Shown in pieces: positions 1-55,494 of a DNA stretch of 55,494 bases. The notes beneath the pieces are model-generated. The model was given only the letters and a program-made list of their open reading frames with translations, had not been told where the DNA came from and did no database searches. A program made the translations under genes and the position numbers. Each line of letters begins with the position of its first letter. The stretch's first letter is position 1. Origin of the DNA: Neophaeotheca triangularis (Eukaryota); NCBI GenBank assembly GCA_054600435.1, contig BAAIJX010000001.1, positions 1,178,001-1,233,494 of the forward strand, in the 5' to 3' direction.

Positions 1-3000
1 TCCTCGACAACACTCTCCTGCCTCTTCTTCACTTTCTCAGCCTTGACCCTCTTCGTAAAAGTCATCTTCCCACTCCCAGCATTCCCACTCCCCCCACTCC
101 CACTCAAAGCAGAAAAAGCATTCGAGCTCGCACCACCAGACCCAACCGCAGGCGCCCAGCGCGGCGCGGCCTTTTTGGCAGCGACGCGAGACCAGCCATC
201 GCCCGCGGCAGCGCTGTCGGATTCGCGGCGCAAGACGTTGAGAGAAGCGTCGGTGGTGCAGAGTTGGAGCGAGCCGTAGCCTTTGCCCGCGATCGCGGTG
301 GCGAGCGGCTGGCGCAAAGCGTGCAGAGCTTGCTGCAGGTCCACGGCGTTTAGAGAGCGGGTGAGGGCTTTGAGGACGACTTCTTCGCTGGGGAGGAATT
401 CGGGGTCGAAAGTTATTGCGAGTGAGGGCGGCATCAGCGGGGTGAGGACTGAGCGCAGTTCGTCCACGGTAAGTCCGAAGCGCGGGGAGCTGATTAGAAA
501 GCCGTTGTAGGGGGCGCCGACTTCGTTGCTGGGGTTGGCCTTGGAGGGGCCTGCGCCTTCCGAGTCGGAGACGTTGGCCGAGGAGTTGAGGGCGGAGCGC
601 TGAGCTTGGCGGATGCGGAGGCTTTCGGCCAGAGTCTTGTTGGGCGCTGCGACGAAACGCGGCGTTTTCCAGATCATGGCGTGGCGGTGTGGTTCCGGAT
701 CCATGCTTTCCGAGTCGAAGCCAAAGTCTTCGGCTAGGTGGTGGATGAAGGCACGCTGGGCGGCTTTCATGGGTGCGAAGCGGAGACGTTTTTCGTCGTC
801 CGAAGTAGCGAAGACGCGGAATTCGCGTTCTTGGGTTTGGCACCATTTGACGTGCTCGGCGAAGAGGTTGATGGTGTCGGCTGAGTAGGGGATGTGGTCG
901 CCGCCTTCGACACGGCTGGATTGGTCGATGTTGAGGGCGATTGCTAGCTTTCTGTTCCGTTCCAGACGAGCGCACTCTTCGTTGCAGGCGAGAGACTTGC
1001 CGTTGTTGCCTTCAGAGGCCTTCGAAGCCAGACACTTGGCCTCCTGCTTTTGCGCTTGGCATGGACAAGTGATGAAGATCTTAGACTGGCAAGGCAGATC
1101 CTCCTTGCAGGGGTATGGAGAATGGCAAGGCGCGTTGTCGGGATGACCGCAGACCTTTTTGAACTTCCCGCAAGGCTGGGTACATGGCTTGCCTCCAGCG
1201 TCTTCGCACTCACCAGGTCGATGACACAGCTTTTGGCAAAAGTGAGTGCCGCAAGAGAGTTTCGCTCCACATGTTTGCCCGCAGAGTACATTCTGTAGCC
1301 AGCATTGCTGATTCTTCAACGTCTTCTTGCCACAAGCACAGCGCTTTTCCACAAGGAACGGACAATTCGGGCAAGCTTCGTCATCTTGATGACAGTGGTG
1401 CGGAACCTGAGGATGGCCGCAAGCCTTGGGTCGATTGCACGGGTGTCTGCATGGAGGTGGTTTGGTGCCGCAAGGGAGAGGAGGCTGCAAAACGGTGCGC
1501 CCACAATGGCACCCAATCTCCTCGAAGACAGCTTCTCGGCAAGTCGGGCATGGGCCTTTGTGGCAGAGCTCGGTACAAGTGTGAGTTCCGCAACGCAACA
1601 AGCGCCCGCATTCACGAGTGCAAATGTGCTCGGCTTCAAAGTCGTTGTCCAAAGTCCGCGGTGCCGCACTGAGGGGTTTTTGCTTTCGCTTTGTGCTCTG
1701 TCTGTGGATGGCTTTACGTTCGCCGGTGCAGCAGCGTTCTTCGCAAGCATGACGGCCACAGCTGAGATTTGCTCGGCAAATACGCATGCATTGTGGTGCT
1801 TCGTCAATGCCTTGATGGCAGACCGTTTTCGAAGAAGTCCTGCCGCATCGACAGCCAATCTCGGTGATTTGGAGGCATGGCGGGCACTCACCCTGGTGAC
1901 AGACTCGTGGGCATTGATGGCCGCAAGGTAAGAGAGACGCACACGGCTCATTGCAGATGGGTATCGGGTCGGAACAGCTCGTCCTCGGTTCGGAGGTAAC
2001 GTTGGTGAGCGGAGTCTTACCACACGGACACGTGGTTACAAGATCTGGTGACCTCGGGCAGTGTGCTGGCTCGGCATCTTGAGGATGACATGATTTCTCG
2101 CATCGGTGTTCGCCACAATCAAAAGCCCGGTCACATGCCTGTGGGCACTCGAAAAGGCCCGTCCAGCTTTCAGTCGTTGAAGTACCGTTTTCGCCAGTAT
2201 GCGTTTGACTGCTCTCCAGTTCATCCCCTCGATCGCAGCACAATATCTCCTTCTCAGTCTGCCCGCAGTAACATCTCGCAGGTACCCTGGTCTCGCAAGC
2301 ACCACACAGCCCTTCATGGCAAGATCGATCGCAGGCGTGTTCACCGCACGGCAGTAGCTCCTCGCAAAGCTCACCACAACTCCACCCAGAAACATAATCG
2401 GTCTCTGAACATCGTTTGGTGACCTCGTGCTTACCGCAGAAGCAGACTTGAGTAGGGCCCATATGGGAACACGGTGGACAAGGTCCGGCGTGACAGGTAA
2501 GCTGGCAGGGATGTGGACATCTGCGCGCCCTCTCTTTCCCGCAGGTATTACCACACGAATGTGGCGGCAGACCGGCAAGCGATCTGGGCTCGGTATCCTT
2601 TCCACACCAGCAAGTGTAGGTCTTAGGCTGTATGTCTTGTGGTAAGTTACAGCCAGGGCACCGCCATTGGCGACCTGGTGGCGCTCCTCCGTCTTGGCCG
2701 TCGTGGCGAGCAGCAGCGGAGCCTTCGTTGGTCGACCACTTCTTGATGCATGTCAGGTGGAAGACTGTCCAGCAGTCGTGACAAGACCACACTTTGGAGT
2801 TTCGTTGAACCTCACTCGTGCAAATTGGGCATTCGTAGTACCCGTTGTCAATGTCTTCGTGTGTTCTGGTGGCGATGTCTGCGGCTTGCGATTTCGACGC
2901 TCTTCGTTTTTGATTGCGGGGTTGTTTGGGTTTTGGTTGCGCTCGAGGGCCGTTTGTTGTCTGCTGGGATTGGCCCGGCACGAAAGACGGCGCATCCGCT

Positions 3001-3380
3001 TGTAGGCCATTGACCAAGGGAGTTGGAGTTCCATTGTTGGTCTCGGCGACCTGAGTTAGACGTCCACCAAATTGCCTCCCGTCAGCGGTCCGTCGTTCTG
3101 ATGCTTTGCCGCCTCGGCCTCTACGATTCCTTCCGCCACGACTTGAAGAGGGCCCCGTTGGCACTTCTCCGTTGTTTTCGCCGTTTGCCGCTGGTGCCGC
3201 TGCCGGTGAAGTTGCTGATGCCGCAGGTGCCACTGAAGCTGGTCTCAAAGCCAATGAAGCGTCGCCAGCAGCACCACCCCTGCCCCGCGCTCTCCTCGGT
3301 GCACGTTTTCGACCGCCTCGAGAAGGTTGGTTTGTGCCATTTTGCTGAGCGGCGGCTGCCGGGGGAGGATGTGCCTCCAT
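1..3380 (-). CDS. FAP1: NF-X1-type zinc finger / R3H protein (FAP1, shuttle craft-like); 3' end lies outside the window
   Basis: ATG at 3380 (MEAHPPPAAAAQQNG...) is in the same frame as the R3H motif RLRFAPMKAAQRAFIHHLAEDFGFDSESMDPEPHRH (~675-790) and as the codons at the left edge (...KKRQESVVE). Many Cys/His NF-X1-type repeats lie between. It is absent from the ORF track, consistent with its stop codon lying beyond base 1. Confidence 0.9.
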   Translation of the reverse strand, partial: MEAHPPPAAAAQQNGTNQPSRGGRKRAPRRARGRGGAAGDASLALRPASVAPAASATSPAAAPAANGENNGEVPTGPSSSRGGRNRRGRGGKASERRTADGRQFGGRLTQVAETNNGTPTPLVNGLQADAPSFVPGQSQQTTNGPRAQPKPKQPRNQKRRASKSQAADIATRTHEDIDNGYYECPICTSEVQRNSKVWSCHDCWTVFHLTCIKKWSTNEGSAAARHDGQDGGAPPGRQWRCPGCNLPQDIQPKTYTCWCGKDTEPRSLAGLPPHSCGNTCGKERARRCPHPCQLTCHAGPCPPCSHMGPTQVCFCGKHEVTKRCSETDYVSGWSCGELCEELLPCGEHACDRSCHEGLCGACETRVPARCYCGQTEKEILCCDRGDELESSQTHTGENGTSTTESWTGLFECPQACDRAFDCGEHRCEKSCHPQDAEPAHCPRSPDLVTTCPCGKTPLTNVTSEPRTSCSDPIPICNEPCASLLPCGHQCPRVCHQGECPPCLQITEIGCRCGRTSSKTVCHQGIDEAPQCMRICRANLSCGRHACEERCCTGERKAIHRQSTKRKQKPLSAAPRTLDNDFEAEHICTRECGRLLRCGTHTCTELCHKGPCPTCREAVFEEIGCHCGRTVLQPPLPCGTKPPPCRHPCNRPKACGHPQVPHHCHQDDEACPNCPFLVEKRCACGKKTLKNQQCWLQNVLCGQTCGAKLSCGTHFCQKLCHRPGECEDAGGKPCTQPCGKFKKVCGHPDNAPCHSPYPCKEDLPCQSKIFITCPCQAQKQEAKCLASKASEGNNGKSLACNEECARLERNRKLAIALNIDQSSRVEGGDHIPYSADTINLFAEHVKWCQTQEREFRVFATSDDEKRLRFAPMKAAQRAFIHHLAEDFGFDSESMDPEPHRHAMIWKTPRFVAAPNKTLAESLRIRQAQRSALNSSANVSDSEGAGPSKANPSNEVGAPYNGFLISSPRFGLTVDELRSVLTPLMPPSLAITFDPEFLPSEEVVLKALTRSLNAVDLQQALHALRQPLATAIAGKGYGSLQLCTTDASLNVLRRESDSAAAGDGWSRVAAKKAAPRWAPAVGSGGASSNAFSALSGSGGSGNAGSGKMTFTKRVKAEKVKKRQESVVE

Positions 3381-3909
3381 GTGAAAGTTTTGCGAGTGAG
3401 AATACTAAGGTTTTGCTTCAAGTGAGGGCAACTTTTTTTCGGTAATGAGGCCCGTTAAGTCTAAGATATGCGACGATTGCAGAGTAAGAGTTGCAGAGGT
3501 GTGTCGAGTGATTTATCGGTGGCAATCCCTTTCAAAAGTCGTTTGTCCACAAACGAAGCCCCTTCCTCTCTGAGTAAGCAGAAAAGGGCGTTGGAATGGG
3601 CGTGGACGTCGATCGGTCAATGAGAAAGAGGAAAAGAATGCCTTGCGAGTAGAAGAAGGGATGAAGGGCTATCGATTTCGATTCCTCGACACCAGTAGTT
3701 AATGTGGTATCGCATGTGACCAAGGTCGCCTTCTTTTAGTTTTCATTCTCGTTGTCTCCTTGTGGCGATGTCGAACTTGATTACTCATGTCGATTCTCAG
3801 AGCTCGCTTTCGGGCTCGGAAGGAGCCGGCGCAAACTGTCGAGCTCCAAACAACTTCGCGACTTTTAAGCTACTCTCGTTCTTCTTCGCGTTCCATACCA
3901 ACCAATAAT

Positions 3910-5844
3910 ATGGCTGCCGAACAACAGGAAGCACCGCAAGGTGTCAAGCGACCCCATGATGAGGTGGATGGCACGACAGCCACGGACGAACCGAAACAGG
4001 ACGGCGGCGACGACCCCTCCTCAGATGACGACGACGACGACATGGGTCCTGCCCTCCCTTCAGCAGCAGAGGCAGCAGAGGCACCAAAGAAGAAGAAGAG
4101 AAGAAAGCTCGCCCACGAGAAACAATACGTCGCCGCGCTCCCTTCATCCTCACGCTACTTCAAGTCGCTCATGCACAAGGACCAACTCGCTTTTTGCACG
4201 TTTACGCCTCATACCGACTTTCTGATAACAAGCTCCATCGACGGCTACGTTAAATTCTGGAAAAAGGTCACGGGTGGTGTGGAGTTTGTCAAAGAATACA
4301 GGGCGCATGCGGGTGAGATTACGAGCGTCACGTGCAGTGCAGACGGGCAGAGCTTTGCTACGGCCGGTGCGGATGGGACGATAAAGCTCTTTGACGTTGC
4401 GACTTTCGATCTGCTCTCGATGCTGTCAGTTGAGGCGAGGAGTATCTGTTTTGTGCATGGGAAGCATTCTTCGATACCTATGTTGGCAGTGTCATCGATT
4501 TCAGACGGGACGGTCAAACTTTTTGATGGAAGAGGAGAGAAGGAGGAGCCGCAGCATACTTTAACCAAACTTCACCGGAAGCCCGTTCATCTCATGGCCT
4601 ACAATGCCGTTTTTGATTGCGTCATTTCTGCGGATGAATCTGGTATGGTGGAGTATTGGCAGCCATCGGGAAACTTCGAAAAGCCGGACGATGTCTTTGA
4701 GATGAAGAGCAGCACGTCCCTTTTCGAATTCAAAAAGGCCAAGTCAGTGCCATCAACAATATCCATCTCCCCCAACGGCAGGTATTTCGCCACCATGTCA
4801 TTTCCGGATCGAAAGATCCGCATCTTCGACTTCACGAGCGGCAAGCTTTACCGCACCTCCGACGAAAGCATCGATACCATCACCGAGATGCAGCAAGCCG
4901 GAACCCTCAGCAGCGATCCTCTCGACACCACCGACTTCACCCGCCGCATCAACATAGAAAAGGAGCTAGAGAACCCCATCACCCAACCCCGGATGAACAT
5001 CATCTGGGACGAAAGCGGCAACTTCGTCCTTTACGGCAGCATCCTAGGCGTCAAAGTCCTCAACCATGTCACCAACACCGTTATCCGTACGTACGGGCGA
5101 GAGGAGCCCTTCCGCCCACTCAACTTAACCCTCTACCAAGGCCAGCCCTCCAAAAAAGGCGTCGTAACCATCGATATGGCCGCCTCAGCCAACCCGCTCC
5201 TCCAAGAAGCCGAAGCCCGCGACACGATGCTCATAGCAACGGGCAATACCAAACCACGCTTTTACATGTACAGCAACGAAACACACATAACGAAAGACCG
5301 GGACATCCACAACGAAAAACCGACCACCAAGACTCCCAAAACCCCCGCCGACCTAGAAGCGGAAAAAGCCTCCCGGCTCCCGACGACAGCAACCCTGCAC
5401 ACGACCAAAGGCGACATCCACCTCCGCCTCTTCGCGTCCCAAACCCCCCTCACTGTCGAAAACTTCACCACCCACGCCCGCCAAAACTACTACAACACCC
5501 ACCTATTCCACCGCGTCATCCGCAAATTCATGATCCAAACCGGCGACCCTTTGGGCGATGGCACAGGCGGGGAATCCATCTGGGGCAAAGAATTCGCCGA
5601 CGAATTCCACCCGGACCTCAAACACGACAAGCCATATACCCTGTCCATGGCGAACGCCGGACCGGGTACAAATGCCAGTCAGTTTTTTATCACGACTGAG
5701 CGCGCGCCGTGGTTGGACGGGAAACATACGGTTTTTGGACGGGTTGTGAGGGGGATGGAGGTTGTGCATGCTATCGAGAATGTGAGGGTTGTCAAGGAGA
5801 GGCCAGCAGAGGATGTGAGGGTCGTTAGTATTAGTGTTGGGTAG
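3910..5844 (+). CDS. cyp15: WD40-repeat cyclophilin peptidyl-prolyl isomerase (PPWD1/Cyp15)
   Basis: N-terminal WD40 region (SLMHKDQLAFC..TDFLITSSIDGYVKFWKK) and C-terminal cyclophilin domain (FHRVIRKFMIQTGDPLGDGTGGESIWG, SMANAGPGTNASQFFITT, WLDGKHTVFGRV). The start is placed at the MAAEQQ ATG rather than 3787. Confidence 0.95.
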   Translation: MAAEQQEAPQGVKRPHDEVDGTTATDEPKQDGGDDPSSDDDDDDMGPALPSAAEAAEAPKKKKRRKLAHEKQYVAALPSSSRYFKSLMHKDQLAFCTFTPHTDFLITSSIDGYVKFWKKVTGGVEFVKEYRAHAGEITSVTCSADGQSFATAGADGTIKLFDVATFDLLSMLSVEARSICFVHGKHSSIPMLAVSSISDGTVKLFDGRGEKEEPQHTLTKLHRKPVHLMAYNAVFDCVISADESGMVEYWQPSGNFEKPDDVFEMKSSTSLFEFKKAKSVPSTISISPNGRYFATMSFPDRKIRIFDFTSGKLYRTSDESIDTITEMQQAGTLSSDPLDTTDFTRRINIEKELENPITQPRMNIIWDESGNFVLYGSILGVKVLNHVTNTVIRTYGREEPFRPLNLTLYQGQPSKKGVVTIDMAASANPLLQEAEARDTMLIATGNTKPRFYMYSNETHITKDRDIHNEKPTTKTPKTPADLEAEKASRLPTTATLHTTKGDIHLRLFASQTPLTVENFTTHARQNYYNTHLFHRVIRKFMIQTGDPLGDGTGGESIWGKEFADEFHPDLKHDKPYTLSMANAGPGTNASQFFITTERAPWLDGKHTVFGRVVRGMEVVHAIENVRVVKERPAEDVRVVSISVG

Positions 5845-6421
5845 GCGGTAGAGGAGAAGGGCGACTACCCGCTCGCTGCCTGGAAGCTTTGGTCTTGGTT
5901 CCAAAGACCAGGTCTGCATTCGGTTTCCTGCTTAGATGACAGCCTCGTTACAACTCCTCATTGGTCTCAAGATCGTCTCGTGGAACGAGGGGAGCTCGAG
6001 AGGGGTTGGGGCATGTGGAGTTGCTGCCATTAGGGTCAGGGTTTGGGATGGTTTTGACATCCCTCGAGGACGTTGGGCCTTGTTGCAGAAAAGCCGAACG
6101 GAGTGTGGTCGAACAGCGTAAAGAGATTGTCGAGATGGAAGAGGTTGAGTAGTGTCCGGGAGTCGAGCTAGTTGGCGTCTGCAGCTCTGGGACTTACGTC
6201 CAGCCGCCGAGACCACAAGATCAATAACACTTTCCAACGAACATGGTCCGGACACAACCGTACAGTCTGGTTCTGCCAAGTCGAAACACCAGTTGACCCC
6301 TTAAAAACACTTCTACCCAGAAATGACAGCGCAAAACGGTAACGCTCAAATGCTTTCCAAATTCCATGAATCATCATCGTCAAATCCCCCAAGTCGCACA
6401 AACTCGCTCGCAAGCGTAAAA

Positions 6422-8461
6422 CTAGGCCAGCCAGAACCAAACCTTCTCGACCCAATTCTTCGGCACCCTCGGCTGGTCCATCTCCTCCAACTCATCCATC
6501 TCCTTGATCCCTGTAGTAACATCCACGTCCTCGACTCTTCTCGCCAAAACCGGGCCTCCAGACTTCAAACTCCACACCTTGTGGCCGAGATAAAGAATGA
6601 CAAAGATCGGAAGGGTGATGTAAGCGGCCAAAAAGTCGGCGACGTTCCATTGCGAGGGGAAGAAGACTTGGAAACCGTTTGTCAGGGTCAGGAGGATGAG
6701 GAAGAAGAGGACGAAGTAGGTTGCGTAGGGTTGAAGGGGCGTGCGGAAGGGGAGGGTGTGCATGAGGTTGTTGTAGATCATGGCTTTGCGGAAGCGGAGG
6801 TAGGTGATGCAGACGACGATCCAGGCGATGAAGCCGGAGATGGTTGAGATGTTGGTGAACCAGGCGAAGACCTTTTGAGTACATGTTAGGTTTGGCTTCA
6901 AGGGGGTGGTAGGAAGGGTGGGATTGAAACGTACCTGCGCGCCGGAGTTGCTGACGTTCAAGAATGCCAGACAGCCGATCAGCCAGGTCGCTAGCACGGC
7001 AAAGTAGGGGACACCGTTTTTGGTCGTTTTGGTGAAGACTTTCGGGGCCTGCTTGTTCAGAGCCATGCTGTAAAGGACTCGAGAGCCAGAGTAGAGAAAG
7101 GCATTCCCGGCGGACCAAGCCGATGTCAGCACCGCCGCATTGATGACGTGGTTCAATCCGGAGATGCCTGCAAGCTGAATGCCAATAACGAAGGGAGAGG
7201 CACTAGCGTTGGAGGTGCCAGAGAGGAGACGCTCGTTGGTGCAAGGAACAATGACGCCGATGACTAGAGAGGCCAACCCGTAGAAGATGGCTGCACGAAG
7301 TACGATCAGCTGTGCTCGACGAATGACACCAGACAAAGAATGAGCTTACCCAAACGCCAAACGAAACGACGAGCCGCCTTTGGCACGTTGCGGCGAGGCG
7401 AAACCGTCTCACCAGCAGCCATAGCGATGAGCTCGGGCGATGTGATGTAGGCGAACCCTGCGCGGATTGTCGCTGTCCAGTACGCGAGGAAGCGACCTGT
7501 GTCACCAGGCGTCATGTAGGGCTTGAAAGCACCCCAATGGTCGTCGGTTGCACTCAGTGGCTCCCAGTAGCGGAATCCAAGACGGCCTTGATCCGGCCCT
7601 CCGCCGAAGAAGAGTACGATGCCCAGTATGATGAGACCGATAATGGTGATCAGCTAGATTATTGTCAGTGCACGAGCGAAGGAGCGGTTTGATTTGCCTC
7701 CATACCTTGATGCTGGCAAACCAGAATTCACTCTCCCCAAAGTATTCGACAGTTATGATGTTGAGTAGCAAGACGACAACAAGCACAATAGCAATCCAAA
7801 CTCCAGGGTTCACCGTGGCCTGCAGGAGGGTCAGTGATTGGTCCGATGGGATTGACAACAAGTCCCGCTCACCTCGCTAACCCAGTAGCCCATGATGATT
7901 GCGCCAGCCGTAGCTTCGGCCGCAACGAGAATGGCGTAAGCATACCTGTAGTACGTTAGCACGGTAAGCACGAAGAGCTCAATGGAGCAAGTCACTCTTA
8001 CCAATAATTCCAGCCATCTGCAAAAGCGAGTGAAGGCTCCACGTATCGGTTGACAAAATAAGGAACACTGATACCTCTCATGGGCAACAGAGTCACCATT
8101 TCCGCGAGAACGTTCATGATGTTCCAGACAATGATGAGCATGCTCATGTAACCCATGAACAGGGGCGCGGGGCCGACGGTCGCGAGAATCTGTCCAGAGC
8201 CAACGAATAGTCCGGTTCCTATGGCCCTGTAGCCGCATTGTGAGCTCCCGGCCGTACCACGCAGCACTGCTCTCCCATCACTTACCCTCCCAGAGCCAAG
8301 AATTGAATGTGTCGACTCTTCAGGCCTCGATGTAGCTGTTCGCTTGTCGAGAGCGAGACTTCACCGGGAGCAGAAGGGGCCGTGGCAAGACCATTGTTCT
8401 GCTCGGTGTCCCAGCCTTGACCGCCTTTCATCTCGATCGTGGCGTCGTCGTCGTAGCCCAT
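6422..8461 (-). CDS. Amino acid permease (APC/YAT family, proline permease-like), multi-exon
   Basis: Exon 1 reads MGYDDDATIEMK...LHRGLKSRHIQFLALGG, spliced (intron 8227-8285) to AIGTGLFVGSG. Later segments include FGESEFWFASIK, SPELIAMAAGE, ASASPFVIGI and SAWSAGNAFLYSGSRVLY. At least six short introns. Confidence 0.92.
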
Positions 8462-9555
8462 GATGTCGGAGGGTGTCGAGTTTTATGTGTTCGAACAGGG
8501 ACGTTGGCGAAGGAGACAGAGGCGTGAGGTCGACGAGATTGACTTGCCTCCGGATTTCCAAAAACCTGGAGTGCGAGAAACTATAGGGTAATACTCCAGA
8601 ACGTACCCCGGAGAGCGAGAACGCTAACAATAAATCTCACGGTTGCAATGATGGAAGTCGTCGCGGAGTGGTCATACCACGACCAATTCTACCAGCGTGG
8701 GCGATGTCTTGCTGCTGTCGACGGCTACCGATGGTCTTGGCCGACCGCGAACGGACGACGAGGTTAGGGTGTGATAGGAATCGCCGTTGGTGGGGGATGG
8801 AAGTGGATGCGGTTAAGTAACAGTAAGCTTCTTCAAGGCTTTCGATTCGTCCAGCGGGAAGCAAGCCTTTTGGCCAGCCGCGTGCTTGAGCCAGGCTTCT
8901 TTTCGGCCCGTCTTCCAAAGCCTAAATGTAGATAAACACCGCCCCGGCGTTTGCCCTTGAGGAAGTCCGATGCGGTTTCATGCGCACGTTGCGTCTGGAA
9001 GGCTTGTAGAACGTTCATGGTGGTCGCATACCGTCGGCATGCGTTGTAGGGCTGTCATCAACAAGAGCACCCCCACCACAATCATTTGAAACAGCGTCGT
9101 AGTCTGTTATCTCGTCCTACGACAAAGGTTTTGCATTGGAATCAATCAACCAACGTGGAAGCCGTGGTTGTCCTGTCCGGCTGCTGGATGACACTTCCAC
9201 CGTACTGTACTTGAACGCATGCTTGCAAGCTCTTCCAGTTGCTGTACGCAGACGAAGAGCTGGGCACCGCATCCGAGGATGAGAACACCACGGTAACGGG
9301 GTAGTTACGGATGAGAAATCGGCCGAGATTGAGAAAGCTTTGATAAGGAAGAAAGAATACGGACAACTCAAAGCAAGCAGAAAAGGCCGGCAATTGACAA
9401 GAAAGCAGAATATAACAAAATAGCCAATGCTTTGCAACGGTTCCCCGAAAAAGAATGGCCGTGCCAAAACAGCAACCGACCCGTCGAGTCAAAAGGTCGT
9501 AGCGAAGCAGTGTAGAAGATGAAGATTCATCAAGCAGCTAAAGAGTTGAAACCCC

Positions 9556-12500
9556 TCATTGGGATCCACGCAAGGCGTCCCTTTCCGACATACTCATCTC
9601 ATGCCTTTTCATACCCCTTGCTAATTTCGGCGCATGTTTTTCGAGGGCTGACAGTGTCGCTGTAGCCTGCGACTTCCAGTGCCCAGAGTTGGTCACACTA
9701 GGCATGTAGACTATGGGCGGCCGATTCCACGAAGCAGCAACATCACGTCTACGGCGGTATTCGCGGCCTTCAGGGTCGCACAGGTCGCTTGTGTCGAGCT
9801 GAGCGGGTCTGCCGCTGGCGGCATTGAGTTGGCGTTCTCTTGCAGCTTCCGTTGCGTTGGCCCGCCACAAACGCTTGAGGTCTTCGCTGTCGAATAGACT
9901 GTCTTGGGCGGACGTCAATAATTCCTTTGCTGCGTTTACTCGTTCGATAACTTCTCGCTCTGGAAATTCCTGTTGCTTTCGCATGTTGACCAAGCGCTCC
10001 TGGTGGGTGACTGTCCGTTGGCCGAGAGACCACACGACGTGGTCCGGCTGTCCTGAAAGCACGGCGAAAAGGTTCCATGCGAGAGGAATACTGCGACCAA
10101 CATGACGGACATACAAAAGAGGGATCCCATCTGGAGTTCCTGATGGGGCGCCAAAGCCTTCTGGTGGAGAGGTGGTGCGGGCCTGGTCGGCTCTACTCTT
10201 CAGAAACTCTATGAGAGCCTCGATGTGAGTGGCTCCCGCTCTGACTATCGGGTCTTCGTATTGCTCGAGATTGGGAAGAGGATTCGTGACCTTGGCGCAT
10301 GTCGTAGGCACCCAAAACTTGCGTGGATCATATAGGTCTTTGAGACCGGAAAGCGGGTCCTGCTCGCCGAGAGTCTGCTTACGATAGGGATCCTCTTGTT
10401 CCATGCACGAAACTACGAGGGACTCGGCACGAACGTTTCCATCAGGGGGGTTATACATGGCCGCTTTTCGCGTAACCTGGACCCGCAAATTGTGCTCCCT
10501 ACAGATTGGAGTTAGAACATGACTATCTTTAATTTCTGAGACTTTCGCGCTTACCAAGGTCTCAGTCTCTCTGTTTTCCAGAAGACTTTGTTGGTGGAGT
10601 AACGTTCTGCTTCACGACCGGCATAGGTTCGGGTCGGGAAGCAGCGCGGATTGTCGTCGACAAGAGGTACATGATACTGCAAGTTCGAACGACTGTTGAA
10701 ATCTGGATCTTCTACCACACCTAGGGGTGACGGTCGCTGGCAACAGAGGCGAAGGGGCGAGAGTTGAGGCCGTGACTGGTAAGCCTCATAGGCATCCAGT
10801 GCTGTTCCCACGAGCCTAATGTCGTCAGAAGCTATCATCTGTTCGAAGACCAGGTTTTGGCCGGCCACTTCGCAACGTTAGCTCAAAAATTAAGCACCGA
10901 CGAAAAGCAACACTCACCATCGCCAATGAGATAAGCCATCGCATGACTGTCCTGCCCTATGTCGGGCCTCCCCAGGTTCCGGTAAAAGTGGAGCTTGCCA
11001 CGAGGGTGATTCCGCGCTCTGTCCTTCATGAAATCCAAGATGCGGTAGAGGTGATCAGAGCCAAGCATGGCTTGGAGAAGGTGGCCATAGTTGAAACCAT
11101 AGCGGTTCTCGTGCCATTCCTGCAGCGGTACGTTTTTGCCATGAAGCCGGCACATGTGGTTTAGCAGAGCCGCCAAATCTGCGAGAATGGTCAGGGGGAG
11201 TTCATGAAGTACGGGGAGGCACAGCAAGACCCACCTATGTTACCCAGATGACAGGAGCAATGTATCCCCCTTTCGTTGGCGCCCACCTTGTGAAGATCAC
11301 ATTGTCGTTCTTGATGAGAAAATTTGAGCTCCTCGGGGCGCGAGTATGTTTCGAAGAAAGGGCTTTTCAGTCGAAACTGGGGATAAATTACACAGGATCT
11401 TGTAGTCCCATAAATCCAGTGGCGGTACGGTTGTCTTTTGTCTTTCTGGTAGAGATGGGCGATGGTGTCGTCCAGAACTGAAATGTCTTGGGCCGGATTC
11501 CACCTGTGCAATACGTCAAGTCAGCCATTATTTCGCCGCACTCATCGGCCGGATCAGTTGTAAGATGCGTACCATAACTTGAGAAACGACGGATCAAATA
11601 TGGTCGCTTTGAAAAACTTTTCGAATTCCGGTACCGTCGCTTTAGTGGGGTTTTCAAGCATGTGCAGTACGTTGATAACCAGGAAGAAGTGTTTGCCGAC
11701 GGCGAATGTAAGCACGCTGCAAAGGTGTTCCAACCCGCCGTTGTCGACGGTCCTTGTCGTGTCTGTAGCGTCTCTCGGCAGTGTCGCGAATTCCGCATCG
11801 ACTGAACAGTGCGGCAACATCTCGCCCCATTTGCATTCTTCGGTGACTCTGACTTTTCGGTTCTGGTATGGAGCACGTTCGACGGCACGTTTGAGAAACC
11901 CCAATGCGGCACCCAGGTCTTCAGCATCGCTTACAGTGATGACGAAAGTATCCAACCGGTCAAGTGGATCGCCCCTCGGAAGTTGGAATCGATCGGGGAT
12001 CGAAAGGTATTCGTTCAAACAACACTCCACGCCGTCACCTGTCACTCGCCATGATATACGTTTGAACTGTGGCCCCTTTCGTTCAGAACCAGCGGCCCGG
12101 TGCTGCTCCTGTAAGCGTACATGATTGGATAGCCACACCACGAGCTCCTTGCCTGATTGATCGGGGAGCAAAGTCGCAAAATTGTTCAGCCCGGGAAATC
12201 TCAACCGCAAGTGCTGTGGTAGTGAGTCCTGTAACCAGTGCAACACCACGGAGCACACACCATACGTTGGAGATCCCTCGGAAACGGCATCCCTTTGCTC
12301 GAAAGGTGGGCTGTCGCGCATATAGACGTCGAGTCGAATCTTGAGTGCATTAGCGACGACCCAGTGAAGCTCTCTCGTGTAAAAGTCTGGAAAATCGAGA
12401 TTGGTGAAGAGCGGCCGTATTGTCGAACTATTCTCGCGACGACGGTACTCTGAATGCAAGGGATGGTCAGGCAGTCTTGCTCGAATGGCGAACGCGATGA

Positions 12501-12706
12501 CTGCATCGCGAATTTCGAGATAGTGTACGTGAGAGCCGATAAGCTGCCGAGCTAAGGCTCTTGGAAGCAAGGTCAGTAGGCGTATTCGTAGTGTTTAAGC
12601 TCAAGTGAGTATACCTGTAAAGACTATAGCCATCAGGCTTCCGGGGACAGAACCCGCCGCCAGGTTCGGCTGCAAACTCGTAGTCGGTAAGATGAAGCTT
12701 TGACAT
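9556..12706 (-). CDS. Uncharacterised ~954-aa protein: N-terminal inactive OTU-like domain + DEDDy 3'-5' exonuclease + unknown C-terminal region
   Basis: Six exons: 12706-12615, 12559-11573, 11503-11235, 11178-10918, 10867-10555, 10498-9556 (2865 nt, one open frame, all GT-AG introns). Motifs: PDGYSLYRALARQLIG (OTU-like), SVDAEF (ExoI), LKLWWNPAQD (ExoII), GNIDL, AYLIGDV (ExoIII). The start codon is less certain than the rest of the model. Confidence 0.75.
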
Positions 12707-13846
12707 TGGCAGGTGTCGCTTTCGACTTGTCGATGTAAGTAGTTTTCGTGGAATTTACCAATGTTGAAGGAAGACCAAGTACGAGCAATGCAGGATAGAG
12801 TGCTTTGGAGAATGACCAAGGAGCTCAACGATCAATTGTCGCGGGATACAACTTACAATGCCGCAGCATCATTTTGAAAGAGTTGGCCGTTTCCGGCGGG
12901 ATGCTTTGTGTTCAGATGTCGGTCTCGGACAAAGAACGATAAGCACCTGAACATCGAGTGAAGGTACTCTCGAACACCAGAGCCCATTGTGCAGCACTTC
13001 CGGTCGAGCTTTGAGGTTTAGAAAGCATTGTTGGCACTGTTGTTGGGGACACCAGAGGCGTAGGGTCAGCCAGGCATTGTGTCGAGGCAGAATTCGCACT
13101 GTTCGACTTGATTGATAATGTCGCTCAAGCAACATTGCATGCAATCTTCTCGCTTATCACTGCTCTATGGCTGGTAATCTTGGTGGTCTTCGCCCCGCTC
13201 ACATGCGCTCGCATGGCGAATCGGCTTGCTGTTGGAATTTGAAGCCTGGTACACGGTTTTGGCGTTCTGCAACATACAGAAATCCGAGAGAACCACAGAG
13301 GGTGGAAAGGGGCACTGACAACCGCCTTACGTAGCGTGCAACCCCGTTCAAACCAACACGTCTGCCTTCACACGAGTCTGTTGAAGACTGCAGGTGATGT
13401 TGGGCTCGCCGGCTTGACACCTTCCCTTCGGAGAGACGGGCGCTTTTGTGGCATGGTTGAGCGTAGAAGCCGACATCTTACATTCTGTGACTTTCTCCAT
13501 TGCGACAGTAGTTTGATGAACGGGGTGGTGTTGCTGACGAAAAGATGCCCTGGTAATAAGTCCTAGGTGCGAGGGTGCCTTCCACTCGAAAAGGAAGTGA
13601 TGTCGTCCCCAGTCGTCCAGCCCAGCGTCGATTGGCCGGATGCGGAAGTACCTCATTAGGTATCTAGTGGGGCATCTTGGCATAACCTCTCGACGTCAGC
13701 TCCCAATGTCAAGCTGCATATGCGATGCGCCCAGCGATGGATCCTTTGGCAGACCTCGAGAGCCTTACCTGAAGTTCCCATGATGCCCTTGCACGACCAC
13801 GTAGCAATCTGCCTCCTGCTTTTGCAAGGGGATCAGAGAAACGAAG

Positions 13847-15396
13847 ATGGCCTTGGCAAACCTCCTTGAAGGCGTCAACACCTCGACCATACCAACTGTG
13901 GCATTGCTCGCGCTTGCATCGCTACTCTCCTATCGAGCCTTCCTCCACCCACTACGCGACGTTCCAGGACCCTTCATTTGTCGCCTGACTTCTCTCTGGA
14001 TCTGGTATCGCTCGTTCATCGGGGACGAATGCAGCCTCATCGTCAAGCTACACGATCAGTATGGGCCCTTTGTCCGCATAGGACCTGATGAGGTCGTAAT
14101 CTCCGACGGAGCGGCCTTACAACCCGTCTACAATGACAACGGAGGCTTCCTCAAAGCTCCGTGCTACTCGAATTTCGATTCCGAAGGACACTCGACGGTT
14201 TTCTCGACCACGGACCCAAAACACCGAAGCGCGAGGAGCAAGGCTGTGGCGTCCCTGTTCAGCATGAGCAATGTTCGAGCAAAAATACACCTAATAGAGG
14301 GGTCAGTGGACAGAATGGTAGAAGGGCTGAAGAGTGAGAAAGAAGGTAGCCTGAAGGCTTCACAAGAGCGGGGCAAGCCTGTCGCCGTGAACTTGTTGAA
14401 TCTTACAAGGAGCCTGGCCATAGACGCAACGTCTTCATTCCTGTTCGGCGTGCAATATGACGGTACCGATGGGAACTTGGATCGTTTGAACGTCAGTGCA
14501 TACATCGATTTCATAGTCACACTCGGACGAACCTTCTTCACCACCCCGCATTGGGTCCCAATGGTTGTTGATATGGTTTTGACGAAGCTTTACCCCAACA
14601 CAGAGTTCGAAAGCAGCGCACAGAAGGTCGACAGCTTCGCAGACAGCCTGGTCAAGAATTCTGGAAAAGACGATGCTACCTATCAGGCTCGCTTGCTCAA
14701 AGCCGGCATATCTCCGCATGAGACCAAGGTTCAGCTGCAAGACCTCATATTCGCAGGTACTGATAATACCGGCACCAATCTCGCTTCTTTGTGCTGGCGT
14801 CTGACTAAACACCCGGACATGTAAGCTGGTGAAGTCGCGCTTCAGCATCGACATACACTGACTTCAGAACCAGGTACAAACGTCTTCGCGCCGAGCTGGA
14901 AGAAGCCGAGTCGAAGAACAGCAGCTCAGCCAACTTCCATGACCTACCCTACCTCAACGCCATTGTTCGCGAAGGTCTTCGGACCAGCATGGCGAACCCC
15001 ACCCGCCTGCCACGCGTTGTTCCACAAGGAGGTTGGACCTTCACCTCCCACGCCAACAACCGCACCTACCATCTACCAGGCGGATGCCAAGTTGGATTGC
15101 AACTTCGGACCCTCCACTTCAACCCGGTCGTCTTTCCAGACCCTTTTACTTTCAAACCCGAGCGGTGGCTGGGAGACGTCTCTCATGCTATGCAGCGGGA
15201 TGCCATACCCTTTGGGATGGGCTCGAGACAGTGCATTGCGCGTAATCTAGCGCTGACGGAGTTGTTGCTTGCCGTCAGGGCTATTGCAAGGGAAGGAGTG
15301 CTGGAAGGGGCAAAAGCGGTAGGTGACAGGATTGAGATGAAAGAATGGTTTAGTAGCCAGGTAGTGGGAAGGAAGGTGGAGTTGGTCTGGAGTTGA
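13847..15396 (+). CDS. Cytochrome P450 monooxygenase
   Basis: N-terminal TM anchor plus HPLRDVPGP, I-helix AGTDNT, EGLR (ExxR), PERW and heme motif FGMGSRQCIA. One intron at 14821-14873. Confidence 0.95.
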
Positions 15397-15901
15397 GTTT
15401 GGATGTGGTCCTTGTCATCGGAATAGGCGGCGGGTTCCTGGCGTGCAGATTACGTTGTCTGACGTCTTTGCATTTGCTCAAATTGCCTGCAGCAGCGTGA
15501 TATTGCATTCTTGCTTTGACGTACGGTAGGTCAGCAATCCTTTCAGGCTCTCTTATCACCTTGCCGCATGAGGCTTCTCATCCCACGTTTGACTAGCATC
15601 ATGCCGACCTGTGAGGTCCCGCTGGCAAGGACATCGCCCACCCCTAGAGCTTCTCTAGTTCCGGCACTACGCACGCAGAAGCTTCGATTGCTTTTCTAAA
15701 GCCACCGCAGACTCACATTTGCATGATTCCTGCCTGGCTGACTGTCTCCCTAGACTTACGGCAATCCAGGATCGCATATCGGGTCAGTCTTCGGTCCGTC
15801 TGGAAGGTCAGCCTTCGAGGGTTTCGCGAAGGGTTCAAGGCTCGCGATTTATGAGTCAGGCTCTATAACCCCGCTCCTCCATCAGCAGCAAGTGCGCTTT
15901 C

Positions 15902-15933
15902 ATCTTCCCAGGGCTAAATCTTCCCAGGGCTAA
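15902..15933. repeat. Direct tandem duplication ATCTTCCCAGGGCTAA x2
   Basis: Two adjacent identical 16-mers in the intergenic region. Confidence 0.8.
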
Positions 15934-17868
15934 TTTAGCTTGTCAAGAGCACGTGGATTCCGGATACGCAAGGTGCCTTTGCTCTGAGGATCCATCGACC
16001 GGAGCACTCTGGCCTTGCCTCCGCCCGCTCGATAAGCTGTACTGTGTATGTACAGGATGGAGCACCGCTATCTTTGGACGCATGGACTACCGCAGTCAAG
16101 CCCCTTTGTTGTTCTCGTCATTCGTGATTGCTGGTTTCATGCACTTTGCCTTTGCTGGTAGAAAACAAGTTCTTTGTGGCTCTTTGTTGACCGGTGGGAC
16201 TTGCCTTTAGACGATATTGGGGCTTCTTCATCCAAGGAAGCTTAAATTCTCGCCACGACTGCGTGCTTTTGGAGACGATGCCTTTGTCCTTTTCAGATCG
16301 TTGCCAGCATGAGGTTGCTCCCGTGTCCTTCTAAGGCATCTGTGTCTCTGGAATTGCCATGATTAATACAGAAAAGCTAGCACGTTTCCCAACAGCGCGC
16401 CCATTGCTCGCACCTCTTCAATCAGGAGCGACGACGATCGCGCTCCAATCAAGCACTACAGGCTCTCACGGTAATGTGCGATCCTGAGTACGTTAGCAGG
16501 TGGTTACAGAATCATTGCGTGGATTCTAATGTCAGCTCGGTCTATGTCAGCCGCAGATGAAATATGCAGCCTGTTGCTTGTTTAACAGCTACGGCGCGGG
16601 CAGCAAGCTTGGTCAGTCCGCGACCGCCGTTCATCTTGTCGTCGTATGCAAGGCCACATTACTAGATCGAAACGGAAAAACGATCGAAGATTGGTGTGCA
16701 CTCCAACAAGGCTCCATCGTCCTGTACTTCTTGACGATATTACGACTAATACAACCATGTCCCCAAAAACGACACATTTCCACCTTTGCATCGAATCCGC
16801 CGCGCAGGTCGCATGCTTCAAGGCCAATTGAAGCATCTATCGAGCTCGGAATACTATTCACCTCGACTACGGACAGAGAGAGCTCTGCACCAGTTCGCAT
16901 TCATGGCCGACCAATCACTCATTGGCTTCAAAACGCTTTTAACTACCCTGCCGCGATGGTTCGACCCATGCTAGAACGTGCCCCGCTCTTTGACGCTTCA
17001 CTCAAACTTGCTTGATCGTCATCAGTAGTCACAAGAGAGAATTCACACCAGCACCACCGGCGCGACTACCGTCGCAACGTCGAGGAGGCCGCTGCATGGA
17101 ACAAGCCGAAACTCTTCGGCGTATCAGCGACCAAGCCGGATGGGTCATGAAGATTGAAGGCTACGGATCTGTTGGACGCAGCGAAGGTATACAAAGCTCT
17201 GAAAGATTAACAAAACAAAGTAAAGGAGGGGTTGTCGTGGACGAAGGTGGCGATCAAGGGGAAGGAGTAAGGGTAACAATCGAGGGAAGGCATCGGCGAC
17301 CGTGGATTGGGGGTTTAGTGGAGCCTTACAATCTGTTTTGATATCTTTCTTATAGCAGACAGACCCGAAGACAACCTTGGAAGTTGGGATATACACTACC
17401 ATACAGTTTTCATGCCACACAGGTTTCATGCCTGAGGCTTTCATAAGCCGCCTTGGCACCCGCTAACTTACACGGTACGTCGACCTCATCTCATCCCAAG
17501 TCTGCCTACACTATGTAATGATATCTCTTATGAATACTAGAGGCTGCATGCGGCACACCTTCGATATTGCACATGTATCCAAATGGCTTTCTACTCACCT
17601 GTGAGACATTAAGCCTCTCCCAAATACCCAAGTACTTAGGTATCGACGGTAAGTAGGTACATGCACCTGTGAACGAGGCTGCGTCTTGGCTATGCAGTTC
17701 ACAGCCCAGCTTCGCATGCTACATAAGGGCAGCCTTGCGCTGCGCCTTGTGCTTACTCTTCGTTCTCCTTCTCCACGCTTCCTGGATACCACTTCACTAC
17801 ACGCGGCCGATTCTGCGCAACTCTCGTCCCTAACTTCATAGCGGTCTCAAGACCTCTCTCGCACCAAA

Positions 17869-20818
17869 ATGGCTTTCGAGCTAGCCGCAGGAATTGTTGG
17901 CATCACGTCCCTAGCCGTGCAGCTCGCAGACTCGGCTCAGAAACTCCATGGCTACTGCCACGACTACAGTACCGCTCCGAAGCAGGTCAAAGACCTCGCC
18001 GAAGAAGTCGAGACATTGCGAGGATTGATTGAAGACCTTTCAGCACCGCAAGATGCAAATATTGGCACCGCGCATGTCCCTTCCACTCCTGCTACACTGA
18101 CGCATGACGAGCGATGCAGGCGCTGGTGTCTGTCAATCCAGGAAAACGTCGCAAGTGTTCTCCAAGAGCTTGAGCAAAATTTCGTGAAACATTCGCGGAG
18201 GACGAAAGTCAAGTTCATCTTCAAGAAGGAGCGTTTTGAAGAGTGGATGGAGAAGTTGGAGCGAGCAAAGTCCATGTTATTACTTGCGCGACAGCTCGAC
18301 CAAGGGTGAGTTCCGGCAAACAAGGCTGTAGGTCTCGAAGCCCACTAATGTGTTGCGTACTAAGCGAATCGGTTCGTCGGAAACTCGATGCTCTTTCGCA
18401 AAAGTCAGATCTGCTGGCAGCGGGTATTGCCGGCGTGAAACAAAGTGTCGACGCTGCAACAACCGGAATCCAGAATGTCGGGAACAACGTGGCGGCTGTA
18501 ATGACCTCGACCAACGTTATCGAGCAGGACATCACTACCTTGACGTCTGAGAGCATCAACAGTCGAGTGCAGCAAGCTCGAGATATGGATGTGGTTCAGA
18601 ACGGGCTTCATAACATAACAACACACATGGCGCAGCATTCGCAGGACGTGAGCTCCATTCTTGCCGACGCTCGATCTACTCAGCAAATCGTCGCCGAGCT
18701 GCCGCAACACCATCACAAATTCCAACGCAGGATGTCAGCCCACTCCGCCGACCAACGACATGCTAATGCTCAGATACTGGCTATTCTTCAGGGATTACAA
18801 CAGCGATCACATTCCGCTATGCAGTGCAACAATCGCATCGAGGACGTTACAGACTCGATTCACCGGGATGCCCGAGATACGGAGAGCCAGGTGGCACAGG
18901 TAGCTACCTCCTTTCCAGGTCAATGTCACACGACGGTCGTAAACACTGTAGAATCAACAGAGATCGATTTCGCAATCAGCCTTTTTCCGCCAAGCATGGG
19001 TTTCAAGCGCAGGTCCGAACGACGATCAGCCACGCAAACCCAAGCCTCCCAGGCTCTCAAGACAGTAGGGCCAAAGCGAAGCAAGAAAGAGACCGTTGCA
19101 TTTCGTATAAAGCTGCCAGCCGCATTCGTGCAGTATCAGTGGGGCCTCTACGTGGAGCGAGCGAATTCAACCTGGATACCTCACATTACGCCGTATTATG
19201 TACGAGACTTTGATTATACACTTATAGACATTCTTCAAGGTGATCCTGCGGAAAAGTTGCAGATGATGATTCGCTCCAAGAAAGCATCGCTTCGCGACAT
19301 CGACGTACACGGCAGGAATTTGTTGTGGGTACGTTATAAATTTCAAGGAGCTTTGTGAAGATGAATTCAATGTTAACCGGCTCGATAGTGGGCAGCGAAT
19401 GCGTTCAACGAGGGCATGATGACTTTTTTGCATGACCAGGGCCTACGGTTGGACGTGAAAGCTTTAACGACTGTGAGTCCCATTACACTCGGTGTAGGAG
19501 TCTAGACCCTTGTTGACACTCAAAGTAGCTAATCTCAAGGGCCGATGTTTTTAACAAAACAAGATTTCCACAAGCACTGGCACTCTGGCGCGGCCTTCTG
19601 GATGACGTGGATAGTGCCCGCTCTGAAGCGGTATTCCCTTCTTCGGATAGCATCAACGACTGCAGCGTGGAATACACCATGTTTCGTACTATACTAAGTG
19701 AAACCCGCCTAGCGGCCCTTCCGAACAGGGATAAAGCTTCATGTTTCCTATGGTGGCAGAGGTTGTCAGTTTGCGGACTCGAAATGATGCGGGATCTAGG
19801 TGTCGATGTCGAAGATCCCGAAATATACCATCTGAAGGATAGTAATGGGTTCAATCTAATGGCAATCGCTGCCCTGGGGAGGGGCTCTGGAGACCCTCAA
19901 AGTCTCCGTTGCTCAATCGCGGATTCTCTCATCTCAAACGCCATCAAGTGCGACAACTTCTGCCTGTTCGGGGCCGTTGTTGCGGATACCTGGGTGTGGG
20001 CCACGCCACTTAGCTGTTTCACAAATTGGGCTCCCATTTTCGAAGGGGTAGATGATACTTATAGAAGAAGCTCGACGGACAGATTGCAGGAATGGGCTGC
20101 CCTGGTCCAGGACCAAGGCATTGACCTACAGTTCTACGGAGATCATGAAGTGAAGCAAATCCGTAGGGCTAAGCTATCGTCATCGAAGAACGGCAACGAT
20201 TGCTGGTGCGGATGTAAGGTCTTATACTGTTGCATACTTAAACATTTTCTGGGAATCAACTACGGCACGAAGCCAGAGAATTGGCACTACTGGTTCCGGG
20301 AACACACCGATGAGTTCGCCGGCTATTTCTGGGACCTTGTCGAGCATCAAGAGCGCGCTACATACTTCACCTTCAAAGTGATCGACGCGAGCTCGAGGTT
20401 GGCAACCCTATACGAACATCTGCAACACGACTGTTCCCACCGAATACCGGGGAGCTGGCAGTCCCCAGCGTTCGCATCAGACGTGCTTCGCCCGGTTGAT
20501 GAAGTTAGCATGGTGAAAATCATTATGAATCTGCGCAGTTACCTTCCATTCGGTTACAGAGATGATGGGATATGGGGGGACGACAGAGAAGAAATTGACG
20601 ATTCTCGCTTCGAGGCCTTCGCCAACGCTATCGAAAGTGCGGAGCATGATAGAGATATCGCAGTCGCCGCGCTTCGTTTTCTCGACGTCTATCTCGGTGA
20701 TTGTCGCTGTGCAGAGCCCCCGGACTACTCATTCTGCAGAGACCTTGACTGCTTGCAGCCCTCTGAATTGGAGCAGGACGACCTTGCTGGCGACGATGAA
20801 TTCTTGACAAAAGCGTGA
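17869..20818 (+). CDS. Fungal HeLo-like/STAND-associated N-terminal domain protein with coiled-coil and degenerate ankyrin-like C-terminal region (~924 aa)
   Basis: Exons 17869-18305, 18365-19328, 19389-19472, 19529-20818 (2775 nt, open frame). The N-terminus MAFELAAGIVGITSLAVQLADSAQKL...APKQVKDLAEEVETL...KVKFIFKKERFEEWMEKLERAKSMLLLA has the pattern of fungal HeLo-like domains. DVHGRNLLWWAA and DSNGFNLMAIAA resemble ankyrin starts. Confidence 0.75.
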
Positions 20819-21730
20819 TAAAGTCGTCTGGAGGGATTCAATTGGGAAGCCGTCGAATGGCTAGCCTCAGCTGCCTCGCGAACGGGCCAATTCTCGAATG
20901 GGCCAAACTCTCGACTGAATCATACCCGGGCGCCGCAAGCTCCAGCAGGAAGCAGCGCTCTTATCATCCCGATACAGCAGCAAGCTTCTCGACTTGGAAG
21001 TGCTTCCTGGCGACATCTTTTGTAGTCTTTTGCCACTAGCACCGTGACAACGAACTGCTGGCTACATCACAGTGTAGGCGCACACGTCCACGATGACTGA
21101 GATAGATATTCACATTCACTCAGCCCACTGCTTACTGCTCGATCGAAGTTTCAACCGTCCCCGTCCACTTGACTCATGATGCCATGTACACTCAATTCAT
21201 CTGTCCCCGGCAATGATGATTTCATCTTCGTCAGTCCCAGAAAGGTGACTCCGACGCAAGAATAGATCGGAAAATGGCATACTCACATTATGTAGCCTAT
21301 CCTGGGTGTTGCCAGCCTCATCTTCCTCGGTAACAGTGGCATGTTGATGTCCCCCTTAGACCCCTTCTAAGTAGAGCGACGTCGAGCTTGACGGCAAGCC
21401 GACAAGTTTCAGGAGTTATTGGAAGATAGCTATCTGTAATGTGATATTCTAGGAATCCACAAAAAGGTTTCATCCTCAGTGCCTCCAACTTCATCGAAAC
21501 TCCAACCAAAGACAAAGCGTGCTTATTCATCAACAAGGCCGGATTAGGCAGGTCGTTGATACTCCCACGAAACCCAATGCCCAGCCAGGACAGCACATCA
21601 CGCCAAAGTGGGGTCAATAGCTCAACAGGTACTCGACCTCAATCGTTTGTTGCGATGGTAAGCCGGTACATTCCTTCTGCGGTGGCGTCCTCGACGTTTC
21701 GTCAATCTGCAACATCGTAGCAACCACAAC

Positions 21731-23529
21731 ATGCGTACCCTTTCCGCCGTGCTTCCATCCCTTTTCCTTTACCAGCTGGGCCTTGCCTCGCCTACGAGTT
21801 CCCACCACAAAGCTTGCGATCGTGCGAACAGCTATTCTGAGGGAAATGGACAGGACACTGTTGGGGCGGTGGCGTCCGAGAGCTCAATCTGCAGCAGAAT
21901 AGGCACCGATACCTTAAATGCTGGAGGAAATGCCGCAGACTCCATGGTCGCCAGCACCTTCTGTGTCGGGACGGTTGGTATGTACCATAGCGGCATTGGG
22001 GGAGGAGGCTTCATGCTCGTCAGGTCCAGCAACGGAACCTATGAATTCATCGACTTTCGAGAAACAGCGCCGGCCGCCGCGTTCCAGGACATGTACAACG
22101 AGACCAACGCTGGAGTAAACGGGAGTTTGCGATCTGGACTTGCTAGTGGCGTTCCTGGGGAGCTGCGGGGATTGGAGTACTTGCATGATAATTATGGAAA
22201 GTTACCATGGGCGGAGCTGATCAGGCCGTCCATCAAGTTGGCGCGGTATGGTTTTGAAGTTACGCAGGATCTGGTCGACTACATGGCCTCTGCGACGTCT
22301 GATATCGACAATTTTTTGGTCAACGAGCCCACTTGGGCTATCGACTTTGCTCCAAACGGCACTCTTCTAGGTCTTGGGGATTCGATCACTCGGAGACGTT
22401 ATGCCGACACCTTGGAGGCAATTGCAGATCGCGGTGCTGATGCTTTCTACGATGGACCTATCGCACAGGCCACGGTCAACACTCTGCAGGCTAATAACGG
22501 GACGATGAGCATGGAGGACTTGAAAAACTACACCGTAGCCATTCGAGAACCCGCCACTGTCGAGTACCGAGGAGAGTACAAGATTAGCAGTTGCAGCGCT
22601 CCTTCTTCCGGCGTCGTTGCCATGTCAGTTATGAACATCATCGAAGGTTATTCGACTATTGGCGAGGAAGTCGCGACCAATATCAGCACTCATCGCTTCG
22701 ACGAAGCCCTGCGATTCGCTTACGGACAACGCAGCGAGCTTGGTGACCCCCTTTTCGTCGATGGGTTGGACGAATATCAAGCGTCCATGCTCAGCGACGA
22801 AACCGCGGCAGAGATACGCTCTCGAATCTCAGACACAACAACACTCGATGTCAGCGCCTACGACCCTTCTGGCTATGAATCCCTTGAAACTCCAGGCACG
22901 AGTGGCCTGGTAACAGCAGACTCGGACGGTCTGAGCGTAGCATTGACAACGGTACGTAGCGCCCCTTTATAGATCACAGTACTCCAACGCTGACTCGTGT
23001 CAACCAGACAATCAACCTCCTCTTCGGCTCCAAACTAATGATACCCGAAACCGGCGTAATCATGAACAACGAAATGAACGACTTTTCGATCCCGGGCGCC
23101 TCCAACGCCTTCGGCTACATCCCCAGCCCGGCAAACTACATCCGCCCGGGCAAAAGGCCCCTGTCATCCATCTCGCCGACAATAGTAGAAACCAGCTCCG
23201 GAAAACTATACTACGCCGTAGCAGCCGCAGGCGGCAGCCGCATCATAACTTCCGTCCTGCAGAACCTCTGGAACGTGCTCGATCGTAACATGACAGCGAA
23301 GGAAGCCCTGGCGGCGCCAAGGTTACATGATCAGCTGGTGCCGAATCGAGCGACTTTTGAGTGGGCTTACGATAACTCGACTGTAGCGTACATGGAGAGT
23401 TTGGGGCACAATGTCACCTGGGTTGCGCCGGGACAGAGTGCGGCGCAGAGTTTGCGGTTGCTGGAGAATGGGACGTTTGAGGCTGCGGGCGAGCCGAGGC
23501 AAGAGAATAGTGCTGGGTTTGCGGTTTGA
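21731..23529 (+). CDS. Gamma-glutamyltranspeptidase, probably secreted
   Basis: GAVASESSICS, GGNAAD, SGIGGGGFML, IDFRETAP, GVPGELRGL, PGT(nucleophile)S, TTTINLLFGS across intron 22952-23007, NNEMNDFS, PGKRPLSS, AAGGSRI. Signal-peptide-like N-terminus. Confidence 0.95.
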
Positions 23530-25181
23530 GAGGGGTGGGTGTGAAGTTAGGGTCATCGAAGGTATCCTACGGCAGCTGAGAATGTGACATTGTTGAACAT
23601 GGCTGGTATTTGCGGTATTCGAGAAATTTTTGAATCTCATACTTTGATTTAGCACAGACTCCTTATACACCAGGTCAACTCGTTCTGTGAATTTGTTCAC
23701 GTCGTACTGCTAGAATCCCATTAAGGGTCGGGGCTTAGGAGACTAGCTACCCCTGAAGCTGTGCCCATTCTCACACTGCCCAAGTAAACCTCGCCTCTAC
23801 AAACTTTGGGGGAACCAGGCATGTCTCCTAGATGATGAGGCGAACGTGAGGTAACAACTTGGCTCTTAGAAAGTTGCCACGCCGGGTTCCCTTCCGCATA
23901 CCAAATGATACCTAAAGATAGCAATCCACAACAACAGGACGTCTAGATTGAGACTCTTCTCTGCTTGTCGGCAGTGTCCTCCCTGACTCCAGTAGAAGTA
24001 CTCACTCGACAAAGCGCGCTACTCCAGTCGATCGAGGCCGGGAGTCTTCTTATCCGAGTCAAGAGGTCTTCGAATGGAGGACAAGGACAAGAAGCCATGA
24101 TAAAGGCTAAAGCAGTAGAAGTCAAGAGAAAAGTGCCCAAGAGATCAAAGCTAGAGCCAAAGAAGAAAGAAAAACGAGAAATATCACTATCATTCATCCT
24201 AGAGCACACACGAAGCCCGTCTGACGAGGCGTGATAGCAAAGGCAAGACCCCCCTTACTATCTACAGCCACCAACCAGATAACCCGTGCTCTTCCCTCAT
24301 CCACTCTTGGACCCGGGTTTAGGCCGCGCAAAGCAAATCCCATCCAGTCACGACAATCTACCGGCCCACGCCGACAGCAGACGAAGACGACAATCCCCCG
24401 TAGCCCAAAAGCCAGACATCTCGACAGCAAGAGGTCGATAGGTAAATCTTCGAAAGACCGGTTGACCAGGTTCATAGATCTCTATCCCAGGTAGAAGGAC
24501 CGGGAACGTGTCAAGGGGAACTGGAGAGTCGGGCCCAGACTGTGAAGCGTTGATACGGCAGCCTGATTGATCCGAAAGCTGCAGCAGCACCGAGACCGGC
24601 AAAAGGGGTCGATGGCGCTAGCGTGAGTAGAAATGGCCATAGGTGGCGAAATTGAAAGTGAGCAGGGCTTGGAGACGATTGAAAGAGGAGAAAGGAGAGG
24701 GAAGGGAAGAAAAGAAGAGGAAAGAAAAAGAAAAGTCGTCAACAGCAAAGAAAGAAAGTGAACGGCAGTAAAAAGTGTGTAGCGACTACCTTCATGTAAC
24801 GAACCATACATGTGGACAGGCTTTCTTCCCTTCCTCTCCCTCACAATCCTACCGCCACTCCCGCGTTCGCAACACTGCAACAACAGCAGAGTCAAGTCGA
24901 CGCAGTAGCTCAAGCCGCGCCAAACAGAGCTTCGCTTGATTCTGGCCTTCTCTCCACGGCAAAATGTAGATGGTTCAAACGACTAGACTCATGGACCCCC
25001 CGAAACACCAATCGCTTAAACCGCAGCAGCAAGCACAAAAAATCGCACAACCCACAACACAACCAGCGCAAAAGCCCACACATCCAAAGTTCGTGGGTCG
25101 TTTTCACTACCCATCGCGCAAGACAGCAAAAACAAGGAAAACCCCCTGCAGTAAAGACGCCCTTGTAACGCCTTTCGAACC

Positions 25182-28116
25182 CTAACGCTCATATTTCGGT
25201 AGCTGTGGCGCCCCTTCGCCTTCCCTGGCCCCGGCCTGGTCTTCACTTTCACTCTCACGCTCACGCTCACGCTCACGCCCACGTCCATCCTCACCCACCG
25301 CCGCACCAGCTACTCCCGCCTGAGCGTCACGACTACTCTCAGCACCACCAGTAGCCGCACCACCAGGAGTAGCCGCAATCTCATCTCCCCCAAGAACGGA
25401 TGCGGATGGCGGTTCCAGATCCTCAAGCCTGGGAGCCGAAGGACCCAAATGATTATCATCAGCGGCAGCGGGGGTCAGGTCCTCGAATCTAGGAACCGAA
25501 GGAGCGGCATCCGCAACCGCTTCTTCATGATCGCGATGCTGGCGATAGCCCCCGTAGCCCTGGTGGTGATCGTAGCCATAGTCGTCGTGGTATTGGTCGT
25601 AATCATACCCCTGGTCGTAACCATAGCCCTCGCCATGCCAGTAGCCCTCGCCTTCACCACTCCAATACTCCCGCTGAAAGCCTTCCGGCTCCCGGTCCCA
25701 CTCGTCCTCGTGACGCTGCCCCGCGTCACGCTCGCTCTGACCGCCGTCATCTGCGGGTGGTGCCGAAGTTTCCATCTCCAGCCTCCGCCGTTGGAGCTCT
25801 TGCTTGTCATCTCCCACGGGGGGACCACCGTTGACAGTCGCTGCTGCACTAGCGAAACCTGCACCTGCTGACGCCGAAGAAGGGCCGGCTTCCTCGTATT
25901 GTGGAGTGGGTGGGAGGGGAAGTTGGTCTGCGCCGTAGAGACTGTTCAGGCCTTGTGCGGTGCTGGGTGTGAAGTTGGCGGTGTTGTAGGCTGGGGCGGC
26001 AGTACCTGGGATGTTTTCGTCGTTGAGGTCGTGGGAGTGGTAGGGGTGGTGGCTGTGGTTTTCTTCCGGAAGATAGGGGGCTGTGGGTGCGTTGGCACCA
26101 GACGAGGTGTGAGCTTCCCATGAGTCAATTGGTGGTGCGCTTGGTAGAAGGCCTAGCTCGTGCTGGCGCATACGTTCTTTTTCCGTCATTTGCGAGGACC
26201 GAAGCGTGGGTGGGAGAGGGATGGGTTCTTCTGGCGGTGGGCGATCATAGCTGTTGTTGCGAGGGGGTTGAGGTGTATTGTCTTCTTCGTGGTGGTCAGC
26301 TTCGCCAGGCCCATTTGGCAGGGGATTGTGGCCATTGGAACATTGACCCCAGCTGTGGCCCTGATCCAAGGCGCCCTCGCTGGTCGTTTGCGGTCGTTCG
26401 TCCCCTGTGATGTTACCATTTATGGGCGTCAGGATTTGATCTTCAGGCGGAGATAGGTATTCCATCTTCTGTTTGCCTCTGTTTTTATGGCGGTAGCTGT
26501 CATTCGTCCCAACGACCATTTCGAACGTGCAAGCAATGACGCTCTTGTCTCGCCGAATGTGTGAGGTGTCTGCAACCTGCGGTCCAAACGTCGAAAATGC
26601 TGAACGCTCCCCTTCCGGTCTGTCAGACGACACAGCATGAATTGGTGAAGTGGCAATGGCGCCGATATTGCTCAGCTGTCGGTCCTGGCCGGCAAGCTTG
26701 CCTTGTATGTCCAATACGACTTCCACATAATACTTGAAGGAGATCATGCCGCCGGGTACTGTTGCAATGGTCGGGAATGCTTCTTCCGGCACTCGTACTT
26801 TGGCGTTTATTTCTGTCGTCAGAGTTGTTGGGTCGACAAGCAGAGGCAGCATGGTTTGAGATAGGTCTTTCCGAAACACATGACTTGAACCAGCTCCGGA
26901 CAGAGACAGCCCCCCAAGACCAGTGAGAGATTTTGGGTAGTAATCTTCGTACCTCGCTGCCGTGCCTTTTTCAGTAGGACCCAGCGGTATCGCTGGATGC
27001 AAGTCCGTCCGAGCTTGCCTGTACAAAGTCACAATAGCGCCGTACAAGCTCTTGACATGCTTGGTGTGGCTGATGTCAATCTTTACATGGATGTTGTCGC
27101 CTCTCAGACATCCCGACGAAAGAGAGCTAATCTTGGTAGTGATGATCCTTCCGCCCAGTGATACTCTGCTGACGTTTGGGTTCTCGCTCGAATTGGGCGA
27201 CTGGCTGACTGAGCCGGTGCGGCCGCTGTCGCTATCGACACTTGCAATACTCGCCTGACTGGCCGAAAAGCTACGCAGTTGCTGGCTTTGTGCATCCGTG
27301 TTGGGTCCAGAAGACGTTCCACTATCTCCGGGCACACTGCCTTCGCTCGAGCTCTCGGTCCTACGATCGCGTCTCTCGGTAGGTTCAACCAGTCGTTTGG
27401 CCTGATGCTTGGCCTTGGACCTTCTCGAAATGGGCTCGAGCGTGATTGTGCGTGGGTTTGGAGGCACCAAAGGGCCGATATCGATGCGCTCGACAAAATA
27501 CACCTTGCAGTCAGTCCGCATGGTTGGGGACATGGTGGTGGGTCGAGTCACGGTGGCTGTCACCATGTAGCAAATGGTTCCCCTTTCGAACTGCGCAGGT
27601 TGTGTCAACGGCCGCATGTGCACGCAAAAGACTACGCCTACAACCTACCTCGATACTACTAGGCAGATCTCGATCGGGAAACTCCAGCTCGAATTTGAAC
27701 TGGTACAGTCCTTCCCCGAGCCTGCCATCACCGCACAGCACCACCTCGTCCTCAAACAGCGATGCGAAGCCATTGCCAAAGTATTCACCCGACTTCTTTC
27801 CCCGTCCCGTCCCTAGGTAGTCCCTCGCGCCCTTGTATCCATCACCCGGCGATCCAGGATTCCTATACACCTGCACGAATCCATGAAGACAGACTACGAT
27901 ATGCTGCACGCGAGTGGGTTTGGTAACGCGCAGTCTGACGCTCCCTTTGACCAGATCACCGGGGCAATGTTGTTTCAGAGGCTCTTCAATCTCAACGGCA
28001 AACTCGGTAACGTTGCGCGTTCTCGAAGCAAAGGGCCGGGTGAAGCGCGTAAGTAGACGCCTCCCTGACGAGGCGGACGAGGTTGTGCTGGGTGGGCGCT
28101 CCGCGGCCGAGGGCAT
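25182..28116 (-). CDS. palF: pH-response arrestin-like protein PalF/Rim8 (~958 aa)
   Basis: Arrestin N-domain (GRGKKSGEYFGNGFASLFEDEVVLCGDGRL, LPSSIE|FERGTICY across intron 27591-27648), C-domain (YEDYYPKSLTGLGGLSL, ISFKYYVEV) and tail motifs TEKERMR, DDKQEL, LPKYER. Confidence 0.92.
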
Positions 28117-28783
28117 TATTCGAATGCTTCTCTCGCATAGAGCAGGCTGGGCACTGCTCGTGGTGAGCCTTGGGTCATGCGACGGGCGCGCCGTATTTTG
28201 TTGTTAGGGATTGTGACGGTACTGCATCGGGGTGAAAAGGTCCTGTTCCTGGTCTTGAGCGTGGAGTGGTTGTGGAGATGATTGTGGGGTTGAGAGGGTC
28301 GCGACGGTCTGTCTGTAGGCCTGCATTGTCAGTTTTGCGCGTGGCAAACATCCGCCCCGGGCGGGAGTGAGAGGAAGAACGATGGCGGTGTGGTAGGTGG
28401 CAAAGAAGGGTGGTGGAAATCGGTTGTGGTTGTGGTGCAAGTGGTGGTGGTGTTGGCGAGCGGTTGTCGTCGCGTGTGTAGAGAGGCAGTGCAAGCGGGT
28501 CATGACGCGATCGCAAGGAGACGTCACCCTAGTCGCTGCCTGTCTCCCGCTGGTTCTTGAGCCACGCGTGGCGGAGCGAGGTGGAGGAGGAAGTGGTGGT
28601 GGTGTGGGTGGAGGCTACGGCGAAGATGGTGCAGTTTACAATCCTTCCCTCGTCGCCGGTCCGCGACAAACACACGCTGCCACTCGTGTTCGGCGGAGCG
28701 CAGTGGGTGGAGGGACGGAGATGGCACTCATCACGTACCTCTTCCAATGTGCTTGCATACGGCTCACGGCGTGCTGGATATGG

Positions 28784-28798
28784 CTTGGCCCTCTTGGC
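28784..28798 (-). promoter_or_regulatory. Tandem candidate PacC/Rim101 sites (GCCAAG x2) upstream of palF
   Basis: CTTGGC at 28784-28789 and 28793-28798 reads GCCAAG on the minus strand and matches the GCCARG consensus. About 670 bp upstream of the palF ATG. Confidence 0.4.
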
Positions 28799-29866
28799 AG
28801 TGCTTGTACGGTCTGACCAAACGCGGCGTCAGAAACAAGACGGCAGAGACGCAGCCTTGTGTGACTTGTCGGGTCAGCTAAGTTAACGTAGGTATCGTAT
28901 CAATGGAGGCTTGTCGTCGGTTAGAGTGATGGAGGGGGAGCGGAGACGGGCAGGACGGGCGGGCAGGATGGGGTGCGGGAGGTGATGGCGTCGGGGGTTG
29001 GGACTTGGGAGTCGGTACGGACGGGGAGCAGATTGGATCGAGGTGATGGAGTACCGTAAGGTATGGATGCTCCTGCAGTGAATATTGTGATTATATTACT
29101 GCTGACTGTCAACTTCTCAACCTGTCCTAACTACATTTCGACAAAGGTATGCAGGTAAACAGTAAGGTAGTAATGAGAACCCAAGGTACGGGAGGTAAGT
29201 TACCTTGACGTCCTGACTCGTGACTCTTGTGGTTCAACGGGGGAATTAATTCTCCATGATCCGGAGCATCGCGAGCCTCGCCGAGCGTAACCGTGTAGCC
29301 GTTGTGCCTTACCCTAACACTCACTAACTACTTACTGAACATGTATCGCATCTCACGCATATGAATGACGCTTAGCGATAAGGCTTAGGTCAATTTTAGG
29401 GATCGCTGGCGCACCTAGACAGGACGATCATACGACGAGACAATCTCGACTTGGCTTTTACCTCGGACGCCCACTCGCCTTCCATCAGCCTCCGACCTAT
29501 CTTACCTGAGTCTTCCTTCACCAAACACGTCAGATATGTCGATGAGGATGTTTCCAAATGCCAAAAGCCTCTTACAGCGCCGCGCAACAAACAGCTCGCC
29601 ACCGTTCATCAATCATCACAATGCATTCGTAACCGGAATAGGCGTAGGCGGGGTTCGTCGAGGGGTTTGTAATAATAATGGCACAGCTAGAGCTCCCGGA
29701 TTGATGACATACTGCTCTCCACCCCTCTCATCTTCTCAATCGCGGAGTAAGTAGTATACCTTACCTTACCTTTGTCTTCTTCCCCTTTGCTACTATTCCT
29801 CTCACACCATTAATATCTTTTCCCTCAGAATCAGCATTTCGTAGTCTTCACACAACTTCTCGCAAG

Positions 29867-30735
29867 ATGGCTCCCTCAATCTACACCGAAGAGACACCCG
29901 CCGAGGTCAAGAATGCAAAGGGGATGCATTTAATCACCATGAACACTCCCAACGGCCAAGCCGTCCAGATCCTCCTCGAAGAACTGAAAGACGTCTACGG
30001 CACCGAATGGTCCACGACGTTGATCAACATCATGACCAACGAGCAGAAGAAAGGTACACCTCCCAACCACGTGAAATCATCACCACACCTCACTAAACAA
30101 AGAAAACCAGACTGGTTCCTCCGCCTCGACCCCAACGGCCGCATCCCCGTCCTCGTCGACAACACGGCCAACCCACCCTTCTCCGTCCACGAAACCTCAG
30201 CCGAAATGCTGTACCTCCTGAAATTCGCCGACAAAAACGACACCTTCGGTTTCAAAGACGAGATGGAACGCAGCCAATGCCTACAATGGCTCTTCTTCTG
30301 GCACGGCTCGGGTGCACCCTACCAAGGCCAGGTAATAACGAACCCTCCCTCAACCCGCATTTAGCACTCTCAACAACCCCCAACTAACCAACACCGACAC
30401 CCGCCCAGATGAACCACTTCAACAAGATGGCGAAAGAGCACATCCCCTACGCCATCGAGCGTTTCAAAAATGAAACTCTCCGCGTCTACGGCGTGCTCGA
30501 AATCCAACTCTCGGGAAAACACACGGGCGAAGCGCGCGAGTACCTAGCAGGCACCGGCAAGGGCAAATACAGCGTCGCGGACATGAAGACGTGGCCGTGG
30601 GTCAAGGGATGGAGTTTCTCCGGCTTGAGCGAGGAGGACATGAAACCTTTCCCGCATTTGATGCAGTGGATTGACAGGGTCGGGAAGAGGAGTGCCGTGC
30701 AGAGGGGCATTGGGGAGGCTTACAAGCAGGAGTAG
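29867..30735 (+). CDS. Glutathione S-transferase (Ure2p-like)
   Basis: Exons 29867-30053, 30111-30331, 30409-30735. Motifs TPNG, EQKKDWFLRLDPNGRIPVLVD, ETSAEMLYL, QWLFFWHGSGAPYQGQMNHF, YAIERFKNETLRVYGVLE, GKYSVADM. Confidence 0.93.
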
Positions 30736-30875
30736 AGGTTTGATATGTTTTCTACCATGTCGGTGGTAGCTTGTAAGAACTTTTGTAATGTATACAACCG
30801 TCTCGCGGCGGATGTGCATCTTCTCATCGCACTCGCAATGCAACACAATTCAACCCAGGCTCTGAAGGTAATTGT

Positions 30876-30910
30876 CTATGCTATGCTATGCTATGCTATG
30901 CTATACTATA
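30876..30910. repeat. (CTATG)5(CTATA)2 microsatellite
   Basis: Pentamer tandem repeat directly visible downstream of the GST gene. Confidence 0.9.
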
Positions 30911-31660
30911 GGTTGATAGGTTATATCAGCGATACGGGTGGTTGAGGATCGCTGCTCTATTGCCCAGCTGGCGAGCGACTACCCTGGGAGGAGGGAGGCA
31001 TGGGGGCACTAGCTCAGGTCGCACGAGCTCTCGAGGTTCGAGGTGGGAGATCTCGGCATGACCTGATCTGGTTTCTTAAGGTGGTCAGTACCTAGGTAGG
31101 TAGTGTCTAGGTTGGTAGAATTAGGGGAGTTGGGCTAAGCCAAGCTAAGTTGGCAGATTTTTGTGGTATTGAGCAGGTTGTGCCTGTCTCTTTTCTCTTC
31201 TCTTCTCTTCTGTTTTGTTGGGGTTAGGGAAGCGATGGGACTGGGGACGGTACCTTTCTTTAATATTTCACACTCGGGTGCCGTCTTGCGCTACCTAGGT
31301 AATTGTTCGGATCTTGATGCTAGCTTGGTGAGGGAGTCGAGGGGAGAACTGAATTGCGGAAAAAGCGTTGAGTGTTTTGTTGCAGATGGGATTCAAGGGA
31401 AGAAACACAGTGTGGCTTACAATATACCAACTTCCTGCAAAGCTGCTGTCTGTATTGATCTTTGGGAAACTTGTGGAACGTGCTTTCTGCTCTCGTATCG
31501 TAGCTTTCTCGACATCACTTGCCCAAGCCGAATAACCTACACGAAGCGTGTAATGTAGACACTCTCCCACCGTCCATCCATTCGCATCGCAAGCAAGTAA
31601 GCCATGGCTGTATCTTACACCACCGCCTCAACACCGCCATCTTTGCCAGGGAAAGACTTC

Positions 31661-32675
31661 CTACTCCTCCATGCCATCCTCGTCATCCCCCTCCATAGCC
31701 TTCTTAGCCAACCTCTCGGCCTCCTCCCTCAACTCCTTCGGAACCTCCTGATGCCTGCCCTTGGTCGGCCCCGCCACCGAACTAATCCAACTCATCTCCA
31801 ACTCAAATTCCTTATCCTTGGAATCCTCATGCGCCACATAGATAATCCTCGCAGCCTCCTTAACCCCCTCCTCCAAACTCAGCAAGTTCTCCTCACCCCC
31901 CTCCTTCCTCGGATCAAGCTTCAGCTTCTCCAGCTCCGATTTCGCCGCCTGCCTGCCCTTGCCAGTAGCCGCGCCATAGTAACCCCAGTACAGCCCGCTC
32001 GGCTCAATCATGTACAGATACGGTCCACCCTCTTTGACACCTTCGGTTTTCCCGCCGCTGCCCATTCGCGGTCCGCTGCCCACAGCGCCGTCGACATCGA
32101 CTTCGGTTTCCGCGTCCCAGCCGCCTACAATGGCCGTGATGCCGAAGGGCCGGACAGACGAGTAGAGCGTGTAGGCTTGCACGTAGGCGCCCATGCGGTT
32201 CGCGAGGGCCGACGTGGGAATGGGGGCTTTGTACGTGCTGCGCCAGCTGGAGGCTTCATCGCGTGCGCGGGAGACGAAGTGGCGGGAATCGGGGAGGAGG
32301 CCGGAGGAGACCTGTAGGTGCGGGCGGTGTTAGTAAATGCGCCTGTCGTTGTTGGTAGTGGTTTGTTGTAAAACTTACGACTCCCATATTGCGATCGACG
32401 GTGGCTATACGCTTGTTGGCATCTTTTTTGAGCAGTTTGGACGTGACGATTTTTTCGAGCGCTAGCACTACGCCGTCTTTGCACCGGATGCCGATTGCTG
32501 TGCCCCCGTTCTCGACGGCTTTGGTGGCGTATTCGACTTGAAAGTTGCGGCCATCGGGAGAGAAGACCGAGTTGGAAAGATCGTAGCCGGTACCTATTGA
32601 CGTCTGGACGTGGGGAAAAAGGGGTCAGTGTGGGATATTGGAGCTGGGATGTGAGTGAGAGAGTTGGCTTACCAT
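31661..32675 (-). CDS. PRE10: 20S proteasome subunit alpha-7 (alpha type-3)
   Basis: Exons 32675-32673 (ATG only), 32603-32379, 32311-31661. Reads [36 protein letters not shown], then [39 protein letters not shown]. Confidence 0.96.
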
Positions 32676-33549
32676 GGTTGTGGTTTGGGAGGGTAGTCAA
32701 GGGTGAGGTTTGTGTCTAGGAGGGCGTGCTGATGCCCGTGAAGCCGTGGGATAGGGTCGCTAACGTGATGCGAGTGGTTGTGCGGGCAAAGGGTGAATTA
32801 TGGAGTGTGCTCGCGTTGGTATGGTGTAGATAGCTAGGAGCTTCGATTGACGAGGCAGCTGTTCGTTGCGCGTTTGACGTTGAAGCTAAGGTGCGCCAGT
32901 TCGGACTTGGCTAATTACGCAGACCATGAAGGCTAAATCCACGACATGTCTTGGCATCTGTATCCACGGACATCCTACCTTTTAAGGTTACTTTCTACCT
33001 ACAGTACCTAGGTAACAACAACAACAATCCCGCCACCCCTTGTCTATTCCTGCACTTCGTCGGAAATATGAAAAGCTGTATGATTGTTGTCACGGGCATC
33101 GTACGCGCTCATTGATCAATCCAGATCATCTGCACTCCCCCGGGGGCCATCTGAATCAAGGCTAGGTCTAGCAAATCGCTAGCGTCACCATCTCGACATG
33201 TAGAATAACGACAAAAAGCTTACTTGGGTCACCTTCTGTTCTTCTATCCGAACAGAGAGGTTTCGGTAGACTTCTGTATCGCTCAATAGGAGAAATTGAT
33301 AGGAAACGTAAAAGTCAAGAAAGAGAGAAGCTCCACCATTCCTGCATCTGTACCAATCTCAGTCAGATATCTGAGTCATCGAAGGCAGCTTGCGGACCTG
33401 AAGTGGACGACGGCAATGCCAACGACGACCACACAGGGTGTTGCTACGGATCTACAATCAATCAATCTCGGACAATTGACCAAGTCCACGATTAATTACT
33501 GAATCCTGATCAGACTACAGAAAGAAGAGCCGCTCGACAACGACCAACC

Positions 33550-34299
33550 ATGGAGGCGTCCCAACAGCAACAACAGCAGCAACAACAACAAGACGAGCTC
33601 TCTCTCCTCTTCGCCCAGCGAATGCACCTCGCAGCCCACCAACACCAAGCCCACCAACGACATCATGAACATTCTTCACATCAGCACCGCCATCCGCCAC
33701 CCTCCCCACCAAACCTCGTCTTCGAAACCCCCTCCCCACAAGCCCGCATCCCCCACTCTCTCTTCCAGACCCTAACCGCCCATTCCATCCCCCCGTCCTC
33801 CCTCCTTCCAGCCCAAATAAGTCTCTACCAAACTTCGACCCTCCCGCAGCGCCTCCGCTTGCTCGAACTCTGGCGAACGGCGCCCCTAACCCCGCCGTCA
33901 ATGGAAGATCAGCAGCGGTACTGGCAAGGCACTAGTTTGGTGAGGGAGGAAATCGAGGCGAGAGGGAGGTACGAGGCGCTCATGGTTCTTCGGCAGCGAG
34001 GTGAGGGTCGGGCATCGAGAGGAGCGGAGGAGAGAATGGAGGCCGATATGGAATTGTCACGGCACTCTCGTGCTGTGGAACCTGTGTACGCTGCTACTCC
34101 GCCGATAGGTGGTGGGTTATGGCAACCTCCTGACAGAGATCATGGGAATGCAGGTGCCGTGCAGATAAGGAATCATGCTGAGTGGGAGGCGGCCAATGCG
34201 CGGATTGCGAGGGAGAGATCAGGGGGGTTTGCTGTAGGCGGCAGAGGGGCTGTGAATGCGGGTGCGGATGCGGATGGGAATAGCGAAATGGAGCTTTAA
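33550..34299 (+). CDS. Hypothetical protein (Q/H-rich N-terminus), resembling a conserved Pezizomycotina family of unknown function
   Basis: 249-aa ORF with good ATG context (ACCATGG) and a non-random core, DELSLLFAQRMHL...HSIPPSSLLPAQISLY...QRLRLLELWR. Confidence 0.7.
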   Translation: MEASQQQQQQQQQQDELSLLFAQRMHLAAHQHQAHQRHHEHSSHQHRHPPPSPPNLVFETPSPQARIPHSLFQTLTAHSIPPSSLLPAQISLYQTSTLPQRLRLLELWRTAPLTPPSMEDQQRYWQGTSLVREEIEARGRYEALMVLRQRGEGRASRGAEERMEADMELSRHSRAVEPVYAATPPIGGGLWQPPDRDHGNAGAVQIRNHAEWEAANARIARERSGGFAVGGRGAVNAGADADGNSEMEL

Positions 34300-34658
34300 A
34301 ATTGGCGCTTTAGGAGACTTTGGGGGGAGGAGACTGACGGATGGACGACTTTGACGAATGAAACGAAATCATAGACTGTTTGCAATAAATCTAGGGCTGA
34401 TTGCTGTGTCGTGGGAGTTACAGCTAAAGCGGGATGGACGAGAATGTATGGTCAGGGAGTCGTTTGTGCTACTCCCATACTTCCTCTGTCCGTCTCTACT
34501 CCATTGTCCCTCATCCCATCGCATGCCGGCTCACAAGCACTCTTTCTTAGCTTTCGCCCAAGCGAAATATAAGCGATTCAACTCCGCTACACATGCATCA
34601 CCGCATGCGTCCACGCGGATCATTCTGCTCTTATGCCATTGGCGATCTTCCGCGTGTC

Positions 34659-35243
34659 TCAGTCACCCTCAACCACGACAGCCAACTTCCTCTGTCCAAA
34701 CACTTCCCCAACCTGCATCAGAACTCCACGAATTTGCGTCTCTAACTCTGCCCGCGTCGCTTCCATCTTCGCTTCCAGCTCTCTCTTCCTCTTAATCAAA
34801 GACATAAGATGCTGTACTTTTGCTTTCCTAAGGTCGCGGCTACCCCAGAAGAATCAGACCCTAAAGTTTCGAAGACCGCAAGTAAGAGCGTATACTTACA
34901 TCTTGCTCTCCTGCTCCTTATAAACACCAGTAACTGCCTTCCGCAATCTCACGACCCGCTCGCGACGGGACTTGAGGATGATTGTTTCGCGCTGAACGCG
35001 CCATTTGTGGTGCTAAATGTCGGGTTTTAGTCTTTGGAGCAGGACGTGCGACTTCGGTGGGGGTGGTATTGGACTTACTGCGCTCTTGCCTTGCTTGAGT
35101 ACTCGCTCGATGGAGACTGCGTCTAGTTCTTGCGATTGCGAGGCTTCTAGGCTCGAGGAGGATTGCTGAGTCTCGTTGGGTTCTGTGTGAGTGCGTCTGG
35201 GTCTGGAGCGTTTGCTCGTCGCGGTGGATCTCGAGGGTGCCAT
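34659..35243 (-). CDS. Small 152-aa coiled-coil protein of unknown function (3 exons)
   Basis: Exons 35243-35079, 35012-34900, 34839-34659 (459 nt, open frame). Both introns start GTAAGT and end TAG. The C-terminal half is heptad-like (RKAKVQHLMSLIKRKRELEAKMEATRAELETQIRGVL). Confidence 0.75.
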
Positions 35244-35485
35244 GTTGGATGTAGAGGAATTGAAGCGTGGAAGGATGGATCAACGTTGATCGAGGTTGAC
35301 TAGACTAAGTGCGGTGAATTCGGTTGCAGTTGCCTGAGGGTGATCGAGATGTCGTCGCCTGAGGCCGCTATCGATAAGCTGTGCCAAGATTGGCTTCGAC
35401 TTTGAACTTTTGTCGAGCGAGACAAATCCGCCCATCTTCCTGATCGATCTCACACCACAACCTCAACGTCGCAAACACCGCAATC

Positions 35486-36675
35486 ATGGGTCTCGGAGCG
35501 CCAAAAAAGTATGTACCGTTCTCTTCGATTAGAAATCCCTGCCAACTAACACCCAGTCTTTCCGCAGACGGTCCAAACTCTCCCACGACCCCAACAACAC
35601 CGCCTGGTCCAACAACGACGCCAACTTCGGCCACCGCATGCTCGCAAAACAAGGCTGGAAACCCGGCACCCTCCTTGGAGCTGAAAATGCCGCGCAAAAA
35701 GAACACCTAACCGCGGCCTCGCAATCACACATTCGCGTCATGCTGCGCCAAGACAATGCGGGGCTGGGCGCGGACCGTAAAAAGCAGAACGCCGAGACTT
35801 TCGGGCTCAACCTGTTTTCGGGAGTTTTGGGCCGCTTGAATGGGAAGAGTGAGGAGGTTTTGGAGAGCGAGGAGAGGAGGAGGGGGGATGTGGAACTCCG
35901 GGCTTGGCAGACGCAGAGGTTTGGGTACATGCGGTTTGTGAGGGGTGGGTTGCTGGTGGGCGACAAGGAGGTTCCCAAGAAGGATGGCCCGAAGAAGGAT
36001 GGGGAGGGTGTGAAAGGTGGAGAGGTGGAGAAGGGGATAGAGAACGGTAAGGCGGCGGATGAGAAGAAGAGTAAGAAACGGAAAACCGATGCTGGGGAAG
36101 AGGAGGCGGAGGCTGGAAGGAAATTCAAGGAACCGAAGAAGCGGAAACGCGACCGCGATGCTGAAGTTGTCGAAGAGACGGAGGACGCCGATGCCGCGGA
36201 CAAGAAGAAGCGTAGCAGAAAAGAGAAAAAGGCCCGCAAGCAGGACTCCGTCACGACTTCAAGCGCCGAAGCAAGCCGCGCAACCACGCCGGAAGCCGCG
36301 ACAAAAGAGAAGAAGCGCAAATCCAAAATCGAAGTTTCCGAGGACAATCCAGACGACAAAGCCCTCCGCAAACAAGAAAAGCGCGCTCGCAAAGAAGCAC
36401 GCCGTTTACGCAAGGAAGAAAAGCGACAGCGCAAGAGCAAGCGGAAAGTGGACACGGCAAATCCCACCTCCACTGCCGCGAGCAGCGAAAGCGACGACGA
36501 TGACGACGACGACGCTTCCGTAGCGGAAGATCAACCCAAGACGTCTGTTCAGAAGCCCACTGCGGCGCCTGTCGGAGGCGGCAGGAACGCGGTGCGCCAT
36601 CGTTATATTCAGCAGAAGAGAATGGCGTCTATGAATCCGCAGTCTATGAAGGAGATCTTCATGGTGAAGGCTTGA
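35486..36675 (+). CDS. PXR1: G-patch ribosome biogenesis / telomerase-associated protein PXR1 (Gno1/PinX1)
   Basis: MGLGAPKK|RSKLSHDPNNTAWS (intron 35509-35567), G-patch FGHRMLAKQGWKPGTLLG...NAGLGA, a KKE-rich tail and C-terminal AVRHRYIQQKRMA...EIFMVKA. Confidence 0.92.
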
Positions 36676-37415
36676 TTTGAGTAGGGGAGGAAATACGAGT
36701 TGCTTGGTCGCGGGTTTGCTTGAGGTACTTTGAAACTGTGCTTTAGCGGAGTTGCTCAAGGCGATGTATTCGGGCTTGGACTGCTTATGTGGGAGTTCTA
36801 TGGGGAATGGTCCTTAGGATCATGGGTGAGGGCGTTAATTGGTGTCATCAGGATGCTCAATTGTGATACACATTCCACCATTATACGGTTGTCTATCAAC
36901 TGGTCTGTCCATTTTCCGTTGCAGGAATGAGTTGTATGAGACCAGTCGTGAACGAGACGGAGCTCATGTGTTGCAACGCACGAGGCAAAATGGTCTATAG
37001 TTTTGCCTTGTCAGTTCCAAGCGTGCAGTATCCATCCTGCTTTTGCATGTTAGTAAATGAGAACATGGTAATTGAAGCACACGACGCTGGCACAAGACTT
37101 ACCAAGCGCCTGCTTTCTTTGAAAGCGTCTCAATCAGCAGGTGTTGCTTTGCCGTGCAGCGTTCGTCGCCGGACGTGGTAAGGTAGTGTGCTCGACTTAC
37201 CCGCCGCAGCACTTGCTTCCGTTTCTGCGCCGCAAGTCGATCGGGCGTGGTCGGGCTAGCGGTCACGCGTTGACTTGGTGCGCCGTAGACAGCGGGCTGC
37301 TACAAGAGGGCGTGTGGTGGCTGTCGCAGAACGCTGACTCCTGGCGATAGTGTCTCTCACAACCCTCACGATTTCATCTTGAAAGGCTTAGTGCTGGGGT
37401 TAGCGAACATGCTCC

Positions 37416-38327
37416 TCAAACTGGCTCCTCTTTCGTATCACCTTCCGCCTCCCCAACCTTCTCCCCCTTTTGGTCATTTTCGTTGCCCTTTTCTTTTTCC
37501 TTTTCTTTCTCCGTTTCCTCCTCCCTCTCCCTCTCCTTTCTCTCCTTCTCCTCCTCCCTCTCCCTCTCCTTCCTTTCCTTCTCCTCGGCCTCCGCCTTCT
37601 TCGTCGCCCTCGCCTCAAAAACCCTGCCAATAGCCCCGGCCCCATTGAGCCACTTCTCCATGTCCCCATCAAACCGCTCCAGCTCCGCCTTAGCCGCAGC
37701 ATTCCTCTTCTTCAATGCCTCCTTCTTCGCAGCCAAAACCAACCGCTCCTCCTCAAAAGCCTGCCTCGTAGCCCGCTCGTCATCGATCCGCGCGACCATC
37801 AAGTCATCCGCGCTATCGTCCGCACGCTCGGGTGATTTGCCTAGGAACTCTTCCACGTCGATCAAGGGTAGTTCCAAGTACTTGTGGCTAGAAAACGTCC
37901 GAGTTAGCAAACATGACCACTACGCAGACGCATGCGGCTTCTGACGGTATACGCACTTGTAAGCCCTACACGCGGCAATTTCGCCTCTCAAATGACGCTG
38001 CTCATAATACAGATTTTGGAGGCTGAGGTGCAGCTCGTCGACTTCCTGCCTCCAAGCGCCGGTTGCTTGTTTCGTGTCGCGCGTGTTGAGAATGGCTTTG
38101 CGGTTGCGACCGCGCAGTTGCGCGAGTTGGGCGCGAAGGTTTTTGTCCGCTTTGTAGAGGGCGCTGGTCTGGTCTGGGGTTGCGCCGCCGGGGTTGGAGT
38201 TTTGGACGGTTTGGACGAGGGATAGGAGGGCGAGGCTTTGTTCGCGGACTTGGGAGACGGTTTGGAGGGCGACGCAGAGGTCGTCGGCGGAGATGATGTC
38301 GGTAGTGGCGGCCATACTGGTGGTCAT
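37416..38327 (-). CDS. THO complex subunit 5-like (FMIP domain) protein
   Basis: LRGRNRKAILNTRDTKQAT..RQEVDELHLSLQNLYYEQRHLRGEIAAC, intron 37888-37956, then HKYLELPLIDVEEFL...LMVARIDDE, followed by an E/K/R-rich tail. The start may be 38315. Confidence 0.85.
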
Positions 38328-38887
38328 GAGTACGAAGAGGTTGGAGAGTGAGCAGTAAGACGAGCGATCGTTAATAGAATGGAGGTTGAAGTTGAAGTTG
38401 AAGTTGTTTGCGAGCTCAAGCTCGAGCTGATGGAATCGAACTGCAAGAGATTAGATTAGATAAGAGACAAACGTGCTAACACAGCAATTGGAGCCTTGGA
38501 AGGCATCGTTTGGTGACGTTGACCAGCTAGCGATTGGTGTGTGGCGGCAACGACACCACCTTACTAAGACGGCAAGTACAAAAGATCAAACGACGAAGAG
38601 GACGTCTCTCTCGACTACTTCAATTTCTTCACTTTCCATATCTTGTTGCGTTTAAGAGCGAACGGTACTACTGCACCTCAAGCCTGTCTACTCCGTCCGT
38701 GTCCGTCCTGAAGCTTCACCTCACCATACCTCAGGTACAGCTTCCACCGACTACTACTATACCTATACACCATCGCCCAAGCAATTTTGATATTGGATCA
38801 ATACCTCACATCCACACATGACAATCACAACTTGCCCGTAACACGTAACACCATCATCCCCCGGCCTCGTCCGGAAATTCATCCAAC

Positions 38888-41800
38888 ATGGCCACCTCAA
38901 CTCCCACCGACGAGCAGCGAGAGCTATCCCTCATCGGCAAGGTGGAAATGCGAATAGCCCTTACCGACACAGACGCCAAACTTGAAAGCCAACTCAAAAC
39001 CTACCTTGCCCCTTTGCTGCTCAAACTCAGCTCAACGAGCCCAGAGGTGCGGAACAAAGTCGTAACCATCTGCCAGCACATCAGCACGAGAGTGAGACCG
39101 CAATCGATACAGCTCCCCGTGGCTGCTTTGATCAAGCAATACAAAGAATCCACCCACCACCTCGTCCGAACTTTCGATCTGGTCTATATCCAGCAAGGCG
39201 TCGGCAGGCTCACCACCGCGCAGAGGGCCGAGCTGTTACCTGTAGTCGCCAAAGGTATCGCGGAAGGTAGCGGCGGCGAAGCGCAAGCTCAAGTCTTCAA
39301 CCTGTTCCTCAGACTGCTGGAGAGTTTCGTCATTCCGCCTCGAGGGAGCAAGGAAGATGTCGAGCTGCGTACTAAACTCGAGGTCTCGGACAGGGATACC
39401 GACCATCTCGCGACTTGGCTGGGGAGGCTTCTACTTCTCAACGCACGGAAGCAGAATGATCAGGCCTGCCCAGGTCTCAAACCCGAAGAATGCTCGTTTC
39501 TGGATCTCCATTGCAAGGAGGTTATCTGGAACCCGTCGGCTGGAGGTCTGAACCTCTTGCGCACGAAAGTCCTCGCGGCGAAGCTTCTAGCCAGTGGGCT
39601 TTTCACCGAGTCTCAACGCTTCTTGCCTGCGTTGTATGCTTCTTCGGATTCGGCTTCGAGTATCAGTGACGTGGGAGATGACATGATGAAACGGACTCTG
39701 CCTGCTACTGATCTGGAGGATGAGAGGCTTCTGCGCGAGCTGTTTGATCTTTACTTTGGCGATGGTGTGCGTCCTCGTGTGAAGGCGCCGGTGCGGATGA
39801 AGATTCTCGGGCTGCTTTCCAAATCCACCAACAGCACCACATTTGCGAATTCGATTATGCGGCTGGTTGACGATGGGTTAGGGGCGAGGCAAATGGATGG
39901 CGAAGATACCGTTATGGGAAATGGGTCAGCGAAGTAAGTGAAATCATCATCTCCAAATCTCACGATAGCCGCTGAGCCCCGGTCTAGACACGGTTATGCA
40001 TTCCTGGTGTTCATGAAAAACTAGAAGCTGACATGAATACCCTCACTAGCCCTTCGAGCACCGGTCGAGAGGCCACAAAACTTCGATCGGCAATATTCGC
40101 CTACATCAACTTTGTCGCGCGATACGGTCCGGAAGAGACACTCAATGCCATCGCACCTAGGACTGTCTCTCGATTACGCGATTTCATCGACGATCAAGGA
40201 TGGCCAAAGCCGGGCCCAAATGAAGACCTCACGTCGCGAGGCTACGGCTACGAAGTAATAGGTCTACTCTCCAAGGCAGGCCCTCGAAGCCTCCTTGTAG
40301 AAGACGAGCATACCTCCCTCGACGTCACCCGTTGGCTTTTCGACTCTCTTGCCCGGGACACCTCCGGCAGCTCAATCGTCGTCAGCATTGAAGAGTCCCT
40401 CTCGTCGGTTCTCAGTGCTCTCAGCCGCGTAGAATTACAGCTGGAAGAGCAAGCATCCCTTGAAGGGCTCTTGACAGAAGAAATGGTGCAGTCGGCAGAC
40501 CTCGAGGCCAACAAGCGCATACGAAGCACACGATACACCGCTGTGCGTTTCGCCAATCGATGTCTCCCCTACGATTCGGTCAAGGCACGCTGGGTGGATG
40601 TCCTTGGCATGGGCGCTAGCAAAGACCGGGCAGAAGTGCGCGAGGAAGGCGAGCGGGGCCTCAGTCCCTACTGGTACCGGATGCTCAACGGCTCCACCGA
40701 CATCTCCGGAGTGCAGCATGTGCGGTTCCCATCTTTCACTGAAGTCACTCGACAGTTCTTTTCCGGTCGTGTGTTGGATGACAGTGTGGAGGCTATGGCT
40801 GTTGCGCGGCTTACAAGGCGTCAGCATTCGGATTGCTTTTTGCAGATTGTCTCGTTTGTTCGACGGACCGCGGTGCATGAGGCACTGCGGGACCATCACA
40901 GCGCGCCGGGCATCGATCAAGGATGGGAGAGGATGATCGATACACTTGCCGAGAGCGGCGGAGAGGCGAGGTTGCAGTTGAAACAATACTTTCACAAGTC
41001 ACGAGGTGAGGTTCTTCGGTCTTTAGAGGTGCTTGTTTGTGCTCTCTTCGAGGCTATCGTTGGACAAAGCATGGCGCACGAAGACTACCTGACCGAGCTG
41101 CTGGCCTTGGCTCCAGACAATGTGGCGCAAAAGCTTGTTCCGTTTGTTGAAGATCTGGTTCCCGTTCTGTTGTCAAACAACCACGCCAGGCGCTCGATGG
41201 CCGCGAGAGTCTTCGGTCTGCTTGCGTCTCATGCTTCAGCCTCGTCGATCACGGTCGGCAAGCAAGTCGCACATCTCATGACCAAAGCTCAAAACTGGCC
41301 TTCGGCCGTGGGAGCGGATCTCAATCAGTCTCTCGGAGCCATACTCGCTTTGGGATTCTACTATAGCAGAGCAAAGTACCGAGGTGTGCAGATTGCGGAC
41401 GCTTTGCAAGATGGGCAGTATCTTAAAGCTGTCGTCAACGTCACAATGAAGAGTACAGATAGCCTGCTACGGGAGGGGGGGCACATCGCTCTCGGCCAGC
41501 TCAGCATGTTCCAAAGCTTCTCGAAGCAAGATCTTGAAGTCCACGAGAGACTACGCTCGCTTGTAGACAGAATCTACGACGCGGCCAAAAACGGCAACGA
41601 GCCGGCCATCTTCTGTCTCGGTCAGCTGTCAATGACCTTACCCGAAGGAGCGGCCAGCGAGGACAGCGATCTTCACTACATTGAGACTCAACTGTACAAA
41701 CTTCATGAGATCCGCCAAGCCGAAGCACACTTTGCCGTTGGAGAGGCGTTCAGCTATCTCGCAGCGAGTTGGCAGTCATCGGCATTGTCAACGAAACTGG

Positions 41801-44800
41801 ATATCGATGGTCCCAAGCCGGAGACGCCTGCTCGTGTCAATACCTTGGGTGCAGTGCTGGAGCGGATATTAAAGGACTGCGTCAACACCAAGCCAGCTCT
41901 CAAGAAGGCTTCGGTCATGTGGCTGCTATGTCTTGTACAATTCTGCGGCGATAAAGAAGATGTCCAGTCGAGATTGGCGAACTGTCAGCTGGCATTCAAG
42001 CGCTGCTTGTCCGATCGAGACGAGTTGGTGCAGGAGACTGCTTCCAGAGGTTTGGGCTTGGTGTACGAGAAAGGTGATAGGAGCCTCAAAGACGACCTGG
42101 TGCGTGACCTTGTGTCATCATTCTCGTCGGATAAGCAATCACAGCTTGCGGGCAACGTGAGCAGTGACACTCAGCTTTTTGAACCTGGAGCACTGCCGAC
42201 CGGAGACGGCTCGGTTACCACTTACAAGGACATTATGAGCTTGGCTGCGGAAGTCGGTGATTCGAGTCTCGTCTATCGCTTCATGTCCATGGCTTCGTCA
42301 AATGCCATCTGGTCAAGCAGAGCGGCTTTTGGTCGTTTCGGGCTGAGCAATGTGCTTTCCGACTCGAGCGTGGATGGATACTTGGCCGACAATCCCAAGC
42401 TGTATCCCAAGCTTTTCCGCTACCGCTTCGACCCAAACCAGGGCGTGCAGCGATCGATGAATGACATCTGGAACGCACTCGTCAAGGACTCATCTGCCAC
42501 CATTGACAAACACTTCGACGCCATCACGGAAGACCTCCTCACAAGTATCCTCGGCAAGGAATGGCGCGTGCGACAAGCCAGCTGTGCGGCCATTGCCGAC
42601 CTCGTCCAAGGCCGCTCCCTCGACAAATACGAGCAATATCTCGAACGTATCTGGACTCAATGCTTCAAAGTCCTCGACGACATCAAAGAATCCGTCCGAG
42701 CGGCAGCCGCGTCCCTCGCCCGAGTTCTCACCGGCGTCCTAACCCGTTCGCTCGAATCCGACACCACCTCCAAACACGCCTCAGCCATGCTCAAAAACGT
42801 CCTCCCCTTCCTCCTATCCCCTAGCGGTCTCGAATCCAGCGCCAAAGAAGTGCAGACTTTCGCCGTTCACACGCTCCTCGAAATCGTCAAGAAATCCTCT
42901 GCCCCGACCCTCCGCCCTTTCATCCCAGAGCTCGTCGAGCGCTTGCTCGGCCTCCTCTCCTCTCTCGAGCCTGAAGCTGTCAACTACATCCACCTCAACG
43001 CCGACAAGTACAACCTCACCGAGCAGAAGATTGACGACATGCGCCTATCAAGCGTCCGCAGCAGCCCCCTGACCGAAGCCATCGAGCGCTGCCTCGACCT
43101 CCTTGACCCCGAAACCATGACAGCTCTGCGTCCGCGTCTGGAGAACGCCATGAAGAGCGCCGTTGGTCTGCCGTCCAAAGTCGGTGCCAGTCGTGCTCTC
43201 GTGTCTCTGGCTACGCGGCGCACGGCGCTCTTCAAGCCTTTTGCGGACGAGTTTCTCAAGGTGGTCGAGAAGTGCGTGCAGGATCGCAACGAGACGGTCG
43301 CAAGCTCTTACGCCGTGGCAGCTGGATATGTCGCCAGAGGGGCTAGCGACAAACAAATCCTACGCACGGTTCAATTCGCAAGAAAGCTGTACTTTGAGAG
43401 CGAGGGCGATCGCGAAGCAGTAGTGCCAAAGCGAAGGTAGGTACCCATCCATGGTATAATACGTCTACCAAACTCTAGCTAACAAAATCCCCTCCCCCAG
43501 CATCGCCTCCGGCGAGATCCTCCACGCCCTCTCCAAACACGCCTCCGACCGCTTCGGCGCCCTAGCCTCGGCAACCCTCCCCTTCGTCTTCGTCGCCAAA
43601 CACGACACGCACGCGCTCGTGCGCGACCCTTTCGTCAAAACCTGGGATGAGGCCGTCGGCGGCTCGCGCACGGTTCTTCTCTACCTCAACGAAATATTAA
43701 ATCTCGCGACCGAACACCTGGACTCGCCGCAATGGACGCTCAAACACACGTCTGCGCGCGCCGTTGCGGCGGCTGTGGGTGCGGTCGTGGGCGCGAGTAG
43801 CGATGGAGGTATCAGGGATGAAGGGGTTGCTGGGGGACTTTGGGTGGCGTTGGAGAAAGCGCTTGGGGGCAAAACTTGGGATGGAAAGGAGGTGGTTTTG
43901 GAGGCTTTTGTGAAGTTTGTGAATGCTGCTGGGGGATGGTGGGGGGAGAGAGCGGAGGTAAAGGCGGCGGTTGTGAAGGTGAGCTTTTCCTCTTTCCTTT
44001 TTCCTTTTTGATTTCTTTTTGCACGTGCGTTCGCTACGTCCTCTCTGGCCTGGCCTGGCTTTTGCCTTTCCTGCTCTCCCTTTTGGGAATTGGGCTGTTA
44101 CCCGTTGCGGAAGTTGGCTTGCTCGTTTCGGATGCGATGGCGTTTTTGTGGCTGGCTGCCGTGAGACACCACGTGCGGACTGAGACACACGTGTGTCTGA
44201 GACACCACGTGTGCGCCTGAACTGGCTAAGACACCACGCGTGAATCAATGCTGAAAGTGAAACCGCATGCGCGAGCAAGCTGAGACATTGCCCGCCTGGT
44301 TCCACGACGAAAACGGGGTGTCCACGTGGTGTCTCGGGGCTCACCGACCCGCGTCTTCTAGCCACTACATCACCCTCAGCCTTACCAATTCTGGTCACAC
44401 TAACAGCTGTTTCTCGACAGATCGCCATCAGGGAAGCCAAGCGCCAGAACGCCTCTTACCGTCCACACGCCATCCGAGCTTTGGGAGACGTGGCGAAAGC
44501 CCGCGGTGACATCGACATGAGTGCCACGGTGCTGGAAATTGCAGGGCCGTTGCTGCAGAACGAAGCGGATGTGGACGCCATGGAGGTTGATGGCGAGACT
44601 TCCACGGGAAGTGTTGAAATGTAAGTGCAAAACGCCGCTTACTTACCCCTTTTCAGCCTGTCGTTATGATGTGGCTGTGTTCTCGGCCGCCCGCATGCCG
44701 TGCAACCAGGCTTGAGCCAGACGCAGTGCGACGGGTCGACGATCGACAGCTAACAGCAAGCCTCTCTATGCAGGAAGGAGACTACCCGCGCAGCAGCAGC

Positions 44801-45251
44801 CTCTGCCGTACTGGCCTCGATCAACTGCAGCAGTAGTATGAACAACTCCGAATCCCAACGCCAACGACTCACCCAAGCCCTGGGCCTCGTAGCCAAAACA
44901 AACCTCCAGACCCCTGCAATCCAACGTAGCGTCTTCACCTCGCTTACCGACCTCTTCAAACGCTTGCGAGAAGAGCACAAGGACGACAACGCCCTGGACC
45001 ACCTCCTCGGAGATGATTTTACGGATTTCACACCGGCTTTGAAGACGCTACTTCAACTCCACGGCGAGGAGAACGTCCTTGTCGGTAGCGAGGCTTTGCG
45101 CTTGTTGCGTGCTGAGGCTGTTGTTGCTGTTCGGGGGGTATTTTCGGAGGGGGCTTTTGCTGGGACGTTGAAGGATGGAGCTAGGGCATTGTCGGAGAGG
45201 GAGCGCTCGGGGGTTGTCAAGGCGAAGTTGGAGAGGGTTCTGGGGTCATGA
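38888..45251 (+). CDS. ECM29: Proteasome adaptor/scaffold Ecm29 (HEAT repeats, ~1862 aa)
   Basis: Exons 38888-39933, 40050-43436, 43501-43978, 44421-44620, 44774-45251 (5589 nt, open frame). Motifs ELSLIGKVEMRIAL..YLAPLLLKL, PKLFRYRFDPN..VQRSMNDIW, EWRVRQASCAA, VLDDIKESVR. Confidence 0.95.
44163..44335. repeat. Intronic GAGACACCACGTG repeat cluster with a perfect palindrome and an inverted copy
   Basis: GAGACACCACGTG at 44163 and 44199, palindrome AGACACACGTGTGTCT at 44183-44198, AGACACCACG at 44229 and inverted copy CACGTGGTGTCTC at 44323-44335. Confidence 0.85.
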
Positions 45252-46676
45252 TAGAATTGCGCGTGGAATATTCGATGGTCGCGAGAGAAGTGACAAAACC
45301 ATGAGGACGGTTGGGTCGAGCCACCCGAAACAAGTGGTGGCAGTGATGGCTGGACCCTTTGACGTTATAGCCGTCCTTGGGCCCTGAATACCTATGTAGA
45401 GTACATACAGCCTCATCACAGGGTGACAGGGTGACAGCGCTGATGTCACTCTATCCGCGTTTTCAATTATGCCTTTTCTACGATCGCGCAGCTGTGGATA
45501 TCGGGAGCACTTCCTTCTCCGGCTGAGTTTAGCGAATATGAGATCATCGTACAATGCTGCTCGAGCAGTGGTTGTTTTGACTTTTGAATCTTGACTGCTG
45601 AGGCCTTGGAGAACGCGCGGGAACTGACGCGCTAACAAGGTAAGGTACCTCTGAGGGAGAAGGGCCGTGACTGTTGCGTCACTACTGAGCGTTCCAGCCA
45701 TGTGGGAGTCGTGTGCCTGTGCTCGACCGAACTGTCGGGCTCGCTGGTTGTTTGTTCTTTTCTCAGAAGAACTAAAGGTAGTATCATCGCCTCTGCTGCC
45801 GGCTTGTACAGAACGGCTGGCTGGGCTGGCGTACCAAAGTGTCGGGATTTTGTCGCGCTTCTGGGAGCACGTTGCGTCAATTTCGTTGTCGAAATTCGAC
45901 CCGTCTGGACTCTGCGGCCTCTGCCGGCCCATCTTCACAGCTGCGACAGACAACCTTGGAAGTATCTACGTATGGGTCGGCACATGGAATCACCGTCTTG
46001 TACCGAACTTGTCGTCATCGGAGGTATGTCCGGGAGTAGTACATCCGGAGGTATGGCCGGTTTTCGAGGAGGAAGCGCTACTACTAGCAGGTACTAGTAT
46101 GGAGCAATCTCAGTAGTCTCATCCCACGTCATAGGGAACATGTACGTAGGCGTAAGCTGCCTTACCTAGGTAGCTGGATAGTCAAAAGCCAAAGCGCGCG
46201 CACGGAGAGCATGTCTCGTGCTGCGTGCACCTTCGTGGTTGTTGCTGTGCCCCCACCCTAGCTAGCAGCTAAGGTACGTACCTTAGTAGCTATGCTAGAC
46301 AGTTGATCCAACCACACCGCACTGACCGCAGACCTGAGACCTCGTTGAACCGTGAAGCACTACTGCTAAACAGTAGTAGTGAACGGAGGCCACGCCGCGC
46401 ATCCTCCCCACCGCAATGCTCCCGCTAGTGCTACCCTGGTTTGCTTTCTGATGTACGATGAAGACAACGCTCCGTCGCTGACATGGGCCATGGCAATAAT
46501 GTTTCTCAGCTCGCTGCAAGAATCCTGCGACAGACTGACAGTGCGTTGCTGTTGAGCGCCAGGCCCGCTTCAAGAGGCAGGTAACGGGCGGCGGGTGAGA
46601 ACTCTGTTTCGCTGTTGCAGGAAGTAGTGGTGCGGCTAGGGATGTTGATTTCGATGACCTTTCGATTTTATGGTCA

Positions 46677-46725
46677 GACCATTGACCATTGACCATTGAC
46701 CAATGACCAATGACCATTGACCATT
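46677..46725. repeat. (GACCAWT)7 heptamer tandem repeat
   Basis: Seven adjacent copies, five GACCATT and two GACCAAT, in the long intergenic region upstream of the Zn2Cys6 gene. Confidence 0.9.
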
Positions 46726-48347
46726 CCAACATCCCTAGGTGCGGCGCCCCAGCTCAACTCGGAATGTTTTTCCTCAAGCCACGGCCAGCCATGTGAGCGT
46801 CGTAGTAAAACATGTCGTTCATCTCGCCACGGTCACGTGCGAGGTCTGCCCTCGACCTCATGCGAGTGCGGAAAAGTCTTTCGTGTCGTTCAGACTTGGT
46901 GCGGTAACTCATACCGTTGGAAGGCAAACCGAGTCGCTGGAATTATTTCAGACCTTCCACTGTCTGGGAAAGGAAGCTAGCCAGGAGGGGCAACCGTCGA
47001 CGGCTCTTCCCGCACCGTACTGCAGCCGGGGCTTTGTGATTCGCTGCTAGGGACCTCACCCGCTCGTATCGATAGATTCGACACGCAACGCTAGGTAAGG
47101 GTGTCAAAGTTTCTTGGGTCATGTGTAGTGGCTTGTCGTCGTCGCCGCATCTCCACTAACGATAGATTATCTCTTTGTTAGCAGTAGGGCGCCTTTCCCA
47201 TTATTGTTTGATTATCGTGCATCCGACCGACAAGGATATCGCTTCGGCCCTCGGGCAGCAAAATCGGCACTTCGTACACCCTCGGTGCTAAATCCCTTTT
47301 GGGCAAAATTTGCAGCTTGGTCTGTCCGCAAAGGCGCAAGCTCGCATCGTCTGTGGCTTGGATCTGTTTCCCCATGCTTGAGACTAACAGGAGGCGTTGG
47401 TAGATGCTGTCACCCGTGACGGCAACCCCAATAATAAAACATGGTATTGGTCGGGCTTCAGACATGGTTGGGCTTCCCTGAATCGCACAGCTCCCGTTGG
47501 TATCATTGCGTGGAGCGGGCGGCTACGCCCGCTCATGCAATATCTCAACATCCTCGTGGCAGCCACCACCTAGTGACTGACTGGCGTGCGGTAATTCGAC
47601 GCCACAAAAAGGAAATTCACTGTCGGGTCGAAGACTGCGTTTACCGCAATGGCCGTATTACCCTACACGATCCGTCAACGACCGGGGATTCGGGATCATT
47701 CCTCGACCGGAGGCTCCAGCTGCGATGGCATGGCATGATGGTAGCAGCGTGTGCTGCAAAGCTGCATCATTGCGGACCCTCTTGAGAGTCTCCTTTTCGC
47801 CCCTGCACAACCTTGGGTCGCCGTCGTCCTGCACGAGAGGCCTGTTACCGCTGCTCTCGGTTCACCCCTTGGCACGGCGGTTCCTTTCTCGCTTACGCCA
47901 TCAGCTTAGCCACGTAAAATATAGCAAAGCCACCGTGTGGTACGCTGCTCCTGATTGATCTCTGAAACGTCGTTGTACCAAAGCATTTACCGGAGCGTAC
48001 CGTTTCCGTCCGCACGTTTCTAGAAGGCTAAAGAGGTCAATTGATTTTGACTTTTGGTTATATATCATACAAGCCCGGGGGCAACCCAGTGCTTGGAACA
48101 CCTGGAGTCGGGCGCCCCGTTCGTGCGGATCTTCCCTCGACAAGCTCCATCTCTCATTGAATCAAACCAAACCAGTCCGCTGGAACGAGGTTTGACGTCT
48201 GCACGACCGTAGCTGCTCTATTGGTCGTTCAGTCCGTCGCCTAAATTTGCCTGTCGATCAGTGTGGTTGTCGACAGACTTTCGAATTTCTCGGCTGCTGC
48301 CGTCTATTCCATATTGTTCCGGTTCTCGAGTCGGCTCAAACCAAATC

Positions 48348-50998
48348 ATGCCATTTCGTGATTCCCGTCCGGGAGGGTATCGAGGGGACTATACTCACAA
48401 CAACAATCATTCGCAGCACCAACATGCTGGACGAGGCCAACTGCCTCCGCTGGCACCTCTCATACCACGAGATGCTTCAAGAAGTCGGCCAGGTTCGTCG
48501 TCCTCTGGCCGCGTCTTGAGCTCGAATGCCCCTTCGTCCTCACCTCGACAGTCGCGTGCTACGAATCGCTCTCGAGCCGGTTGCTGTAAGTTGATTCCCG
48601 CGCCTCTCGAAATCAGCCGTGACAAAGTAACTAAACGAACACATAGGGACGTGTAGGGGTCGGAAGGTGAGAAAAGTCTTTGATGATATTACACGCATAC
48701 TTCTGGCTGATCCATCAGAGCAGGTCAAGTGCGATGAAGTCCACCCTCGTTGTGGCGTGAGTTTGCCTTACTCTGGAGTTAGATATGTGCTTTGCTAATT
48801 CTTCGCCAAGCCATGCTCGCGTCTGAACAGAGACTGTGACTGGGACCACAGATGGAACGTAAGTTGAGAGAACCGAGAAGATGGATAGAAGCCATGCTGA
48901 CACAGTGCAGTTCAACGACGCGACTTTGGTAACCCAGGAGAAATATGCGAATATAACCACCGCCGGAAACGCTGTGTGGGACCGTAAGTTACCCTGACAA
49001 CGACGTGAAGTAGAAGAGCTTGGTTTTGAGCTTGTTGGCGCAAGCCAGGTCGCAAGGGCTGCATCAGTGTCACACGTGGGTTCATCTTTCAATCTGACGA
49101 CAAATTCCTAGCACAAGCTCGACATGGCGCAGAAGCTTCCTCTAGCCAATCATCTCAGGACACCCTACCAGCATTTGCTGATCTCACGAGCGAGGACGAG
49201 CGCGAGCGTAAAGCGGAATTGACGAGACCCGGCACCTACAGCGTACTTGTCACCCCCGAGAGCTTCTCAGATCTACCAGAATACGCAGCGGCGGCAGCCA
49301 GTAGCCGACGAGAAAGCCTACAGTCTCAGAGAAGTCTCAGGGGCAGTCCGGACTCATCCATCAGTCACACGCGATCGTTTGGAGATCCGAACATTGTCCT
49401 CATCGAACGCTTCGAAGATGTTCCTCCTGCCATGCCCGTGCCTCCTTCAAGACGGACCAGCTTGCCAGAGACGATGCAACACATGGCAATATCTCGGCCA
49501 AGAGGAGGGTCGTCGGGGTCTCGCTACGTGACAGCGTCTCCAACACCGCCAGAGAGAGGTGAGGCGCGGCTGATTATGCACTTCAGACGATACATTGTTC
49601 CTAGAATCATCCAGCCAGAGGCTGAAGATCTAAAGGAGGGTGTTCCAGCCCCGGGCTCAACACGTGACATGTTCGAGGACGAAGCCTTGCGGTTTCCGCC
49701 GGTCGGTTGACTCTGCACAACATCTGAGCGAATCGGAAAACTAACGACGTATCTTTGTTAGCTTCACCACGCGATGTGTGCGATCTCGGCACTCAACCTA
49801 GCTTACCGCGGACAATCAACCCTCGAAGAAGCTATGCAACACTACCACCTCGCTCTAGCCGCCCAAATACCAGCAAGCGATCCAAACGAGCTGCTTTCAG
49901 ACGGCATCTTCCTTCGGCATTTCTTGCTCTTCTTATACGACATTTCCATCGCAATGAATGCTGAGCATGGCGCTTCAAACATGTGGCAAGAACACCTTAC
50001 GCATCTCGGCCGTATAGCTATTCAACGACACAGTCATGGAAGGGGCCATATCGCAGACGCCTACGTTTTAATGTGCGTTTCCCTATTAGACGTTTACGCC
50101 TGCTTGATGGGTAGCGGCGATTGCAGCTTCATACGGACAATGCTGCACCACAACATGCTTCAACCGGATGGGAACGAACATCCTTCTGCGGGTACGAACG
50201 AACGAATAGACCACCAACTGGCACAGCTCCTCTCCACCCTCCAGCAGTTGAACGTAGGCATCATCGTCATTGGAGGCAACATAGCACAAACCGCCCGCAC
50301 ATTCCGCTCTCAGGCCAGAACGGCACCACGCCCCATTCCTCCCGATCTGCAAGCAACCTGGCAAGCCCACATCACCCGATTCCAAAGAGAACTCGACGCC
50401 CACTGGAAAGCAGCCTGTCCACCATTCCTCCAAATATCCGACCCGCCACCCGAAGCCACACTCAACACCCTCCCCTCTCAAGCCCGTTACATCTTCGAAC
50501 ACGTAAGTATTCCCCAACCCACTCAAGCAAGACCTCTCATCTAACACCAACCCCGCCCACCAGGCCTTCTTCCTCTACCACAGTCTCCATCTCTACACCA
50601 CGCACTCGATGCACCCCCACCAGACCCTCCCAGTAAACCCGCATACCAGCATTCACCCGCACTCAACCCCAATTCTCAATCTCGCCGCCCGCAACCTTTC
50701 CAACTCCGCCCGCCACCGCCATCACCACTACCGTCATCTCGTTTTCCCACTCTTCATGTCCGCGCTCGCACTGCCTCGCGACCAGCCATCACAGGAACAG
50801 ACACTGCAATTGGTCCGACGGCTCGAGAACGAGGGGATCGGGGGCAACAGTCGCAGGGTTGGTGTGCTCATGGGAGTTGTTTTTGAGGTGCAAAGGGGGG
50901 AGGGCGTGAAGATGGAGGAGGGGGAGGAGGTGGAGTGTGTGGACTGGATGAGCTTGGCAAGAGAGAGAGGGTTGGAAGTGGTCAACGCGGGATTGTAG
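48348..50998 (+). CDS. Zn(II)2Cys6 transcription factor with fungal-specific TF domain (~725 aa, 8 exons)
   Basis: Exons 48348-48585, 48647-48666, 48724-48756, 48811-48858, 48911-48983, 49112-49701, 49762-50502, 50564-50998 (2178 nt, open frame). Spliced cluster [33 protein letters not shown], followed by LHHAMCAISAL, HFLLFLYDI and VFPLFM. Confidence 0.9.
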
Positions 50999-53019
50999 CA
51001 GTGTGGGAACTCGTGGGGAATGGGGCTGCAAGTATCTTCCAAACTTGACCAACGAGCTTTCAACTCTGCATCTTCGTGTACTATGTGCCCCTGGAGACAC
51101 GTTACTGGCGCTCTGGACAGGCTTTGTGAAGCACTTTTGAAGCTTAGCAACGACAAGGTCAATACTCAAAGCAAGGATCCGGCACTGCTTCGAGGACCGA
51201 GACTGTTCTGGCGCCGTTGGCCTGGGATTGGGAGGGCCGATTTCGAAGAGAAAAACAACACTGTAACACAGGTTCAGGGGCGGGCAGTAACGATGCTGGT
51301 ACGGCCGTGAAGGAGATCCATGCCATCAAGACACTCGACGGCTTCCTATTCTGCCCACAGGCGTCTAAACCTGTCGAACTCTTCTACACACTCGCTCCTG
51401 AATCGCCATCCTTGCGTCCTCTGACTGAACTTCCCAGCTTGAAGAAGGTACAGCTCAGACTTCTAACAAGAGGAGGACAGAGTTTGAATTCCAATCCCAG
51501 GGGCGGGTCGATTCGCGCGGCTATTGTCGCGTATGCCGGTTCATTGCAAAGTCATCGTCAAATGGACGCCTGCGATCATCGAGCCAAAGGTTTCAGACCG
51601 TGGACCGCGATGGATCCGGGATCAGAAGTCTTCTTGACTCTTCCACTGGCTCCGCAATGCGACGGCCTCGTCCTCACCTGTCGACACAACGATTGCCGTC
51701 GACCAACCCACAGCTCGCAACGAAAGTGGAGGCGGCAATGCTTCCCATGGTTGTTCTACAGCATTGGGCCCTAGTCACTTCGAAGGAGACAAAGGGTGAC
51801 GGTTGGCTTATATGTTAGGCGGTGCGCAGCATGGACGCGACATATGTGATCGATGCCCTGTCAATCAATACGCTTTGCCGCAGATCTGGTCTGCTTCGGC
51901 AAGCAACGCAGGTGGGGTGATGTCTGTCCTTTGGATCCAGCGACGACACGAAAAGACGATCGGAGTCGATGTTTCTCAACGTGATGGCCAGGGCGAGGTA
52001 CTGGAAGCGACACTGTCGACTGGGAGACAGGCTGGCAGACTTGTCATCAACCAAGCCTAATAAAATCAAGATGAATTCGATTTATCGATAGACCCTACCA
52101 AGACCAATTTAAGGATTAGCTTGAATAACAAGCCTTGTTAAGGCTTGATAGGGTCAAGTGACTAATGTGTCTATAGGTGAATGTTGCTGGTTCTCAAACC
52201 AACCTTGGAAACTCTGGCCCTACTGCTGCTCGGAGCTCGTCGTAGCTGCCTCGTTACTAGGTAGTCGGCTAAGGTGCCGGAGATGGTGCCAGAGTCGGAG
52301 CGGTCCACGGCTCCAGGTCAGACAGCAGCTGCTCGAGCGTTACCTAGGTACTCAACGCCGTCGCCATCTGGTGGCTTCCTTGACCCCCTACCGCCAAGAC
52401 ACCGAGAAAGAAGACCAGAAGGAAAACGTTCAGAGACGAGAATCACAAACGCAACAGCAGCAGCGACAACACGACCCCCAGACCACAGCCCCTCGCATCT
52501 TGCTTCCCGCCGAAAACCCCATCTCAAAGCGCTCCCCCAACCACCTTGGCGTCCGCCGTCCACCTTGAGCGCGCTCACCATCTAGCATCAGCAGTAGCAA
52601 GCAAGCCCAAGTCAAACCTCCAAGCCCGTACCTCCTCTCCCAGGCAACAGTGTGAGCACAACTACTCCAACCCCCATTCATCAACTCGAGCCACCCAAGC
52701 CATCCCCGAAGCATCCGCACAAGAACGAAGCACGAACGCTCCAACTCGACTCCAAACAAAGGTGGGGGGGCCAAGTCACTGCCCAGCCATCGTCGCTGCT
52801 CGTAGAACGACCGCGAGTCAAAGCAGTTGATCCGCCATCGCATCCTGCAGGCTGTAAGCTGGAAGCTGCACCGTCGCTGTACCGTAGAACTGTTGCAGGG
52901 ACTACAGCCTCAGTTCTCGAAACGCTTCATTTTCCAGAGTCTGGGCGAGAAGTTGTCAAGGTTTGTTGACAGTAGCCCCACTTTTTCAGAGAAGAGAGAC
53001 TCGGGGTAAGATATAAGTA

Positions 53020-53195
53020 GGTCAGGTCAGGTGTGTCAGTTTAAGTCAAGTCAAGTCAGGTCAAGTAAGGTCAAGTCAGGTCAGGCCAGGTTAGGTCAGG
53101 CTAGGTTAGGTCAGGTCAAGTCAGGTCAGCTTCAGGCTCAGATCAGGTCAGGTCAAGCCTCAAGGTCAAGTTCAGATACAGGCTCAGGTCCAAGT
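53020..53195. repeat. Degenerate pentamer array (GTCAG/GTCAA/GTTAG/GCTAG)
   Basis: Directly visible 5-bp periodicity. Confidence 0.85.
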
Positions 53196-53602
53196 TCAAG
53201 AGCGCCAGGAACAAGTCCAGAAGCAATTCCAAAGCCAACGCCAGCACCAACTCCAACTCCAGCTCAAGATCAGCCCAGCCGAGCCCAACACAACCAAAAC
53301 CCACAACCCTCAAAAAAGAAAGTCCCACAAGATCCAAGGCTAACTTACAAAACCACGCAATCCTCACCAACCCACGCAATCCACCGACGACCTCGAGCGG
53401 TCACATCCCAGGGAAAAAAAAACCCCCCCATCCCCATATATCCACCAACACTCGACATTCGACACGCCATGCATGACTTAGCCATCGCGCAAGTCTTCCA
53501 CAACCAACCGTCCCTCCTGGCGCGAGAGAAGCGGGCAAGGGCAATGGAATTGAGAGCCGTGGTCTTCGGGCAGCTTGGTGTGGATTGTATAAAGGGATTG
53601 GG

Positions 53603-53688
53603 TCTAGCGTGATCGTTGTTTAGCGTGATCATTATCTAGCGTGATCGTTTGTCTAGCGTGATCGTTGTCTAGCGTGATCATTTGTCTA
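53603..53688. repeat. Five tandem copies of the 16-17 bp unit TCTAGCGTGATCRTT(T)G
   Basis: Units start at 53603, 53619, 53635, 53652 and 53668. Confidence 0.9.
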
Positions 53689-54469
53689 TCTAGCTAGGAA
53701 GAGCAGCCGGTAGCGGGCGCCGGGAGGGAGCGTCAAGGGTCGTGGTCTTGTTGGGCTGCTACTGTACTTGCTTGCTAAGGTGTAGATTTGGTGACGGGGC
53801 TGGCGTGGTGTTTAGCTTTGGAGAGCGGGCGTCGTTGGTGGGTGGATGAGGTAGTTGAGAGGGGAGGGGAGGGTTTGGGCTTTGAAATGACGGCCGGGAG
53901 GACGGGCGGCGCGGGTATGGATGGGAGGGAGGGTGTTGAGTTAGTAGTAAAGGGGAGGCGAGAGGAGAGTTGGGGGGGGGGAATCACGAGAGCACTCTTA
54001 AGGGCACGAGGTGAGAAGTTTTCAGGATCTTGGTTGGTAAGAGTTGATTGTCGGTATATCGCAAACCTCCACTACCTACGCACGCTCGCTCTCTGTAAAC
54101 GTATCCCACTGTCACGCTGTCTCGCACCTTGGTCCCTCCCCCAGCTAGCCGTGTTCAAGGGGTTACTTGCCTGTATATAGCCAAAACCCAACCCCGTATT
54201 GCGTGTACTACTCCTCTCCCACCCAACCCTTCTTGGATCATACCCACCTCATTCTGCCATGCCAAAAAAAAAATAGAAAAAATGAAACCCCACCTCATCC
54301 AGCACCCACTCCAACAGCACCAGCCAACCTCCCACTAGTTTTCCCCGAACTAGTAACATTAGCCTCTAAACTCTCCTCTCTCCCATCCCCCCTAACTGCC
54401 TCCCTAGCACCACTAAAACCCGGGTCCTTCCTAGCATCACGCTCTAGACTATCCTACCCTATTCTATAA

Positions 54470-54725
54470 TCCCATCCTATCCTATCCCGTACTATTCCCT
54501 ACTATCCCCTACTATCTTATCCGGTACTATTCCCTACCCTCCTATCCCATCCCATCCCATCCCATCCCGTACTATCCCCTACCGTCCCCTACCATCCCCT
54601 AATATACTACCCTCCTATCCCATCCCATCCCATCCCATCCCGTACTATCCCCTACCATCCCCTACCATCCCCTAATATACTACCCTCCTATCCCACCCCA
54701 TCCCATCCCCCACCACCCCATCCCC
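54470..54725. repeat. C-rich (CCCAT/CCTAT/CCCTACYAT) array containing a 73-bp tandem duplication
   Basis: 54535-54607 and 54608-54680 differ at one position. A partial third copy starts at 54681. Confidence 0.9.
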
Positions 54726-55132
54726 CCGTCCACCTCCTCGTCAATCCCCCCGTCCAGCCCCCTCAACCTCCCCCTCATCACCCACCCCCTCACCACCCTC
54801 CCCCCTCCTATCAACCAACCGCGCACAAGTAACTCTCATCAACCAAAACCTCCACAAAACCACAAACTACAAACAATCCCGCCAGGCCAAACCCCCCATG
54901 ATACCGACTGTCGACGACAGCACAGCACGCCCGAGAGCGCCATTAGTGACATCACGATAGTAGATTGAGGCGAGAACCCGGGGGTAAGAGTATTCGGTTA
55001 TAGTCTAGACTTTGGAGTGGTAGTCTGTAGTGGTAGCGGGGGGGGGGGGGGGCGGTGATGCTGCTTAGCCTGCTTCTTTCTTGGCCTGGCCTTTTATTGA
55101 GGACCTGCTTGTTTTGACGCCCTGCTTGTTTG

Positions 55133-55494
55133 ATTGCCTACTTGTGGGCCCCCTACTTATTTGGTTGCCTACTTATGGGCCCCCTACTTATTTGACCCCC
55201 TACTTGTCGGCCCCTTACTCATCAACCCCTTACTCATCAACCCCTTACTCATCAACCCCTTACTCATCAACCCCCTCCCTCCTCATCAACCAACTCCCTA
55301 CTCATCAACCCCCCTCCCCATCAACCCCCTCCCTCCTTATCAACCCCCTCCCAACTTATCAACCCCCTCCCTCCTCATCAACCCCCTCCCAACTCATCAA
55401 CCCCCTCCCAACTCATCAACCCCCTCCCTACTCATCAACCCCTAACTCATCAACCCCCCTCCCTCCTTATCAACCCCCTCCCTCCTTATCAACC
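55133..55494. repeat. C-rich minisatellite (CCCCTTACTCATCAA x4 and variants) running off the window end
   Basis: Exact 15-mers at 55211, 55226, 55241 and 55256, then degenerate 15-19 bp units. Preceded by CCTACTT-containing repeats and a G15 run at 55038-55052. Confidence 0.9.

Follow-up and report, generated by a model that had tools for sequence, protein, structure and literature searches.

The window, by which we mean the whole stretch of 55,494 nt that was analysed, contains on its minus strand a gene whose predicted product combines an OTU-fold domain, a DEDDy 3'-5' exonuclease domain and a long C-terminal region peculiar to its family (Table 1). Judged by its sequence, the locus is one intact, predicted single-copy gene, no second copy having been found within the window. 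The spliced frame of 2865 nt has no internal stops, and introns 1 to 5 measure 55, 69, 56, 50 and 56 nt, so that our splice model reproduces the five canonical introns and the 954-aa frame of the original prediction. It had also been claimed that key motifs are completed only by splicing, which we found for three of them: intron 1 interrupts PDGYSLYR/ALARQLIG, intron 2 interrupts KLW/WNPAQD and intron 4 interrupts YLIGD/V. The homolog P0001 reads straight through at the positions matching all five splice junctions. A public protein of 497 aa, P0043, is letter-for-letter identical to aa 458-954 of the spliced model, and introns 4 and 5 have therefore been independently called alike. P0043 is the sole public gene call that we met for this locus and, since it covers these residues alone, automated annotation conceals the architecture.

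Could the OTU and exonuclease parts belong to two separate genes? The stop-to-stop ORF 11554..12594, which contains exon 2, extends without a break over the first OTU helix, ExoI and all that lies between. Exon 2 alone is thus one ORF across both domains, the fusion is independent of any splice, and the two-gene model was ruled out. A mobile element was also ruled out, by the lack of direct or inverted repeats in 7300-14000 around the gene and of a second copy in the window. The genes flanking the OTU-exonuclease gene are ordinary.

Table 1. Positions of the gene, its exons, predicted domains and key residues within the window
Feature	Position	Strand	Residues and remarks
Whole gene	9556..12706	-	6 exons, 5 introns (all GT..AG), product of 954 aa (splice model and translation)
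Start codon (ATG)	12706-12704	-
Stop codon	9558-9556	-
Exon 1	12706-12615	-	aa 1-31, ends in phase 2; D25-G26-Y27-S28-L29-Y30 corresponds to the OTU 'DGNC' loop
Exon 2	12559-11573	-	aa 31-360; remaining OTU fold, linker strands, ExoI
Exon 3	11503-11235	-
Exon 4	11178-10918	-
Exon 5	10867-10555	-
Exon 6	10498-9556	-
OTU-fold domain	12082..12706 (incl. intron 1)	-	~aa 1-190; fold predicted for relatives, not for the window protein
Residue at Cys position		-	Ser28, exon 1; column counts, 66 members
Residue at His position	12181-12183	-	Asn157; aligned to members keeping H[FY]DSL
DEDDy 3'-5' exonuclease domain (predicted)	10797..12081 (incl. introns 2-4)	-	~aa 191-560; long ExoII-ExoIII insert
ExoI	11797-11799; 11791-11793	-	D285; E287; exon 2, residue mapping
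ExoII	11485-11487 (D366)	-	N362/D366; residue mapping
CHCC motif (putative zinc site)	11251..11301	-	C428-x2-H431-x10-C442-x-C444; exon 3, inside ExoII-ExoIII insert
ExoIII	10931-10933; 10919-10921	-	Y532; D536; residue mapping
Family-specific C-terminal region	9559..10796 (incl. intron 5)	-	~aa 561-954, about 390 aa

An unannotated protein family

The product belongs to a family of Pezizomycotina proteins which has no annotation and shows a three-part architecture. At E<=1e-3 the family comprises 133 representatives, and at the stricter E<=1e-30 it comprises 53; many relatives, 930-1200 aa long, are collinear over their full length. The window protein aligns end to end with P0001 (38% identity, 903 columns, E 1.7e-162) and shares about 37-40% identity with its best full-length relatives; the E-values for homology of the window gene, 1e-57 to 1e-162, show that the similarity is not due to chance. 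Two paralogs of Zasmidium cellare share just 35% identity. The named members, which come from Dothideomycetes and lichen fungi, are all 'hypothetical' proteins.

Pfam gave no match for the window's five exon ORFs (E<=1) or for P0001 (E<=10), and the sole match among 40 members (E<=0.01) was a sub-threshold one to Maelstrom in P0028. The PDB, searched by sequence with P0001 and with a 47-member profile, returned nothing at E<=10, and the ESM Atlas returned clusters at 0.75-0.84 only, which are leads rather than assignments. Word searches of open-access papers found neither the architecture nor the Zymoseptoria locus tag described. Both folds are known; it is the OTU-DEDDy exonuclease fusion that appears to be absent from the family libraries and literature searched, and the claim that the architecture is undescribed stands, as far as Pfam families and these papers go. 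A structure search of BFVD was headed by baculovirus VP80 (E 1e-4), with no virus protein evident that has both domains.

The N-terminal domain

The folds were predicted for two relatives, P0001 (880 residues) and P0075 (a 182-aa model of the N-terminal domain), and transferred to the window protein by 37-49% identity. At its N-terminus the window protein has 37% identity with P0075 (180 columns, E 1e-21) and likewise 37% with P0001, and the exonuclease part is 49% identical to that of P0001. When the P0075 model (pLDDT 91.6) was submitted to Foldseek, nine matches were obtained at E<=1e-3, every one listed being an OTU protein, with OTUD1 the best (E 3.7e-5). VIA, which is independent of Foldseek and covers 48,161 chains, aligned 125 of 141 residues of OTUD3 at Z 10.7 (rmsd 3.5), followed by nairovirus vOTUs (about 10), OTUD1 (10.0) and yeast Otu2 (9.3); ranks 1-33 were OTU-type and the following chain fell to Z 3.1. 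OTU chains were also recovered with the full-length P0001 model. On these models the N-terminal domain is an OTU fold, as had been predicted, and this in spite of the Pfam OTU profile matching none of 47 members at E<=10.

The catalytic residues of this fold have been replaced. Not one of 66 members has Cys in the Cys column, which is occupied by Ser in 40, Thr in 16, Ala in 4, Asn in 3, and Trp, Arg and Met in one each. His is kept in the His column by 11 of 62 members; most of the window's clade has Arg, Lys, Thr, Asn or Gln there. This bears out the Ser and Asn that had been proposed at the two catalytic positions. Since Ser28 replaces the nucleophilic Cys and Asn157 the general-base His, the work of a canonical cysteine deubiquitinase is impossible for the window protein. 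The flanking signature D-G-x-S-L-Y-R is retained (D in 51, G in 56, Y in 64 and R in 58 of 66 members; Asp25 in the window). Ten members that have Ser or Thr in the Cys column also retain the His, eight of them being exactly Asp-Ser-His, including the lichen-fungus proteins P0024 (Piccolia ochrophora) and P0025 (Candelina mexicana).

The central and C-terminal regions

The P0001 model reached a pLDDT of 91.0 and a pTM of 0.91 over all 880 residues. Foldseek with the whole model found nothing at E<=1e-3, and the domains were resolved only by VIA and by folding the N-terminal domain separately. In VIA the best matches of the P0001 model were At5g06450 (Z 14.4, 193 of 200 residues aligned, rmsd 3.0), RICE1 (14.3), Nibbler (13.7-13.8) and the WRN exonuclease (13.5-13.6), and further down Egalitarian (13.1), RNase D (12.2) and EXD1 (11.9). 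The order of the top matches recurred in a second search that does not depend on Foldseek. The top exonuclease matches (Z 13.5-14.4) had 176-203 residues aligned of targets 186-226 residues long, with an rmsd of 2.6-3.5. As modelled, the central domain has the fold of DEDDy exonucleases such as WRN, RNase D and Nibbler, which agrees with the DnaQ-like exonuclease proposed for the middle of the protein. Sequence methods gave little here: Pfam PF01612 (DNA_pol_A_exo1) matched 3 of 47 members below threshold (best E 0.057), and when the family profile was aligned with E. coli RNase D by hhalign, nothing significant resulted (probability 0.5%).

All the DEDDy residues, D285, E287, D366, Y532 and D536, are retained, as claimed. 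Their columns are 92-97% conserved (D 59/62, E 60/62, D 59/64, Y 67/70, D 66/69), and the complete D-E-D-Y-D set is present in 31 of the 36 members that cover all sites, the window included, with at least one residue lost in the other five. In the family tree the set persists over very long branches. The P0001 model places ExoI in strand 294-304, ExoII at the opening of helix 382-395 and ExoIII in helix 546-568; these positions fit a DEDDy fold at the level of residue ranges, which is what the structure tools gave, rather than of superposed sites.

ExoII and ExoIII are about 165 residues apart in this family, and the insert between them carries a near-invariant CHCC motif (C in 61/61, H in 62/62, C in 59/61 and C in 60/61 members), which probably forms a structural zinc site. 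Neither this motif nor the Asp-Ser-His relatives had been part of the original prediction. The C-terminal region has conserved segments, among them P.VRAG, PPGFG and DPEGREYRR in the family consensus. It had no Pfam match and only unnamed ESM Atlas clusters (0.77-0.84), and the best 50 VIA matches listed for the whole P0001 model were all exonucleases or OTUs.

Discussion

We think it probable that this intact gene encodes a dead OTU fold joined to an active DEDDy exonuclease with a likely zinc site and a family-specific C-terminal region. The observation behind the original prediction is confirmed, and its interpretation is partly supported, being upheld for the domain reading. The protein would need metal for its 3'->5' exonuclease activity and would trim or degrade the 3' ends of single strands, perhaps of RNA in preference to DNA. 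The WRN exonuclease, which we take to be a DNA enzyme, scores on a par with RNA enzymes in the structure search, so the type of substrate is not separable by Z. The dead OTU domain may be a permanent part of this particle without catalytic work of its own. It could hold the nuclease in place or gate it, in the manner of the PAN2 pseudo-USP, or else bind a partner or a tag resembling ubiquitin. That all parts form one rigid particle is suggested by the pTM of the model, from which alone we read it. If the nuclease is active, it would be a new 3'-5' exonuclease in fungal nucleic-acid metabolism.

Is it possible that the dead OTU domain is a receptor for ubiquitin or a ubiquitin-like protein, which brings the exonuclease to modified targets in silencing, antiviral or anti-transposon defence? 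The OTU fold has been retained, with high model confidence, and the signature around the lost Cys is still conserved. The family is patchy, diverges fast and contains deep paralogs, which may be the pattern common in conflict genes, and its nearest nuclease neighbours are Nibbler and RICE1, both of which presumably work in small-RNA pathways. However, the ordinary neighbour genes and the absence of flanking repeats or mobile-element marks do not favour such a role. Moreover, in PAN2 the dead domain is a packing partner of the nuclease and not a reader of ubiquitin (PMC10590902), and putting Cys back into Ser-type OTUs gave no activity (PMC4654579), suggesting that ubiquitin-handling features can also be lost. 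We regard a receptor of this kind as possible but doubtful.

The fold by itself is no proof of nuclease activity, because among its structural neighbours Egalitarian and EXD1 are nuclease-dead RNA binders. Could the domain then be an RNA- or DNA-binding adaptor without hydrolysis, like these two proteins and animal Maelstrom? Both are among the best structural matches, the MAEL domains of animals are inactive binders on this fold (PMC4408791), and in five of 36 family members the catalytic set is short of at least one residue. However, the inactive MAEL example has lost its DEDD residues (PMC4408791), whereas the window and most of the family are complete in them at highly conserved columns despite the divergence of the family, and we find an adaptor very unlikely.

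There is a slighter chance still that the gene descends, as a domesticated remnant without the polymerase part, from a protein-primed family-B DNA polymerase of a polinton-like element or a plasmid. The ExoII motif N-x3-D also occurs in polymerase-associated exonucleases, and the ESM Atlas clusters closest by features bear DNA_pol_B_2 (0.76-0.77, leads only). Eukaryotic protein-primed polymerases share the order of an OTU followed by a DEDDy exonuclease (PMC11071308). The structure search nevertheless separates the two groups, with the WRN, Nibbler and At5g06450 scores given above against 7.5-8.2 for family-B exonuclease domains (phi29 8.2, Pol epsilon 8.1-8.2, Pol II 7.8, RB69 7.6), and at E<=10 none of the 47 members matched Pfam DNA_pol_B_2, against three for DNA_pol_A_exo1. 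An IMG/VR scan with two family patterns from a 14-sequence alignment yielded 29 pattern matches, none of them confirmed as a relative by tblastn, and the gene has neither terminal repeats nor a nearby second copy.

Lastly, it is scarcely credible that the OTU domain is alive as a hydrolase with a Ser or Thr nucleophile: 56 of 66 members have such a residue in place of the Cys, and ten of them pair it with His, eight as exact Asp-Ser-His, but the window has Asn157 at the His position, most of its clade also lacks the His, and the Ser-type OTUs tested so far were inactive, with no serine-protease deubiquitinase known to the authors (PMC4654579).

The reading of a dead OTU fold with an active exonuclease is the one we keep. 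If it is true, a dead deubiquitinase fold would have come to lie within a DEDD nuclease a second time, independently, and comparison with PAN2 could explain what the pairing is used for. A bolder version, which we consider improbable, is that this is a second pseudo-deubiquitinase-exonuclease, assembled independently in fungi on the PAN2 principle by joining an OTU fold to a WRN-type DEDDy nuclease whose insert bears zinc, that its Asp-Ser-His members, those of lichen-forming fungi for instance, are the first OTU hydrolases with a serine nucleophile, and that removal of a ubiquitin-like or peptide tag is coupled to 3' degradation of nucleic acid in a fast-evolving pathway of conflict or RNA surveillance. 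The Asp-Ser-His relatives offer a natural test of a serine nucleophile in the OTU fold.

Comparison with known systems

With WRN, RNase D, Nibbler and At5g06450/RICE1 the predicted nuclease has in common the fold over nearly the whole target domain, the D-x-E of ExoI, the Asp of ExoII and the Y-x3-D of ExoIII. It differs from them in its sub-threshold Pfam match, the insert bearing the CHCC motif, the fusion to an OTU domain and the C-terminal region of about 390 aa without an assigned fold.

The partners of Otu-type OTU domains are, we assume, Tudor or other modules. Drosophila Otu and CG3251, OTUD4-like pseudo-deubiquitinases, carry Ser in place of the catalytic OTU Cys (PMC4654579), so the precedent cited in the original prediction is in print. 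They share with our family the OTU fold and the motif D-G-x-[nucleophile]-L-[FY]-R with Ser as nucleophile, whereas here Pfam does not match the OTU (47 members, E<=10), the His has been lost as well and the partner is a nuclease.

A DEDD-type fold with a C-x2-H...C metal motif is also found in the MAEL domain and the arenavirus nucleoprotein exonuclease. In these a structural zinc is bound by ECHC, and an amoeba MAEL protein in which the two motif sets coexist is active as an exoribonuclease (PMC4408791). In our family, by contrast, the CHCC motif lies about 90 residues ahead of ExoIII, not directly ahead of it, and ExoIII is of the Y type. The Maelstrom match of P0028 was the only one (E 0.0055; 16.9 bits, the cut-off being 22), and no MAEL or arenavirus chains were among the best 50 structural matches listed. 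Eukaryotic protein-primed PolB of polintons and related elements, arranged as TP-vOTU-Exo-palm (PMC11071308), resembles our protein in having an OTU-like domain directly upstream of a DEDDy exonuclease in one polypeptide. It differs in that we found no polymerase part by Pfam (0/47), that the nuclease modelled here is WRN/RNase D-like and that ours is a cellular gene with introns.

PAN2 is, to our knowledge, the only textbook case of a dead deubiquitinase combined with a DEDD nuclease. Of the known systems it comes closest in architecture to our protein, and the original prediction did not mention it. Its nuclease presumably belongs to the DEDDh branch, whereas that of the window is DEDDy, and its dead domain is a USP fold, here an OTU fold. 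The nuclease domain of N. crassa Pan2 matched the P0001 model at Z 8.0, far below the WRN type, and the match was through the nuclease domain only. Pfam showed no WD40 in the window's exon ORFs or P0001, and no PAN3-binding region was seen. The resemblance to PAN2 is an analogy, probably convergent, rather than family membership. Still, the logic of the two proteins is the same, a dead deubiquitinase fold and a DEDD-superfamily exonuclease on one chain. In PAN2 (USP52), the catalytic subunit of the PAN2-PAN3 deadenylase, the inactive deubiquitinase fold is packed on the exonuclease of the same chain (PMC10590902), and by analogy this precedent suggests that the OTU domain may serve as a scaffold rather than in ubiquitin recruitment.

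Results

The original prediction had ORF fragments spliced into one 954-residue protein, and we were able to confirm it; the gene lies on the minus strand. The ORF fragments, read from stop to stop in three frames, join into a frame of 2865 nt (954 aa) with no internal stop, with all motifs in place and with a relative bridging every junction. The splice sites were picked by homology from alternative GT/AG pairs, which allow 96 open combinations. P0001, an 880-residue relative, continues uninterrupted across all the junctions of the window gene, and the spliced product aligns with it at 38% identity over 903 columns (E 1.7e-162). The public protein P0043 (497 aa) is identical, letter for letter, to the last 497 residues of the model, so introns 4 and 5 had been called alike independently. 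P0043 starts at an internal methionine, residue 458 of the spliced model, and contains neither the OTU part nor ExoI and ExoII, two of the three catalytic motifs of the exonuclease; because of this internal start, automated annotation missed all three. It had also been predicted that the motifs exist only after splicing, and this is borne out for PDGYSLYR/ALARQ, KLW/WNPAQD and YLIGD/V, where the slash marks the junction. By itself, exon 2 reads as one ORF that takes in the first OTU helix, ExoI and everything between them, and the two domains therefore share a reading frame regardless of splicing.

The window is an ordinary piece of fungal chromosome, which also encodes a gamma-glutamyltranspeptidase and ECM29. 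Nothing among the neighbours (window 3-8300 and 13805-15396) hints at a gene cluster or mobile element, no direct or inverted repeats were found in 7300-14000, and there is no second copy of the gene within the window.

Features of the locus and its neighbours, in window positions
Feature	Position	Strand	Remark
NF-X1/R3H zinc-finger protein	3-3404	-	neighbour
Cyclophilin-WD40 protein	3781-5844	+	neighbour
Amino-acid permease	from 6422	-	neighbour
Exons 1 to 6	12706-12615, 12559-11573, 11503-11235, 11178-10918, 10867-10555, 10498-9556	-	spliced model
Introns 1 to 5		-	55, 69, 56, 50, 56 nt; all GT..AG
C-x2-H-x10-C-x-C (C428, H431, C442, C444)	11251-11301	-	exon 3; lies within the long insert that separates ExoII from ExoIII
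P0043	9559-11155	-	sole public protein identical to the locus
Cytochrome P450, intron-split	13805-15396	+	neighbour

The N-terminus was tested on its own by folding P0075, a 182-residue relative which covers only this domain and is 37% identical to the window protein there (pLDDT 91.6, pTM 0.85). Foldseek returned nine matches at E<=1e-3, all of them OTU among the matches listed (OTUD1 with E 3.7e-5, OTUD3 with TM 0.66). When the model was compared by VIA with 48,161 representatives, ranks 1-33 were OTU or OTU-like proteases by title, rank 19 being titled only 'ubiquitin protease'. The top scores belonged to OTUD3 (Z 10.7; 125/141 aligned, rmsd 3.5), nairovirus vOTUs (about 10), OTUD1 (10.0) and yeast Otu2 (9.3). 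The first chain after rank 33 stood at Z 3.1, and it is this gap that makes the OTU assignment clear.

Residues were counted in 138 sequences (137 proteins and the window product) aligned to the family profile, each column over the sequences covering it. At the position of the catalytic cysteine no Cys occurs in 66 sequences; serine (40) and threonine (16) prevail, followed by Ala (4), Asn (3) and one each of Trp, Arg and Met, and the window protein has Ser28. The histidine is kept by 11 of 62 members, the remainder having Arg (19), Thr (7), Lys (6) or other residues; Asn157 occupies this position in the window protein. The OTU signature columns are otherwise well preserved (D 51/66, D25 in the window; G 56/66, Y 64/66 and R 58/66, all three kept in the window). 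The 11 histidines lie in an H-[FY]-D-S-L strand, among others in P0024, P0025, P0034, P0028 and P0003. Ten of these members combine the histidine with a serine or threonine in place of the cysteine, eight of them as exactly Asp-Ser-His, and the named ones among the eight, P0024 and P0025, come from lichen-forming fungi. A midpoint-rooted FastTree, limited to 40 sequences that have 450 or more aligned positions (the other 98 being excluded) and uncertain in its root, groups the window protein with P0009 inside a large group mostly without the histidine, and most of the His-keepers are scattered over the other half.

The nuclease part was examined in an AlphaFold2 model of P0001 (47-sequence alignment; mean pLDDT 91.0, pTM 0.91), which is 49% identical to the window protein in this region. 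With the whole model Foldseek gave no match at E<=1e-3, and the matches listed were nearly all DEDDy-type exonucleases, exonuclease parts of family-A polymerases or OTU domains. By VIA-align the central part came closest to At5g06450 (Z 14.4; 193/200 residues aligned, rmsd 3.0), RICE1 (14.3), Nibbler (13.8), WRN exonuclease (13.6), Egalitarian (13.1) and T. brucei RNase D (12.5). A search of 48,161 chains independent of Foldseek gave the identical order at the top, with Rrp6 (about 11) and family-A polymerase exonucleases (9-12) below, then Pop2 (8.6), N. crassa Pan2 (8.0), PARN (7.9) and family-B polymerase exonucleases (7.5-8.2). Since this ranking places the WRN/RNase D/Nibbler kind on top, we assign the nuclease to it. 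Compared with the viral structures of BFVD, the P0001 model best matched the capsid-associated VP80/P87 proteins of baculoviruses (E 1e-4 to 4e-3, about 200 columns), which rank above viral OTUs and giant-virus exonucleases.

The motif columns are strongly conserved in ExoI (D 59/62, window D285; E 60/62, window E287), ExoII (N 57/66, window N362; D 59/64, window D366) and ExoIII (Y 67/70, window Y532; D 66/69, window D536). All five catalytic residues are complete in 31 of the 36 covering sequences, the exceptions being P0003, P0013, P0016, P0026 and P0078. The best-conserved feature of the family is one that the original prediction did not mention, the CHCC motif (61/61, 62/62, 59/61 and 60/61), which is probably a structural zinc site. 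It recalls the ECHC zinc motif which an excerpt of PMC4408791 describes in the MAEL and Lassa nucleoprotein exonucleases, but differs in lying about 90 residues before ExoIII.

Searched with HMMER, 1.84 billion representatives yielded 133 proteins at E<=1e-3, of which 53 reached E<=1e-30. Many have 930-1200 aa and match along their full length; numerous others are fragments, and some named relatives look shortened too, such as a 798-aa Zymoseptoria protein without the ExoI columns. Named members, all "hypothetical" or "uncharacterized" and none with a precomputed Pfam domain, come from Dothideomycetes (Oleoguttula mirabilis, Zasmidium cellare, Cryomyces minteri, Cryomyces antarcticus, Zymoseptoria tritici) and lichen-forming fungi (Piccolia ochrophora, Candelina mexicana, Candelaria pacifica). 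The best full-length relatives of the window protein are only about 37-40% identical to it, and P0136 and P0014, both full-length and both named Zasmidium cellare, share 35%; the family is thus divergent with deep paralogs, and the sequences of this pair point to old paralogs and rapid divergence. Pfam had no match for five exon ORFs of the window gene (E<=1) or for P0001 (E<=10). A scan of 47 members (E<=10) matched DNA_pol_A_exo1 in three of them (best E 0.057), Maelstrom in one (E 0.0055), and OTU and DNA_pol_B_2 in none. In PDB, neither sequence searches nor a family profile produced a match.

Discussion

One gene thus carries two folds, as seen in the models of its relatives; the OTU triad is dead, and the DEDDy set is complete and conserved. 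The domain reading of the original prediction is supported on both sides, by the P0075 model and the counts for an OTU fold without Cys and His, and by the P0001 model and the counts for a DEDDy nuclease. We propose that the window protein works as a 3'-5' exonuclease of the two-metal type. RNA would be a somewhat likelier substrate than DNA, because most of the nearest structural neighbours act on RNA; WRN exonuclease, which scores equally high, is a DNA enzyme. Could the nuclease fold instead be a catalytically dead adaptor, like Egalitarian, EXD1 and animal Maelstrom? The conserved catalytic set makes this quite improbable, and in an excerpt of PMC4408791 a DEDD fold with a zinc motif accompanies activity in an amoeba MAEL protein and the Lassa nucleoprotein.

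What, then, does the OTU domain do? Judged by its residues, it is unable to use canonical Cys-His chemistry. Ser-for-Cys OTUs exist which are inactive even with the cysteine restored, according to a portion of PMC4654579, and the question of such OTUs is testable at this locus. The original prediction suggested that the dead OTU is a ubiquitin receptor, which we consider less likely, though it is the best placed of the other readings. The pTM of 0.91 across the 880 residues of P0001 suggests that the OTU domain may be a fixed part of one particle, not a tethered module. An origin from polinton-type protein-primed polymerases, whose order is TP-vOTU-Exo-palm in a section of PMC11071308, and to which weak ESM Atlas leads also point, is very improbable given the Z scores (7.5-8.2 for family-B exonucleases versus 13.5-14.4 for the WRN/Nibbler/At5g06450 group), the lack of a Pfam DNA_pol_B_2 match in all 47 members and an empty IMG/VR scan.

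We came across no family model of an OTU-DEDDy fusion, and word searches of an open-access library, one of them for the Zymoseptoria locus tag, turned up no paper on it. While the folds are familiar, their combination is new, and so are the CHCC insert and the C-terminal region. By analogy, the best precedent for a dead OTU joined to a nuclease is PAN2, a deadenylase subunit. Its inactivity has been questioned, according to part of a review (PMC10919355); an excerpt of PMC10590902 describes its inactive USP domain as making extensive contacts to its own DEDD nuclease domain. Although the known range of the family is narrow and the biology is a proposal, what the locus encodes looks like a real architecture that had so far stayed hidden and that has a parallel in PAN2.
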